A stretch of 64,000 bases of DNA from Nitrosopumilaceae archaeon (GTDB lineage Archaea > Thermoproteota > Nitrososphaeria > Nitrososphaerales > Nitrosopumilaceae): the NCBI GenBank assembly GCA_965200155.1, contig CBDATR010000024.1, positions 416,001 to 480,000 on the forward strand, written 5' to 3'. Numbering within the stretch: position 1 is the first letter of the stretch; each line of letters begins with the position of its first letter. Shown here piece after piece: positions 1 to 64,000 of this stretch. The position numbers were made by a program, and so were the translations under genes. The notes under the pieces were generated by a model. That model did no database searches, was not told the origin of the DNA, and worked only from the letters and a program-made list of their open reading frames with translations.

Positions 1-456
1 GACAAATGTATCACAAGATGGCAGGTGTTGAGTTGGAAATGATCGCGAATGCAACCAGCCCCGCTAAAACGTATGGTATTATCACATCATACAAACCCCA
101 TAAATCGATTAGATATACAACGGACTGGTCTCATCCGGACAAATAGCACATTTTGATGTCAAGACCCAAGAGCGGTTGTATAGCGGTCACCATAAGTCTT
201 TGAGAACATGGTACCTCGCTCCCGGACAGTACATGGCTTTGGCTTGTCACCATTATTCCCGCCCTGACGCCTCCGGTTGGGCGGGGAACGGTTACTCGCT
301 CCCGGACGACACGCTCTGCCGCCCTATACAGGGAAACCGGTTACTAAACGCCGCGTTGATATCGGCGTGAAATTCCTGGTTACATATTGAATGTGTCCCT
401 AATTGATCGTGATTTGCTGTCAACGTGTCCACACACGTGACGGGTCTGTGGCTCGT

Positions 457-475
457 TGGGCGGGTAAACCGCCCC
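457..475. repeat. 19-bp hairpin micro-insertion (TGGGCGGGTAAACCGCCCC) flanked by CTCGT/CTCAT
   Basis: Removing the hairpin plus one flank (24 bp, aa MRGRFTRP) restores the canonical TnpB PxxYTS motif. Confidence 0.75.
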
Positions 476-1277
476 CTCATGTATTTCGCTGGCACGGCCA
501 CCAATTCAATCCCCAGTGCCTCGCACTTTTGTACTACTTTCCGGCGGAACTCCCCTACCCGGTTCTCGCGCATGGAAAGGTTCATTGTTATTTTGTGGTT
601 CCCGCCATGACTGGTCATTACTTTCGGTGATAAATCCTCTAGTACTACCTTGTCTGCACCTTTGGTGATCGCGTGGACTACTCTATTCGTGGAGTCGTTA
701 GTTATGTTGTTGGCTTTCTGTCGTAGTCGAGTGATTTGTTTCTCAATCTTTCGCTTCCTGCGCTTACCTTTCGCGTTCTAATACTCTGGAGTGCGCTAAT
801 CTCCCGCAATGTAGAACGATGTTTCATGTTGGGAATCATCGTTCTGCCATTCGTGTCAGCTGTTACAGCTAGATGTTTCCCGCCGACATCCATACCGCGA
901 ACAACGCCGGTCGGTAGGTGGTGTCTCCCATATATTGATGTGAATCTCGAATTGACGCTCCCTATTGGTTACTCGTTCCACTATCTTGAATGAGCGCATG
1001 TCCAAGGAACGATCGATTGGTTTGGTTGTTCTCACCACACCAATGCCCGGCAGGTATAGTTCGCGAGAACCGCGCCTTATTGGCGGACTCACACAAGACA
1101 GTATTACTCTATTATTGTCACGCCGGTGTGGTATTTAATTAGAATGATCCTCGTACGCGCGCCTACACGCGACAGACGCCTGTAGTATGGCGCCCCGGCC
1201 ATAGTTGGATGGTAACTCGCGCACCCATTTAATATCACGGCTCCACTTTGTCAATTCCAGGAACAAACCATTCTTGT

Positions 1278-1296
1278 TGGACGGGTAAACCGTCCC
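1278..1296. repeat. 19-bp hairpin micro-insertion (TGGACGGGTAAACCGTCCC) flanked by CTTGT/CTGAT
   Basis: Same as 457-475 apart from a compensatory G-C to A-T stem change. Confidence 0.65.
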
Positions 1297-1887
1297 CTGA
1301 TAACCGTTATAGAACGTGGTAGCTGATTCACGTATAATGAATCACAGACCATATGGTGACTTGGCGGACTCGTTCTTATTCTTGACCTTGGCCGGATCAT
1401 GCTTCAATTCAAGAGTGGTTCCGGGTATGTAGTAACCGCCCAGCGTGATCTCGGATACCGCCCTGTTATACACGTAATCGGATGTGTGACCAAATATCTC
1501 GGCGCGCCGGGAGAACTCCTTATCATTCTTCAACGGTATAATGACGGTTCGAATTATGTCATCCATCATCTGGCAATTCTACTCTAGTAGTGGTTCTATA
1601 AAACTACGGTTCTATACCCGGCAAAGACTTATGGTGGACGCTATACAATTTCCACGGATATGTGGCGGAGAATGACAAAAAGGCCATAAGAGAATATGGA
1701 GGATGTGATAAACGTAGTGGAGAATTTCAATGACCTCAACGTCAGGAAGGACTTGAGGTGGTTTGAGCAATTGTTTGGTGTTGCACCGCAAAAGTGATAC
1801 GCCAGAGGATGAAGCACAACTGATGCTTTGTCAAGGATGCAGAAATTGGCGCCACCACCCTAAACGGTTGCGCCAATCACACGCTAC

Positions 1888-4593
1888 TTATGGTTTTATC
1901 TCCATTATACTGATACCGTCATCCAATACTCCGGTAACCACCGCATATAACCGGCTATTGGTAACGAACAGGTCAATATCACTGGCCCCATTCAAATATG
2001 AAAAGCCCTGACTATTATCATACACGTGAGTCACTGCTGCTGGACTCCCCGGATTTGTTATATCAATTATCTGTATGCCGTCATCCAGTATACTTGTCAC
2101 AACAACATAGGTCCGGCCCAGTATGGTAGTGGCATGTATCTCGTTTGGTCCATTCAGGACCGATATGCCATTAGCATTATCATATATCTCGCTAACGGCA
2201 AAAGATTCCTCCGGTACCGTTATGTCAATTACCTGGATTGCTCCGGCCCACTTGCCTGCCACTAGGGCATATATACGATCATGCATATTCACTATCTCTA
2301 CGTCGCCCGCTCCCCTCAATGCATGGAATCCAAAGTTTCTATCACTAGCACTGAATACGGGCCAGGGATATGCCGGATTCGTTATATCCAGGATTTGAAC
2401 GGCATCACTATTCGTCCCGGATATGACCGCATAGATCTTGCCGTGTATTATGGCAATTTCCACATCCCAGGCGCCATCCAAGCTCCTTATGGTTATTTCA
2501 TCATTTTCTATATCCTCGTCCGCCACGTACTCCTCCTCATTGTATATGGCACCGGCCGGTAACGGGAACTGTATATTCGACAATTCAATTATCTGCACGG
2601 CATCATCAATGTGGCTGGCCACAACAGCCACTACACGACCAAAATTCTCACGAACTGATATCCCCCTGGCCCCCTCTAATGCCTCAAAGCCGTCCTCGCC
2701 GTCCCGTATATCCAGGACCGGGATGGGATTTTCCGGATTCGTTATGTCAATTATCTGGACGCCATTATCATTATAGCTGGTCACCAAGCAGTATGTATTC
2801 TCCCCTATCGATATAACGGCCACGTCTCCGGGCCCGTCCAGGGTCTCAAAGCCGTTTACATCATCAAATATGCTGCTTACCGGTCTTGGATCCTCCGGTA
2901 TGGTAATATTGAATATGTGCACGGCATCCTGCGCGTAATTGGCTACAATACCGTAATGGCTGTCCCGAATTTTAGTGACATGAATGCTGCCGGGCCCGTC
3001 CATCGCTAAATCTATGTCATCTAGTGCTAGTGTACTGCTGGTCAGTGTGGGGGCTGCAGGCCGTGTTGGATCCAGCACGTGTATCTGGTCGTCTAATGAG
3101 GCGGCCACCAGTATGTATGTGGTTCCCGCTATATCAACGGCGGATACTCCCTGTGCCCCTCTGAGTAATATCTTGTCCTCCTCAGCATCATCTTCCTCGG
3201 GAATGGTATCGGACAGGGGCCTTGGCTGGGACGGGTTGGCCAGGTCCACTATCTGTATGGCATCATCGTCGTAACTGCTTATTACAGCCCTGGCGTTACC
3301 GGATGTTGTTATAAGATTCATGTCCCAGGGACTGGCCAGGGCATTGAAGCGTCCCCTGTCATCCAATATGGTATTCTCCAGTAACGGCATAAAGGGAGTG
3401 GTGATATTGATTATTCGCATGGCATTTTCGTTATACGCCAGTACGGCAGCAAAGGTCCCATCATCATCATAAATGACCTCAACGTCTATGGCGCCGTCTA
3501 TGGGCTCGGTCGCGTTATTCATGTCGGTTATGGGCAATGGTAGGCGCGGATTTATCATGTCTATTATTTGTAGGGCATCATCGTCGTAGCTTGCCACCAA
3601 GGCGTACATGCGGTTCTGTATTTGGGCAGCCGCAATGGCGCGGGCGCCCTCCAGATTCTCAAAGCCCCTCATGTCATCGAACGCCGCCGCTACGGGAAAT
3701 GGCTCATACGGATTGGTAATATCAATCACCTGTATGCCGTCATCATCATGGCTGACCACCACCGCGTATATGCCGTCGGGTGCATCAAATATTTCCACAT
3801 CGCTGGCGCCATCCAGTGCCGTATACCGGTCAGTGTCATCATACATGGCCGCGGCCGGTACCGGATTAAATGGATTGGACATGTCCAGGATTAGGACGGA
3901 GCTCTTTCCCAGTATGATTGCATAAGGGGTATCCTGTATCGTTACGGTCTTTACGTTGTTCGCGCCTTCTATGGCATCAAAGCCTGCCATGTCAGAGTAT
4001 ATCTCGCTGACTGAAACGGGGACGGCAGGATTTGACATGTCTATTATCTGGACCGAGTCCCTGCCGGTGGCCACGCCGTATACACGACTGGATACAGTTA
4101 TGGTGTCTATATCCCGCACCCTGTCCAGTGCCTCAAAGGTGCTTCGCTCATATGTTATGGTTATAGTGGTATTGCCGGTGGCCAGGATACCCTGTATTAT
4201 GGCACCATCCGCCGCCGATACAGTTACTGCCGGAATGTCCCGGACTGCCTCTATATTCCATGGAAGAATAGCATCACCGTACAGTATTATGCCGCCAGCG
4301 CCGTACTCTTGCGCCACATCTATTCCATTATTGCCGCCCGTATACTGGGCTAGCAGAATTGATCCCCGTGCTGGCATGGAGCCATTCTGTATATGATGAC
4401 CCTGTCCTGTGGCCAAGATTATTCCGTCTTCCGGATACCACATTGGAGTGGCATCAAAGAAGGTATTGCCCACTATCAGCTGTGTCTGCCATATGGTACG
4501 ATGAATCTCAGAGACCGGCGATATAGTAGGCGCAGCCTCTGCGGCCACCGGTATGACCAGGATTAGTGCGCATATTATGGCAACATTTAGCAC
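1888..4593 (-). CDS. Secreted protein: protease-associated (PA)-like domain followed by LVIVD-like beta-propeller repeats
   Basis: Probable GTG start at 4593 (ORF track extends to 4722) giving a signal peptide 'LNVAIICALILVIPVAAEA'. PA-like 'AQEYGAGGIILYG...IPAVTVSAADG'. Many ~55-aa repeats 'YAxV..DD.IQIIDITNP..P.PV'. Confidence 0.8.
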   Translation of the reverse strand: MLNVAIICALILVIPVAAEAAPTISPVSEIHRTIWQTQLIVGNTFFDATPMWYPEDGIILATGQGHHIQNGSMPARGSILLAQYTGGNNGIDVAQEYGAGGIILYGDAILPWNIEAVRDIPAVTVSAADGAIIQGILATGNTTITITYERSTFEALDRVRDIDTITVSSRVYGVATGRDSVQIIDMSNPAVPVSVSEIYSDMAGFDAIEGANNVKTVTIQDTPYAIILGKSSVLILDMSNPFNPVPAAAMYDDTDRYTALDGASDVEIFDAPDGIYAVVVSHDDDGIQVIDITNPYEPFPVAAAFDDMRGFENLEGARAIAAAQIQNRMYALVASYDDDALQIIDMINPRLPLPITDMNNATEPIDGAIDVEVIYDDDGTFAAVLAYNENAMRIINITTPFMPLLENTILDDRGRFNALASPWDMNLITTSGNARAVISSYDDDAIQIVDLANPSQPRPLSDTIPEEDDAEEDKILLRGAQGVSAVDIAGTTYILVAASLDDQIHVLDPTRPAAPTLTSSTLALDDIDLAMDGPGSIHVTKIRDSHYGIVANYAQDAVHIFNITIPEDPRPVSSIFDDVNGFETLDGPGDVAVISIGENTYCLVTSYNDNGVQIIDITNPENPIPVLDIRDGEDGFEALEGARGISVRENFGRVVAVVASHIDDAVQIIELSNIQFPLPAGAIYNEEEYVADEDIENDEITIRSLDGAWDVEIAIIHGKIYAVISGTNSDAVQILDITNPAYPWPVFSASDRNFGFHALRGAGDVEIVNMHDRIYALVAGKWAGAIQVIDITVPEESFAVSEIYDNANGISVLNGPNEIHATTILGRTYVVVTSILDDGIQIIDITNPGSPAAVTHVYDNSQGFSYLNGASDIDLFVTNSRLYAVVTGVLDDGISIMEIKP

Positions 4594-4727
4594 GCCTAAC
4601 TGAGATATAATATGAATATTAAATATTGGGAGATAACAGTATCTTGCGTAAATTTTTACTTGTGATAATTGTTCGCTAGCGCTCAAAAGATCCACGCTCT
4701 TATATATAGTAAGGAGGTACATTTCAT
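4594..4727. promoter_or_regulatory. AT-rich divergent promoter region
   Basis: Short AT-rich spacer between head-to-head genes with TATA-like elements (TTATATATA near 4700, ATTAAATA near 4620) and AGGAGG before the 4728 start. Confidence 0.5.
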
Positions 4728-6446
4728 GTGTATACTTTATTTTTTGTGATATTGCTTGGATTATTCGCTATACCCGTGGCGGCAGGGAACAGCACGTATG
4801 GGCCCATAGATGAAGAGATGGTAATACAGGAAATAGCCGACAGGATTCTAAGAGAGTTTGACACAAGTTCCAAAGATGCCATTACGCTGATTCAGGACTA
4901 TGCAGGTACGCTGCTTGATGAGGATGAGATGTACGCCTTTGTTGCGGACTCTGATTACACCATACTGGCGCACTCATCAAGTCCGGACTTGGTAGGCAGT
5001 AGCATGTATGATGTCACTAACGTGCAGGGGGCTAACCTGGGAGATACAATAGCGGCATCCATTTCACCCTATGGAGTTTGGCTGGACCATGTCTGGTCCG
5101 GAACGGGTACGCATGAGTCCGGCCGTGTCTGGGTAATGGAGTATTGGGGGCACATATTTGGAGTGGGCACACACAAGGACTATTCGGCTATTCCCATTAT
5201 ACACATCACCGAGGCGGACCGGGATCGCCAAAAGATAGCCCAGGAGATGGTAGAGTATACCATTGCTTCCTATGCTGCTGATCCATCAAGGACCATAGAT
5301 GGCATTAATGACTCAGGAGATGCCCGGTATCATAATGGCGAGGTATCAACCTTCATCATTGATTATAATGGTACTGTAACGGCGCACGGATATGACAGGA
5401 ATTTGGCAGGCATAGAGATAGAGTATGCAGAGGATACACTGGGCACAAATTTGGGGGATCTCTTTGAGGAAAATATCTCGCCCTATGGTCGATGGGTATC
5501 ATACTGGTGGCCCAATCCCGCAGAGGGGTACGAGTATCAGCTTACCATGGTATGGATCAAGAGTTACGCCGGACATACATTTGGGGCGGGAATGTTTCCG
5601 GAAGAGCCCTACGATGAAATGGACAGGGATATGTCATGGCTTACGCTGGACCGTCGGGAGTCGGCTATGAAGATGGTTCAGGGTACCATAGATGCTTTTA
5701 GTATTGATCCCGACAGGGCAATTTCACTGATACATGATCAGGATAACCTATTGTTCCATGATGGTGACATGTTCCCCATTGTTATTGATAACGAGTCCCG
5801 CGTTATAGTGGCGCACGGGTCCGCGCCTGAACTGGCAGGACAGGACTTGAATGGTATTGAGGGAGGAGAAGAGCTCAGTAGCCTGTTTGAGATGGCCACA
5901 CCCTATGGAACGTGGGGCAATCTTGATAGCCTGCCCTCGTCTATTCGCGCAGACGTGCCCATTACCATGCTGGTAATGAGTAGTGGCGGCTATACCATTG
6001 GCGTGGGAACAGAGCTGGTACATCCTGACGATACCCATATGATTACACCGGAGCAGCGGCAAAACCAGTATATGGTGCAGGATATGGTAGAGCAGACCAT
6101 AGATGACTTTGTCCTGGACATGGAGTATACCATAATGGAGATAAACAGTCTTGGGAATCCCCGGTATCATGACGGGGACCACTATGTCTTGGTAGTGGCC
6201 AGAAATGGTACGATAGTTGCGCATGGGGAAGACACTACATTAGTAGGGCTGGATGTGGAAAATATAGATGATGTCTGGGGTGTGAATGTGGGCGACCTGT
6301 TAGATGAGAACCGGTCAGTGTATGGAACATGGATAGAGTATCATTGGCCCAAGCCATCAGACCCCACCGAGCAGGGACACACAAAGCTTACGTGGATCAA
6401 GCATCATGTCGGATACATATTCGGCGCCGGTATATACATTGACTGA
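4728..6446 (+). CDS. Secreted protein with four tandem single-Cache (sCache_2-like) ligand-binding domains
   Basis: N-terminal signal peptide; four repeats of 'Y/F.F(I/V).D..G(T).V.AHG..P.L.G...D..G..LG...PYG.W..Y.W...K...G..FG.G'; no kinase or MCP output domain. Confidence 0.75.
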   Translation: MYTLFFVILLGLFAIPVAAGNSTYGPIDEEMVIQEIADRILREFDTSSKDAITLIQDYAGTLLDEDEMYAFVADSDYTILAHSSSPDLVGSSMYDVTNVQGANLGDTIAASISPYGVWLDHVWSGTGTHESGRVWVMEYWGHIFGVGTHKDYSAIPIIHITEADRDRQKIAQEMVEYTIASYAADPSRTIDGINDSGDARYHNGEVSTFIIDYNGTVTAHGYDRNLAGIEIEYAEDTLGTNLGDLFEENISPYGRWVSYWWPNPAEGYEYQLTMVWIKSYAGHTFGAGMFPEEPYDEMDRDMSWLTLDRRESAMKMVQGTIDAFSIDPDRAISLIHDQDNLLFHDGDMFPIVIDNESRVIVAHGSAPELAGQDLNGIEGGEELSSLFEMATPYGTWGNLDSLPSSIRADVPITMLVMSSGGYTIGVGTELVHPDDTHMITPEQRQNQYMVQDMVEQTIDDFVLDMEYTIMEINSLGNPRYHDGDHYVLVVARNGTIVAHGEDTTLVGLDVENIDDVWGVNVGDLLDENRSVYGTWIEYHWPKPSDPTEQGHTKLTWIKHHVGYIFGAGIYID

Positions 6447-6463
6447 TGTGTCATGGATAATTC

Positions 6464-6562
6464 GTGTGAGTTCACCTGTGTCTAAATTTACGCATAACTG
6501 ATCGCGACAGTTAAAGAACCGGTTCTTTTGTGCATAAGATTCCGGAAGACGTAAACTCATAC
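6464..6562. mobile_element. MITE (99-bp variant) with IS66-type termini
   Basis: Ends GTGTGAGTTCAC...GTAAACTCATAC; perfect 8-bp TSD GATAATTC (6456-6463, 6563-6570). Confidence 0.92.
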
Positions 6563-6844
6563 GATAATTCATTCTAGGTAGTTTATGGAGAGAATCATTT
6601 GGGTCACTCTAGACATGGCTCTTTATGACTTCAAATTCTAGGTAGCCAGTACACTGACCAGCAATGGCGATATCATACCCGAACTGGTAATCTCTTGTAC
6701 GGCCTAAACGATTACCTTACGAAGTTTGTGCGCCTCGTTGGATACAGTTCACATGCCGGTGATTCAAAGTCATGTATGAAAGAATATGCCATATGGGTAC
6801 ACCCCATAAGACCAATTCAAAAATAAGAAAAATGTAGTAATGTC

Positions 6845-9800
6845 TTACTCTACTGTGATGTCTACTGAGATTGGTGGTGAAAGTGCAGTTGGGTTGTCAA
6901 GGGATTCCCAAACGAAGGCAGTAGCAGTGTACATGCCTGGTTCAGAAGGTGCCCATGACTCAGCTGGACTGAGTGACTGCTCTGGGTTGAGCGTGCCGGT
7001 AATCCATGCGAGACTAACAACAACACCGTTTCCGTCCTGGACCTGTACCAGATATGCGAATGCCTGATCTCTGTCCTGACCGTTCATCAGATCGGCAGTG
7101 ATCTGTACCTGCTGGTCAACGGCTACAGTGTCAAGACTGTTGCCGAAGGAATCAACCACCCTCAGGTTGGAGGCTGGTGCTCTCTCGAGCGGAGGTACCA
7201 CAGTGCCAATCAATGTAGTAGCCATTACATCAAGATCATCTCTCATATTGTACGGATCTGGGAGTGTGCGGTCTTCATACTCTGCGGTCACAGTGTCACC
7301 CTCGGCCGTCCTGAGACGATGTCCAGAGGACTCTGTCTCGGTGGTGAAGGCTACTGTACCCTCGAATATTCCTGTTGCTTCGTTTGTCTCGGTTACCGTC
7401 AAGTCAATACCGCCTGCGTCTGAATCAGACCAGACGTCAATGTCAAAGTTGTCAACTGCTTCTGGGTTCAGGTTCATGTCTGGGTCGATTACTCGAACCA
7501 CACCTGTACCTGTAGCCGGATAGCTTGACTCTAGCCATTGGACTTCGCCGATGTTCCAGCGGATAAGTGCAGAAGCAACTATGGTGATATCTTCACTGTA
7601 CTCGTATGAGACAGAGATACCATCGTCATTGCTGGTTGCCAAGTATCCATTGGTTGGACCAAGATCGTTGTTTGAACCGCTACCATCGCTGGTACCAGTT
7701 ACACCGCGTGCATCATTGGGCTCGCCATCGCCGTCAGCGTCATGAGCTGCAAATCCAGTTAGTATTACCTCACCGGTGAATATACCAGTGTCGGTACCTG
7801 TTTCAACTAGCTTGTACCTATCAAGATCGTTACCTCTGGTGGATACCTTGAGCGGATCCGTCTCAGTGTTTCCAATCTCGTCTACTAGATCACTGTCATA
7901 GTTGTGGTCAGGAGCGACTATGGTAACATAGACCTTGTCAGTCCATGTGTAGACCTTCTGGTCTAGCTCAATGGTTGCGCCAAAGTCAGATGTCATGATA
8001 TCCAGTTTTACGTCCTCGTCCTCTTGACCAACATAGTCAGCGCCGGATGGACCCCAGTCGGTATACTCCAACGTAATGGCCTCATCTCTCTCCAGTCTAT
8101 CTCCATTAAGCTCCTCTGGTATCTCGATTATAGTCTGGAATATACCAGTACTATCGCCGGTCTCTCGGAAGGAGGTAGGCTCTGGATCGAAGGCAGCTGC
8201 ATTACCACCACGGTTACCCATGGTAATAGTGGCAGCATCAGAATCCCACTCAATCAGGTCAAGATCATATGTCTCAGCCTGATCGTTGTCCAAGTCAAAG
8301 TCTGGCTCAATGAGTGTAAGTATCATATCAGTTCCGATGAGATACGAGCTCTTGTCGGACTGTAGGACACCGTTCCTCAGATCAAACGTTGCAGAATCGG
8401 TCACGGTATTAACGTCACCAGATGCGTCTGTTGGATCTTCATACTCGACTTGGAGTATGTCACCTTGTAGTATACAGAAGTGATCGCCAGTCTGGCGTAC
8501 CATCTCCTGTGCAGACTCATTCTCATATTGGACAGTTGCTGGACAGTTGTTAGCAGATGGACCGTCTGTGTATCGAATTGTGACGTCTATCTCAAATATG
8601 CCTGCGTTAGGTGCGATCTCCTCTATAGTACCAAAGGATACTGGTTCAGGACCAAAGTATGTTTGGCTTATAGTGCCACAACTGTCGCTATTGGAGCCAG
8701 CACAACCTACGATGTAGGTGTGGGCCTCCCGTATAACAGATATTGTTACCGGAGCATCATCCATTGCAATTGAGTCATGTCCGTCTGCAGAGAGATCAAA
8801 GTCTGGGTCGTCAATTCGTATGTGGATAGTAAGATCACCATTAGTTACGTATGCAGCGTCAGTGCCTTGGTCGCTGAATGCAGTACTATGCAGTGCAAAG
8901 TATGACCTGCCATCAGGACTAGTACCCTGATTCTCCATGAGAGCCAGATCACTTTCAGATCTGGTTAGATCACTATCACTAATATCGCGTGCGCTATTTT
9001 GAATGTCAGAAAGCTCATCTTTAAGATCGTCTATAGCGTCAAATATGTCATCCAAGATGATATCTATTGGATCAGCCCGATTCACCCATCGATCACCCAA
9101 AGCCATGAATTCATCAGATAGGCCTGCATTAGCAAGCTCATTCATGAATTCCTCTTCGCCGGGTGCGGGTATAGCATCGTCCCTTACATAAACCAAAAGT
9201 TTATTGTAATTTGCAATACTATTGTTTATGTCGTGGACTGCCCTTGCCTCATCACTTAGCGCGGTCTCTAGCTCGTCTAGATTGTTAAAGTCGCTTGGTT
9301 GACCAAATGGTACTGGATATACTGTCCTATCAAGGGTGATAGAGCCAGTGTTAGCTCCTACGGCAGCACTGTCGCCTACCTCAATAATTTCACCAGATGC
9401 GTCTCGGAAGTCAAGGTAGTTTACCTCAATATCCAGACCAGTGGTGGATTGTGGAAGAGCGTCACCGTTCTGACACCAATCGCTTGGTATCTGGAAGTCT
9501 CCTGTAAAGACGCCGGACTCGCTAGAAGTTTCCACCAGTGTAAACTCGGTATCGTGAAGACCCGTATCTACACCCATATTATTAAGAATGGTCATACAAT
9601 TATCACTGTTATCAGCGCTTGGCCAGTCCGTATCATCGAACGTTACATCCAAGAGTCGACCTAGTGGTCCAAAGGTCTCTTCAACCTCCTCACCATGTAT
9701 CATTAGTTCAGCACCAACCTTACCGTACACCATTGAGTTTTCATTCGAGACTATTGTGTAGATATCAATTACATCAGCATCTACATTGAGATCTGGATCT

Positions 9801-11902
9801 TCTAGAGTTATTGTAACAGTATCAGCAATCTTGTATCTGCTATTATCAAAGCTTACAACACCACTGTAAGAGGGTGCCTCCACCTGATCTGATACCTGTG
9901 TTACAACACCGTCAGCACCAAGGTCACTGTACGAAACTCTTGGGGAGTCTTCATCAGTGAGATCTTCAATGACTATGAATACAGGCGCATCCGAATTTGT
10001 GGTCACATCATCGTATATGGCACCTTTGTCAGCTACAATATTGAGCTGATTGACCATTATATACTCCAGAGTAGCCTCGAACTGTGAGCTGTTGTCATCG
10101 GTCTCTTCGGCCTCGAGTCGGACTATCTGATTAGCCACTCTCTCGCGACCCTGTACACCATCATCAGTATAACCGAATGACATAAAGTCTGCCACAACTG
10201 CGGCGGCATTATCATATGCCAAGCTCACAGGACCATCAAATGTCACCATGAGAGATACGTTGCCGCTCTCGTTGTTTATAGCTCGTATTAAATTCATTTC
10301 CTCACCGTTCTCGTCATATTTCAGGCTCATGTATGCATAATTGCGATACTCATCCATAGGCAATACAATATTATTGTTAGAACCAACCAAAACTATACTC
10401 TCAATTTTGCCATCAAAGGCTCTAAAGTCATAGTTAAAGTAGCTGAATACCTTGTCCTCATCCATGACAACATCTGCCAAGTCGGCATAGGTCATATCAT
10501 AGTTAATTGTAAATGATTCAATATTATCTGCCATACCAGTCATATCCACAACACCAATAGCTGAGAATCTATCATAGCTTGTGTTATCATTATCAACTGG
10601 ATTACCAGATACTTCGTATGTAGTATCCTCGGTTATTGTGAATGGACTTCCTGTCATAAGTGCTGGAATCACCCCGTCTGGATTATGAATCATCATATCC
10701 TCATCGGACATGGAGTTCTTGTTCGAATCCTCATCCGCGATTACCACGGTAAGTACCTCACCGGAGCTCCACATGTCATCGGCCTGCATATCGACATTAC
10801 CAAAGCTGAATCCAATCAGTATGTCAGTCTCTTCGTCATTATAGTCAATGGTAGCGCTGGTTCCTCTTAGATCATCGCTTCCATTAGTAATAATATCAGC
10901 TAAATCATCGTCGTCTCCGTTTGTAAAGACACCACTATTAGCTGCGCTCTCATACACAGTAACCGGTATAGTACCTTGCATGATTACTCTTTGAGGATCT
11001 ATCTGGTCATCATATACAACTTCCCAATTCATTGGATTCGTAGAATCCATACCATCGACAGGAGTTGCAGCAGAATCACCATTATCATACAGTGTTATAG
11101 CAGCACCAGATCCCTGTTTGTTAGGGTTTATCTTTAGTGTACAATTATCATCACACATGAGGTCATCTTTTGGAATTGCATCATGCGTACTGTCCGCCTC
11201 ACCTAGGTTTATCCGGTAGTATATGTTGTAATCGCTATCAGAAGATGTCTCAAATGTCCACCAATCCTCGGATGTGGGGTCAATATTGAGCCATGTGTCT
11301 GTTATTGTTATGTGCACATAGGCATCTAGAGGGTAAACACCCCTATCCAGTACTAGACTGGCATAATCCTCTACTGTGTCAAACTCAAGCGTCACGGTTT
11401 CGGTTTCCCGACCATTCTCAAGTTCTACGTCAAACTCGTCACCTTCTATAAGGTCGAATGCATATATGGTAGGCCTGTTAACTCCTGCCTCCTCTAGTAC
11501 ATTTCTATCATTAGAATGAAGATAACCCATGACTGTGTCGTCCCATTCACCATAGTTAAATCCGCTTCCATGTACTATTGAAGCCATGTCACTTTCTACA
11601 AAGTAACCATACCAATTTCCGTTTCTTGCCTGTGTCATCTGTAGTTCATTGTCGTCAACGGTAACGATAGGCTCAAAGGTCCTGTCGTTATCATCAGCAC
11701 GGTACTGGTCATCGTTGACTATTACCTCAATGACCTGACCGCCGACAACAAAATTATCAAACATGGAATTCTCGGCAGATACGTACAATGCGTTAGCATA
11801 TGCAGAAGGCACAGCTCCCGGCACCGCAAACGTAATACCGCCGACTACCATGATTGCAATAAGTGTAAGACTTGTAGTTCTTCTTAGTATTATGTTTTCC
11901 AT
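6845..11902 (-). CDS. slaA: Major S-layer protein (Nitrosopumilus SlaA/NmSLP type)
   Basis: 1685 aa, very acidic. N-terminus 'SLTLIAIMVVGGITFAVPG..AYANALYVSAENS' and repeated 'ETG..TGIF.G', 'LDQKVYTWTDKVYVTIVAPD' are typical of thaumarchaeal S-layer proteins. Confidence 0.88.
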   Translation of the reverse strand: MENIILRRTTSLTLIAIMVVGGITFAVPGAVPSAYANALYVSAENSMFDNFVVGGQVIEVIVNDDQYRADDNDRTFEPIVTVDDNELQMTQARNGNWYGYFVESDMASIVHGSGFNYGEWDDTVMGYLHSNDRNVLEEAGVNRPTIYAFDLIEGDEFDVELENGRETETVTLEFDTVEDYASLVLDRGVYPLDAYVHITITDTWLNIDPTSEDWWTFETSSDSDYNIYYRINLGEADSTHDAIPKDDLMCDDNCTLKINPNKQGSGAAITLYDNGDSAATPVDGMDSTNPMNWEVVYDDQIDPQRVIMQGTIPVTVYESAANSGVFTNGDDDDLADIITNGSDDLRGTSATIDYNDEETDILIGFSFGNVDMQADDMWSSGEVLTVVIADEDSNKNSMSDEDMMIHNPDGVIPALMTGSPFTITEDTTYEVSGNPVDNDNTSYDRFSAIGVVDMTGMADNIESFTINYDMTYADLADVVMDEDKVFSYFNYDFRAFDGKIESIVLVGSNNNIVLPMDEYRNYAYMSLKYDENGEEMNLIRAINNESGNVSLMVTFDGPVSLAYDNAAAVVADFMSFGYTDDGVQGRERVANQIVRLEAEETDDNSSQFEATLEYIMVNQLNIVADKGAIYDDVTTNSDAPVFIVIEDLTDEDSPRVSYSDLGADGVVTQVSDQVEAPSYSGVVSFDNSRYKIADTVTITLEDPDLNVDADVIDIYTIVSNENSMVYGKVGAELMIHGEEVEETFGPLGRLLDVTFDDTDWPSADNSDNCMTILNNMGVDTGLHDTEFTLVETSSESGVFTGDFQIPSDWCQNGDALPQSTTGLDIEVNYLDFRDASGEIIEVGDSAAVGANTGSITLDRTVYPVPFGQPSDFNNLDELETALSDEARAVHDINNSIANYNKLLVYVRDDAIPAPGEEEFMNELANAGLSDEFMALGDRWVNRADPIDIILDDIFDAIDDLKDELSDIQNSARDISDSDLTRSESDLALMENQGTSPDGRSYFALHSTAFSDQGTDAAYVTNGDLTIHIRIDDPDFDLSADGHDSIAMDDAPVTISVIREAHTYIVGCAGSNSDSCGTISQTYFGPEPVSFGTIEEIAPNAGIFEIDVTIRYTDGPSANNCPATVQYENESAQEMVRQTGDHFCILQGDILQVEYEDPTDASGDVNTVTDSATFDLRNGVLQSDKSSYLIGTDMILTLIEPDFDLDNDQAETYDLDLIEWDSDAATITMGNRGGNAAAFDPEPTSFRETGDSTGIFQTIIEIPEELNGDRLERDEAITLEYTDWGPSGADYVGQEDEDVKLDIMTSDFGATIELDQKVYTWTDKVYVTIVAPDHNYDSDLVDEIGNTETDPLKVSTRGNDLDRYKLVETGTDTGIFTGEVILTGFAAHDADGDGEPNDARGVTGTSDGSGSNNDLGPTNGYLATSNDDGISVSYEYSEDITIVASALIRWNIGEVQWLESSYPATGTGVVRVIDPDMNLNPEAVDNFDIDVWSDSDAGGIDLTVTETNEATGIFEGTVAFTTETESSGHRLRTAEGDTVTAEYEDRTLPDPYNMRDDLDVMATTLIGTVVPPLERAPASNLRVVDSFGNSLDTVAVDQQVQITADLMNGQDRDQAFAYLVQVQDGNGVVVSLAWITGTLNPEQSLSPAESWAPSEPGMYTATAFVWESLDNPTALSPPISVDITVE

Positions 11903-11984
11903 TTTATTGTATAAAATTTTGGAAATTTATATTTAAGAATAATGGATGAACCATTCATGGTTGATTATGACATACAGACCAAGC

Positions 11985-12926
11985 CTAGAGTGCAGTATCA
12001 ACCATCATACCTATGAAAAGCACTGCCAGATATGGACTGGAGAACTTAAAGAGCGTCCAGGACGCCTTTTCACTGGGTCTGGCCACCACCCATCCAGACA
12101 GCACCACCATAAGAGCACCAGAAACTAGTGCGGTTGCCCCATATACCATTCCGGTTGGTGGATATCCTCCCGTATCTAAGAACAATGGTACCAAACTAAA
12201 TACCACCATTACTATTGTGGAGACTGCGACTACACGAGCAGAAACCTTCTCAGAATGTACTGCGGTCAGCATGGGAACATCCACCCTGTTATAGTCTTCC
12301 TTGAAGTGCATGGTAAGCGACCATATGTGTAGTGGGATCCAAACAAAGACCAATCCTGCCAGCACCATTCCCATACTCCACATATCAGCAGTGGTAACTG
12401 CAACCCATCCCACCAAGGGAGGAGAACCGCCACAGAGTCCACCCAAGATTATGTTAAGCCTAGATCTCCTCTTTAGTAAATACGAATATACCACTATGTT
12501 GTTTACCAAGCCAAAACCGATGAATATGGTGGCCCACATACCTTGTATTGTACTGGTAGTATACGACAGGGACCAAGCCAGTATCAAGGATATGGCAGCT
12601 AATGCGTATCCAAAGTTGCGTGCCTTGATAGCAGGATATATCCGCTTGGAAGGCAGTGGCCGGGAGCGCGTGCGCTCCATTATACTATCTATATCCCGGT
12701 CATGGTAGTTGGTAAGGGTGTTAGCAGCGGCAGAACCAGCAGCTACTGAAAGCATGGCCAGTATCCAGGTCCACACAGAGACATCTATTTCATAGATATT
12801 GGAGGCAGTAACCAAGCCCCCCATGGCCGTAAAGACCAACAGGTACCAGATTTTAGGCTTGGTCAGCTCATAATATACGGCTAGCCGGGACTCACGCTTC
12901 TGCCTTTGCAACATACCATTATCCAC
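11985..12926 (-). CDS. ctaB: Protoheme IX farnesyltransferase (heme O synthase)
   Basis: 'YYELTKPKI', 'NYHDRDIDSIMERTRSRPLPS', 'EDYNRVDVPML'; polytopic membrane protein. Confidence 0.93.
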   Translation of the reverse strand: MDNGMLQRQKRESRLAVYYELTKPKIWYLLVFTAMGGLVTASNIYEIDVSVWTWILAMLSVAAGSAAANTLTNYHDRDIDSIMERTRSRPLPSKRIYPAIKARNFGYALAAISLILAWSLSYTTSTIQGMWATIFIGFGLVNNIVVYSYLLKRRSRLNIILGGLCGGSPPLVGWVAVTTADMWSMGMVLAGLVFVWIPLHIWSLTMHFKEDYNRVDVPMLTAVHSEKVSARVVAVSTIVMVVFSLVPLFLDTGGYPPTGMVYGATALVSGALMVVLSGWVVARPSEKASWTLFKFSSPYLAVLFIGMMVDTAL

Positions 12927-13048
12927 CCATATGCATTAAAACCTATGCGAGTGATATAGTACAAGCATGTTTGGTCATATTAAAGCGATTCAGGAACAAA
13001 AACCAACATTGTCACATTAAAATATAAAATAATTTAAAAAATTCGTAG

Positions 13049-14881
13049 TTAGCACCGAATTCCGGTTGTTCCTGGAAGTGAATAGTCATCACAAACAATA
13101 GCCCGTACCAGATCTGCTCCAGTAAAGTCAGTATCAGTGAGATCTGCTCCTATGAGTATGGAGTTACGTAAGTTAGCGTCGGTGAGATCTGCCCCGATTA
13201 GTACAGCATCAGTGAGATCTGCTCTTGTTAGATCAATGTTCTGTAGTAGAGCATTGGTGAGATCTGCCCCGATTAGATCTGCATTGTTAAAGTCTGCCCG
13301 TATAAGGTCGGCTTCAACTAGGTTAACTCCGGTAAGATCCGTGTTGCGCAATGTAGAAGATGTAAGTATAGCTCCGGAAAGATTTGCTTGTGTAAGATCA
13401 ATGTCTCGAAGGGTTGCATAGGTTAGATCTGAGCCTGCAAGGTTGGCATTGGTAAGATCGGCTCCATTAAGAGCAGCGTCTCTGAGATCTATATTAGCCA
13501 TATTCACGTTTCGAAGATCCGCATCGGTGAATACAACATCAGCTAGATCTAAACCAACAAAGCTTACGCCCGGCAAAGCCGCGCTTTCAAAGCTTGCTCT
13601 AGTAAGTGTAGTACCATCTATGTTAGTATCGACGAGATCTGCACCTTCAAAGTCCGCTCCTGTGAGATCAGAACCTGTTAGTATGGTACTGCGAAGATTG
13701 GCGTCGGTGAGAATAACGTCGGTGAGAATTGCATTACTAATGTCAGAGCCCACCAAGTCAGAGTTGCGAAGATTGGCGTCGGTGAGAATTGTATTACTGA
13801 GATTGGCGTCGGTGAGAATTGTATTTCGGAGATCCGCCTCTACCAGTATGGCATTGGAAAGACTAGCTCGGTCGAGGTCAGCATCTGTGAGTAGCGCGTA
13901 TCTAAGATCCGCTCCGTCAAGACTGGCGTCAGTTAGTAGCACATAGCGAAGATCAGCCTGATATAGAACTGATCCTGTCAGATCAGATTCAGTCAGGGTA
14001 GCACCACTAATGGCTGCATTATCAAGAGTTGCGCCAATTATGGTAGCACTGTGCAGAATTGCATCGGTGAGGTCAGCGCGGGTCAGAATGGCGTTGCTAA
14101 GATTAGCGTCTGTCAAATCAGCTGTGATTAGAATGGCCCTGGTGAGGATTGCCCCATCAAGGCTAGCACCTGTCAAGTCAGCTTCGGTGAGGTCAGCCCC
14201 GATGAGGATTGCTCCATCAAGGCTAGCACCTGCTAGAATGGCATTACGGAAGTTAACGCCCTGGAGGTTGGCACCGGCGAAGCTTACGCCAGCAAGATCT
14301 TCTCCCTCATAGCTTAGGCCAGAGAGATCTGCGCTGTCAAATATTGTTCCAGAGAAGTTGGATCCATCAAAGGTGGCCGCGTTGAATATGGCACCATCGA
14401 AGCTGGCACCAGTAAGGTCGGCATTGTTAAGATCAGCATCAGTTAGGTTTGCGTTGTTGAGAGTAGTACTAGCAAAGATAGCACCTGCCAGGTTTGCCCC
14501 GTCAAGGCTAGCGTTTACCAAGTTTGCTCCACTGAGATTAGCTCCTGAGAGATTTGCACCATTAAAGATTGCGCCGACAAGGTTTGCGTTTTCTAGGCTG
14601 GCGTTGCTGAGATCAGCGCCGGTGAAATCGGTACTGGTCATGTTGGCGTTTTCTAGGCTGGCGTTGCTGAGATCAGCGCCGGTGAAATCGGTACTATACA
14701 GGTTTGCGCCATCAAAAATTGTATTTGTAAGAATTGCGTTGTTTAGTGTTGCGTTGATTAACGTAACCCCTGAGAGGTCAGAATTGGGAATAACTGCATT
14801 ACTGAGGTCTCCGCCCTCATTTGCGAAGGCTGCTACTGGCAAGAGTATTGCTGCGATTATGGTTGCGTATACTATTAGCAT
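13049..14881 (-). CDS. Secreted pentapeptide-repeat protein
   Basis: Signal peptide from ATG 14881, then about 570 aa of A(D/N)Lxx pentapeptides; includes a near-exact 60-bp tandem duplication at about 14585-14695. Confidence 0.9.
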   Translation of the reverse strand: MLIVYATIIAAILLPVAAFANEGGDLSNAVIPNSDLSGVTLINATLNNAILTNTIFDGANLYSTDFTGADLSNASLENANMTSTDFTGADLSNASLENANLVGAIFNGANLSGANLSGANLVNASLDGANLAGAIFASTTLNNANLTDADLNNADLTGASFDGAIFNAATFDGSNFSGTIFDSADLSGLSYEGEDLAGVSFAGANLQGVNFRNAILAGASLDGAILIGADLTEADLTGASLDGAILTRAILITADLTDANLSNAILTRADLTDAILHSATIIGATLDNAAISGATLTESDLTGSVLYQADLRYVLLTDASLDGADLRYALLTDADLDRASLSNAILVEADLRNTILTDANLSNTILTDANLRNSDLVGSDISNAILTDVILTDANLRSTILTGSDLTGADFEGADLVDTNIDGTTLTRASFESAALPGVSFVGLDLADVVFTDADLRNVNMANIDLRDAALNGADLTNANLAGSDLTYATLRDIDLTQANLSGAILTSSTLRNTDLTGVNLVEADLIRADFNNADLIGADLTNALLQNIDLTRADLTDAVLIGADLTDANLRNSILIGADLTDTDFTGADLVRAIVCDDYSLPGTTGIRC

Positions 14882-15090
14882 AGCGCCATTATTTAGGCGT
14901 GGGATATAAGAATTATGACACCTTGCGCGTATAAGTATGCGTACGCCCAAAATTTCACACTACGGATCTGAATTAACATTACGATTTGTACAGAAAAGAC
15001 TAGGAAACATGTGATCAGAATCACATACTGAACTTAAGCCAAATACACCACAAGAATCGGCATTAGGGAATGGTGACACTGCACATACCA

Positions 15091-15543
15091 CTAATGCCCA
15101 AGCATATCTAATGGTTTTATGTTAGATTTCATCTCTATGAGTGACTCGGTCGAGACAACGCCATCTATGCGACCAATCTTATCTGAGACCATACTGTGCA
15201 TCTTCTCCAGAGACATGAAGTATGCGGTGACAAGTATGTCAAAGCGGCCAGTCACCTCAGCTACTTCTCTTACACCCTCTATCTGGAATAGTTCATCTAC
15301 AATGTGGTTTCGTTTCTTGCTGTCCATCTTCATGCCAACCAGTACCTTTACGCCATAACCCAGTGCTTCATTGTTCACATCTATGGTAAATCTAGTAATG
15401 AGACCCCGGGATACCAGCCGCCTCACGCGGGAGTATGTCATGGAAGGAGTAAGACCCAGCTTGGCGGCCAGCTTGGGAGTGGATATGCTAGAGTCCTGTG
15501 CCAACTCGCGAAGTATGGACATGTCGGTTTGGTCTACAGCCAT
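15091..15543 (-). CDS. Lrp/AsnC family transcriptional regulator
   Basis: 'VDQTDMSILRELAQDS' HTH plus 'EVTGRFDIL' effector domain. Confidence 0.9.
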   Translation of the reverse strand: MAVDQTDMSILRELAQDSSISTPKLAAKLGLTPSMTYSRVRRLVSRGLITRFTIDVNNEALGYGVKVLVGMKMDSKKRNHIVDELFQIEGVREVAEVTGRFDILVTAYFMSLEKMHSMVSDKIGRIDGVVSTESLIEMKSNIKPLDMLGH

Positions 15544-15586
15544 GATATGAGCATATTCACAGTATGCTCATTTATGTCTTGAATCT

Positions 15587-16660
15587 CTATATCTTGCCCT
15601 TTTTGTATAGCATTTCTGCCAGTAATACTGCACCCTTGGCCGAGCCCATCTTTTTGTTATGGGAGAATAGCATGTACTTTAGGCCATGATCAAAGAGGGG
15701 CTCACGCTCCACCCTACCAATGGTCGTAGTCATACCATCGCCCACTTCACGCTCCAGACGGGGCTGCGGTCTTGTGGGATCCTTATGAAATGCATAGTAG
15801 TGTTCAGGCGCCGAGGGCAATCCGGATACGGATATTTTTTCATTATACGATTCATAAGTCTCCTGTGCCTTGTCCGGATCTATATCATCACTGGTCTCCA
15901 CAAAGACTGATTCGGTGTGACCATCAAGTACTGGAACCCTAGTACAGGTGCAGCTAACGCGTATGTCTGCATCTTGTATTTTTCCATTCTCCAGACGGCC
16001 AAGTATCTTGCGCGTCTCCAGACGCACCTTTCCCTCCTCTTTTGGTATGTAAGGCAGTATGTTATCGGTAATGCCCATAGCCGCCACACCGGTCTTACCG
16101 CCACCGGATATGGCCTGCAGAGAGGTCATCATGACCTTCTTGGCCCCATACTCTTCCAAAAGCGGTTTCAGTGTTATGACCAAACCGGTAGTGGTACAAT
16201 TGGGCAATGGGGCTACCCATCCCTTCCAGGAGCGATTCTGGCTCTGCTTCTCCAGCAGTTCCGCATGATCATCATTAATACCAGGTATGAGTATGGGTAC
16301 ATCATCCTCATAGCGATAAGCAGAGCTAGTGGATATTACTGGAAGGTGTTTTGCAAAACGTGTCTCTATATCCCGTGCAGGTCCTGATTCTACTGCCGAG
16401 AATATCAAGTCCAGCTGTGATACATCCACATCGTCCACGCTACGCACAACCATATTCTTAATGTAATCAGGAATCTCGCCCCCTACATCCCAAGATATTA
16501 TGCCCGTAGACTCATCTCTAATGGACTCAGTATAGGGCTTGTCAGCTGACCTCTCTGATGCAGATATCTGCGTAACCTTGAACCAAGGGTGTCCTTCCAA
16601 AGACTGGATGAATTCCTGTCCTACCGAGCCGGTTGCGCCTATGATAGCTACACGTTTCAT
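15587..16660 (-). CDS. asd: Aspartate-semialdehyde dehydrogenase
   Basis: 'VAIIGATGSVGQ', catalytic 'PNCTT', 'QAISGGG', 'TRVPVLDGHTE'. Confidence 0.93.
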   Translation of the reverse strand: MKRVAIIGATGSVGQEFIQSLEGHPWFKVTQISASERSADKPYTESIRDESTGIISWDVGGEIPDYIKNMVVRSVDDVDVSQLDLIFSAVESGPARDIETRFAKHLPVISTSSAYRYEDDVPILIPGINDDHAELLEKQSQNRSWKGWVAPLPNCTTTGLVITLKPLLEEYGAKKVMMTSLQAISGGGKTGVAAMGITDNILPYIPKEEGKVRLETRKILGRLENGKIQDADIRVSCTCTRVPVLDGHTESVFVETSDDIDPDKAQETYESYNEKISVSGLPSAPEHYYAFHKDPTRPQPRLEREVGDGMTTTIGRVEREPLFDHGLKYMLFSHNKKMGSAKGAVLLAEMLYKKGKI

Positions 16661-16801
16661 TGTGTAATATTATGAATGCGACTTAATAATTCTAATGAAC
16701 AACATGTGCATAATGTAATGTATGCAAACATGCTTATTCACAATCATGACAGTCTAAACAGCATCCACCAAAAGACAATAACACCGGCATAACTATTCAG
16801 A

Positions 16802-17785
16802 GTGATGGAGCTCCATGGTGGAGCCCTCTCAAGAGGGCTGGGACACTACATAATGGACTTTAGCACCAGCACAAATCCACTGGGGCCGCACCGTGCAGTC
16901 ATAGAATGTATTCAGGACCGGAATATCATATCCAGGTACCCGGACGCCGCGGCAATACGACTGGAGGAGGCACTGGCAGAATACACCAACACGCCACAGA
17001 ATATGGTAGTGGCGGGGAACGGCGCCACCGAGATAATACATATCATATGCCGAATAATGGCTGGTAGACACGTGTCAATCGTGACTCCAGCCTTTAGCGA
17101 GTACATGACCGCAGCCACACTCAACGACTCAACCACTACAATAACGGGTACTGATCAGCCAACCATACCGGAGAAAGGGCTGCTCTTTGTGGGAAATCCA
17201 TCAAACCCGCATGGTACGCTATTATCATCACATACAATCCTAGAGATGGTGCGCGCCTGTCATGACGCGGGTACTACAATAGTAGTAGACGAATGCTTCA
17301 TCGAGATGACGCCTAATCGCAACGAATCCATACTACCATACATAAAAGAACACGACAATGTAATAATACTGCGATCCATGACAAAGTCCTTCGGGCTTGC
17401 GGGACTTCGCCTGGGATACGCCATATCTACTCAGGCCGATACCATACGGCGCTTTCGCATACCCTGGAGCATAAACGGTATGGCACAGATAGCAGGGATA
17501 GAGGCCTTACAACATACAGACCACATACAGGAATCACTACGTATCATACAGGAGGAGACTCATTTCCTGCACGATACCATACCGAATTCATGTCATACAG
17601 ACGCCAACTACATGACTATACGCGTCCCTGATGCCCATATAACACAGGAACAACTGCTAAAACATGACATTCTAGTCCGGGACTGCTCCAGCTTTGGTCT
17701 GCCCACACACATACGAATAGGCATCAAGACCCGAAGGGAAAATACAATACTTGCCCGTGCCATGAACAAGATATGCCCGCCATAA
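16802..17785 (+). CDS. cobD: Threonine-phosphate decarboxylase (PLP class I/II)
   Basis: 'HGG..DFSTSTNPLGP', 'GNGATEII', 'VDECFIE', 'RSMTKSFGLAGLRLGY'; first gene of the cobalamin cluster. Confidence 0.85.
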   Translation: MMELHGGALSRGLGHYIMDFSTSTNPLGPHRAVIECIQDRNIISRYPDAAAIRLEEALAEYTNTPQNMVVAGNGATEIIHIICRIMAGRHVSIVTPAFSEYMTAATLNDSTTTITGTDQPTIPEKGLLFVGNPSNPHGTLLSSHTILEMVRACHDAGTTIVVDECFIEMTPNRNESILPYIKEHDNVIILRSMTKSFGLAGLRLGYAISTQADTIRRFRIPWSINGMAQIAGIEALQHTDHIQESLRIIQEETHFLHDTIPNSCHTDANYMTIRVPDAHITQEQLLKHDILVRDCSSFGLPTHIRIGIKTRRENTILARAMNKICPP

Positions 17786-18588
17786 TGATACAGGGAACAA
17801 TGTCAGGTGCAGGCAAGAGTACTGTAACCGCAGCCCTGTGCCGCATACTATCTGATGATGGATACAGGGTGGCGCCCTTCAAGTCCCAGAACATGTCAAG
17901 GAACACTCACAAGATGGTATCCTGCGCACAGGCATTGCAGGCAAGGGCGGCGCGATGCCCCATCACGCCTGACATAAACCCAATCGTTCTAGTGCCAAAC
18001 AGCGATACCACTAGTATGGTATACGTCCGGGGAACCACTCAGGGCATCATGAATGCCACCCAGTACTATGACTTTGCCGCCAAGACAGGCATGGACATTG
18101 CCATTACATCACTACAAACACTACAGGACAAGTACGACATCATTGTATTGGAGGGCGCAGGCTCCCCCGCGGAAATAAACATACCATGCGACATAGCCAA
18201 CATGAGAATGGCCGAAGCTGCGGCCGCCAGGGTCATAATAGTATCAGACATAGAGAGAGGCGGATGCTTTGCCCAGATGGTAGGCACCATGACGCTACTG
18301 GAGAAGCAATACCAAGACATTGTAGGCGGTTTTCTGATAAACAAGTTTCGCGGGGATTACATAGTTCTGGAGCCGGGAATCAGAACCATCCAAGACATGA
18401 CAGGGGTGCCCGTCATGGGAGTCATGCCATACATGGAGACACAGTTACCGGCCGAGGACTCGATGGATACGCATTCTTACATGAATATGGACTCACCCAA
18501 CCTGGATACGGCCATAAACGGGGTGGCCAAAATCCTACAGGATAACATAGATTTGCAGCAGCTAAAGAGCATGGCAGGATTATGCTAG
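17773..18588 (+). CDS. cobQ: Cobyric acid synthase, short form lacking the glutamine amidotransferase domain
   Basis: 'IMIQGTMSGAGKS', 'APFKSQNMS', 'LEGAGSPAEIN', 'INKFRGD', 'LPAEDS'; only 271 aa. Confidence 0.9.
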   Translation: MPAIMIQGTMSGAGKSTVTAALCRILSDDGYRVAPFKSQNMSRNTHKMVSCAQALQARAARCPITPDINPIVLVPNSDTTSMVYVRGTTQGIMNATQYYDFAAKTGMDIAITSLQTLQDKYDIIVLEGAGSPAEINIPCDIANMRMAEAAAARVIIVSDIERGGCFAQMVGTMTLLEKQYQDIVGGFLINKFRGDYIVLEPGIRTIQDMTGVPVMGVMPYMETQLPAEDSMDTHSYMNMDSPNLDTAINGVAKILQDNIDLQQLKSMAGLC

Positions 18589-19538
18589 AGATAGTATACG
18601 CGCACATAGCCGTGATAACAGGAGCCATACTCCTGGACATTACACTGGGTGACCCCCGGAATAGATACCACCCCACAGCGTGGGTCGGCCATATCATTGC
18701 ACTATTGATTCCGCTGTATCGCGGGCGCACATGGGGCGCCACCGTATGCGTGATATCATGTACCATAACAGGAGTGCCAGCAATACTGCTCCACCACATA
18801 GTATGGAGTCACTCACAGCATGCAGAAATCATCATCATATACTGCATAGCCGCAATCATACTGCTAAAGAGCACTATCGCAATACGGGGACTGCAAGTCC
18901 ATGCTGTATCGATAATCACAAGACTGGAGAGTGGCCAGACCCAGGCCGCGGCCCACAGCTTGGCGCATATCGTAAAGCGGCCCACTAATGACATGAATAG
19001 TGAAACAATATGCTCAGCTACAATAGAGAGTATAGCGGAGAATACTACGGACAGTGTGACCGGCCCACTATTTTACATGGGATGGTTTGGGTTGCCGGGC
19101 GCCTTCATGTATAGAACCATAAACACGATAGATGCCATGGTAGGGTACAAGACCCCCAGTCTTGCCAGGGTGGGGTGGTTTGGGGCCCACTCAGATACCA
19201 TACTGAACTGGATACCCGCCAGAATCACCGCGTGTATCATGGTTCTGGCCGCGGCCATTCTAAAACATGACTATAATGGCGCCATTAGGGCCATTCGCAA
19301 TGACTCGCGCAAGCCGTCCAGCAGGAATTCAGGCTACACCATGGCGGCCATGGCCGGAGCACTAGGAGTACGATTACGCAAGGTAAACCACTACACCATA
19401 GGGATGGGCCGGGAGCCAGGCATTAATGATGTGCATTCGGCATTGAAAATAGCAAAGTGTACATCATGCATATTCGCCATAATGATAGTCATCCCTGCCA
19501 CATATGGCGCATGCATTCTGTGGGAGATGATAACATAA
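18582..19538 (+). CDS. cbiB: Adenosylcobinamide-phosphate synthase
   Basis: 'GDPRNRYHP', 'ESIAENTTDS', 'YRTINTIDAMVGYK', 'LNWIPARI'. Confidence 0.9.
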   Translation: MLEIVYAHIAVITGAILLDITLGDPRNRYHPTAWVGHIIALLIPLYRGRTWGATVCVISCTITGVPAILLHHIVWSHSQHAEIIIIYCIAAIILLKSTIAIRGLQVHAVSIITRLESGQTQAAAHSLAHIVKRPTNDMNSETICSATIESIAENTTDSVTGPLFYMGWFGLPGAFMYRTINTIDAMVGYKTPSLARVGWFGAHSDTILNWIPARITACIMVLAAAILKHDYNGAIRAIRNDSRKPSSRNSGYTMAAMAGALGVRLRKVNHYTIGMGREPGINDVHSALKIAKCTSCIFAIMIVIPATYGACILWEMIT

Positions 19539-20251
19539 TGGGTATACTGGATGTCATATCATTTCTTAGCATAATACCATACAAGAGAGGTCGCATAGAG
19601 GGAGCCGCGTCCAGCATGTATCTGTTCCCGGCAGCAGGATTGCTTGTGGGTGTTATAGCTGGCGTGGTAGGGTGGACCGTCTCCCTGTATACAGAACCGC
19701 TACTGGCAGGGATAGTAGTGGCGACCACCCTATGCATAATGACGGGCCTGCACCATATTGACGGCCTGGCAGACATGGCAGACGGGCTCATGAAAAACGG
19801 GAGCCACAAGGAGAGGATAGCTGCCATGCGGGACATGAGTACTGGTACCGCGGGAATAGTAGCGGTAGTCCTGTGTTTGGCATTTGTTGTTATAGCGGTA
19901 TCGCAGAGAACGGGCCAGGACATATTATACCTGGTCATACTATCAGAGGTGGGAGCTAAGTATGCCATGGTCGTGGCAGCATACGCGGGTAGGGCCGCGG
20001 CGCCAGGGACCGGCTCTTTATTCTGTGAAGCCGTGAATGACAGGCGGCTCCTGTTTTGCACCATTCTGTGGGCTGTGCCGCTCATACTAATGCCGGATAT
20101 CATTGTATTTGTGGCAGTGTCATTCATGACTGGGATCATTCTAGTTCTTGTGTCACGGTACAGGTTTGGCGGAGTCACAGGAGATGTATTGGGGGCGACA
20201 AACGAGATTGGTAGGGCCACCTGCATGGTTGTGGCCGTCTCAATTACATGA
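19538..20251 (+). CDS. cobS: Adenosylcobinamide-GDP ribazoletransferase (cobalamin synthase)
   Basis: 'TGLHHIDGLADMADG', 'GGVTGDVLGATNE'; ATG overlaps the cbiB stop. Confidence 0.92.
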   Translation: MGILDVISFLSIIPYKRGRIEGAASSMYLFPAAGLLVGVIAGVVGWTVSLYTEPLLAGIVVATTLCIMTGLHHIDGLADMADGLMKNGSHKERIAAMRDMSTGTAGIVAVVLCLAFVVIAVSQRTGQDILYLVILSEVGAKYAMVVAAYAGRAAAPGTGSLFCEAVNDRRLLFCTILWAVPLILMPDIIVFVAVSFMTGIILVLVSRYRFGGVTGDVLGATNEIGRATCMVVAVSIT

Positions 20252-20289
20252 CAGGCATAAAATATTCAGTGGTCACACCATTACACCAC

Positions 20290-20862
20290 ATGAACGCCTT
20301 GGTGATGGCCGGTGGTAGAGGGAGCCGGATGAGTATACCGTTCGAGAAACCGACCATACTGGGAATGATAAGACGTGTGATAGATGCATTACATGATTGT
20401 GACAGCATACAGGAGGTAGTGGTGGCCACCACAGAATATACCCCGCGCACAAAGGACATGATATCTGGACAAGCCAGAATCATAACGACACCTGGCATGG
20501 GCTATTCTGCGGATTTGGCAGTGGCCCTGAACTTGATGGAGGGACCCACCATGATATTGTCAGCTGATATGCCGCTCCTGGACCGGGACATTACAACTGG
20601 AATAGCATCATTGTATGATGATGAATACTGGGTCACCATTCTTGCACCGGTTACCGGACACGGCCACATTACCATAACACACGAGGGAGTCATATCAAGA
20701 TACACGGGCATATCCATGGTGAACGCGTCCGTGTATGAGGATGTACCTCCAGTATATCATGTCATGTACGATGTACGTGTCATGATGAATATCAATACTA
20801 TTCAGGATGTAGAACGGTTACTCAACGCTTCCCATAACTTGCCCAAAGACCTTTGTCTTTGA
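20290..20862 (+). CDS. cobY: Adenosylcobinamide-phosphate guanylyltransferase (NTP transferase)
   Basis: 'ALVMAGGRGSRM..EKP', 'ADMP', 'NINTIQD'; cluster context. Confidence 0.85.
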   Translation: MNALVMAGGRGSRMSIPFEKPTILGMIRRVIDALHDCDSIQEVVVATTEYTPRTKDMISGQARIITTPGMGYSADLAVALNLMEGPTMILSADMPLLDRDITTGIASLYDDEYWVTILAPVTGHGHITITHEGVISRYTGISMVNASVYEDVPPVYHVMYDVRVMMNINTIQDVERLLNASHNLPKDLCL

Positions 20863-21015
20863 GCCAGTGGGCTCAGTGAGCGGATTTCCGCAGGAGTTGC
20901 ATGTTATTCTCATGGTGGCATGAGAGTAGATAACCTGAACGGCCTCGCACTCCTTGCAGGATATCTTTTGGAACTTGCTGGAGGGTACCGGTATGGGAGT
21001 GTGTTCCTTTTTCAT
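20818..21015 (-). CDS. rps27e: 30S ribosomal protein S27e
   Basis: 'IPVPSSKFQKISCKEC...CNSCGNPLTEPTGSK'. Confidence 0.95.
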   Translation of the reverse strand: MKKEHTPIPVPSSKFQKISCKECEAVQVIYSHATMRITCNSCGNPLTEPTGSKTKVFGQVMGSVE

Positions 21016-21293
21016 ACTGCCACCAACTCGAACTTTTTAATGCGTATGCCATAGGTGTTTGCCTTTTTGTGACATGTAGAGCATGTGAGAAGTGGCGTGA
21101 CCTTCTTGGTTACCTTGGCCGGTTTTGCCAGTTTGGGGAATTTCTGTCCGCCATATCCCTTCTTTCTTTCAGCGTGACGTCTCTCGCCCCTGGCAGACCC
21201 ACGTCTCTTGCCCGCCTTGTATATGGATATCTTTTGTTGTGTGTGAGTCCGGCATTTGGGGCAATACCGGCGTATAGTCTTTGGGATATTCAT
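21012..21293 (-). CDS. rpl44e: 50S ribosomal protein L44e
   Basis: 'PKTIRRYCPKCRTHT', 'KKGYGGQKFP..AKVTKK'. Confidence 0.95.
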   Translation of the reverse strand: MNIPKTIRRYCPKCRTHTQQKISIYKAGKRRGSARGERRHAERKKGYGGQKFPKLAKPAKVTKKVTPLLTCSTCHKKANTYGIRIKKFELVAV

Positions 21294-21687
21294 GTACAAG
21301 GTGTAGTAAGCCAGACCAATTTAAGCCTAGGCGCTGAGTCTGTGTAACCATTTAGGTTGCTCCGAATTACTTGTATGACACAAAATCCGGTAAGCACAAG
21401 CCCGAACCGGTAGACGATAGCCCCGCCAACCCTAACGTATGCTGTGATTGCAAATGTCGCGTAGTGAGATAACAGGATTTAGTCCCTACCTTGGTGGCAT
21501 ATTAGGAAAAATACTCGGGCGATCTAAACAATTACTACATTTTGCGTTGATGTATAATCATAACACCTAGACTTTGCAAAGCCCTCAACCATCGGATAAA
21601 TCCTAGGCCCTTACGGCGGGGTCTTGCGACATCTATTACGTCATAATACTATAAAATTGCTAGTTTTATACAAGTTTGTTGCATAAC

Positions 21688-22164
21688 TTAATCTCCGGTA
21701 ACGTCATGGCTGGGGGAATCATCCACTACAGGACAACATCTCCCCATGGGTATGGGCTTGCCATGTGGGCTGGTTCGTGGGTGTTCAAGAAGCGTACACA
21801 ATGCATTAGTAAACTGCTCACTCATGTGATGCTCCACACCGCATACCATTTCCTGGTCTATGTCTATCTTGAGGGCATTTGCCATCAACACCTCCAGTAA
21901 CCGGCTATTCCGCACCATCTTGTTCCCTACCTTCTCGCCGTCAATCGTAAGACTGACACCTGCCTTTGAGTAGTTGACAAGTTTCCTCCGTTTTAGCTTC
22001 TTGAGCATCTGTACCACGCTGGGCTCCTGTACCCGCAGCTTCTTTGCGATACTGCTCACCCTGACATCGCCGCCTGCCTCGTTTATGTGCCATATAGCCT
22101 TGATGTACATCTCCACGTGCTCGGCCTCGGCAGTTCCCACAAAGAGCTCCTCGTCTCCGGCCAC
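21688..22164 (-). CDS. DtxR/MntR family metal-dependent repressor
   Basis: 'EMYIKAIW', 'PSVVQMLKKL', 'EHHMSE', 'PHGKPIP'. Confidence 0.9.
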   Translation of the reverse strand: MAGDEELFVGTAEAEHVEMYIKAIWHINEAGGDVRVSSIAKKLRVQEPSVVQMLKKLKRRKLVNYSKAGVSLTIDGEKVGNKMVRNSRLLEVLMANALKIDIDQEMVCGVEHHMSEQFTNALCTLLEHPRTSPHGKPIPMGRCCPVVDDSPSHDVTGD

Positions 22165-22165
22165 G

Positions 22166-22930
22166 TTATGGTTCCCTCGTGTCTTTTAATAAATATTCAA
22201 AGTACTCGCTGGCAAAGCCTGCAAGCTTTGCATGGTCTGCCCAGATTGCCATGAGTCCGGAGGCCTCGACCCCCACCACTTCCGGAGCCAACAACATTAA
22301 CACATACCGCTCATCGACTATGATACCTCCACCAAAGAGATTCTGCTTTATTCTAACGGTAGAGACCCGGGACAGTGATTTTACCAGCTCCGGATCCAAT
22401 CTATCAGAGGTCAGAACCGTAATGCTTATCCCCCTATCATGCAAGGCCCGCAGCCGGGGCAACGCCCCCCGAACCAGGTCATGACCGGCATCCGGTATGG
22501 ATATCATTACCTGCCGCTTGCAGGATTCGGCCATACTCCATATCTTCTTCATTATTGTGGCAGCGCCAGACAGTACCAGGGCATCCGGTTTCTCGCTGGC
22601 GCCGCTCTTCTCGTATAAAGGGCCCAAGTCAGACAATATAGTCCTCTTGTCCTGGACAAATTCCACATCCATCTGCTGCTTGATGGCATCAAGTCCGGTC
22701 TCCGGGGCCTTCGGGAAATACATGGCAGGCCTGGCGCTATCGGAGCTCACCCAGCCCTTTCGCTCCAGCGAGCCCAGTATATCATATATCTTGGAGTACG
22801 ATATGCCCACCCTGCTGCTCAAATCCTTGGCGGTGGCCTCCAGCTCCAGCAGTGCCACATATACCTGCATCTCTAGACTGGTCATGCCCAGCCTAGACAG
22901 AGCCTTGCGGGTTGCAAATGTCAGGCCCAT
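22166..22930 (-). CDS. TrmB family transcriptional regulator
   Basis: 'LGMTSLEMQVYVALL', 'SKIYDILGSLERKGWV...RPAMY'; start uncertain (ORF open to 22981). Confidence 0.88.
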   Translation of the reverse strand: MGLTFATRKALSRLGMTSLEMQVYVALLELEATAKDLSSRVGISYSKIYDILGSLERKGWVSSDSARPAMYFPKAPETGLDAIKQQMDVEFVQDKRTILSDLGPLYEKSGASEKPDALVLSGAATIMKKIWSMAESCKRQVMISIPDAGHDLVRGALPRLRALHDRGISITVLTSDRLDPELVKSLSRVSTVRIKQNLFGGGIIVDERYVLMLLAPEVVGVEASGLMAIWADHAKLAGFASEYFEYLLKDTREP

Positions 22931-23034
22931 ACCATAACTGGAATGATGGAAATATTTAACACCAATTTTCCCTACTTTCACCGTGTATATGTGTAAAAGG
23001 CGTTATATACTATAATTGAGTCCTTGGATCGTAA

Positions 23035-24699
23035 ATGTCATTAATACAGATATCCAACCAAAGCACAAAGAGTACGGCCAAGCGCACCACCATACGATTT
23101 ACCCAAAGCATATGTCCCGACTGCAACATGATACTGGACGCCCAGATATTTGAGCGAGAAGGACGCGTATACATGACCAAGACATGTCCCACTCATGGCG
23201 AGTGTGAGGAGCTGTACTTTGGATCTTATGAAATGTACAACAAGTTCTCCACGTACTGGATGGACGGCAAGGGTGCTCATGCACCAAACGTAATGATAGA
23301 AAAGTGCTCATGTCCGAATAACTGCGGGCTTTGCTCTAATCACCTATCACACAGCGGCCTTGCCAACATGATCGTCACCAACCGGTGCGACCTGACATGC
23401 TGGTACTGCTTCTTCTACGTCAAGAAGGGCCTGGAAGGAGCCTACATGTATGAGCCATCCAGGGATCAGGTACGGGCCATGATGAAGACACTGCGCGCGG
23501 AGCGTCCCATACCGGGCAACTCCATACAGATTACCGGCGGCGAACCCATGCTCCGGGAAGACATTACCGAGGTCATCAAGATAATGAAGGAAGAGGGCGT
23601 AGACCACATACAGATGAATACAAACGGCATACGGCACGCAATGGATCCCGAGGCTGCCAGAGATGTTCGCCTGGCTGGGTGCAACAACTTGTACCTCAGC
23701 TTTGACGGCGTCACGGCACGCACAAATCCCAAGAATCACTGGGAGATACCATACGCACTGGACAGCTGCCGCAAGACCGGTACTACCGTGGTATTCGTTC
23801 CAACGGTGATAAAATCCATAAACGACCACGAACTGGGCGGAATAATACGATACGCCCAAAAGAACATGGACGTGGTTCATGCAGTTAACTTCCAGCCAGT
23901 CTCGCTGACAGGCAGGATGGGCAAGCAGGAACGCGACAAGTACCGAATTACCATACCGGACTGCATACAACGTATAGAGGAGCAGACAAATGGCGAGGTT
24001 ACCATAGATGATTGGTTCCCCGTTCCCAGCTGCATGCCACTGACTAATGTCATAGAGGCATTCTCATCAAAGCCCAAGTATGAGCTTTCGATACACTTTG
24101 CCTGTGGTGCCGGTACCTACGTGTTCGAGGATGCAGAGACCAAAAAGTTCGTGCCCATTACAAAATTCTGCGACATACAGGGCATGCTAGAGCTATTCGA
24201 GGACAAGTCCGAAGAGATACGATCAGGCAAGAACAAGTACTTTACGATGCTCGAGGTAGTGCGAAAATTAAAAGGATTCGTCGATACCAAGAAGCAACCT
24301 GCGGGCCTAGATTTGGCCAAGATGTTCGGGAACATACTGATGAAGCGTTCCTTTGACGCGGTGGGTTCCTGGCACGTAAAGGGACTATTCCTTGGAATGA
24401 TGCACTTTCAGGACAAGTATAACGAGGACTTGGAGAGATTACAACGTTGCGACATACACTATCTTACGCCGGACCTTAGAATCATACCCTTCTGTGCCTT
24501 TAACGTGATACCGGAATGGTACCGTGACAGGATACAAAAGAAATACTCCATAACCGTCGAGGAATGGGAAGAAAGAGAGGGAGTGAAACTAGAGGACGGT
24601 CTGTACAGAGGACTCATGAGACGTGGAGCAGGCGATGAGCTCGCAGCTGGCTGTGCCAAGAGCGAGATGTTCCATCAGGCATCACAGTCTCTAATGTGA
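23035..24699 (+). CDS. tes: Tetraether lipid synthase Tes / GDGT-MAS (radical SAM, MJ0619 family)
   Basis: N-terminal 'SICPDC...KTCPTHG' metal site, 'CPNNCGLCSNH', radical-SAM 'TNRCDLTCWYCF', C-terminal 'MHFQD.YN.DLERLQRCDIHY..PD.RIIPFCAFN'. Confidence 0.85.
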   Translation: MSLIQISNQSTKSTAKRTTIRFTQSICPDCNMILDAQIFEREGRVYMTKTCPTHGECEELYFGSYEMYNKFSTYWMDGKGAHAPNVMIEKCSCPNNCGLCSNHLSHSGLANMIVTNRCDLTCWYCFFYVKKGLEGAYMYEPSRDQVRAMMKTLRAERPIPGNSIQITGGEPMLREDITEVIKIMKEEGVDHIQMNTNGIRHAMDPEAARDVRLAGCNNLYLSFDGVTARTNPKNHWEIPYALDSCRKTGTTVVFVPTVIKSINDHELGGIIRYAQKNMDVVHAVNFQPVSLTGRMGKQERDKYRITIPDCIQRIEEQTNGEVTIDDWFPVPSCMPLTNVIEAFSSKPKYELSIHFACGAGTYVFEDAETKKFVPITKFCDIQGMLELFEDKSEEIRSGKNKYFTMLEVVRKLKGFVDTKKQPAGLDLAKMFGNILMKRSFDAVGSWHVKGLFLGMMHFQDKYNEDLERLQRCDIHYLTPDLRIIPFCAFNVIPEWYRDRIQKKYSITVEEWEEREGVKLEDGLYRGLMRRGAGDELAAGCAKSEMFHQASQSLM

Positions 24700-24791
24700 T
24701 AATTTTTGAATTCTATTTTGTTAAAGAGCGGGAGTATATGCCGCATGCATATAGTGACATTTATGGAACCCATCAATCCTGTATAGTCACC

Positions 24792-25685
24792 TTGCAGTGT
24801 GACAAGTGTCCGGAACTGGCCGTATATACAAGGAAGTACTCCGGCCAGAGCCTCTGCTCGGAGTGTTTCTCAAAGTCAATACGACATAAGACTGCCAGAA
24901 CCATATCAAAATATGACATGATACGGCGGGGTGATAAAGTGGCTGTTGCCGTATCGGGAGGCAAGGACTCGTTGTCATTATTGCATATACTGAGCATGTT
25001 ATCGCAGGACAGGGGATTTCAGATATACGCGGTTACAATAGATGAGGGAATTCCGGGATACCGGGACGAGGCGTTGCACATAGTGGAGAAGTACTGTGGC
25101 AAGATGGACATACCGTATACTGTAACCAGTTATGAAAACATGTACGGAACGACACTGGAGCAGGCACTGGATTCCCGTACTACAAAAGTGACATCATGCT
25201 CGCTGTGCGGCGTGCTCCGGCGACGCGCCATAGACAGCGCTGCAATGGGCGCAGATGTAATAGCCACGGCACACAATATGGATGACTATCTCCAGACATT
25301 CATGATAAACATTCTATCCGGTGACGTGTCCAAGGTGTACTGGACGAATCCCAGGGCAGGGAATAATCCAGCCCGCATAAAGCCATTCTGCGAGATATAC
25401 GAGTCAGAGATTGTGTTCTATGCATTTGTGAATGGCATACCCTTCCAGACGGAGCCCTGCCCCCACATGAACGAGGGCATTCGGACACCAATACGGGAGT
25501 TTCTGAATCAGTTAGAGGAGAATCACAGTGGAATGAAGAACAACATGTATGCGTCTATTCAAAAGATAGTATCCGGCCATGAGAATGTAAAGTCAAGAGG
25601 TACGTGCAAGATATGCGGACATATGGCGACTGGTGAAATATGCTCTGTATGTACCATGCTGAATGAGCAGAAAATGCACATATAA
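24792..25685 (+). CDS. tRNA 2-thiolation protein (TtuA/Ncs6 family, PP-loop)
   Basis: Zn-finger 'CDKC...LCSECF', 'AVSGGKDS', 'CSLCGVLRR', 'TAHNMDD', C-terminal CxxC..CxxC; probable TTG start at 24792. Confidence 0.87.
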   Translation: MQCDKCPELAVYTRKYSGQSLCSECFSKSIRHKTARTISKYDMIRRGDKVAVAVSGGKDSLSLLHILSMLSQDRGFQIYAVTIDEGIPGYRDEALHIVEKYCGKMDIPYTVTSYENMYGTTLEQALDSRTTKVTSCSLCGVLRRRAIDSAAMGADVIATAHNMDDYLQTFMINILSGDVSKVYWTNPRAGNNPARIKPFCEIYESEIVFYAFVNGIPFQTEPCPHMNEGIRTPIREFLNQLEENHSGMKNNMYASIQKIVSGHENVKSRGTCKICGHMATGEICSVCTMLNEQKMHI

Positions 25686-25707
25686 CGCATCAGGACCATA
25701 TCATAGT

Positions 25708-26024
25708 GGTAGTAGGTAGGATCGGGGTGCTAGCCGTGCCCTGTTCCGAAACCGGCTCTACGCGGAGATCAGCAACCGCTGGGTAAATCTCTGGAGGGAC
25801 GGTTCCCGCTTGGCTTGAGGGGATGAGATCACGCCGGAGCAGGTGGGTGCAGAACCGGGAACGCCCGAAGGGGCACTTCCCAGGTTCGAGCCGTTGAAAT
25901 GGATCCAGGCCCGGGAGGGAGCAGTCCTAAGATGGGACATTCACGCTTCTCCGTCAACGTGGTGGAGCTCGCAAGCCACGAGATGGGGCCGTCTGTCCAG
26001 TGAGGAGCCAGCGGGTCTACTACC
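25708..26024 (+). ncRNA. ffs: Archaeal signal recognition particle (7S/SRP) RNA
   Basis: GC-rich 317-nt island; complementary ends GGTAGTAG / CTACTACC; helix-8 signature CCAGGCCCGGGAGGGAGCAG at about 25905-25925. Confidence 0.9.
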
Positions 26025-26030
26025 AAATTT

Positions 26031-26309
26031 CTAGTACCTAACATCAAAGGAGTCGAACTTCTCAGCAGTATCCTCGGTACTTATAATGACATCATCCACT
26101 ACGGCGTTGGCCGGTCCGCTGTGACACCACTCTATCATGAGTCCCAGTTTTTCATCCTCGCCTGACATTACCGCCTCAACCCTGCCGTCCTTTAGGTTAC
26201 GGACCCAGCCGGTGACCGAGTTCTGGGTGGCCTTGGTCTTCATGGCCTGCCGGAAAAAGACGCCCTGAACGCGGCCGGATACGAATACGTGCACACACTG
26301 TCTAGCCAT
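26031..26309 (-). CDS. acyP: Acylphosphatase
   Basis: 'VSGRVQGVFFR', 'GWVRNLKDGRVEAV'. Confidence 0.93.
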   Translation of the reverse strand: MARQCVHVFVSGRVQGVFFRQAMKTKATQNSVTGWVRNLKDGRVEAVMSGEDEKLGLMIEWCHSGPANAVVDDVIISTEDTAEKFDSFDVRY

Positions 26310-26353
26310 GATAACATTGTAACACTTCCCCTATTTTTGTCAAAGGGGTCAGT

Positions 26354-27082
26354 CTAGCGCTTCTTTAGTCGTGCCCTGCCGGTCTTGCGCGCAGCTATGC
26401 TACCGACCTTGGCTCCGGGAGGCGCATCTCTAGCCACTGTAGAGCTCTGTCCCACATGCTGGTGTCTGCCGCCGCCATGAGGGTGCACGTATGCCGCCTG
26501 TGCAACACCGCGTACAAGCGGGTATTTGCGGCCCTTTGAGCGAAAGCTGCGCCATTTTCCACCGGCACTCATGAACGGACGCTCGCCAACGCCGCCACCG
26601 GCCAGCGTACCTATCATGGCGCGATTCTTGGGGTTCAGTACTACCAAACTGCCGGAGGGTAGCTTTAGGGTGACACCGCTATCACCGTGGGAGAATATGG
26701 TTGCACTGCCTCCGGCTGACTTTACTATAGTGCCGCCGTCGCCATAATGCTTCTCTATGTTACATACGATGGTACCGTCCGGTATGTTCTGAACGCTAAT
26801 CACGTTACCCTTTGTTATGCCGGACTTTAACCCGAATTGCATGGTCGCGCCTATCTCCAGTCCCAGAACGGCGGGAATAAGGGATGTGACTCCATTCTCA
26901 AAGCGCACCTTTGCCAGAGGGGTATTGCGTCCGCGCTCATGGACGATATCGGTGACCGTCCCTTCATGGGACTCGGCCAGGGCAAAATTGGGATAGCCGG
27001 CGCGGCCAAGCTTGCCTGTTACGGTGGCGCGGAACTGGTGACCGCCGCGTCCTCTTCTGCGTACAAGTGGCCTCTTTCCCAT
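26354..27082 (-). CDS. rpl2: 50S ribosomal protein L2
   Basis: 'GKRPLVRRRGRG', 'VRGVAQAAYVHPHGGG', 'PPGAKVGSIAARKTGR'. Confidence 0.96.
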   Translation of the reverse strand: MGKRPLVRRRGRGGHQFRATVTGKLGRAGYPNFALAESHEGTVTDIVHERGRNTPLAKVRFENGVTSLIPAVLGLEIGATMQFGLKSGITKGNVISVQNIPDGTIVCNIEKHYGDGGTIVKSAGGSATIFSHGDSGVTLKLPSGSLVVLNPKNRAMIGTLAGGGVGERPFMSAGGKWRSFRSKGRKYPLVRGVAQAAYVHPHGGGRHQHVGQSSTVARDAPPGAKVGSIAARKTGRARLKKR

Positions 27083-27364
27083 GGGAATCATAGAACCCGG
27101 TATGAATTTTAATGTTTACGAATGGCAATGGAACGGGTATATGAAATCATGCATGCGCCTGCGTGATTTGTAATGTATGAAAAGTCGGTCCGCTAGTCAT
27201 TGGTATCTCACTCCATCCATTTTGCATCATTTGCCCTAATTGTCTGGGTCGCCTTTTTATTCCTGGAGTGGTGTTTCGCCGTTATCTATCCAGTGAGAAG
27301 CGCAATCTTCTCTCATTGTAGTAGTCTACATAATCCCGGAGACTGTCATAATGCCATATCTCGT

Positions 27365-27386
27365 TGGACTCTTAAATAAGAGTCCC
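27365..27386. repeat. 22-bp hairpin micro-insertion TGGACTCTTAAATAAGAGTCCC with perfect 5-bp TSD CTCGT
   Basis: Absent from the homologous position in IS copy B (..GAGGACGAGATATGG..). Confidence 0.85.
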
Positions 27387-27636
27387 CTCGTCCTTAATCA
27401 TTCCATGGAAGCGCTCCAGTTTGCCATTTGTCTGTGGATAATATGGCCTGGAATTGATTAGTATGATATCTTGATCCAGCAGTTCTTCCTCGAATAGTGT
27501 TGGTTTCCAGTTCTTTGTGACTATTCTGTCCTACGAAACACGCGCCGTTATCAGATAGTATGGATGCCGGGGCGCCGAATCGTTCTATAGCCAATCTCAG
27601 TAATATAGTGGCGTTCTCTGAGGTTGCATGCTCAAA

Positions 27637-27737
27637 GTATGAGTTCACGTCTTCCGGAATCTTATGCACAAATCACATTAACTAGAACAACCTGTTCCAT
27701 CAGTTATACGTAAATTTAGACACAGGTGAACTCATAC
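27637..27737. mobile_element. MITE (101-bp variant) inside IS481-like copy A
   Basis: 12-bp TIR GTATGAGTTCAC; 8-bp TSD TGCTCAAA. Confidence 0.93.
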
Positions 27738-28338
27738 TGCTCAAATAGTGCCGCTTCGACGATGCGCCTGGATGCATCATCTATGAGATTCAGTCCCTTG
27801 AAGCGCTCATCTTTCATTACATGCCAGTGCCACATTGCATTGGAATATTTACGCTCATAGCGTACCCACTCTGACTTTGCAGGTGATGATCCTGCCGTAC
27901 CGTTCTTTTTCATTATGCGATATACTGTAATTCTGTCTAAGCCTCTTTGCAATACGTACTACTCCGGCGGGATCCCTGCTGTATGCTTTAGTTACCATTC
28001 GTATCTGGGTGGCGGTGATTGGTATCATGACCTGCCCATCTTTACTCGAGTCGTTCCCGTTCTCTGGTTCACAATCTTCGTACGTGTCTTGTTTCAGGTC
28101 TTGAGCTATTTTGGTTGTGGCAACGCCTCTTTTGTCTTGATTTCTCTGTTATTCTCTTTACCATCTGGCTTGTGCAATCTGAACTACTGTACGCCGGATC
28201 CTAAGCGGACTTACTTTTCGTACTATTGAATGCGCCTGTGTGATTGACACATGCCAATGAACTAGCTCACACCTTAATCTTGTGCTCAAATAATACTAAT
28301 TGCCTCTATTCGCCGTACGTGAATGTAGACATACATAA

Positions 28339-29130
28339 CTAGAATGGCCTATTCACGTCTCGCGTAAATACCCAGCCAGATACAACAACTACAATACACA
28401 CAAACATTACCAGAACCCCTATGCTCAGACCCACCGGTATCCCCGAGGACAGGCCGGTCATCATCTCCCGGACCAGTAATATGGCATAGGTGGCGGGATT
28501 AAACTGCGCCAGGGTGGACAGCCAAGGTGGCATGAGCTCCAGCGGGAATAGGGCAGGACTAACCATGAATAGTGGCATGCCCATGAAATTTATCACTCCC
28601 CAGAAGGTCTCCTGCGACTTTGCAGTTGCGGCCACCATTACAGATATTCCCGAAAAGCCTAGGGAGAACATTACTACAACGGCCATGATAGGCAGTATCA
28701 TGGCATAGTTCTGGAACTGCACGCCGATGGCAAGGGCTATTCCTATTATCAGGCTGGCCTGCAAGGCAGAAACCAGTGATATGGCAAGCATCTTTCCTAG
28801 TGCCAACGATGAGCGATGCAGTGGTGAGGTCAGTGCCTTGTTCATGAATCCGTGCCGCCGATCCCATAACGTATTGACACCACCAAATATGCTGGTAAAT
28901 ATGGCCGTCAATATTATTACGCCCGGAGCCATGAACTCGATATACTCCCCCTCAAAGCCTACCTCCTGTATGAGGGGGCTGGTCCCGGCAAAGGTATTCC
29001 CGATTACAACAATCCAGACCGCGGGCTGGACTAGTCGTATCAGGACACCGCTACGGGACTTGCGGTACCGCTTTACCTCCCGCCAGAATATGGAATATAC
29101 ATCAGATATTGCATGATACAAGGGCATCAC
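28339..29130 (-). CDS. ABC-2 type exporter permease
   Basis: 'EFMAPGVII', 'DRRHGFMNKALTSPL', 'FPLELMPPWL...NPATY'. Confidence 0.9.
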   Translation of the reverse strand: MMPLYHAISDVYSIFWREVKRYRKSRSGVLIRLVQPAVWIVVIGNTFAGTSPLIQEVGFEGEYIEFMAPGVIILTAIFTSIFGGVNTLWDRRHGFMNKALTSPLHRSSLALGKMLAISLVSALQASLIIGIALAIGVQFQNYAMILPIMAVVVMFSLGFSGISVMVAATAKSQETFWGVINFMGMPLFMVSPALFPLELMPPWLSTLAQFNPATYAILLVREMMTGLSSGIPVGLSIGVLVMFVCIVVVVSGWVFTRDVNRPF

Positions 29131-30077
29131 TCCCCCCTACCGCCCTCGCGTATCTGGTAGCCCGTATATGACATGAAAACATCATCCATGGTGGGTTTGC
29201 TGACAGATATGGAACGAATTACCATGCCGGAAGCGGCAGCTGCCTTGAACATGTCAGGCACTATAGCCGCACCATTATGCGCATGAACCGTAATGACACC
29301 ATCATGAGATGATACGGACTTTATCCCATCAAGAGTCGTAATGGAGTCCGCCAGGCCAGAAGCGCGTTCACCCACATCTATAACAATACTCTCATCTCCC
29401 AAGGCTTTCTTCATGGCGGCAGGCTCGCCGACGGCATGAATCTTTCCCTCGTCCAGTATTCCTATGCGATCACACAGCATGTCCGCCTCCTCCATGTAGT
29501 GGGTGGACACAAAGACGGTACTGTGATAGTCATCCCGTATGCTCTTAATGTGCTCCCAGATGCGCCGCCTGGTCTGTATATCCAGGCCCACCGTCGGCTC
29601 GTCCAGGAACAGGACACGGGGCCTGTGCAGTAAACCGCAGGCTATATCCAGGCGCTTTTTCATTCCTCCCGAGTAGGTGACCGCGGCATCATGCTGCCTG
29701 TCTGCCAATCCCGTTGACTCCAGTAAGTCGTCTATGCGACGGGTAGCCGTATCCTTGTCCACACGGCTCAGCCTTGCCTGCAGATACAGGTTCTCCCGGC
29801 CCGTCATGTACTCGTCTATGGCGCTCTCCTGCTGTACGAACCCAATATTGCGGCGAACCTCCGCTGGTTTCTCGGTCACCTCGTAACCGGCCACAGAGGC
29901 AGTGCCGGATGTGGGCTTTAGAAGAGTGGTCAGTATCATCATGGTAGTACTCTTACCGGCGCCATTGGAGCCCAGAAATCCGAATATCTCTGCATCCCGC
30001 ACCTCAAATGTGGTATTCACAAGTGACGGTATCTCCCCAAAGGACTTGCACAGGGAACGGGCCTCTATGGCATTCAT
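29127..30077 (-). CDS. ABC exporter ATP-binding protein (DrrA-like)
   Basis: Walker A 'GSNGAGKST', 'YSGGMKKRL', 'LFLDEPTVGLD'; likely start 30077 because the longer ORF overlaps the tRNA. Confidence 0.92.
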   Translation of the reverse strand: MNAIEARSLCKSFGEIPSLVNTTFEVRDAEIFGFLGSNGAGKSTTMMILTTLLKPTSGTASVAGYEVTEKPAEVRRNIGFVQQESAIDEYMTGRENLYLQARLSRVDKDTATRRIDDLLESTGLADRQHDAAVTYSGGMKKRLDIACGLLHRPRVLFLDEPTVGLDIQTRRRIWEHIKSIRDDYHSTVFVSTHYMEEADMLCDRIGILDEGKIHAVGEPAAMKKALGDESIVIDVGERASGLADSITTLDGIKSVSSHDGVITVHAHNGAAIVPDMFKAAAASGMVIRSISVSKPTMDDVFMSYTGYQIREGGRGE

Positions 30078-30118
30078 ATCAGGAATGTGTTTGACGTGAA
30101 TTATTAATTCATGGTATA

Positions 30119-30193
30119 CGAGCCCGAAGGGCTTCGATCCCTCGACCACTGGATTAGAAGTCCAATACTCTGTCCAAACTGAGCTACGGGCTC
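30119..30193 (-). tRNA. tRNA-Arg (UCU)
   Basis: Reverse complement GAGCCCGTAGCTCAGTTTGGACAGAGTATTGGACTTCTAATCCAGTGGTCGAGGGATCGAAGCCCTTCGGGCTCG folds as a cloverleaf; anticodon loop CT-TCT-AA. Confidence 0.92.
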
Positions 30194-30209
30194 AAGCTCA
30201 CAAAGAGTA

Positions 30210-31031
30210 CTACCACTTTAAGGGTTTTGAGGAATCATCCCGTGCCGCCTTGAACATGTACTGCTGCGCGTATCCCGCATACTCCCCCAATCGCCCCACT
30301 ATTTCATTGTGTAGTTGTGTATACCTGTTCTTGGTAACAGGGGGGCTGCCATCACCTATTCCGTACATGTCGTGAATGACTCGCGCTATCCACCTATCCA
30401 GTGGTATTGCTTCCAGAAAGTCAAGAGAGAACAGCATTATGCAGTCGGCCACCTTGTCGCCCACTCCCGGTATTACATCGCACAGGTATGCGCGCGCCTC
30501 AGGGTATGGCATGGAACGTATGGAATCAATATCCAGGCTCTGCGCAATTTCGGCTGCCCCCCGTATGTACGGGGAGCGATACCCCGTGCCGCAATCCCAT
30601 ATATCCCGGATTTGCGCGGAAGCCAGACTGGCGGGATCGGGAAATGTATGAAATGCCATACCATCATACTCTAGGGGGCGCCCAAATTTCTCGCATAAAC
30701 GGAACAGGCTTCTGCGTATTCGCGGTATGTTGGAGTTGGCAGATACGATAAATGATATCATGCACTGGAAGAAATCCTGCCGCGTTATACGGAGGTACGG
30801 GTATCGATGAACGAGGCCCGCCAGTACGGGATCCCCCAACAATGATTCATGTATGTTATCCCTGTCATCACTATCGCGAAAAAAATCCGGAACCACTCCC
30901 CCACTGGAGTACATGCCGCCGTTCTTATCTACCCTGATTATTATGGATCCGTCTATGCCGTACCAAGAATCATTGTGTTTTTCCCACAAAAAGACCTGCC
31001 CGCTAAGTATTGTATCATCAGGATGTGTCAA
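30210..31031 (-). CDS. 8-oxoguanine DNA glycosylase (Ogg1-like, HhH-GPD)
   Basis: 'TILSGQVFLW', 'QDFFQCMISFIVSANSNIPRI', 'GTGYRSPYI', 'PGVGDKVADC..LFSL...IPLD'. Confidence 0.88.
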   Translation of the reverse strand: MTHPDDTILSGQVFLWEKHNDSWYGIDGSIIIRVDKNGGMYSSGGVVPDFFRDSDDRDNIHESLLGDPVLAGLVHRYPYLRITRQDFFQCMISFIVSANSNIPRIRRSLFRLCEKFGRPLEYDGMAFHTFPDPASLASAQIRDIWDCGTGYRSPYIRGAAEIAQSLDIDSIRSMPYPEARAYLCDVIPGVGDKVADCIMLFSLDFLEAIPLDRWIARVIHDMYGIGDGSPPVTKNRYTQLHNEIVGRLGEYAGYAQQYMFKAARDDSSKPLKW

Positions 31032-32299
31032 ACTGTCACAGTCTGGCCCAGAGTGGCAGCCTGTGCATCCAGGCCAAACTCCTCGTGTATCTGCTCTGCA
31101 AAGAGGTTGCACGAGTCCAGATCACCGTGTACGGTCAGTACCTTTGGGTCTCCCTGTATGTTTCGCACCATGTCAAAGAGATCACGGCGGTCCGAGTGTC
31201 CGGAGAATTCGAACTGGCGCACAGGAGCTGTAACCTTGTGTTCCTGGCCCCTGTACCAAATGACGCCCGAGTCCAGGAGTCGGCGGCCGGGAGTGTCCTC
31301 ACCCTGGAAGGATACCAGCGCTATGCCATTTCTAGAATCAAAGGCCAGCTCCTGCAAGTAGAATACGGCGTTTCCGCCCACCAGCATACCTGCGGGCGAT
31401 ATCACCACGCAGGGCTCCTCCAGGGCATGGGCCCGTTCCCGATGCCCCCGAATGGACGTAGAGGAATCCATGACACCCCTGAACAGGGAGGGATCCCTGT
31501 GGAAGCTGGGATGATTCAGTATGATATCGTTGACCTTTATGGCCATACCGTCCATTATCATGGGGCGCCGGAATCCCGATGCCCGAAGCACACAGGCCAT
31601 CTCCTGTGCCCGCTCGACAGAGAAGGCCGGTATAAAGAGTGTGCCGCCATTATCTAGTGTCTCGTTGGCAAACTCCACAAGATTCTTCTCAGACTCCTCA
31701 CGGGGTTTCTGGGTACTCTGTGAGTAGGTGCTCTCGGTTATGAGCAGGTCTATCTCGCCTATATCCAGATCCGCCTCCCGGAGTAGTCTGGAGCCGGGTA
31801 TCTTTACGTCTCCCGTATAGAAGAGTCGCCTGCCGCCTGCCTCCATCAGTATGGTTGAGCCCCCCGTGATATGACCGGACTCTCTTAACTCAAAGGATAT
31901 GGGACCGCGCCGGACTTGTTGTCGGTACTCCATATCCCGGGCGTTGCGCATCATGCCGTGCAGCTGGTTCACATCAAAACCGTACTGGTGCGACTTTCTT
32001 CGCAGTTTCAGCATATCCTCGATTAAAAGCTGTGACAAATCAAATGTGGGAGCCGTGGCATAGGCCGGAACATCCCCCCTCATATACAATGAGGGAACGT
32101 AACCGGAGTGATCCAGGTGTGCATGCGTAATAATAACACCATCAAGGTCCCTGGAGTTTACCTCCAGCGGGTACTGTGGTGGCTGATCCCGTCTCCCAAA
32201 CATTACGCCATAATCCATGAGTAATTGTGTATTCTCGTGCTCCACTAAAAAGCCCGAGCGGCCTACCTCACCGGCGGCCCCCAAAACCTTGACATTCAA
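31028..32299 (-). CDS. Beta-CASP metallo-beta-lactamase ribonuclease (aCPSF2-like)
   Basis: 'LGAAGEVGRS', 'THAHLDHSG', 'SGHITGG', 'YTGD', 'ESTY', 'FSGHSD', 'VHGD'. Confidence 0.9.
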   Translation of the reverse strand: MNVKVLGAAGEVGRSGFLVEHENTQLLMDYGVMFGRRDQPPQYPLEVNSRDLDGVIITHAHLDHSGYVPSLYMRGDVPAYATAPTFDLSQLLIEDMLKLRRKSHQYGFDVNQLHGMMRNARDMEYRQQVRRGPISFELRESGHITGGSTILMEAGGRRLFYTGDVKIPGSRLLREADLDIGEIDLLITESTYSQSTQKPREESEKNLVEFANETLDNGGTLFIPAFSVERAQEMACVLRASGFRRPMIMDGMAIKVNDIILNHPSFHRDPSLFRGVMDSSTSIRGHRERAHALEEPCVVISPAGMLVGGNAVFYLQELAFDSRNGIALVSFQGEDTPGRRLLDSGVIWYRGQEHKVTAPVRQFEFSGHSDRRDLFDMVRNIQGDPKVLTVHGDLDSCNLFAEQIHEEFGLDAQAATLGQTVTV

Positions 32300-32516
32300 G
32301 AATCAGAGTGTGACAGGGCACAATTAAAACCATACCAATGAGGGAGGTATTATTTCACGGGACCAAATCATTGTAGCGACGTCAGTCACCACGGGTAAAT
32401 TTAGGCAATGAGTTTCTGTAATGTGAGTGGTGTGACTAGTGTCCCGGAATGACCGTTAGTATACAAATCGTACAATGGGAATAAGCTTTAATAACTCAAA
32501 TCGAAGATGGTAGATT

Positions 32517-32729
32517 ATGGGAAGAAGCTACCAAGATTGGCTTAATCAACAAGACTCAAGTCTGGTTGCAAAAGTACGAGCTGGCGACGAGGCAAACAAG
32601 CCATTGTTGAACCAGATAAACTGGATATGGGTGCACAATCTTATGAACAAGAACGCTAATCTTAACCCGTCTGCAGCAGAACTGTTGGACTGGGTTACAT
32701 CCGGTCAGATTGACGCAATGAGAAAGTAG
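32517..32729 (+). CDS. Small hypothetical protein (70 aa)
   Basis: Preceded by TTTAATAA TATA box (~32487) and followed by a T-rich terminator-like tract. Confidence 0.7.
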   Translation: MGRSYQDWLNQQDSSLVAKVRAGDEANKPLLNQINWIWVHNLMNKNANLNPSAAELLDWVTSGQIDAMRK

Positions 32730-32780
32730 TTGCTTTATTCTTTTTGTTTTATATTCATGTAGTGCCTGTACGGTATTATC

Positions 32781-32824
32781 ATAACGGGGTTATAGTGAAC
32801 AGGATAACACGCTATAACGGGGTT
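32781..32824. promoter_or_regulatory. Repeated operator-like motif ATAACGGGGTT upstream of the ferredoxin promoter
   Basis: 11-bp direct repeat at 32781 and 32814; first copy is the palindrome ATAAC-GGG-GTTAT; TATA box TTTAAATA at about 32842. Confidence 0.45.
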
Positions 32825-32874
32825 TTGAATTTTGATTATAGTTTAAATATATTCAGCGAATACTTAGTTTTGTA

Positions 32875-33177
32875 ATGCCAATTGCAATACTGCCGGACAT
32901 AGACGAGCAGAGATGTATCGGTTGCGCACTTTGCGTAGAGATATGTACATCACTGGGCCCTGATGTCCTTAGAATAAAGCCCGTCGAGGGTTGGAAGAGA
33001 GGAAAGGCATTCGTCTTTTACCCTGAGAGATGCATCTCCGATGGTGCATGTATTGGGGTTTGCCCGACAAAGTCCATATTCTGGATGCGTCCAATGAATT
33101 ACACTGCGGGACAACCAGTACCGCTACACAAGAATGGCGTATTCATAAATGGCTGGGCCGAAGACGCAGCCCTATAG
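32875..33177 (+). CDS. 2[4Fe-4S] ferredoxin
   Basis: 'CIGCALCVEIC' and 'CISDGACIGVCP'. Confidence 0.92.
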   Translation: MPIAILPDIDEQRCIGCALCVEICTSLGPDVLRIKPVEGWKRGKAFVFYPERCISDGACIGVCPTKSIFWMRPMNYTAGQPVPLHKNGVFINGWAEDAAL

Positions 33178-33197
33178 ACATCTTTTTTGTATTATTT

Positions 33198-34679
33198 TTA
33201 TTTCTCAAGAGTACTGGACGGTACTGCCGTTTTATTGACGAAATATGAAATGAAGGGATCCGTGCGATCATATATGATGTGATTGATATTATGATTCCGG
33301 ATGAAATCGTCCCAGGAATCACCAAAGGTAGGATAGTCTTGTGGATTCCTGTGTATGTTGGAGTCAAGATGGTGTGCCGCGGGATAGAGATCAGACAGAT
33401 CAAGCGGAATGAGACCCAGGTGCGGAGTGTATATGCATACCAGTACGTCCGGGTCCGTATCATTTATGGAGAGATATGCAGGACTGGTTCGTGGTCTTGA
33501 TACTATGTGTAGTGTACGCTTTTTGGTAGTGTATCTTTTCAGGGCGCGCCTCAGGGTTGCCGCCTCAGGACGGTATTGATCCCATACATCAAAGAAGAAT
33601 GCGGCCTTGCTCTTGAAGATGGGGGTTCCGGCATCAAGTATGGATTCAAGGGCCAGTATGGGGATAGCATCATATAGTTTAGGGTGGGCCCTGGCCTTTT
33701 TTGTGACATACTCCCATAAACGGCCCTCGTGTAGGGCCTGCCTTGTGGCATCCACCTCCAGCTTGATGGCATACAGGTTGTGCAGTGCCAAAAGGTTGGT
33801 CCGTGCGTCACGTTTTTCGTTGCGAAGCTCTGAGGCCGTGTATGATGCGCATATGCGGCATGAGCACGGAAGGGTGTACATGTCCGAGAGGTATCTTGTG
33901 CCATCCGGTGTGATGTAACGGTCCTGCTTGGCGTATAGTATGTAGGATGCCGAATCAAAGGTATCGCAGCCAAGGGCGACAGCCATGGGTATTGTAATGG
34001 GATGGCCTGCGCCAAAGAGATGAAGTGGTATTCCGTATGGTATGGAAGTGCGGGCGGCATTTATGATGCGCGCCAGATGAGAGTATTCGTATGATTCCAT
34101 GAATTCGACGGGGCTGCCCAGTGCCATGAACGTGTAGCCCTGCTTCACCAGAGAGCGGGCAGAGCGGCGCACCAAGTCCAAGTGCTCTCCTCCCTGTATG
34201 GGACCGGCCCATATCTGGCCATTTGGGGCGGCTGCCTTTATGGTTTCTTGAGATGCCTTTAGGGTACGGGTGACATAGGCGGCTGCCTGCCGGTGAGATA
34301 GACCAAAACCCGTTGGCTTGTCCAGGGGGACGGGTATGTCAGACATTATATCCGTCTCGTATTGGGCCATCTGGGGGGGCGTGATATTAAGGTCCCCATA
34401 TTCAAGTACCTGGTACCCGCCGGAATCGGTCATTATGGGCCCATCATAATTTACTATATCATGGATGCCCCGGCGTATGGCGTCCTCGCCGTGCCGCTTC
34501 ATGGTGATGTAGGCATTGGTTATTATCATCTGGAAGCCCATCTCCTTTAGTGTGTCAGATGAAATGTCATGTTTTGCAGGATGTACTACTGGAACGTATG
34601 CTGGCGTCTCCACGGTGCCGTGATTTGTATGGAGTTTGCCTATGCGGCCTGCCAGGTCAGTCTTCAATATCTCAAACAA
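33198..34679 (-). CDS. tgtA: Archaeosine tRNA-guanine(15) transglycosylase
   Basis: 'MFEI..DLAGRIGKL', 'MTDSGGYQ', 'HLFGAGHP', 'GCDTFDSASY', Zn site 'CSCRIC'. Confidence 0.92.
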   Translation of the reverse strand: MFEILKTDLAGRIGKLHTNHGTVETPAYVPVVHPAKHDISSDTLKEMGFQMIITNAYITMKRHGEDAIRRGIHDIVNYDGPIMTDSGGYQVLEYGDLNITPPQMAQYETDIMSDIPVPLDKPTGFGLSHRQAAAYVTRTLKASQETIKAAAPNGQIWAGPIQGGEHLDLVRRSARSLVKQGYTFMALGSPVEFMESYEYSHLARIINAARTSIPYGIPLHLFGAGHPITIPMAVALGCDTFDSASYILYAKQDRYITPDGTRYLSDMYTLPCSCRICASYTASELRNEKRDARTNLLALHNLYAIKLEVDATRQALHEGRLWEYVTKKARAHPKLYDAIPILALESILDAGTPIFKSKAAFFFDVWDQYRPEAATLRRALKRYTTKKRTLHIVSRPRTSPAYLSINDTDPDVLVCIYTPHLGLIPLDLSDLYPAAHHLDSNIHRNPQDYPTFGDSWDDFIRNHNINHIIYDRTDPFISYFVNKTAVPSSTLEK

Positions 34680-34721
34680 TTACTGTCCGTTGACAACAGC
34701 ATATTTAATTCAAAAGTGCCA

Positions 34722-35267
34722 TTATGTTATACCGGTGGAGTAATCAAAGAAGCGTCTCATGTCATTATTCCGGTGTATCATGTCTAGCCAGTCCACCGTG
34801 TCAGAATGGTCAGGGTCGCGCAGGAGAGTCAGCGCCCTGTTGTAGTTGTAGTTTATTGTGTGGCCAGTTACATCCAGCTGGGTGACCTTCTTTCCAAAGA
34901 TAGTGACGGAGTCCTGGGCTATTACACCCAGTATCTCGGCGCCAAGGTTCTCTTTAGTCTTGTAATTATCATACCCCCTAGTATGGTATATGCCCTCCAG
35001 CTCGTACGGACTGCGCCGCAGTACCAGAATAGTATCAACAAAGTTTCGCCCCAAGACGTAGGGAGCCAGATGACCTACAATGATGCACGATTCGGAGCAT
35101 TCCAGGGCATGTGCCAGTCTACTGGTATCGACTGTATCATGCTCCAGCATTCCTAACCTGGAGGCTTCCGCGGATATATCCAGGAGTGGCAGATTCAGGG
35201 ACTTGCTAATCATGTTTGAAATGGTGTGTTTGCCGGTACCGGGGCTTCCTGTTACCGCGTATATCAT
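34722..35267 (-). CDS. Adenylate kinase AK6/Fap7 family
   Basis: 'AVTGSPGTGK', 'IIVGHL', 'RGY...KTKEN..AEIL'. Confidence 0.85.
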   Translation of the reverse strand: MIYAVTGSPGTGKHTISNMISKSLNLPLLDISAEASRLGMLEHDTVDTSRLAHALECSESCIIVGHLAPYVLGRNFVDTILVLRRSPYELEGIYHTRGYDNYKTKENLGAEILGVIAQDSVTIFGKKVTQLDVTGHTINYNYNRALTLLRDPDHSDTVDWLDMIHRNNDMRRFFDYSTGIT

Positions 35268-35304
35268 GAGAATGGTTAGTGTTTGTGTTAAATGATTCTT
35301 GGGA

Positions 35305-36837
35305 CTACTGTGGCTCTATGGTGGCCGGAGGCTTGCTGGATATGGAATATGAGACCCATGTCACCTCGTCTATCTCGTTTGTTATTCTATTGCTCATGGC
35401 CGATAATAGCGAGTGATCCAGGCGCGCCCAGTCGGCGGTCATGGCATCGACAGATTCGACTACCCTTATGGTTACGATACGACCGTACATACGCCCATCA
35501 CCAACTACGCCCACAGCCCTATCCTCGCCTACCGCTGCATACGCCTGCCAGACAGAGTCATAAATGCCCGCGGCAATGAGTTCCTCTTCTACGATATGGC
35601 TGGCATCCCGGCATATGCGTATCTTGTCTGGAGTCACCTCACCCATAATACGTACGGCAAGACCGGGACCGGGGAAGGGGTGCCGCTTCAGTATGCTGTC
35701 GGGCAGTCCCAGTATATGCCCCACTTGCCGGACCTCATCTTTGTATAGTTCCCGCAGGGGCTCTAGTACTTGCAGTCCCATTTTTTCCGGGAGACCACCC
35801 ACGTTATGATGGGACTTGATCACCACCGCGGGACCGCCAGAGACGCCACTTTCTATTATGTCCGGGTACAGGGTGCCCTGGGCTAGCCAGTCAAAGGGTC
35901 CGTTATTTTTGGAGAATTCTGTGAATGCCTTGATAAATTCGCCACCAATGAATTTGCGCTTGGCCTCGGGGTCTGTAATGCCCCGCAAACCATCCAGGAA
36001 AGAGTCGGCCGCGGATACCAAGTCTAGTTTGATACCCATACTCTCAAATATGTTTACCACTTGTGTGGCCTCCTTGTGCCGGAGTAGACCATTATCCACA
36101 AAGACGCACCGTAACCGCTCGCCCAAGGCGCGATGAAGCAGTACTGCGGCCACGCTAGAGTCCACTCCGCCGGAGACTCCGCAGAGTACGCGGCCAGACG
36201 TATTGGAGAGATTCTGTATGGATGACTCGACAAAGGCCTCCATGGTCCAGTTCTGTCTTGCCCCGCACAGTTTCACCGCAAAGTTGCGCAGAATCTCCGC
36301 CCCCCGGGGAGTGTGGGCCACCTCAGGATGGAACTGTATGCCCAGTATCTTGCCGGTGTTATCAGATATGGCTGCGGCCGCAGCCCTGTCGGTATGCCCT
36401 GCAACATGAAAACCTGGCGGTATGAGGGCGGCCTCATCACCATGACTCATCCAGGCACGAACAGAGGAACCCAAGCCCGCCAGCAGACCGGAGTCATCAT
36501 CCACGTATAGGGTGGAATTACCATACTCCCTTGATGCCCGTCGTACCTTGCCGCCGTACTTGGTGACTATTACCTGGTGTCCGTAGCATATGCCCAGGAC
36601 TGGCAGGCCCGCAGCCAGTATGGAGTCATGGGGCATGGGAGCATTCTCGTCATATGTACTGCAAGGACCCCCGGAGAGAATTATTCCCTTAGTGTCAGGT
36701 GTAATTATGGTAGCTGGTACGGAATCATAAGGGAGCAGATCCGCCCGGACAGAAAAGTCCCGTATACGCCTGCATATCAGGTGGCTGTACTGGGAACCAA
36801 AATCCAGTACTACTATGCGATCAGTCTTGTCGGACAT
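35305..36837 (-). CDS. guaA: GMP synthase (glutamine-hydrolysing, fused)
   Basis: 'VLDFGSQY', 'GICYGHQ', 'QFHPEV', 'SGGVDS', 'IKSHHNVGGLP', 'KPPATIE'. Confidence 0.96.
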   Translation of the reverse strand: MSDKTDRIVVLDFGSQYSHLICRRIRDFSVRADLLPYDSVPATIITPDTKGIILSGGPCSTYDENAPMPHDSILAAGLPVLGICYGHQVIVTKYGGKVRRASREYGNSTLYVDDDSGLLAGLGSSVRAWMSHGDEAALIPPGFHVAGHTDRAAAAAISDNTGKILGIQFHPEVAHTPRGAEILRNFAVKLCGARQNWTMEAFVESSIQNLSNTSGRVLCGVSGGVDSSVAAVLLHRALGERLRCVFVDNGLLRHKEATQVVNIFESMGIKLDLVSAADSFLDGLRGITDPEAKRKFIGGEFIKAFTEFSKNNGPFDWLAQGTLYPDIIESGVSGGPAVVIKSHHNVGGLPEKMGLQVLEPLRELYKDEVRQVGHILGLPDSILKRHPFPGPGLAVRIMGEVTPDKIRICRDASHIVEEELIAAGIYDSVWQAYAAVGEDRAVGVVGDGRMYGRIVTIRVVESVDAMTADWARLDHSLLSAMSNRITNEIDEVTWVSYSISSKPPATIEPQ

Positions 36838-37393
36838 TCTCCTGCATCCGGGTAAGTGCCCACTTTATGGTACCAGATATCTCCCGGACCCGGTCCTCCA
36901 GTCGGTAGTTGTGTATTATAATCTCCCGGATATGGCCATCCTCGTTTAGTATTTCATGTCTCATGGAGGCAGCTGTATCGAGATTTCCCGCAGATACATC
37001 CTGCTCGTCCCGCTTCTTCATTGTATCCAGGATTCGGTTCACAAAGAAGGACTGGAAGGGGGGCGTAGACTCGGTTACCCGAATAGCATCATCCAAGATT
37101 ATAGATATTTTGTTTGGATATGTATGCATGGTGGCAATGGTATCACCAGCCGCGTTAGTAATATCCTTGGTTAAGGCCTTGGGAGATGAGGATTCCGGGT
37201 GCGAGGGCGTAGCCGGTGCAGAATCCGGCGTATAGCTGGACGCTTTTACAAAACTGGACCGCTTTAGTATGCTGTCAAGGGCCACTATGTTTAGATCAGT
37301 CATCTCCAACTCTTCGCGCATCTTGTCGGCTTTTTCTTGTAGTTTCTCGCGCAATGCAGCTATATCCCGAATCTGCATATCGCTGAGCTTCAC
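36821..37393 (-). CDS. Hypothetical protein with N-terminal coiled coil
   Basis: 190-aa ORF overlapping the guaA start, operon-like. Confidence 0.75.
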   Translation of the reverse strand: MKLSDMQIRDIAALREKLQEKADKMREELEMTDLNIVALDSILKRSSFVKASSYTPDSAPATPSHPESSSPKALTKDITNAAGDTIATMHTYPNKISIILDDAIRVTESTPPFQSFFVNRILDTMKKRDEQDVSAGNLDTAASMRHEILNEDGHIREIIIHNYRLEDRVREISGTIKWALTRMQENVRQD

Positions 37394-38062
37394 AGTTGGG
37401 AGACATGGATGTCATTTATTAAATTGTGAGGTATGCGGCGAACGTAACAGTTTATGTCTCACAAGTTCGAATACAAGCTTGCCGGGATAGTGGAAGACTG
37501 ACCATTTTCAAAATACGTTTGTTTATTGCGAACCTGTTCTCTGAGCACACATTTGCCACAGACTTGTGTAACACGTCATAAACACTGGCAGCCTGGATCA
37601 GAGTATGGCGAAGGTGACCCAAATGGTCACTACAGGAACCGCTCATGACGGTAGTAAATGCTTACTCTGTAATCCGGGCCCTTGGCAGTGACCAAGGTCA
37701 TTGTACAATTGCTCTGTTATTGAGATTGATGTGACGCGATGGAGCAGTATACGCTATGACTGACAGAAGCATATCCTCTGTGTAGTATGTTTAATGTACG
37801 CGTAAACCCACTACAAATCTTGGATACCAACTTATGGTATGAACTCGCCACCTCAAATGGGGATCTCTGGGTGACCTAAAAGGTTACAATAAAACTCAGT
37901 AGGAGATTTAAATTGAAAAGAAAGGCAGTAGTATGAGTTCACGTGTTTTGATCATTCACTAAGATATAGATTGGCATGACAATATTTTACTTAAATACCA
38001 AATTTGCAATAAGAATCTAATGAGAAGACGCCGGTCCTATAAGGAATTGGAACTGAAAAATA

Positions 38063-38152
38063 GTATGAGTTCACCTGTGTCTAAATTTACGCACAACTGA
38101 TCGCGACAGTTAATGTGATTTGTGCACGATTCCGGAAGACGTGAACTCATAC
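38063..38152. mobile_element. MITE (90 bp) inserted near codon 14 of the IS66 transposase
   Basis: TIR GTATGAGTTCAC; TSD GAAAAATA/AAAAAATA; absent in IS copy 2. Confidence 0.92.
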
Positions 38153-38177
38153 AAAAAATAAGCTTCTTCAGGATACC

Positions 38178-38279
38178 CTTGCGTCTACCAAGAAAGAACT
38201 TGCACATTACAAGGCAGGGGCCATGGGCCGCCTTGTCCTACGTCTTGCGGCTACCGAGAAAGATCTTGCACATTACAAG
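38178..38279 (+). repeat. 36-bp repeat / 30-bp unique insert / 36-bp repeat
   Basis: CTTGCGTCTACCAAGAAAGAACTTGCACATTACAAG (38178-38213), insert GCAGGGGCCATGGGCCGCCTTGTCCTACGT (38214-38243), repeat 38244-38279 with 3 mismatches. Confidence 0.85.
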
Positions 38280-39686
38280 GAACGTGTGAGAGTATTGGAA
38301 GCATATGTGTCCCGCACCACAAAAGAAATACGAAATCTCACACAAGATTTCCAAATTATTATAAATTATGTAAATGAATTGGAAAAGAAATTAAAAGAAA
38401 AACAGGGGAAAATTGCGGTAATCACAACGCGACTTAAATATTATGAGAATGCTCACTTGCCACCATCCCTTCAATCCCTCCAGTACAAGAAGCGGGAACA
38501 GGGAGATAATAAGCAACAGACAGAAGCCAGTACTAAATCAGCCAAAAAGGCTGGCGCGCAAAAGGGACACAAGGGGGTTTCCCGTTCCCACAACCCCGAC
38601 AGAGTAATGCGCCACACCTTTGAGCATACTCCAATATGTGAGTGCGGCAATATAATGACAAAAAGTGGTTGGAAACAACGACGCATAACAGAATTAATAC
38701 CAGCCAGAATAGAGGAGACCCTTCATGTGATAGAGATGGCCTCCTGCATGTGCGGCAAAAAACAACTGGCCCCAGCAGTGGGCGTCCCAGAGAGTGGTGG
38801 TTTTGAGATGTGGTGCCATCACTGCATTGCGTGCGGAAAAGATTCCAATAAAACGCGTACCTGTAATTTCGAGGGATCTCTTCGGCCTGAATATATCGGT
38901 GGGTGCGGTAAACAACATAATTGCCAGGGCCGCCGATGCATGCGAATCATTTATGGAAACAATTTATGAGAATATAATAAAATCACCCAGCATTCATGTG
39001 GACGAAACTGGTATATCACTGGCGGGTAAGCGTGGCTGGATATGGGGGATGCGGGCCGAAGAGTGGATGATATGCAAAAGTAGGAGTCATATGTAGTGGA
39101 CAAATACCTGAACGGTTACCAGGGCGCGATAGTCACAGACAGGTACGTTGTGTGTTACCGGTTTGATGACGGTGGGAAGCACCATCTGGGCGCATTTATT
39201 GCGCAATACCAGTATATTACATGCAGGATTCTATATCGATCCCGGTGATCAGGACGCCCGGATCAAACTTGACAACTATTTGATCCGGAGCGCACGTGAA
39301 TCGCTGCGGGCCGTCCGCGCAATTACGACACTCATTTGAGACAGGAGCAGATGCATCAGTACTGTGATGTTGAGGATACTGAACTGCAAAAGAAGGTAAA
39401 AGGATTGAATAAGGCCATACCAGGCATGTTCGTATTCCTAGAATATGACAGTGTGGAGCCGACCAACAATCCAGCGGAGCAGTGGAACCGGTTCTGATAC
39501 GCAGTGGTATTCCGCAAGATTAGTGGTCAGATAAAGGGTGTAATGCGCCGCATGTCCATATGTGTTCAGACATGGAGGACTCAGGGCCTTTCTGTAATGA
39601 ATGAGGTTGCTGCCAGAATGCAATTATAATTAAAAAACTGGGATGCATTCTATCTTATTATGTGATCAAAACACGTGAACTCATAC

Positions 39687-39865
39687 CTTTTACTAGTCCA
39701 CGACGGGGCTTTGATGTAATAGTGGGTAATCTGCCGTGGAAGAAAAACAAGATGAATGAGGATAAATTCTTCTCAATATATGATCCGGAGATACAGACAC
39801 TCAATCCTAACACTAAAAAAAAGAAACGTATAAACAAGGGCTGTCATAGTCAAATCGTACTATAA
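39687..39865 (+). pseudogene. Fragment of an N6-adenine methyltransferase (Type IIG/Eco57I-like R-M)
   Basis: 'RRGFDVIVGNLPW' is a degenerate motif IV (GFDxxxGNPPW); truncated at the IS66 end. Confidence 0.65.
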
Positions 39866-39883
39866 CCGGATACGCCCTAGCCA

Positions 39884-40294
39884 TTATATCCCACCTGCAT
39901 ATTTAGGGTGAAATGCCGGAATTCCCACCATGGTGGCCACCTTAAGCATTCCCCGATCAAGCGTAATCAGGCCAATTCCATGTATGCGGCACGTGGCCAG
40001 AATGCGGTGATCACCATTATGTGCATAGTGATACTGGTTACGTAGCATTTGGGCGGTATCCTCAAGATCTGTGGGATCCGATATTATGCCGACGCGTCTC
40101 TCACCAAATATCTTGCGCAGGCTACCAAGAATTGCATCAACTGTCAGGTTACGTACCCGTCTGAGCTCCCATAATACTTGGCTACACAGCACTATCTTGT
40201 ATTGCTTGCCCTTAAGATTGTCTCGCAGTTTACTGACGACCGAGGCGCCCTCCATTATGTCTATTACAACGCATGTGTCAAAGGCTATTTTCAT
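39884..40294 (-). CDS. PIN-domain ribonuclease (VapC-like)
   Basis: 'IAFDTCVVID', 'VLWEL', 'DHRILATC', 'LITLD' acidic PIN motif pattern. Confidence 0.82.
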   Translation of the reverse strand: MKIAFDTCVVIDIMEGASVVSKLRDNLKGKQYKIVLCSQVLWELRRVRNLTVDAILGSLRKIFGERRVGIISDPTDLEDTAQMLRNQYHYAHNGDHRILATCRIHGIGLITLDRGMLKVATMVGIPAFHPKYAGGI

Positions 40295-40507
40295 GATAGT
40301 GGTATGCTAATATAGTTATTATTGATTACTTACATAGTATTGTTAGTATCCATAGTATTAATAATATACTAAATAATTAAAAATCACTCAATAAAACACG
40401 AAATGCGGCACAAGGCGGGGACATGGTAATGGGGAGTATAAGTGAAAAAGAAGTGAACCCTAGTGATGCTCACAGTCCAATGCTTGCCGCGTCTATTACT
40501 GAACTCA

Positions 40508-40780
40508 TTATGCATACTCCCCAATATCGGCATATTGGCGGCGTCTTATCGCCCTGGCCTCATCTTCTAAGAGCGACTCACCGTATCGTGCTAATAGCAC
40601 ACCACGCATGAATCGACTTAACGCGATTTCCTTCCTTTTGGCTTCTTTCTGTGCCCATTGATGTACATCATTATCAATTGATATTTTGACTTGTACAATA
40701 TTTTGCAAATGTGTTCCGATCGCATCAATATTGAAATCATTATTGAATGATAAAATCACGACTTTCTTTTTTTTGAACAT
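40508..40780 (-). CDS. Small ribbon-helix-helix (CopG-like) DNA-binding protein
   Basis: 'VQVKISIDNDVHQWAQKEAKRKEIALSRFMRGVL' fits the RHH pattern; true start may be internal. Confidence 0.6.
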   Translation of the reverse strand: MFKKKKVVILSFNNDFNIDAIGTHLQNIVQVKISIDNDVHQWAQKEAKRKEIALSRFMRGVLLARYGESLLEDEARAIRRRQYADIGEYA

Positions 40781-41016
40781 TATGGCCCCTCTATTGTCGC
40801 TTCATATGGCAATATTTTATCATAATTAGCCAAATATGCAATTTTATTAGCGACGCGCGCATATACGTATTGTATACAATTATCATCGTCATCTTTTGTT
40901 GATAAATTTTCAGCATATGATTTTATTTTATACCATTTATCAATATTCCTGATTTTTACAATATCTCCTATTTGAGGAAATTGGCCCTCTGGAATAATTA
41001 ATTTGAGTAATGTCAT
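40780..41016 (-). CDS. Small AT-rich hypothetical protein
   Basis: 78 aa; start/stop overlap with both neighbours. Confidence 0.5.
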   Translation of the reverse strand: MTLLKLIIPEGQFPQIGDIVKIRNIDKWYKIKSYAENLSTKDDDDNCIQYVYARVANKIAYLANYDKILPYEATIEGP

Positions 41017-41207
41017 TTCATGTCCCCCTCACTCGGCATCCATAATCGTAAATCCTTGGCAATATCCTGCAATTTCTTTTGTGCATCCGGGGATGATATA
41101 CCATAACTATTTGTCAGCGCCACGAGTATGGAATGGGTATCATATGTCGTGCAGCACAGACTAACTTGTTTCATTATACTACCTACTATTGACCTGTTAA
41201 AGACCAT
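41013..41207 (-). CDS. Small hypothetical protein
   Basis: 64 aa; ATGA overlap with the next gene, preceded by GAGGGGG RBS-like sequence. Confidence 0.45.
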   Translation of the reverse strand: MVFNRSIVGSIMKQVSLCCTTYDTHSILVALTNSYGISSPDAQKKLQDIAKDLRLWMPSEGDMK

Positions 41208-41408
41208 ATCGGTTTGTATATTCTAATTTGAAAAATTCTATATACAAACTTGGACGGCTTAACGTGAATATTACAGCTATGTGATTCAAATTGACCCTGT
41301 GGGCAAGGACTTATGCACAAAATAAACGAATTATTAACATGAACTTATGCACACAGATTTCTGAGTTAAAATTTTTCAGGGCACAAAATCCTATACGGAC
41401 CTCTATTA

Positions 41409-41757
41409 CACGCCCCCCTTCTTACTACTCTGCTAACTAATTTGTGCATTCTATTGTATATGATCATTCGTATAACACCCATTTTTTAGCTGCCGGCACA
41501 CCCCTGGGCTTCTTATGCTATTGATCATATGTCATATATCCACACACGCCCCTGATCTTATACTATTGACCATACCGCCCTACTCTTATGATGATATCCA
41601 TATGTCATACGCCCCTGGGCTTACTATTGATCATATATCCGCCACGACTCCTTATGACCTGCACGCCCCTGATCTTATACCACTGCTCCTTATGACGCCC
41701 CCGCCCCACTGTCACTGCTCCTTATGACTATCCAGAACGCCGCGACTCCTTATGCCG
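41409..41757. repeat. Mosaic of short degenerate direct repeats
   Basis: ACGCCCC(TG), CTCCTTATG, CTATTGA and CATAT recur in shuffled order; strongly C/T-skewed; no credible ORF. Confidence 0.65.
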
Positions 41758-41901
41758 GTTACCTAGTGAGTTAAATTTTCGAGGACAAGTGCCTTACTAT
41801 GATACGGAACGCTTCAAAAGACTGATCATTCCAACTCATGTTAACACTATTCTCTATGTACTGACTTCTTAACAGCGCCCCATATGCGCTAGACGAATAT
41901 T

Positions 41902-42601
41902 CTAGGGAATAGGCGCCTTGTAGTACTTGTCCAGGCCGGTTGGTTCTGGTTGCAATGATGATTCCATTTCGAACTGTTCTGGTAGTTGGTCTATGATCCT
42001 GTCTGACGCTATTCCCACATAGACCAACCGCTCTATTATGGCGCGTACCATGTCGCCATTCACGCCCTCTAGTGGATAATTCGTGATGCCACTCTCGGCA
42101 TTGGAACGATACTTGTATCTATCAACGAACCATCCTACAGGCGTTCTACCATTGACTGAGTAATGGATTGTTGGCATATTATCGTATACTAACACGTTAT
42201 CCAGTAGTAGTTTGGATTGATCAACTATTCCCTTTGGTCCGGGACCGTCATTAGGTTTCTTACCAAAGGCTATCTTCTTTGGAGCGTCAGGTATTGGAAC
42301 CAGCGACTCGCCCAGGTTGTAACGGGGGCCGGTCTCATAATTGAGATGCAAGTCAGCTAGCTGTCTACCTGCTTTCATGAATGAGTGGAAATCGGGTGCC
42401 ATGGGTATGCTTGGTAAACCACGAACGAGAAATACCTGGTACTTGGTACGATAGCCGGGGTGGTGTAGAATCCCATACGTATAGTAGAAGATGTCCTCTT
42501 TAGTAATTGAATTATCATTATAGACATCACAATAGTGTTTTAACGCCCAGTCTGTAATGTTATCATTCATTTCGTCACCATCATTGTTATTTTGTTTCTT
42601 T
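41902..42601 (-). pseudogene. C-terminal specificity domain of a Type ISP restriction-modification enzyme (LlaBIII/LlaGI-like), 5'-truncated
   Basis: 'DNITDWAL...ITKEDIFYYTYGILHHPGYRTKY...LPSIP...AGRQLADLHLNYE...YSVNGRTPVGWFVDRY...SGITN'; frame runs up to the IS66 end at 42602. Confidence 0.85.
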
Positions 42602-42847
42602 GTATGAGTTCACGTGTTTTGATCACATAATAAGATAGAATGCATCCCAGTTTTTTTAATTATAACTGCATTCTGGCAGCAACCTCGTTCATAACAGAAA
42701 GGCCTTGAGCCCTCCATGTCTGAACACATGATACAAATGTAGACATGCGGCGCATTGCCCTTTCGCCACCCTTTATCTGACCACTAATCTTGCGGAATAC
42801 CACTGCGTATCGCAAAGCCTGCTCCGCTGGATTGTTGGTGGGCTCCA
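42602..42847 (-). mobile_element. IS66-family right-end fragment (copy 3), truncated by a MITE
   Basis: 24-bp TIR at 42602; encodes the intact C-terminus 'PTNNPAEQALRYAVVFRKISGQIKGG...VMNEVAARMQL*'. Confidence 0.9.
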
Positions 42848-42939
42848 GTATGAGTTCACGTCTTCCGGAATCTTATGCACAAATCACATTAACTGTCGCG
42901 ATCAGTTATGCGTAAATTTAGACACAGGTGAACTCATAC
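42848..42939. mobile_element. MITE (92 bp) at a rearrangement junction
   Basis: Full TIRs; flanks GGGCTCCA / GATGGGTA do not form a TSD. Confidence 0.92.
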
Positions 42940-43173
42940 GATGGGTAAGTTGTTTAATAAAATAAATGTCGCCAACGAGGTTGTAGGTACTGACTCGGAG
43001 ATACTAGGTGAGGAGCTCATGCCAAAACAATTCAACGATAATTACACCAAGATAAGAAAGATGGCGTATGAGTTCACGTGTTTTGATCACATAATAAGAT
43101 AGAATACATCCCAGTTTTTTAATTATAACTGCATTCTGGCAGCAACCTCGTTCATTACAGAAAGGCCTTGAGC

Positions 43174-43272
43174 GTATGAGTTCACCTGTGTCTAAATTTA
43201 CGCACAACTGATCGCGACAGTTAAAGAACCGGTTCTTTTGTGCACAAGATTCCGGAAGACGTGAACTCATAC
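43174..43272. mobile_element. MITE (99-bp variant) in the 3' end of IS66 copy 2 transposase
   Basis: TIRs; TSD CCTTGAGC; absent in copies 1 and 3. Confidence 0.93.
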
Positions 43273-43379
43273 CCTTGAGCCCTCCATGTCTGAACGCATG
43301 ATACGAATGTAGACATGCGGCGCATTGCCCTTTCGCCACCCTTTATCTGGCCACCAATCTTGCGGAATACCACTGCGTA

Positions 43380-44834
43380 TCAGAACCGGTTCCACTGCTC
43401 CGCTGGATTGTTGGTGGGCTCTACACTGTCATATTCTAAGAATACGAACATGCCTGGTATGGCCTTATTCAATCCTTTTACCTTCTTTTGTAGTTCAGTA
43501 TCATCAACATCACAGTACTGATGCAGAATGGATTCTGCTCCTGTCTCAAATGAGTGTCGTAATTGCGCGGACGGCCCGCAGTGATTCAGGGATTCCCGTG
43601 CGCTCCGGAACAATCCTTTCAGGTCGTTGTCAAGTTTGATCCGGGCGTCCTGAGCACCGGGATCGATATAGAATCCTGCATGTAATGCCTGGGTATCGCG
43701 CAATAAATGCGCCCAACACAACTGGTGCTTCCCACCGTCATCAAACCGGCGGTACACAACGTACCTGTCCGTTACTATCGCTCCCTGGTAACCGTTCAGG
43801 TATTTGTTCACTACATTTGAACTCCTACTTTTGTCATATATGGACATCATCCACTCTTCGGCTCGCATCCCCCATACCCAGCCACGCCTACCCGCCAGTG
43901 ATATACCAGTTTCGTCCACATGAATGCTGGGTGATTTTATTATATTTTCATGAATTGTTTCCATAAATGATTCACATGCATCGGCGGCCCTGGCAATTAT
44001 GTTGTTTACTGCACCCACCGATATATTTAGGCCGAAGAGATCCTTCGAAATTACAGGTATGCGTTTTATTGGAATCTTTTCTGCGCGTAATGCAGTGATG
44101 GCACCGCATAATTGAACCCCAAAACTACCACTCTTTGGGACGCCAGCTGCTGGGGCCAGTTGTTTTTTGCCGCACATACATGCAGCCATTTCTATCATAT
44201 GGTGGGCCTCCTCTATTTTGGCTGGTATTAATTCCGTTATGTGTCGTTGTTTCCAACCAATTTTTGTCATCATATTGCCGCACTCACATATTGGTGTGTA
44301 CTCAAAGGTGTGATGCACTACTCTGCCGGGGTTGTGGGAACGGGAAACCCCCTTGTGTCCCTTTTGAGCGCCAGCCTTTTTGGCTGATTTCGTACTGGCT
44401 TCTTTCTGTTGCTTATTATCTCCCTGTTTTCGCTTCTGCTCCTCCTGTTTTCGCTTCTTGTACTGGAGGGATTGAAGGGATGGTGGCGAGTGAGCATTCT
44501 CATAATATTTAAGTCGCGTTGTGAGTACCACAATTTTCCCCTGTTTTTCTTTTAATTTCTCATTCAATTCATTTACATAATTCCTAATAATTTGGAAATC
44601 TTGTGTGAGATTTCGTATTTCTTTTATGATGCGGGACACATATGCTTCCAATACTCTCACACGTTCCTTGTAATGTGCAAGATCTTTCTTGGTAGACGCA
44701 AGCAAGCGACTCATTCGCAGTGTCGCCCCGCCCAAATACTTGTAATGTGCAAGATCTTTCTTGGTAGACGCAAGGGTATCCTGAAGAAGTTTATTTTCCA
44801 GTTCCAATTCCTTATAGGACCGGCGTCTTCTCAT
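43380..44834 (-). CDS. IS66 transposase, prematurely terminated just after the 'TNNPAE' motif
   Basis: Coiled coil, Zn-finger, 'HVDETG', 'VTDRYVVY', 'QLCWAHLLR', 'PTNNPAEQ' then WNRF-stop instead of ALRYAVVFRK. Confidence 0.88.
   Translation of the reverse strand: MRRRRSYKELELENKLLQDTLASTKKDLAHYKYLGGATLRMSRLLASTKKDLAHYKERVRVLEAYVSRIIKEIRNLTQDFQIIRNYVNELNEKLKEKQGKIVVLTTRLKYYENAHSPPSLQSLQYKKRKQEEQKRKQGDNKQQKEASTKSAKKAGAQKGHKGVSRSHNPGRVVHHTFEYTPICECGNMMTKIGWKQRHITELIPAKIEEAHHMIEMAACMCGKKQLAPAAGVPKSGSFGVQLCGAITALRAEKIPIKRIPVISKDLFGLNISVGAVNNIIARAADACESFMETIHENIIKSPSIHVDETGISLAGRRGWVWGMRAEEWMMSIYDKSRSSNVVNKYLNGYQGAIVTDRYVVYRRFDDGGKHQLCWAHLLRDTQALHAGFYIDPGAQDARIKLDNDLKGLFRSARESLNHCGPSAQLRHSFETGAESILHQYCDVDDTELQKKVKGLNKAIPGMFVFLEYDSVEPTNNPAEQWNRF
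44667..44774 (-). repeat. Identical 36-bp repeats flanking a unique 36-bp insert
   Basis: Repeats 44667-44702 and 44739-44774 (aa LASTKKDLAHYK twice); insert 44703-44738 (aa YLGGATLRMSRL). Confidence 0.9.
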
Positions 44835-45332
44835 TAGATTCTTATTGCAAATTTGGTATTTAAGTAAAATATTGTCATACCAATCTATATCTTAGTGAAT
44901 GATCAAAACACGTGAACTCATACAAGATGGCCACAAAAGATGGTGCCAAAACCATAATTGAATCACTAGAGCGGGAGTCGGATATGATGCCAAATACATC
45001 ACCACTAAATGAGCTTAGAAAGTTCGTCAAGAAGCGTGGTATAGATAGTATGAGCGAATTCCCAATGGGGCGCAGAGCAGGCAAGCGCGGCAAGCGGGAG
45101 ATTATACTATCCTATAAAGAAAAAGGGGGCATGTATATTTTGTGACCTATGACAGGAACAAGAAGAAGGCGAAAGTACCGGATGATGAATCTGAACTTGT
45201 CCGGCGATTACAATGTGTCCCTGACACAGAGTCTTATTTGTCGGAAGACGGACCGAAACACAGGGAATCATTCATGACTTTATTGGAGGTAGACAAGGCC
45301 GCTCGTAAGAAAATTATGGAACGAAATGAATT

Positions 45333-45424
45333 GTATGAGTTCACGTCTTCCGGAATCTTGTGCACAAATCACACTAACTGTCGCGATCAGTTATGCGTAA
45401 ATTTAGACACAGGTGAACTCATAC
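45333..45424. mobile_element. MITE (92 bp)
   Basis: TIRs; TSD AATGAATT. Confidence 0.93.
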
Positions 45425-45917
45425 AATGAATTTACTGCAAAAATGAAGCGTGAGTTGAAGACAAAACGCCGTAGTAATATTATTGATAAAATCGAGGGTG
45501 CAGTATCAGAGGGAGTTGGTGAGGGAGAGATTTCACATGAAACCGGCGAACAAATATTCGAGTTACTTGGTACGACAGGGATAAAAGCGTGGGAGGATGT
45601 AGTGAAACAAAGATGGGAGGAGTATCAACAGGACAGGGATATCAAAAAAATGACAACATCTCTGATGGAGTTAAAAGAAGATATTAACACCGAAAAAGAG
45701 GAACCGGTCAATAATAGAACCATTCCAGGGGAACTAAAGCTTGTCGGCGCAGTGTTCATTAATGATGTTGCGGATATCCGTACACAGTTGGGAGCATGAA
45801 TATGTTATTTGTTGTGCATACGCGCCCTGTAATGGCAGTCCACTGTTGGACTCGATGAACTAACCTTCCTTGTTGGAGTGTGTAGTGATGGAATGGTTGG
45901 GCAGTTGTGTTCCTAGT

Positions 45918-45942
45918 TGGACTTTTTATAAAAAAAAGTCCT
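45918..45942. repeat. 25-bp hairpin TGGACTTTTTATAAAAAAAAGTCCT flanked by CTAGT/CTGGT
   Basis: Same end and flank pattern as 457, 1278 and 27365; no empty-site comparison is available in the window. Confidence 0.55.
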
Positions 45943-46032
45943 CTGGTAAAACAACCTCTTGTGGGACATTCTTCTATATCTCCCGTGACTGTATGGTATA
46001 CGAGTCAGCGCCACACCACCCCCTACATTTTT

Positions 46033-46211
46033 GTATGAGTTCACCTACGTGTAAATTTACGCACAGCGGATCGCAGAGATTCAAGCACGAATTGAAGGTA
46101 TGAGTTCACCTGTGTCTAAATTTACGTATAACTGATCGCGACAGTTAATGTGATTTGTGCATAAGATTCCGGAAGACGTGAACTCATACAATTGAAGACG
46201 TGAACTCGTAC
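46033..46211. mobile_element. Divergent ~79-bp MITE with a younger MITE nested inside
   Basis: Outer ends GTATGAGTTCAC / GTGAACTCGTAC; divergent interior; no outer TSD. Confidence 0.8.
46098..46189. mobile_element. MITE (92 bp), nested
   Basis: TIRs; TSD AATTGAAG. Confidence 0.93.
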
Positions 46212-46224
46212 CATTCCACATGGA

Positions 46225-46983
46225 CTACCCGGTCAAAATACGTTCCATTTCGTGAAATGATGACACACTGTTAACACCGGTAATGGGACAGGATGCAGTA
46301 TACAGGGAAGTACCGCTAAAAGTGGCCAGCCATTCCAAGAGTTTTGCCGCTATACCAAGTTTTTTTAGCTTTATTTCCGGATTATTAGTAGACCGCAACG
46401 AGACAGGTCCGCCCAAATCCATCCCCAGCATTATGGCGGCGCGTGCACCAAAATGGTGTGCCAAAAAGACTGCACGATCACCATCAGTGAATCCGCCAAT
46501 ATTGTATACTTTGCCCACAGGCTCATTTTGGGTGGTACCCATGCAGGAGGGAAATCTTTCTACCATGGGCAAAGCGGGAACATTATCGCCATGTGCATGC
46601 ACTACGTAAATGGCACTATTCCGGAAATGATTCAGACACTCCATGTCCCCATCCAAGTCAGTGATCACAATATGGGGGGCAACACCATTTTCCAGTAACG
46701 GTAGAGTGGCAGAGTCAGCTGCAATACATGTTACATCAGGATGGTTACGTAAAACGGGAATCCAGGAATCCAGGGAAGGCCCTGCACCCACGCAGAATAC
46801 AATTCTGTCACAGACAAGACCGGACAGGGAATCCAGGGGCGGATCAACCTCTAGCATGTCATTTAGTATAATGGCAGCTGCTTGATCCTTTCTAGTATCA
46901 TAACCAAACTCACTGGCAATATCACGATACCGCGTCATCCAGCCGGGAACTGTCATTGTATCACAAGCAATATGTGATGTCAT
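46225..46983 (-). CDS. mptE: 6-hydroxymethyl-7,8-dihydropterin pyrophosphokinase (archaeal MptE)
   Basis: 'VGAGPSL', 'IAADSA', 'ITDLDGD', 'VHAHGDN', 'GGFTDGDRAVFLA'; divergent from folP. Confidence 0.88.
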   Translation of the reverse strand: MTSHIACDTMTVPGWMTRYRDIASEFGYDTRKDQAAAIILNDMLEVDPPLDSLSGLVCDRIVFCVGAGPSLDSWIPVLRNHPDVTCIAADSATLPLLENGVAPHIVITDLDGDMECLNHFRNSAIYVVHAHGDNVPALPMVERFPSCMGTTQNEPVGKVYNIGGFTDGDRAVFLAHHFGARAAIMLGMDLGGPVSLRSTNNPEIKLKKLGIAAKLLEWLATFSGTSLYTASCPITGVNSVSSFHEMERILTG

Positions 46984-46998
46984 GTATCATAAAATGTC

Positions 46999-47865
46999 AT
47001 GCATACACTGGCTGGCATACCAGTAGGGGAGTGCCATCCGCCGCGCATAATGGGAATCATTAACGCCAGTCCGGAATCATTTCTCAAATCATCAGTCCAG
47101 GAGTCATATGATGACATATGCAATACGGCCGCATCCATGGAGGAGCAGGGAGCAGACTACATAGATGTGGGCGGCATGTCCACCGCCCCATACCTGAAAA
47201 CTGCAATACCCGAAGAAGACGAGATACGCCGCATAGAGAGAGCCATAGACGCGATCATGTCATCATGCAATTTGCCCATATCGATTGATACATGCAGGGC
47301 GGCAGTCGCGAACGAGGCCCTGGCTCGGGGCGCCACCATACTAAATGATGTGACAGGCCTGCGGCATGACCCCGGAATGGCCGACATCATATCACGATAC
47401 AAGCCTGACTTGGTACTGTGCGCCCATGACAGGAATATACGCAGCGGGACACCCCAGGACACACGGGACATACTCTCAGACATAGTTGGCGAGGCTCAAA
47501 AGTACGGAGCCATTACAGACAGAATGGTCGTGGATCCCTCCATTGGTTTCTTTAGGCAGGGCGGTACCGGTAACACGCACACCCGTATACGGGGGAATCA
47601 AGTGAGCCGGGACATTTCCATACTTGCAAACATTACAATACTCTCCGGCATGTGGCCAGTCCTGATATCAGTATCCAACAAGTCATGCATAGGGGATACA
47701 CTACAGGGCAGGGAGCCAGCTCATCGTTTGTATGGATCCTTGGCCGCCGAGGCCATAGCCGTATTGGGGGGAGCCAGCATAATTCGTACCCACAACGTGA
47801 ATCAAAGCCGGGATGCCGCAATCATGGCAGAAGCCTGCCGCTCCGGGAAAGTGACTAATATATAA
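46999..47865 (+). CDS. folP: Dihydropteroate synthase
   Basis: 'IMGIINASPESF', 'IDVGGMSTAP', 'ISIDT', 'LNDVTG', 'SNKS', 'IIRTHNV'. Confidence 0.92.
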   Translation: MHTLAGIPVGECHPPRIMGIINASPESFLKSSVQESYDDICNTAASMEEQGADYIDVGGMSTAPYLKTAIPEEDEIRRIERAIDAIMSSCNLPISIDTCRAAVANEALARGATILNDVTGLRHDPGMADIISRYKPDLVLCAHDRNIRSGTPQDTRDILSDIVGEAQKYGAITDRMVVDPSIGFFRQGGTGNTHTRIRGNQVSRDISILANITILSGMWPVLISVSNKSCIGDTLQGREPAHRLYGSLAAEAIAVLGGASIIRTHNVNQSRDAAIMAEACRSGKVTNI

Positions 47866-47887
47866 TTCCCGATTCACAATTAAAAAA

Positions 47888-48679
47888 ATGCAAGAAAGGG
47901 AGTACCTTGACTGGAACGACTCCCTCAAGACGCTAAATACCGCATACAGGACTAGCCTGTTTACCCTGATAATAGGACCAAAGGGTACAGGCAAGACCAC
48001 ACTTGTGCGCCAGTTTGCCCGCAGCGTGGGGGCGCCACTGGATTCCATAAACTTTAGCCTGCGCACAAGGGAGAGTCACCTTGTGGGCACAAAGACGCTG
48101 AATGAGGGGACGGTGGGCTTTACAGAGGGGGTACTGATACGATCCATGAGAGAGGGCGGTATACTGTACCTAGACGAGATAAACGCCGCCGAGGCTGACG
48201 TACTATTGCGTCTGGATGAAGCCCTAGATGATCGGCGCCAAATAGTACTAAAGGAGTCCCAGGGCGAGGTAGTCCAAGCCAAGAGCGGCTGGTTTGTAGT
48301 GGGCACCATAAACCCCCTAACACATTCTGGTACAAAGGAGCTGCCGCCGCAAATACTTAGTAGATTCCCCGTAAGGATACGGCTGGAGTATCCACCGGAA
48401 GACACAGAGTGCGACATTGTGGGAAGGTATGTCTCTGATAATAACCGGGACAGGATTGTTCAAGGAGTCCGGCTGGCCAACATTCTGCGACAGGCCGCCG
48501 CCGTAGAGGAGCTCTTTTACTCACCCAGCATACGGGAGACCATAGCATATGGTATGTTAATGGACAGGGGAGTCGAGGCTATAGAGGCGGCAACCATTGT
48601 CTTTGGGAATGTATATGCGCAGTGGGGTCACATGGAGTATCAAAAGGTAAAAGACATCATAACATCCATGTTTCAATGA
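47888..48679 (+). CDS. MoxR/CbbQ-NirQ family AAA+ ATPase
   Basis: 'GPKGTGKT', 'LYLDEINAA', 'TINP', 'LSRFP'. Confidence 0.9.
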   Translation: MQEREYLDWNDSLKTLNTAYRTSLFTLIIGPKGTGKTTLVRQFARSVGAPLDSINFSLRTRESHLVGTKTLNEGTVGFTEGVLIRSMREGGILYLDEINAAEADVLLRLDEALDDRRQIVLKESQGEVVQAKSGWFVVGTINPLTHSGTKELPPQILSRFPVRIRLEYPPEDTECDIVGRYVSDNNRDRIVQGVRLANILRQAAAVEELFYSPSIRETIAYGMLMDRGVEAIEAATIVFGNVYAQWGHMEYQKVKDIITSMFQ

Positions 48680-50235
48680 CCCTGCACGACTCCGCCATGC
48701 TGGAGATAGGAACTTTCCTTGCCAGAAGGTGGTCCGGGAACGACTCCATAAGCGTCAGCTTCTCAGACAAGGTGGGCGCCAGAACCCGGCTCTCGGAGGG
48801 CCGTATCATAATACCCACCATACGAAAGCGGCTGGGTGATGACTTTGCCAGATACAGACAGTTTCGCATGGACGTATGGTACGAGTCCATGCGCGTGCGC
48901 TTCTGTAACAAGATACTAAGCAATGATCACGCCTTTGGTTTCATCCTGAATACTTTGGAGACGCACAGAATAGAGCGGCTGGGCAGGAAAGTATGGCAGG
49001 GCATGGATGAGGAGATAATATTCGCCCACACATACAGGTTCCTGTCCAGGCCGTCACTACCATCAGTGTATGGCAGAGCCCGCATACTGGAGGCATTTTA
49101 CCAACATTTCACATTCGGCGCCTTCCGGGGCGAGGTGCAGCCCAGCCAGTTTGAGAGGATACTTCAGGCCTCAAAGATGTCCAAGAGGGCAGTGGAGAAA
49201 GCACTAACCAATGATTACGGCACCACATGGCTGGAGAAGAGTGTTGGAGATATTGTGAAACACCTGGACATAGACGCCCTGCAAACGGTCCCCGTATCCC
49301 TGCCCTTTGTGAGGGAGGATATGCCCGTATCGGAGAATGATGTGACCCGGTTCCTGCGGGTAGTATACAAGAAGAGGGAGGGCGACTTTGGCAGGATAGA
49401 TGCAGAAGCCCTGCTGCGGGGCGATGCCATATCCGGTGAGTATCACAGCATAGTGGAAGAAGAACACAAGGACCAAAAGCGGGAATCATCTCCGGCCATA
49501 GGAGATATCAAGGTGCCCACTCCCAGGGAAATAGACGAGTCTGTTATATATGACATGGACCTGATAAGCGGCCTCAAGACGCGATTCCGGGCATGGAGGA
49601 GAGGGTATAAGGAGACATATCACCACACAGGCGAGGAGTTTGATACGGAGAACTATATTGATGGATATGACCCATTCTACAGGGACCGGCGGCAGTCAAT
49701 AAAGACCAAGATAATCATTCTACTTGATCACTCCTCCAGCATATCTCCGGATGCACTAGGATACAAAAAGGCCACCTTGGGCCTCTGCGAGGTAATGTCG
49801 TATCTGGGCGTTCGCTTTGCCGTATACGCCTTTAATACTCAGGAGAGAGCGGTAGTGTGCTGGCTCATAAAACCCCACAGTAATCAGTGGGGCCGGACCC
49901 ATGCAAAACGACTGGCACAGGTGGTAGCCAATGGCTCTACCCCCCTGGCCCAGGTATACCAAAAGATGCTTCCCGCCCTGGAATCATGGAGGCCGGACAT
50001 ATTTCTGACGCTGACCGACGGTGAGCCCTCGGACTCTGCTTCCGTTCGGGAAACCCTAAGAACCGTCAGAAGACAGGGCGTCAAGGCAGTAGCCATGGGC
50101 CTGGGTCCGGGAACCTTCAGGGCAACCCAGATAGCTGCCAACCTAAAGCGCCTGGGTTATGACCGTACCCTGGCTATAAGCCGACTCTCGGACATACCAG
50201 GCAAGGTACTGGGCATACTGGACGGCGATGCATGA
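48676..50235 (+). CDS. vWA-domain partner of the MoxR ATPase (CbbO/NorD-like)
   Basis: C-terminal MIDAS 'LLDHSSSI', 'GSTPL', 'LTDGEP'; ATGA overlap with the ATPase. Confidence 0.87.
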   Translation: MTLHDSAMLEIGTFLARRWSGNDSISVSFSDKVGARTRLSEGRIIIPTIRKRLGDDFARYRQFRMDVWYESMRVRFCNKILSNDHAFGFILNTLETHRIERLGRKVWQGMDEEIIFAHTYRFLSRPSLPSVYGRARILEAFYQHFTFGAFRGEVQPSQFERILQASKMSKRAVEKALTNDYGTTWLEKSVGDIVKHLDIDALQTVPVSLPFVREDMPVSENDVTRFLRVVYKKREGDFGRIDAEALLRGDAISGEYHSIVEEEHKDQKRESSPAIGDIKVPTPREIDESVIYDMDLISGLKTRFRAWRRGYKETYHHTGEEFDTENYIDGYDPFYRDRRQSIKTKIIILLDHSSSISPDALGYKKATLGLCEVMSYLGVRFAVYAFNTQERAVVCWLIKPHSNQWGRTHAKRLAQVVANGSTPLAQVYQKMLPALESWRPDIFLTLTDGEPSDSASVRETLRTVRRQGVKAVAMGLGPGTFRATQIAANLKRLGYDRTLAISRLSDIPGKVLGILDGDA

Positions 50236-50366
50236 GGTAACCGTTTAGGTCAGCCCTAGACAATCATTCAAAATACACCGCGAACATCTGTGTCTTTTAT
50301 GCTACCCACGATTACATGCATGAGCCCTGCAACGTTATAATGGAGTGATCAAGAGTCATTTGAGCA

Positions 50367-53300
50367 ATGGCCATTCCGGTTAAGTTTGATGTCAAGGGCA
50401 TAGAGAAACAAGTAAGGGATAACCTGAATCTCAAAGAGACTAGACGTGTAATAGCGGAATCTGGCCGCCCCGCCATATCGTTCATAGAGGGACCGCCTAC
50501 GCTGAATGGCAACCCACATGCAGGGCATCTTCGGGGAAGGGTGATCAAGGATTTGTGGTACCGGTATAATACGCTGGCAGGAAAGAATGTGGCCTTTCAG
50601 GGTGGATGGGATACGCAGGGGCTGCCCGTGGAACTGCAAGCCGAGAAGGAGCTGGGAATCACAAAATCCCAGATAAAAGATGAAGCAGGGGTGGAGAACA
50701 TGGTAGCCACATGCAAGGATATAGTGAAGAGATACAACAGGCAGTGGGAGGAGGTTGATGCCCTCATGGGCATGTCCATGGATCATTCCAGGTCATACTG
50801 GACATACAGGGACAGTTACATAGAGAGGGAGTGGGACATACTCAGAAAAGCCCAAGAGTCAGGGATACTGGAGGATGACTATACTGTAATAGGATACTGC
50901 CCCGGGTGCCAAACCTCGCTTAGTCATGCGGAGGTGAACCAGGGGTACGAGATGGTCCGGGATCCCTCGCTGTACTACAAGGTACTATTGCAAGATGAGG
51001 ATATCTATCTGGTGGTCTGGACTACCATGCCATTCACGCTGGTCACCGACGCCATGGTAGGCCTGCATCCACATGAGGACTATGCAATAGTACAGGTAGG
51101 GAGTGAGAAATGGGTCATTGCCAAGCGGAGACTGGAGGAGTTCATGGAGGAGGTGAGGACACCAGAGTATCATGTACTAGACACGGTGAAGGGATCACAC
51201 TTTGAGGGCAAAAAGTATGTGCATCCATTACTGGAGGAGATACCGCACCTGGCTTCTCTGGCAGCATCAGACAATTACCATACGGCCGTGGCAGAATCCT
51301 TTGTCGATGTGAATACGGGCAGCGGGCTTGTTCACCTAGCCCCGGCCAACGGCGAGGAGGACATTGCCATAGCCAAGAGAAGAAATGTCAGAATATTCTG
51401 CCCCATGGACGAGCAGGTACGCTTTACTAAAGAGGCGGGCGCGTATAGTGGGATGTTCGTCCGGGACGCGGATGAAAGAATAGTGGAGAATCTCAGAGAG
51501 AGAGGCGCCCTGGTCAAGGTGGGACGGATAAAGCACAAGTACCCGCTATGCTGGAGATCCCGTCACCCCATAGTGTGGCTGGCCCGGAGGGGCTGGTTCT
51601 ACAAGCTGGATAGGATGGGGGACGCTGTAATTAATGCCGCGAGTGCAGTCCGGTACTTTTTTGACTCACCAAAGAACAGGTTCCTTGGAATAGTCAGCGA
51701 GAGGCACCCCTGGTGCATATCCCGGGAGAGATACTGGGGATGCCCCATACCCGTCTGGAGTTGTAATGACTGCCAGGCCAAGACATGGTGCTATAGTCGC
51801 GCCGAGATATGCAGGGCAGCCAAGAATCTCCCCGATGGGCCAAACTTTGAGCTACACAGACCCTGGATAGACAGAATCAGCGTGAAATGCTCAGAATGTG
51901 GCCGTTACAACACCAAAAGAGAGCAGTTCGTACTGGATACATGGCACAATAGCGGCGCCGCCCCCTTTGCATCCCAGAGTGACTTGGCATATAATGAAAC
52001 CATACCGGCTCCCTTCTTTACTGAGGGGATTGATCAGACCAGGGGATGGGCGTATACCTTACTGGTGGAGAATGTCATTCTGGATGGCAAATCCCCCTAC
52101 AACTCATTTCTGTTCCAAGGACACGTACTGGACGAGAAGGGCGGCAAGATGAGCAAGAGTCAGGGAAACGTAATAGATGCCAAACAGCTGTTAACAGAGC
52201 ACCCGGCGGATCTAGTACGGCTGTATTTCATGTGGAAGGCCAGTCCCGTAGAAGCTCTAAACTTTAACCCCCAGGAGATGATGTCAAGACCATACCAGAT
52301 ACTGAGTACATTATACAACCTGCACCTGTTCTACATGCAGAATGCAGAATACGACAAACATGACGTAACGCAGGATGTGAAATGGACCGCCGGACATGGG
52401 TTCTTGGAACCGCCGGACATTTGGCTTCTCTCCAAGCTGCAGAGGGTCACAGAAGTGGTTACAGAAAAGTGCGAGGCCTGCAAGTTCCATGAAGCGGCCA
52501 AGGCAATAGATGATTTTGTCATTAACGTACTCAGCCAGTCCTATGTGCAGAGTATCAGGAATGAATTGTGGGAGGAGTCCGAGAGTGATAGGCGCGACAC
52601 CATATATGCGGTATTAAGGCATGTACTCCTGTGCATAGATATAATGCTGCACCCCTTTTGTCCATTTACTACCCAGTACCTGTATCACAGTATATCCGGG
52701 GGCACGATACTGCTGCAAGCTTGGCCCAAGCCCGACACCTCCCTGATAGATTATGACATGGAAGAAGACTTTGACTCCATGAGGACTATACTATCGGTAG
52801 CCTCGGCCGCAAGAGCCAAGGCTAGACTCAAGAGGCGCTGGCCCCTGGAGCGGGCCATAGTTGTGGTACCGCCGGGCAAAGAATCGGTGGCAAGGTTGCG
52901 GGAACGGCTACAAAATCAGATGAACGTGGAGGCCATAGATGACATTAAAGTATGTACGGACAAGGGGGACTTGGAGACATTAAATGATTTAATGAAACTG
53001 AACATGCCTATCACCCCCAAGATAGAGATGAACATGAATCGCATAGGGCCCCGCATAAAGAGTGGTATGGGAGCCCTTCGAAAGGCATTTGCGCAGACCA
53101 TTCCACAAGACATACTGGACTCGCTTGCAGAGGGCGGACACGGGTTCGATACAGGTAGTGATGGCACGATGCTGTACCGGGAGGACTTTGTCTTCGGGTA
53201 TGAACCCCAGGAGGGGTTCCAGGTGGCATCCCGGGACGGATACATTGTATTTGTATCCACCACGCAAAGCGAGACAACCAGGGCACGATGGCTGCTCCGG

Positions 53301-53534
53301 GATGTGGTTAGACGGATACAGAGTCTTAGAAAGGAGAGGGGTCATAACCCCACACAGATACTTGATGTGGCGCATGTAATAGGCCTGGATGCCTGCGCCC
53401 AGCAGATAGCTGCCTCGGGCCAGTATGACCTGGCATCCGCGGTTCGGGTCAAAAGTCTGGTCTTTGAGGAGGCAGACAGGGAGTACCAAGATACGGATAT
53501 CGATGGCACCGCCATAAGGATAGACATTGAGTGA
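50367..53534 (+). CDS. ileS: Isoleucyl-tRNA synthetase
   Basis: 'EGPPTLNGNPHAGH', 'GWDTQGLPVE', 'WTTMPFTL', 'WCISRERYWG', 'EGIDQTRGW', 'KMSKS'. Confidence 0.96.
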   Translation: MAIPVKFDVKGIEKQVRDNLNLKETRRVIAESGRPAISFIEGPPTLNGNPHAGHLRGRVIKDLWYRYNTLAGKNVAFQGGWDTQGLPVELQAEKELGITKSQIKDEAGVENMVATCKDIVKRYNRQWEEVDALMGMSMDHSRSYWTYRDSYIEREWDILRKAQESGILEDDYTVIGYCPGCQTSLSHAEVNQGYEMVRDPSLYYKVLLQDEDIYLVVWTTMPFTLVTDAMVGLHPHEDYAIVQVGSEKWVIAKRRLEEFMEEVRTPEYHVLDTVKGSHFEGKKYVHPLLEEIPHLASLAASDNYHTAVAESFVDVNTGSGLVHLAPANGEEDIAIAKRRNVRIFCPMDEQVRFTKEAGAYSGMFVRDADERIVENLRERGALVKVGRIKHKYPLCWRSRHPIVWLARRGWFYKLDRMGDAVINAASAVRYFFDSPKNRFLGIVSERHPWCISRERYWGCPIPVWSCNDCQAKTWCYSRAEICRAAKNLPDGPNFELHRPWIDRISVKCSECGRYNTKREQFVLDTWHNSGAAPFASQSDLAYNETIPAPFFTEGIDQTRGWAYTLLVENVILDGKSPYNSFLFQGHVLDEKGGKMSKSQGNVIDAKQLLTEHPADLVRLYFMWKASPVEALNFNPQEMMSRPYQILSTLYNLHLFYMQNAEYDKHDVTQDVKWTAGHGFLEPPDIWLLSKLQRVTEVVTEKCEACKFHEAAKAIDDFVINVLSQSYVQSIRNELWEESESDRRDTIYAVLRHVLLCIDIMLHPFCPFTTQYLYHSISGGTILLQAWPKPDTSLIDYDMEEDFDSMRTILSVASAARAKARLKRRWPLERAIVVVPPGKESVARLRERLQNQMNVEAIDDIKVCTDKGDLETLNDLMKLNMPITPKIEMNMNRIGPRIKSGMGALRKAFAQTIPQDILDSLAEGGHGFDTGSDGTMLYREDFVFGYEPQEGFQVASRDGYIVFVSTTQSETTRARWLLRDVVRRIQSLRKERGHNPTQILDVAHVIGLDACAQQIAASGQYDLASAVRVKSLVFEEADREYQDTDIDGTAIRIDIE

Positions 53535-53985
53535 TGACATGAAATGCCTCTCGGTATGCCAACCCTTTGCTGACTTGATAGTGTCCGGGCGCAAGACCAT
53601 AGAGCTCAGAGGATGGAGTACGCGATACCGGGGTCACGTACTTGTGCATGCGCCCATAATGGTACGATGGGACGACTGCGCCAGGCTGGGTATCACAGAC
53701 CCCGTAACAGGTGCAATACTGGGCCGGGTTACCCTGGCAGATGTAAAGAGATATGAAAGCGCCGATGAAGTACGGCAGGACGCATTGCTGCACCTGGCGG
53801 GCAGGGACTTTGAGACCAAACGATACGGCTTTGTACTACAGGACCCCATACCTTTCCGGTTCCCCATAGCCCAGAAGGGGAGGCTGGGATTATTTGAGGT
53901 AGAACCCCACGATATGGATTCGGATTCGCTGGTGCGGGATATAATGGAGGACAATCACCGGTACCGGCTGGTGGGCCATCACTGA
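53527..53985 (+). CDS. ASCH (PUA-like) domain protein
   Basis: 'CLSVCQPFADLIVSGRKTIELRGW.T.YRG.VLVHA'. Confidence 0.88.
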   Translation: MSDDMKCLSVCQPFADLIVSGRKTIELRGWSTRYRGHVLVHAPIMVRWDDCARLGITDPVTGAILGRVTLADVKRYESADEVRQDALLHLAGRDFETKRYGFVLQDPIPFRFPIAQKGRLGLFEVEPHDMDSDSLVRDIMEDNHRYRLVGHH

Positions 53986-54074
53986 GATATGTCAGAGCAT
54001 TACTGTAATCACTACTAATTAGTATGGGTAATGTTCCATGCCGGTATATATATGGTATTAATAAAGTGCACATA

Positions 54075-54638
54075 TTGGCGCACACCAAACCAATAGTAAG
54101 TATAGAGAATGTAGTAGCATCAGCCACAGTAGATCAGATAATAAACCTGCCAGACATAAGCAAGAATTTTCCACAGACGGAGTATAATCCGGAACAGTTT
54201 CCGGGACTTGTATTTCGGCTACAGAACCCCCGTACCGCGACCCTCATATTCCGCACGGGCAAGATGGTATGTACAGGCGCAAAGTCCGAAGAGATGTCCA
54301 TCAAGGCGGTACGTACTGTAGTGCAGCGGCTCCGCAAGGGCGGGGTGCCCATAAAAAAGGACGCGGTGGTCACCATACAGAATATGGTAGCTGCCATAAA
54401 TCTAGGCGGCAAGATACACCTAGAGAGATCCGCCATGATGCTCCCCCGTTCCATGTATGAGCCGGAGCAGTTTCCGGGACTCATACACAGGATGCTGGAC
54501 CCAAAGACGGTCATACTCCTGTTCGCGTCCGGCAAGCTTGTATGTACAGGCGCCAAAAAAGAGAGTGACGTGTATAGATCGGTTCACAACCTGCACGCCA
54601 TTCTAGAAGAAAAGGGACTCATGCTTTATGACGAGTAA
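54075..54638 (+). CDS. tbp: TATA-box binding protein
   Basis: Two repeats 'Y.PEQFPGL.....P....L.F..GK.VCTGAK'; probable TTG start at 54075. Confidence 0.95.
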   Translation: MAHTKPIVSIENVVASATVDQIINLPDISKNFPQTEYNPEQFPGLVFRLQNPRTATLIFRTGKMVCTGAKSEEMSIKAVRTVVQRLRKGGVPIKKDAVVTIQNMVAAINLGGKIHLERSAMMLPRSMYEPEQFPGLIHRMLDPKTVILLFASGKLVCTGAKKESDVYRSVHNLHAILEEKGLMLYDE

Positions 54639-54655
54639 TTTGTGACGGAATTTCA

Positions 54656-55264
54656 CTAATCGAACTGAAACTCATATTTAAAGACAGAATCGCCGTGTAC
54701 GGATTCTATCATGTATGTGCCGGGAATCCATTCGGAGCCACCGGCTAGCGCAAGTGTGTGGTATGATCCTTCCCCGTCCACTATAACCTGGGTATCGGAC
54801 CACACAACATTCTCATAGTCGTCAAGTATTCGTATGGTTAGTGTGTCACCAAGAGCAGGATTTGTAGTTCCCTCAATTTCTATAAAGTCGCCTGATGAAT
54901 ACGTGTCAGAGGCGGCCCATATGCCATAGTTTGGCGACGGCGGGGCAGGAATTAACGCCAGTGCCGCAACGGCAACAACGGCTGCCACCCCGGCGACGGC
55001 AATCAGTATAAGCTTGGTATTGTTATTGGTGCTACTCTGCTTGGGGGCAGTCTCCTCCTTTGCGGGAGAGGGCGGGGTTGTCTCCGGTGGTGCGGGAGTT
55101 ATCTCGGCCTCGTGTTTGTCGACCAAAGATTGTACATAGTTTCGCTCATTATTGCTGACTATTTCACCGTGCAGGACGGCCCTGTGTATCTGCTCCAGCA
55201 CACGGGTATCACCCAAACCCTGTTTCAGTAACATTCTGGTCTGCTCTTCGAGCTTGTCGTCCAT
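54656..55264 (-). CDS. Hypothetical single-pass membrane protein
   Basis: Central TM 'LILIAVAGVAAVVAVAALALI', Pro-rich linker, C-terminal Ig-like beta region. Confidence 0.75.
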   Translation of the reverse strand: MDDKLEEQTRMLLKQGLGDTRVLEQIHRAVLHGEIVSNNERNYVQSLVDKHEAEITPAPPETTPPSPAKEETAPKQSSTNNNTKLILIAVAGVAAVVAVAALALIPAPPSPNYGIWAASDTYSSGDFIEIEGTTNPALGDTLTIRILDDYENVVWSDTQVIVDGEGSYHTLALAGGSEWIPGTYMIESVHGDSVFKYEFQFD

Positions 55265-55470
55265 TATGATGAAACAGGTGCAGGATTATTTATGTTGGAT
55301 GTAGATCAGATTCCGGACAACGAATAATATTACTGTGGCTTCATTATGATTATCATGTATGACATGATTGTCGTGGGGGCAGTAATAGCAGGTGTGGTAT
55401 CGTATCTTTTGATGAAACGGTACCAAGATCAGTAGGCGCCGCCACACGGAATATTGGCAAAATAAAAAAT

Positions 55471-55812
55471 TTAGAGGGCTGCTGAACCTCGCTTCTTGCT
55501 GGCTATATTGACAACCTCGTCTACAGTGGAAACAACAATGATGCCGTCGCCGGAATTTCCAGTATAGGTTGCGTCAGACAGGATGTTGATGGTCGAGTCT
55601 AGTTTAGTATCATCCACGATGGTAACAATTGTTGCTACTTGGTTATACTCTGCGGTCATGGTACCGGTTCCCCGACCCATACGTAGTGTTGGCCTTGCTC
55701 CGGAGCCACGCCCTTTGGACTCTGAGACGACAAACCCACCTACCTTGCCTTCGAGTGCATCTACTACCGTCTTTAGTTTGTTCGCTTGAACGATCGCTTC
55801 AACCCGCTTCAT
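55471..55812 (-). CDS. glnB: Nitrogen regulatory protein P-II
   Basis: 'MKRVEAIV', 'KGRGSG' T-loop base, 'TGNSGDGIIVVSTVDEVVNI'. Confidence 0.9.
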   Translation of the reverse strand: MKRVEAIVQANKLKTVVDALEGKVGGFVVSESKGRGSGARPTLRMGRGTGTMTAEYNQVATIVTIVDDTKLDSTINILSDATYTGNSGDGIIVVSTVDEVVNIASKKRGSAAL

Positions 55813-55991
55813 GTATTAGCACTATATTAGTCCTTTAAAAAGTTGGTGGGTAACCGTTGCGCGTCAATAGTACGAAAAGTAAGTCCACTTAGGATCCGGC
55901 GTACAGTAGTTCAGATTGCACAAGCCACGAAAGGCTATGGTAAAGAGAATAACAGAGGAATCAAGACAAGAGGCGTTGCCGCCACCAAAAT

Positions 55992-56083
55992 GTATGAGTT
56001 CACGTCTTCCGGAATCTTATGCACAAATCACATTAACTGTAGCGATCAGTTGTGCGTAAATTTAGACACAGGTGAACTCATAC
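55992..56083. mobile_element. MITE (92 bp)
   Basis: TIRs; TSD ACCAAAAT. Confidence 0.93.
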
Positions 56084-56391
56084 ACCAAAATAGCTCAAGA
56101 CCTGAAACAAGACACGTGCGAAGATTGTGAACCAGAGAACGGGAACGACTCGAGTAAAGATGGGCAGGCCTATGATACCAATCACCGCCACCCAGATACG
56201 AATGGTAACTGAAGCATATCACAAGGATCCCGCCGGAGTAAGTACGTATTGCAAAGAGGCTTAGACAGAATTACAATATATCATATCGCGCAGTATATCG
56301 CAATAATGAAAAAGAACGGTACGGCAGGATCATCACCTGCAAAGTCAGAGTGGGTACGCTATGAGCGTAAATATTCCAATGCAATATGGCA

Positions 56392-56483
56392 GTATGAGTT
56401 CACGTCTTCCGGAATCTTATGCACAAATCACATTAACTGTAGCGATCAGTTGTGCGTAAATTTAGACACAGGTGAACTCACAC
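56392..56483. mobile_element. MITE (92 bp)
   Basis: TIRs; decayed TSD ATATGGCA/ATGTCGCA, each one change from the empty site ATGTGGCA in copy A. Confidence 0.9.
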
Positions 56484-56752
56484 ATGTCGCACGTAGACTG
56501 GCATGTCATGAAAGATGAGCGCTTCAAGGGACTGAATCTCATAGATGATGCAACCGGGTGTATAGTCGGGGCGGCACTTTGAGCATGCAACCTCAGAGAA
56601 CGCCGCTCTATTACTGAGACTGGCAATGAAACGATTCGGCGCCCCTGCATCCATACTATCTGATAACGGCGCGTGTTTCGTAGGACAATAAAGGGGCAAG
56701 AAAAGCTGGAAACCCACACTATTCTAGGAAGAACTGCTGGATCAAGACATCA

Positions 56753-56844
56753 GTATGAGTTCACCTGTGTCTAAATTTACGCATAACTGATCGCAACAGT
56801 TAATGTGATTTGTGCACAAGATTCCGGAAGACGTGAACTCATAC
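56753..56844. mobile_element. MITE (92 bp)
   Basis: TIRs; TSD AGACATCA. Confidence 0.93.
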
Positions 56845-56903
56845 AGACATCATACTAATCAATTCCAGACCATACCACCCGCAGACAAATGGCAAACTGG
56901 AGC

Positions 56904-57154
56904 GCTTCCATAGAACGATTGAGGACGAGATATGGCATTCAATCTCCCACTGGGACCATGACCCCCGTCCTGCAGGCTTCACAGAACGATTGAGGACGAG
57001 ATATGGCATTCAATCTCCCACTGGGACCATGACCCCCGTCCTGCAGGCTTCCACAGAACGATTGAGGACGAGATATGGCATTCAATCTCCCACTGGGACC
57101 ATGACCCCCGTCCTGCAGGCTTCCACAGAACGATTGAGGACGAGATATGGCATT
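56904..57154. repeat. CRISPR-like array: four 36-bp IS-derived repeats alternating with three identical 36-bp foreign units
   Basis: GCTTCCAYAGAACGATTGAGGACGAGATATGGCATT at 56904, 56976 (35 bp), 57047 and 57119; CAATCTCCCACTGGGACCATGACCCCCGTCCTGCAG at 56940, 57011 and 57083. Confidence 0.9.
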
Positions 57155-57461
57155 ATGACAGTCTCCGGGATTATGTGGACTACCACAATGAGAGAAGATT
57201 GCACTTCTCACCGGATATAGATAACGGCGAAACGCCGCTTCAGGAATAAAAAGGCGACCCAGACAACTAGGGCAAATGATGCAAAATGGATGGAGCGGGA
57301 TACCAATGACTAGCGGACCGACTTTTCATACATTACAGGTAACCGTTGCGCGACTTTGACAGTACACAAGTCCCCGCCGTGAAATAATTCCCCCAGGCTT
57401 GTGTAAGGAATATTACCACTTTTATATCTGCACTGACAAATATTGGTATGGAGTGTAAAGA

Positions 57462-57701
57462 ATGGCGACAGCATACGTGCTTATAAACTGTGAATTGGGT
57501 TCTGAGGAATCTGTTATATCGGAACTCAAAGACATGGAAGATGTAGTAGAAGTACATGGTACTTTTGGGGCTTACGACGTACTTGCCAAGGTAGAAGCAG
57601 AGCAAGTGGAGAAATTACGTGAGACCATAACCTGGAAGGTAAGAAAGATACCCAAGATACGATCCACTCTGACCCTGATGGGCATAGAAGGGCAAGAATA
57701 G
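57462..57701 (+). CDS. Stand-alone Lrp/AsnC ligand-binding (RAM) domain protein
   Basis: 'AYVLINCELGSE..VI..L...EVHGTFGAYDVLAKVE...IRSTLTL'. Confidence 0.9.
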   Translation: MATAYVLINCELGSEESVISELKDMEDVVEVHGTFGAYDVLAKVEAEQVEKLRETITWKVRKIPKIRSTLTLMGIEGQE

Positions 57702-57810
57702 GCTCAGGTTTATGCACATATTACCTTACTTTTTTGTATAACCTCGAAATTATGCAGGCAGTGCCGAGCGCGTAATTAGGAAAAATGGATCGCGTCTAAT
57801 GTAAGATAAA

Positions 57811-58770
57811 TCACGAATAGTGAGACCTAACCGCGGACCTCAGATCATGCACATTCTTAGATAGGGTTATTTTTTCTCTTAGTCGGGGCGCCCCCCGAAC
57901 CCCTCTTGTGAACCGCATGGCCTGCGCCTTTAGTGTGGAAAATTTTATGCGGTAGTTCTGTGAGGCCTCTACGTATTCAAAGAAGGCATTCATGCGATCT
58001 TGTGTCGTGTAGGGGTGGTATGATCCGCTACTCAAGTAGTCGTTAATCTGCTGAAACAGGAAAGGATTCCCCATGGCGCCCCGGCCCACCATGACATAAT
58101 CGCACCCGGTCTCCCGAATCATGCGCGCCGCATCCTCCGGAGTCGCTACATCACCATTGCCCACTACAGGTATCCTGACTGCCCTCTTTAGCTCCCCTAT
58201 AAGAGACCAGTCGGGGGTGCCGGAGTATCCCTGAGAAGCTGTACGGGGGTGCAGTGTTATCATGGAGATACCCGCATCCTGGGCTATTGCGGCTATATTC
58301 AAAAATCGGTGCCTGTCGTCTTGCGTGACGCCTGCCCGCATCTTTACTGTTACCGGTCTCTCCACTGACTCTACCAGTACGCGGAATAACTGTCTGGTCA
58401 GTCGCTCCTCCTGGAGTAGTGCGGATCCGGCCATCTGCTTTGTTATATGAGGCGCAGGGCACCCCATGTTATAGTCTATAATATCAAAGTACGGCTCCAC
58501 TATGCGCGCCGCCCGCCTCAGAACATCCGCATCAGAGCCAAAGAGCTGTACTGCCAGCGGTCTCTCCTCATCAGAGTATTCAAGAAACTCCTGTATTGTG
58601 GCGTGTCTTGCCTTGAGACGGCTGGCCTGAGCTACAATACTGTGTATGCTGGTAAATTCGGTAACCACCAAGGAGGCTCCCCACCGCCTAGCCATTAATC
58701 GCAGGGCAGGATCCGATACGCCCGCCATAGGTGCAAGAAACGCCCTGCCCGAGAACTTGGGCAGGCTCAT
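57811..58770 (-). CDS. dus: tRNA-dihydrouridine synthase
   Basis: 'LAPMAGVSD', 'VQLFGSD', 'NMGCP', 'PVTVKMR', 'PVVGNGDV', 'VMVGRGAMGNP'. Confidence 0.93.
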   Translation of the reverse strand: MSLPKFSGRAFLAPMAGVSDPALRLMARRWGASLVVTEFTSIHSIVAQASRLKARHATIQEFLEYSDEERPLAVQLFGSDADVLRRAARIVEPYFDIIDYNMGCPAPHITKQMAGSALLQEERLTRQLFRVLVESVERPVTVKMRAGVTQDDRHRFLNIAAIAQDAGISMITLHPRTASQGYSGTPDWSLIGELKRAVRIPVVGNGDVATPEDAARMIRETGCDYVMVGRGAMGNPFLFQQINDYLSSGSYHPYTTQDRMNAFFEYVEASQNYRIKFSTLKAQAMRFTRGVRGAPRLREKITLSKNVHDLRSAVRSHYS

Positions 58771-58775
58771 CCGGT

Positions 58776-60938
58776 TTATTCGGGACACCCGTCGGTATCC
58801 TGATCTCCATCGTAATCCTCAGGAGAGTCAGGACACATGTCATTGGAATCCAGTACGCCGTCTAAATCAGAATCATGAACAAACCGGGCCTGCTCCGGAG
58901 CTACATCCGGACAACCATCTTCGTCATTGAACTTGTTCCATGTCTCCGGGTTCACCGGACACTGGTCCAGCTCATCCCAATACCCGTCATTATCAGAGTC
59001 GCTCCTGCCCGGTCCCCCGCTACCGGCTGCAAGCGTATCCGGGCAGCCGTCCCAGTCCAGGTAATTGTTGGGCGTCTCCGGCTCAGTCGGACATGTGTCC
59101 CAGCGGTCATCGACGCCATCGTTATCAGCATCAGATATTACATAGCCGCCGGGTACCTCACTGTCTACTGTGTCCGGGCAGCCGTCAGTATCCTCGTACA
59201 TGTTGTAGGTCTCAGGCTCCAAGATGCATTCGTCCACATCATTGGTTATGCCATCGCTGTCCGTATCGTGAACCACTGTGTAAAAGTCCGGGCAGCCGTC
59301 GTCATCAAGAACGTTATTGTATGTCTCGGGCCTAGTAGGACACATATCGGTACTGTCAGGTATGCCGTCCCCATCACTATCAAGAATGGCGGCACCGGGA
59401 GGCGCCACATCCGGGCAACCGTCCGCATCATTATACAGGTTGTATACCTCCGCCACATTAGGGCACATATCTACATCATTAAAGAGACCGTCATTGTCAT
59501 TATCGTGAATGCGGGGTATGTCATAATAGTCCGGGCAACCATCATCATCCTGGAACCGGTTAAAGTTCTCCCGTAGTGCAGGACACATATCTACAGAGTC
59601 AGGTATGCTGTCATAGTCCGAATCCAGCCATGTGTTTACTGAGACTATAGCCAAGTCCGGGCAGCCGTCCCAGTCCAGGTAATTGTTGGGCGTCTCCGGC
59701 TCAGTCGGACATGTGTCCCAGCGGTCATCGACGCCATCGTTATCAGCATCAGATATTACATAGCCGCCGGGTACCTCACTGTCTACTGTGTCCGGGCAGC
59801 CGTCAGTATCCTCGTACATGTTGTAGGTCTCAGGCTCCAAGATGCATTCGTCCACATTATTGGGTATACCGTCACTGTCGCTGTCTTGAATTATGGAGTA
59901 AAAGTCCGGGCAGCCGTCGTCATCAAGAACGTTATTGTATGTCTCGGGCCTAGTGGGACATGAATCCAGAACATCCACAATACCGTCACCGTCGCTATCA
60001 TCTAGTGTAGGCGGTCTCACCACAGAATCAGGGCAGCCGTCAGTATCCTCGTACAGGTTGTATGTCTCGCTGACAAAGGGACACAGATCGTTTGCATCAT
60101 GTATACCGTCAAGGTCATAGTCACCGGTCACCGAAAAGGGCAGAGTATCCGGGCAGCCGTCTTCATCCTGGAACTGGTTAAAGACCTCCCTCATGTCAGG
60201 ACACGAATCAGAGGAGTCCGGTATGCTGTCATAGTCCGAGTCCATCCATGTATTTACAGAAGATATGACCGAATCCGGGCAACCATCCCGGTCCAGGTAG
60301 TTGTTATAGGTCTCCGGCTCAGTTGGGCACGCATCCCAGCGGTCATCGATACTGTCGCTGTCGGCATCAGATAATACATAGCCACCGGGGGTCTGGCCAT
60401 CTAGTGCATCAGGGCAGCCGTCAGTATCCTCGTACAGGTTATAGGTCTCCGGCTCAGTTGGGCACTGATCAAGTGTATCATGTACTCCGTCCCTGTCCGA
60501 GTCCATGGGTACCACATAGTCGTCCGGGCAGCCGTCATTGTCTTGTATACCGTTCATGGTCTCGTACTGTGTCGGACAGAGATCCACATCATCTGCAATT
60601 CCGTCTCCATCACTATCAGGACCGACTCCCGTGTCTACCGGCGAGACATCCGGGCAACCATCTTCATCCTCGTACCAGTTGTAGTTCTCCCGAATAGTGG
60701 GGCACTGATCAAGGTGATCCTGTATTCCGTCATAGTCGGCATCATACCAGGGGACAAAATCTGCCGGGCAACCATCCACCACATTATCATACTGGGAGTC
60801 ATAGTCCTCTATCAAGTTAGGACACAAGTCCATAATGTCCGGGACGCCATCACCGTCGGTATCCGGTGTGGCAAAGGCGGGTAGAGTGGATCCCAGTAGG
60901 ACTGCCGCCGCCATAACAGAGTACTTGCCGGGTATCAC
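58776..60938 (-). CDS. Secreted thrombospondin type-3 (Ca-binding) repeat protein 1
   Basis: Signal peptide after probable GTG 60938; repeats 'D.D.DG..D..D.CP...E..N...D.DGCPD'. Confidence 0.9.
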   Translation of the reverse strand: MIPGKYSVMAAAVLLGSTLPAFATPDTDGDGVPDIMDLCPNLIEDYDSQYDNVVDGCPADFVPWYDADYDGIQDHLDQCPTIRENYNWYEDEDGCPDVSPVDTGVGPDSDGDGIADDVDLCPTQYETMNGIQDNDGCPDDYVVPMDSDRDGVHDTLDQCPTEPETYNLYEDTDGCPDALDGQTPGGYVLSDADSDSIDDRWDACPTEPETYNNYLDRDGCPDSVISSVNTWMDSDYDSIPDSSDSCPDMREVFNQFQDEDGCPDTLPFSVTGDYDLDGIHDANDLCPFVSETYNLYEDTDGCPDSVVRPPTLDDSDGDGIVDVLDSCPTRPETYNNVLDDDGCPDFYSIIQDSDSDGIPNNVDECILEPETYNMYEDTDGCPDTVDSEVPGGYVISDADNDGVDDRWDTCPTEPETPNNYLDWDGCPDLAIVSVNTWLDSDYDSIPDSVDMCPALRENFNRFQDDDGCPDYYDIPRIHDNDNDGLFNDVDMCPNVAEVYNLYNDADGCPDVAPPGAAILDSDGDGIPDSTDMCPTRPETYNNVLDDDGCPDFYTVVHDTDSDGITNDVDECILEPETYNMYEDTDGCPDTVDSEVPGGYVISDADNDGVDDRWDTCPTEPETPNNYLDWDGCPDTLAAGSGGPGRSDSDNDGYWDELDQCPVNPETWNKFNDEDGCPDVAPEQARFVHDSDLDGVLDSNDMCPDSPEDYDGDQDTDGCPE

Positions 60939-60942
60939 AATA

Positions 60943-63093
60943 TCACTCCGGGCAACCGTCATGGTCATTATCATTGTCATAATCTTCGGGCACATATACA
61001 CAATCGTCCTCATCATTTATAATTCCATCAAGATCCTCGTCATGGACAAATCGAGACTGCTCCGGTACGGAGTCAGGACAGCCGTCCGCATCACTGTACT
61101 TGTTCCAGGTCTCAGGAGATAGCGGGCACAAGTCTACACCATCAGCATATCCATCCCCATCAGTATCGGTTATGGCTGGTTGGGTTGAGCCCGCGGCTAC
61201 TACATCGGGGCAGCCGTCCCAGTCCAGGTACTGGTTGTAGTTCTCAGGCTCGTCCGGACACGAATCCCACCTATCCTCTATTCTGTCATTATCGGCATCT
61301 GGAAACTCAAACATTACGTCATCATCAGTTACCACATCAGGGCAGCCGTCGTGATCCATGTAGCGGTTGTAGTTCTCCGGCTGGGTTGGACAGGCGTCAA
61401 CAAAGTCAAAGACACCATCCCGGTCACTGTCAGTTATCAGTACAAAGTTGTCCGGGCAGCCGTCAGTATCCAGCAGGCCATTAAACGTCTCGGCCCTAGT
61501 GGGACACAAATCCAGATTGTCCAGCAGGCCGTCACCATCACTGTCTATACTACTAACGTAGCCGGGCAGCCAGTCCGGGCAGCCGTCCGCATCCTCATAC
61601 AGATTGTAGGTCTCCCTAGCCGTAGGACACATATCCTGGCTGTCCAGCAGACCGTCGCCATCAGTATCCAGGTCAGGGCCTGCCAGTACAGGCATGTCAG
61701 GGCAGCCATCCTCATCCAGATAGCCATTGTACCGTTCTGCATCGTTAATACATTGATCATTTACATCAGGAATGCCATCATAGTCAGCATCGGCGAGCTG
61801 ACCAGTATTGGTTCCCGGCATGTCAGGGCAGCCATCCCAGTCCAGGTACTGGTTGTAGTTCTCAGGCTCGTCCGGACACGAATCCCACCTATCCTCTATT
61901 CTGTCATTATCGGCATCGGGGAACTGGAACATTACAATATCATCAGTTACCACATCAGGGCAGCCGTCGTGATCCATGTAGCGGTTGTAGTTCTCCGGCT
62001 GGGTTGGACAGGCGTCCAGCAGATTAATTATATTGTCATGGTCGGTATCATGAGAGTCGTCATTGTTATCCGGGCAGCCGTCTGTGTCCATGTAGCCATT
62101 CATGGTCTCCCGCTGGTTGGGGCACAAGTCTATCAAGTCTATTAACCCATCGCCATCAGCATCGGCCGAGGGTGCCCCGCCAGATACAGAATCCGGGCAG
62201 CCGTCGTGATCATTGTACATGTTGTACACTTCCGGAATATTGATGCACATATCCGCATCATCCAGTATGCCATCTTTGTCCTGATCTCCGTTATAAGTTA
62301 CGAACAAGGTATCCGGGCAGCCATCGTCGTCCTGGTATTTGTTATAGTTTTCTCTGCGCTCCGGGCATTGATCCACATCATCATTAAGCCCGTCATAATC
62401 GGTGTCCGGTACCGTCTCTATGTTAAAGCCTGGTGTGTCAGGGCACCCATCCCAGTCTAAGTAGTTGTTAAAATTCTCAGGCTCGTCCGGACACGAATCC
62501 CACCTATCCTCTATTCTGTCATTATCGGCATCTGGAAACTCAAACATTACGTCATCATCAGTTATTACGTCCGGACAGCCATCGGTGTCCAGGTAGTGGT
62601 TGTACAGCTCCTGCTGGAGCGGGCACTGGTCCACAGAATCGGATATACCATCACTGTCTGTATCCTTTAGGGTATGTCTGTCAGGGCAGCCGTCAGTATC
62701 ATCTACGCCGTTAAAGGACTCTGGCTGGGTGGGGCAGTTGTCAATCAGATCTATAAAGCCGTCACCGTCAGTATCCACAACATCAGAGGTTTGTTGTGGC
62801 GGCACATCCAGACAGCCATCACCGTCTTTGTATAGATTGTAATTCTCCCTTACCGTGGGACACAGGTCTAGGTGATCCTGTATTCCGTCATAGTCGGCAT
62901 CATACCAGGGGACAAAATCGGCCGGGCAACCATCCACCACGTCATCATACTGGGAGTCATAGTCCTCCATTAGGTTTGGGCACTGATCCAAATCATTGGG
63001 GACACCATCACCGTCTAGGTCATTGATGGGAACCGCATAAGCAGAAGATAACCCCGCTACTAGTATTAACATTGCAATTATAGCATGTCGCAC
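60943..63093 (-). CDS. Secreted thrombospondin type-3 repeat protein 2
   Basis: Signal peptide 'RHAIIAMLILVAGLSSAYA'; same repeat unit. Confidence 0.9.
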   Translation of the reverse strand: MRHAIIAMLILVAGLSSAYAVPINDLDGDGVPNDLDQCPNLMEDYDSQYDDVVDGCPADFVPWYDADYDGIQDHLDLCPTVRENYNLYKDGDGCLDVPPQQTSDVVDTDGDGFIDLIDNCPTQPESFNGVDDTDGCPDRHTLKDTDSDGISDSVDQCPLQQELYNHYLDTDGCPDVITDDDVMFEFPDADNDRIEDRWDSCPDEPENFNNYLDWDGCPDTPGFNIETVPDTDYDGLNDDVDQCPERRENYNKYQDDDGCPDTLFVTYNGDQDKDGILDDADMCINIPEVYNMYNDHDGCPDSVSGGAPSADADGDGLIDLIDLCPNQRETMNGYMDTDGCPDNNDDSHDTDHDNIINLLDACPTQPENYNRYMDHDGCPDVVTDDIVMFQFPDADNDRIEDRWDSCPDEPENYNQYLDWDGCPDMPGTNTGQLADADYDGIPDVNDQCINDAERYNGYLDEDGCPDMPVLAGPDLDTDGDGLLDSQDMCPTARETYNLYEDADGCPDWLPGYVSSIDSDGDGLLDNLDLCPTRAETFNGLLDTDGCPDNFVLITDSDRDGVFDFVDACPTQPENYNRYMDHDGCPDVVTDDDVMFEFPDADNDRIEDRWDSCPDEPENYNQYLDWDGCPDVVAAGSTQPAITDTDGDGYADGVDLCPLSPETWNKYSDADGCPDSVPEQSRFVHDEDLDGIINDEDDCVYVPEDYDNDNDHDGCPE

Positions 63094-63104
63094 GAGGATT
63101 CACC

Positions 63105-64000
63105 TCACAGATCGGGACAGCCATCGGTGTCCTGATCTCCATCGTAATCTTCGGCTTCTAACGGGCATTCATCCTGATCGTTAATCTTGCCATCCAAGTC
63201 CAAGTCGTGCTTGTATCTTGACTGCTCTGGAATTACATCGGGACAGCCATCTGTATCCTCATACTTGTTCCAGACTTCTCTCTCGGTGGGACAGGAGTCT
63301 TCACTGTCTCGTATGCCATCGTTGTCGCTATCCAGGTTTTGATCAAAGCTCGGTATCACGTCCGGACAGCCGTCCAAGTCCACATAGCGGTTCCATACCT
63401 CAGAGAGGTTGGGGCACAAGTCCATTATGTCTGGTACGCCGTCACCATCACCATCTGAGAGACGCTCATCAGTGTCCGGACAGCCGTCGGCATCCTCAAA
63501 GCCATTGTATACCTCAGGCTGTAATGGACAGGCGTCACTGCGATCTACGATTCCGTCATTGTCCGTATCCACCACATATGTAATGCTTATCTCATCCGGA
63601 CAGCCATCCATGTCCTGGAAGCGGTTATACGTCTCGGGCACCAGTGGGCAGCGGTCAATGTCATCGATTACTCCGTCACGGTCACGGTCACGGTTTACAT
63701 CATAGTAGTCAGGACAGCCGTCAAAGTCCAGTACACCGTTGAAGGTCTCAGACTGGGTTGGGCATAGATCGTCATAATCGGTGATTCCGTCATTGTCAGA
63801 GTCCGGTATTTCACTTCCGTCTAATCTCGTATCATGACAGCCGTCGGTATCATCAAAGCCGTTGTAGTTCTCCTTGACCAGCGGACACTCGTCTATGGAA
63901 TTTGGTATTCCGTCAAAGTCGGTGTCATAATCTATCACGTATGACTCAAAGTCAGGACAGCCGTCCTCATCCTGGTATGAGTTGAAACGTTCCCGCTCTG
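63105..64000 (-). CDS. Thrombospondin type-3 repeat protein 3 (5' end beyond the window)
   Basis: Frame stays open to the window edge (..ERERFNSYQDEDGCPDFESYVID..). Confidence 0.88.
   Translation of the reverse strand, partial: ERERFNSYQDEDGCPDFESYVIDYDTDFDGIPNSIDECPLVKENYNGFDDTDGCHDTRLDGSEIPDSDNDGITDYDDLCPTQSETFNGVLDFDGCPDYYDVNRDRDRDGVIDDIDRCPLVPETYNRFQDMDGCPDEISITYVVDTDNDGIVDRSDACPLQPEVYNGFEDADGCPDTDERLSDGDGDGVPDIMDLCPNLSEVWNRYVDLDGCPDVIPSFDQNLDSDNDGIRDSEDSCPTEREVWNKYEDTDGCPDVIPEQSRYKHDLDLDGKINDQDECPLEAEDYDGDQDTDGCPDL

Follow-up and report, generated by a model that had tools for sequence, protein, structure and literature searches.

Off-target or 'non-canonical' integration by Cas1-Cas2, which gives rise to 'neo-CRISPR' loci, was described by Nivala, Shipman and Church in 2018 (PMC7054753, PMC6698737, bioRxiv 10.1101/148544). 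As presented in those sources, a spacer-sized insert at a non-CRISPR site is flanked by a duplicated target of repeat length, the sites share some repeat features, and later inserts can build a small array, all of which resembles the units reported here. That work concerned E. coli type I-E with an over-produced integrase; the natural evidence it presents is circumstantial and comes from two other species, and the natural frequency is called unclear (bioRxiv 10.1101/148544). In contrast, the present units are natural, archaeal and associated with type I-G, occupy 44 sites, contain host-derived DNA in half of their inserts and have multi-copy insertion sequences (IS) as hot spots. Pyrococcus furiosus Cas1-Cas2 also integrates in vitro at non-CRISPR DNA sharing sequence features with the repeat (PMC6698737), and its recognition points, as outlined in that source, spread along the repeat in a manner comparable to the weak motif described below. 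The P. furiosus result is from a plasmid assay with purified proteins, whereas the products here are fixed in a genome and known from sequence. Isolated or orphan arrays, for which an off-target origin has been suggested (Shmakov et al. 2020, cited in PMC13142298), are alike in that such acquisition has been proposed as a route to arrays away from cas genes. As characterized in the citing source, orphan arrays are recognised by array-finding tools, whereas here single inserts predominate, the repeat is the local sequence that was struck and many units lie inside transposase genes. 'Ectopic' acquisition within an array, as in Streptococcus thermophilus CRISPR3 (PMC7999890; review PMC8047081), likewise places a spacer other than at the leader-proximal repeat; the target in those accounts is a genuine array repeat, whereas here it is non-CRISPR DNA. 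Our literature search found no natural case of off-target integration on this scale. The mechanism is known from in vitro work and from experiments in which the E. coli integrase was over-produced, and the present genome appears to hold its natural counterpart in 54 units at 44 sites.

Inspection of the window (the whole 64-kb stretch of DNA analysed) reveals four occurrences of a 36-mer, designated R, with up to three mismatches allowed; 100 dinucleotide-preserving shuffles, the control for this search, gave matches in 0/100. The occurrences lie in two IS66 copies of ~88% identity, each with R duplicated around an insert (Table 1). The inserts, S1 and S2, are mutually unrelated, with GC contents of 0.70 and 0.58 versus 0.42 for R. 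The first-pass annotation had reported a 36-bp segment duplicated around unrelated, GC-richer inserts in both copies, and our coordinates and sequences agree. Its description of two full IS66 copies fits copy 2, which has an open frame, but not copy 1, where a MITE interrupts a broken frame. This MITE, located 26 bp upstream of R, is separate from the spacer unit. The 30-bp and 36-bp inserts had been listed as different spacers; they are indeed unrelated, but the 30-bp one is a shortened 36-bp insert, as 36-bp versions of S1 occur at C10:210131, C13:47777, C24:500875 and C34:234640 and the version in copy 1 is 6 bp shorter. The second-R variant seen in copy 1 closes all S1-bearing arrays. The 72-bp unit of copy 2 lengthens its transposase by 24 residues, ~20 codons past the start. 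The lengths added, 66 bp in copy 1 and 72 bp in copy 2, are both multiples of three, and the units put 22 or 24 in-frame residues into the window's two transposase reading frames.

Table 1. Positions in the window of the IS66 copies, their repeats and inserts, and the unit in a second IS.
Feature	Position	Strand	Remarks
Degenerate IS66 copy 1	38020..39540	+	ATG at 38020; MITE-interrupted, frame in pieces
MITE, 90 bp, inverted ends GTATGAGTTCAC...GTGAACTCATAC	38063..38152	.	From comparison of copy 1 with copy 2
IS66 copy 1, first (5') R	38178..38213	+	1 mismatch to consensus 36-mer
IS66 copy 1, insert S1, 30 bp	38214..38243	+	Oldest, 3'-most unit
IS66 copy 1, second R, slightly degenerate	38244..38279	+	2 mismatches
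IS66 copy 2, open 484-aa transposase frame	43380..44834	-	PF03050 DDE_Tnp_IS66, E 1.3e-34
IS66 copy 2, second R	44667..44702	-	0 mismatches
IS66 copy 2, insert S2, 36 bp	44703..44738	-	Unique to copy 2
IS66 copy 2, first (5') R	44739..44774	-	0 mismatches
72-bp unit x3.5, different IS	56904..57154	+	~35-36 bp of IS sequence plus 36-37-bp foreign insert

Across the genome, 53 IS66 copies are bounded by both anchor sequences. An empty, single-R allele is present in 27 of the 53, and 12 carry one to three inserts each; 11 copies have an allele of 57 bp in which 21 bp (seven codons) are duplicated internally, and a 78-bp allele is present in one. Six different inserts (S1-S6) of 36-37 bp occupy the site in one constant register. 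Two of the six are 37 bp long, so that each adds 73 bp and the frame is lost; the earlier statement that inserts keep the frame holds for the lengths added in the window but fails for these two. The arrays reach four repeats and three different inserts, with structures that include R-S4-R-S1-R and R-S5-R-S6-R-S1-R. S1 is 3'-most in all, indicating that these arrays grow one way, with newer inserts placed 5' of a shared oldest S1. Orienting R by its best match to the canonical CRISPR repeat puts the new inserts on the leader-equivalent 5' side. Copies carrying units are present at several loci.

The same geometry extends well beyond IS66. We identified 54 repeat-insert-repeat units at 44 unrelated sites in the 2.4-Mb genome, most of them single-insert, with duplications of 36-37 bp and inserts of 32-39 bp (mostly 35-37). 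A histogram of distances between direct repeats peaks at 72-75 bp, with 33, 21, 10 and 7 pairs versus ~2 per distance elsewhere. Of the 51 unique pairs whose repeats measure 35-38 bp, 47 are spaced by 71-75 bp, and a repeat length of 36-37 bp is found for 42/70 pairs at distances of 70-77 versus 2/55 at other distances from 30 to 200 (Fisher p 4e-12). Apparent repeat lengths of 37-40 bp stem from chance matches at the junctions, so that an exact 36 bp is our reading of the mode. All sites except one (43/44) lie outside the IS66 target, 27/44 are in single-copy DNA and 36/44 are outside any long open frame. One R-S-R-S-R unit sits between cas4/cas1 and cas2, ~430 bp from the leader. Contigs from all four runs examined (4/4, from 2 studies) carry this unit, and their loose ends are its two source loci. 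The runs holding DNA of this archaeal genome are labelled sponge metagenome and comprise DNA runs and runs of unspecified kind.

The genome contains one CRISPR array, located on contig C9, with 289 repeats, all of 36 bp, and spacers chiefly of 37 bp (101), 36 bp (85) and 38 bp (63); the period of 72-75 bp is common to this array and the ectopic units. A Cas4g/Cas1g fusion (NF049935, 710.7 bits, cut-off 560) and Cas2 adjoin the array, while Cas3g, Csb2 and Csb1 lie on its far side, with further type I-G profile matches to TIGR02621 (709.1, cut-off 400), TIGR02165 (284.5, cut-off 45) and TIGR02570 (72.8, cut-off 38). Judged by its gene content, in which the Cas4-Cas1 fusion, Cas3g, Csb2 and Csb1/Cas7g are all represented by predicted products, the locus is type I-G. 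TIGR04113 (Cas8g/Csx17) had no match in the genome, and control genomes likewise gave none; upstream of csb1, a fragment of an IS5-family transposase lies together with unrelated anti-phage genes. The annotation was correct that no cas gene lies in the window, the type I-G locus being on another contig, and its suggested check for cas1 and comparison with the genome's CRISPR repeats turned up a cas1 gene and an array repeat of the same 36-bp length as R. The only Cas1 match in the genome (87.6% complete) is the fusion beside the array. Casposons encode a stand-alone Cas1-like casposase and make a short target duplication of ~14-15 bp. A casposon was rejected on the identity of this sole Cas1 match and on the 36-bp duplication.

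To characterize the origin of the inserts, each was compared with the rest of the genome. Half of them (27/54) have near-full-length matches elsewhere, of which 26 are true source sites with differing flanks. Copies of host DNA thus account for 26/54 ectopic inserts versus 0/288 array spacers (p = 2.6e-24); the one array spacer in 288 that matches the genome outside the array does so at an ectopic insert. A 26-nt stretch of array spacer 58 recurs at 100% identity in the ectopic insert at C25:4797-4831 (E 4.6e-11). At the IS66 site, S4 matches a single chromosomal locus (C24:21283-21319) with 100% identity, and S5 has 15 nt in common with array spacer 72, a weak match (E 1.5e-4). S1 has a probable diverged source at C1:23454-23481 (26/28 nt) and no perfect one, and nothing matching S2 turned up in the rest of the genome, both of which count against off-target integration by the resident system; the 26-nt core of S2 also gave no exact match in viral or metagenome contigs. 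Examined in both orientations, the 26 source sites had no PAM beside them. This absence counts against such an origin as well, because Cas4-assisted uptake is expected to leave a PAM. Of the protospacers and PAM for which the first-pass annotation had proposed to look, the former are present, as the source sites of the 26 host-derived inserts, that of S4 among them, but the latter was not found.

Targets share a weak motif. The ectopic repeats have a mean best identity to the canonical repeat of 13.2/36, versus 11.4 +/- 0.32 for random DNA, and positions 3, 5, 11, 12 and 26 are enriched, with the IS66 segment matching at 5/5. A de novo motif search yielded 7.85 bits versus 5.32 +/- 0.23 in random sets. 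For the 14 sites with exactly 36 bp, orientation-free inspection of the 28 ends reveals a purine at -3 in 24/28 and G at +5 in 0/28. Two observations count against an off-target origin: the IS66 R is identical to the canonical repeat at 15/36 positions and no more, and leader-like k-mers occur at 2/88 flanks of ectopic sites versus 6.1 +/- 2.6 for random DNA. The IS66 repeat is without the sequence and hairpin of the canonical repeat that the cognate processing enzyme recognises, with RNA minimum free energies of -4.4 versus -14.3 kcal/mol.

Taken together, we regard these units as having very probably arisen through off-target activity of the type I-G adaptation module that the archaeon itself encodes (the Cas4/Cas1 fusion plus Cas2), with the resident Cas4/Cas1-Cas2 integrase the putative catalyst on genomic grounds. 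In this mechanism, the integrase would load a fragment of ~36-38 bp and attack a non-CRISPR target at points 36 bp apart on its two strands, as it does on its own 36-bp repeat, and gap repair would then duplicate the 36 bp to leave repeat-insert-repeat. A favoured target would be the 36-bp stretch beginning 60 bp past the IS66 start codon; this preference, combined with ~50 copies, would account for at least six captures in exactly one register. Subsequent insertions at IS66 would have entered the repeat on the 5' side, the order followed by a genuine array, and unit-bearing copies would have spread the unit via transposition or gene conversion. We regard IS66 as a multi-copy hot spot for such integration. 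Without the canonical hairpin, the units probably yield no guide RNAs, which would explain how host-derived inserts survive here and not in the real array.

The first-pass annotation had offered two interpretations. Ectopic Cas1-type integration is supported by the empty alleles, the inserts in one register, the presence of cas1 and an array, and the protospacers, while a capture system carried by the IS is not supported, given the 43 other sites of the same geometry and the many sites in single-copy DNA, which make an IS-borne function unnecessary. The empty alleles it had proposed to look for exist in 27 of 53 copies, and six distinct inserts of 36-37 bp, one of them also in the 30-bp version, occupy one register. 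The opposite pattern, in which all copies have two repeats with linkers that align, no empty allele and no external match, is absent on each count. Such a pattern would be expected had a coiled-coil-coding repeat at the transposase N-terminus been duplicated in tandem and diverged in the ordinary way. Slippage in this region is real, given the 57-bp and 78-bp alleles, and both window units keep the frame, but none of the six inserts is related to the repeat or to another insert, two of them break the frame, and the 43 other sites share the geometry, with most of the 44 not in a long open frame. Coiled-coil repeat divergence is refuted by the empty alleles and the external source of S4, and we assign it practically no probability. 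Another integrase or repair process, borne by the IS or the host, with agreement in CRISPR dimensions a coincidence, would fit the lack of both a PAM and a leader-like motif, and an incomplete genome leaves room for a second integrase. This is nonetheless highly improbable, as duplication and insert lengths both fit the resident array, 26 nt of one insert recur in an array spacer and one unit lies inside the cas operon. We know of no transposase family that combines a 36-bp duplication with a templated 36-bp insert.

The IS66-borne units might also share the off-target origin and yet work as mini-CRISPR arrays, transcribed as part of the transposase message and processed into guides for the I-G effector, in which case the IS would distribute to new loci either immunity or a means of attacking rival elements. 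Growth in one direction to four repeats and three different inserts, the presence of units at several loci and the weak overlap of S5 with array spacer 72 would fit such a role, and a position just downstream of the transposase start makes transcription of the units probable. We consider this very unlikely, since the IS66 repeat departs from the canonical one in both hairpin and sequence, S4 is a perfect host chromosomal copy that would be self-targeting if used, and the host-derived half of the ectopic inserts, versus none in the array, argues against use in interference. A further proposal is that the IS66 5' region has become a mobile nascent CRISPR locus, in which a repeat-like target, repeatedly recognised and directionally extended by the host integrase, would travel on a transposon to new places, be transcribed with the transposase message and yield guides or otherwise tune transposase production. 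As a whole we likewise hold this to be unlikely; if true, a CRISPR array would have been caught in the course of arising on a mobile element.

As probable off-target products of the resident module, the units provide a natural record of spacer uptake unfiltered by interference, which quantifies the self-uptake that is normally purged. They also supply a set of natural targets for working out the sequence rules and the 36-bp spacing that a type I-G integrase follows. Small arrays that grow one way from non-CRISPR DNA bear on the origin of new arrays. Insertions in genes, the cas operon included, illustrate a cost of adaptation, and array-finding tools can mistake such units for orphan mini-arrays.

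A third case of the same geometry was annotated at 56904 in the window. The 72-bp unit is confirmed, but it comprises 3.5 repeats, each holding the same insert, and resides in a different IS. No match to the insert was found in the rest of the genome, and the unit is present in 1/84 copies of this IS, with 32/84 empty. Our reading is that a single capture took place and that the unit was then copied in tandem.

Both IS66 copies in the window carry a duplicated 36-bp segment, R, that encloses a different insert in each. Inspection of the window with the 36-mer reported by the first-pass annotation returned four matches at three mismatches or fewer, compared with none in any of 100 window shuffles, and the enclosed DNA, 30 bp in copy 1 and 36 bp in copy 2, is mutually unrelated, which confirms the annotation's description of a duplicated segment around unrelated inserts. 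Copy 2 contains a 484-aa open frame with an IS66-family DDE domain (E 1.3e-34). Copy 1 has decayed and is about 88% identical to copy 2; a 90-bp MITE interrupts it immediately upstream of R. This MITE, about 90 bp long and ending in inverted sequences (GTATGAGTTCAC...GTGAACTCATAC), occurs in copy 1, in a second IS family of the window and in many further IS copies genome-wide. Coordinates of all features are collected in the table.

Coordinates of repeats, inserts, source loci and neighbouring features (window, positions within the 64,000-nt stretch; C-numbers, contigs of the genome)
Feature	Location	Strand	Remark
R copies, IS66 copy 1	window 38178-38213; 38244-38279	+	<=3 mismatches to 36-mer
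R copies, IS66 copy 2	window 44739-44774; 44667-44702	-	<=3 mismatches to 36-mer
MITE in IS66 copy 1	window 38063-38152		about 90 bp
MITE in second IS	window 56753-56844		about 90 bp
72-bp tandem unit, second IS	window 56904-57154		same insert repeated
57-bp IS66 alleles	C10:296887-296943; C24:95418-95474		examples
Source of S4	C24:21283-21319		perfect copy
Probable source of S1	C1:23454-23481		26/28 nt
Ectopic unit on C25	C25:4760-4868		insert at C25:4797-4831
Staggered paired units	C24:352098-352300; C43:103915-104080		
Unit in cas operon	C9:70403-70587		
Sources of cas-operon inserts	C10:291117-291150; C24:421310-421346		
CRISPR array	C9:71011-92087		
IS5-family transposase fragments	C9:98700-99500		upstream of csb1
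DUF1156 and DUF499 genes	C9:100753-105803	-	adjoining cas locus
27-bp palindromic insert, second IS	C5:61694; C9:54789		examples

The genome comprises 51 contigs totalling 2.38 Mb, and the window corresponds to C24:416001-480000. Tabulation of the site between two flanking anchors across all IS66 copies gave 53 sites; additional partial arrays that lack one or both anchors fall outside this set. The organism is an archaeon, since the small-subunit rRNA on the window's contig scores 1437.6 bits with the archaeal model versus 1093 with the bacterial one. The empty form, a single 36-bp segment, is present in 27 of the 53 copies, and foreign inserts in 12. Eleven copies hold a 57-bp allele with a 21-bp internal duplication and without foreign DNA, one holds a 78-bp allele of the same kind, and two (87 bp and 143 bp) are disrupted by a MITE. 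The 57-bp and 78-bp alleles are ordinary slippage in a heptad-coding stretch, separate from the spacer inserts; the 21-bp duplication amounts to seven codons. The first-pass annotation had named distinct inserts plus empty alleles as support for capture, and two repeats in every copy with intergrading linkers as the mark of ordinary coiled-coil repeat divergence. The former is what the genome-wide copies present, and the opposite of the latter, in that empty copies coexist with six different inserts (S1-S6).

The length of S1 differs between copies, at either 36 bp or 30 bp, the shorter form being that of window copy 1; S2, found in window copy 2 only, is 36 bp long, as are S4 and S5, and S3 and S6 are 37 bp long. 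The arrangements are R-S1-R, R-S2-R, R-S3-R, R-S4-R-S1-R and R-S5-R-S6-R-S1-R, with the same insert register in every case. In arrays containing S1, this insert is always the 3'-most and is followed by a distinctive repeat with slight degeneracy, and newer inserts lie 5'. A tree of 50 copies based on the 500 bp that follow the site (three of the 53, with shorter tails, were omitted) contains many long branches and open forks because of MITE insertions and truncations, and the S1-bearing copies form no clean group; for these 50 copies it is too noisy to trace the spread of S1 or to separate transposition from gene conversion. The IS66 repeat-insert-repeat pattern has 29 occurrences in this genome versus none in 40 related genomes, in a search that covered the IS66 form of the footprint.

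The same geometry recurs genome-wide. Among direct repeats no shorter than 22 bp and spaced 30-200 bp apart, the real CRISPR array on contig C9 left out, distances peak sharply at 72-75 bp (33, 21, 10 and 7 pairs), with about 2 pairs per distance elsewhere. After removal of duplicates and low-complexity DNA, 125 repeat pairs were left. Repeats of 35-38 bp are spaced 71-75 bp apart in 47 of 51 pairs, and repeats of 36 or 37 bp make up 42 of the 70 pairs at distances of 70-77 bp versus 2 of the 55 elsewhere (Fisher p 4e-12). A repeat length of 34-40 bp and a distance of 69-78 bp define 54 ectopic units, that is, repeat-insert-repeat units outside the real array, at 44 distinct sites. Single-copy DNA accounts for 27 of these sites and repeated elements for 17, and just 8 of the 44 fall within an open frame of at least 600 nt. 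Some sites were hit repeatedly with different inserts, namely the IS66 site (six), a site in a second IS (three) and three more sites (two each). Periods that keep the reading frame occur in 28 of the 54 units; for the real array the figure is 102 of 288 (p = 0.03). This modest excess among the units would fit selection against insertions that break the frame. A separate class consists of a single insert repeated in tandem, as in the unit of the second IS family that the first-pass annotation had listed as a third case; of the five tandem same-insert units whose period is 71-73 bp, three have an insert that matches host DNA elsewhere. At two loci, on C24 and C43, adjacent ectopic units are paired in staggered registers, and at both the second duplication overlaps the end of the first, which suggests a second integration beside a pre-existing unit.

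The resident CRISPR-Cas locus has the dimensions of these units. All 289 repeats of the C9 array are 36 bp long and its 288 spacers include 101 of 37 bp, 85 of 36 bp, 63 of 38 bp, 16 of 35 bp and 15 of 39 bp, so that the period of the array, 72-74 bp, is that of the ectopic footprint. Directly upstream lie Cas2 and a 549-aa Cas4/Cas1 fusion, assigned to Cas4g/Cas1g by NCBIfam (710.7 bits, cut-off 560), and the far side of the array holds Cas3g, Csb2 and Csb1/Cas7g; this set identifies a type I-G system. A search for Cas1 in this 87.6%-complete genome gave one match, the fusion; the cas1 gene that the first-pass annotation had proposed to look for stands beside the array. Searches for cas8g/csx17 gave no match in this genome, nor in the control genomes, and upstream of csb1, at the place expected for cas8g, there are IS5-family transposase fragments instead; the interference module may thus be incomplete.

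Host DNA is a major source of the ectopic inserts. Nearly full-length matches elsewhere in the genome exist for 27 of the 54. In one case the match is a further IS66 array; the other 26 are embedded in unrelated flanks and are thus true source sites, 19 of which show 100% identity across the aligned insert portion. This contrasts with the real array, where none of the 288 spacers is host-derived (26/54 versus 0/288, p = 2.6e-24). A single array spacer of the 288 matches the genome outside the array, and its match is to an ectopic insert on C25. That insert and spacer 58 overlap over 26 nt with 100% identity (E 4.6e-11), shifted by about 10 nt and in opposite orientation, which indicates that one foreign DNA source supplied the real array as well as an ectopic site. 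Weak overlaps of S5 with spacer 72 (15 nt) and of the insert at C34:192138 with spacer 136 (22 nt at 91%) were set aside as evidence. At the IS66 site, S4 perfectly copies a locus on C24, and S1 has a probable diverged source on C1, as would suit an older insert; for S2, nothing elsewhere in the genome matches. Exact-match scans with one core stretch each of S2 and S3 found nothing in viral contigs, and that with the S2 core found nothing in metagenome contigs; such scans overlook any source differing by one mismatch. Of the protospacers and PAM that the first-pass annotation had proposed to look for, protospacers were recovered as host sources for 26 of the 54 inserts, with no viral exact match for the S2 and S3 cores, and no PAM appeared: the flanks of the 26 source sites contain no motif, whether tabulated unoriented or oriented by similarity to the canonical repeat of the array.

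One ectopic unit lies inside the cas operon. It consists of 37-bp repeats and 37-bp inserts in the order R-S-R-S-R, extends from the last codons of cas4/cas1 to the start of cas2, and is located about 430 bp from the leader-repeat junction. Both inserts copy host loci, on C10 and C24, and the integrase appears to have struck its own operon twice. Contigs from four of the seven runs, representing two studies, were compared along the cas1-cas2-leader stretch, and those of all four contain the unit unchanged with no joint skipping it, a comparison that is blind to rare variants and uninformative on ongoing activity; loose ends of these contigs read into the unit's two source loci. The runs with this DNA are labelled as sponge metagenome in four of seven cases and by a coded organism name in three of seven.

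Ectopic repeats bear a slight but significant likeness to the canonical repeat, with a mean best identity of 13.2/36 compared with 11.4 ± 0.32 (maximum 12.45) in 300 random sets. The excess identity falls at positions 3, 5, 11, 12 and 26, each of which carries the canonical base in the IS66 segment. A de novo motif, with orientation and shift chosen, reaches 7.85 bits versus 5.32 ± 0.23 in 25 random sets, and its consensus has inverted ends. In an exploratory reading of the 14 exact 36-bp duplications, whose 28 ends were taken inward with no orientation chosen, a purine occurs at -3 in 24, G at +1 in 14 and G at +11 in 17, and +5 is never G. Such a weak two-fold symmetric preference would be the expected trace of a symmetric integrase. 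When R of IS66 is placed in its best canonical-matching orientation, the newer inserts lie on the leader-equivalent side, an independent agreement with the 5' growth of the arrays. Two other candidate features were rejected. Leader recognition is unsupported, as 7-mers from the 80 bp that precede the real array recur in just 2 of 88 ectopic flanks versus 6.1 ± 2.6 in random DNA, and hairpin propensity does not differ (mean minimum free energy of -5.16 versus -5.00 ± 0.48 for random 36-mers).

With high confidence, we infer that the units arose by off-target activity of the type I-G adaptation module encoded in this genome. The matching dimensions, the cas1 gene, the host sources and the empty alleles together support ectopic Cas1-type integration, the first of the alternatives put forward by the first-pass annotation. 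That the IS-borne units additionally function as arrays is very improbable. The canonical repeat forms an 8-bp hairpin of -14.3 kcal/mol and the IS66 segment folds at -4.4, average for random 36-mers; this weak fold and the survival of host-derived inserts favour inert by-products over working arrays, and the sequence evidence points to the units being such by-products.

Off-target integration of this kind is a known mechanism. It has been observed in E. coli with over-produced Cas1-Cas2 (described in PMC7054753), and Pyrococcus furiosus proteins integrated in vitro at off-target sites sharing repeat features (PMC6698737). It is also one proposed origin of arrays away from cas genes (cited in PMC13142298), and one preprint describes its commonness in nature as unclear, with circumstantial evidence from two species (10.1101/148544). 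In contrast to the over-produced or in vitro settings described there for E. coli and P. furiosus, the archaeal genome appears to be a new, natural, large-scale instance of known off-target integration. In the literature searched, we found no natural genome that combines dozens of off-target events, half of them host-derived, with hot spots in multi-copy transposons spreading such units.

Adjoining the cas locus are genes with the anti-phage-associated domains DUF1156 and DUF499, the DUF499 gene being apparently split into two. Within the real array, spacers 160 and 161 are identical, and spacers 139/179 and 205/245 share 30 nt and 25 nt, respectively, at 100% identity, which points to unit duplication and to repeated sampling of the same sources. 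The second IS family contains another kind of small insertion than the spacer units: at one fixed position, about 44 of its 84 copies hold an inserted palindrome of 27 bp (GGGGACTCTTATTTAAGAGTCCAAYGA) that keeps the reading frame. This insert is doubled in two copies, and the window copy near 56900 represents the empty form.
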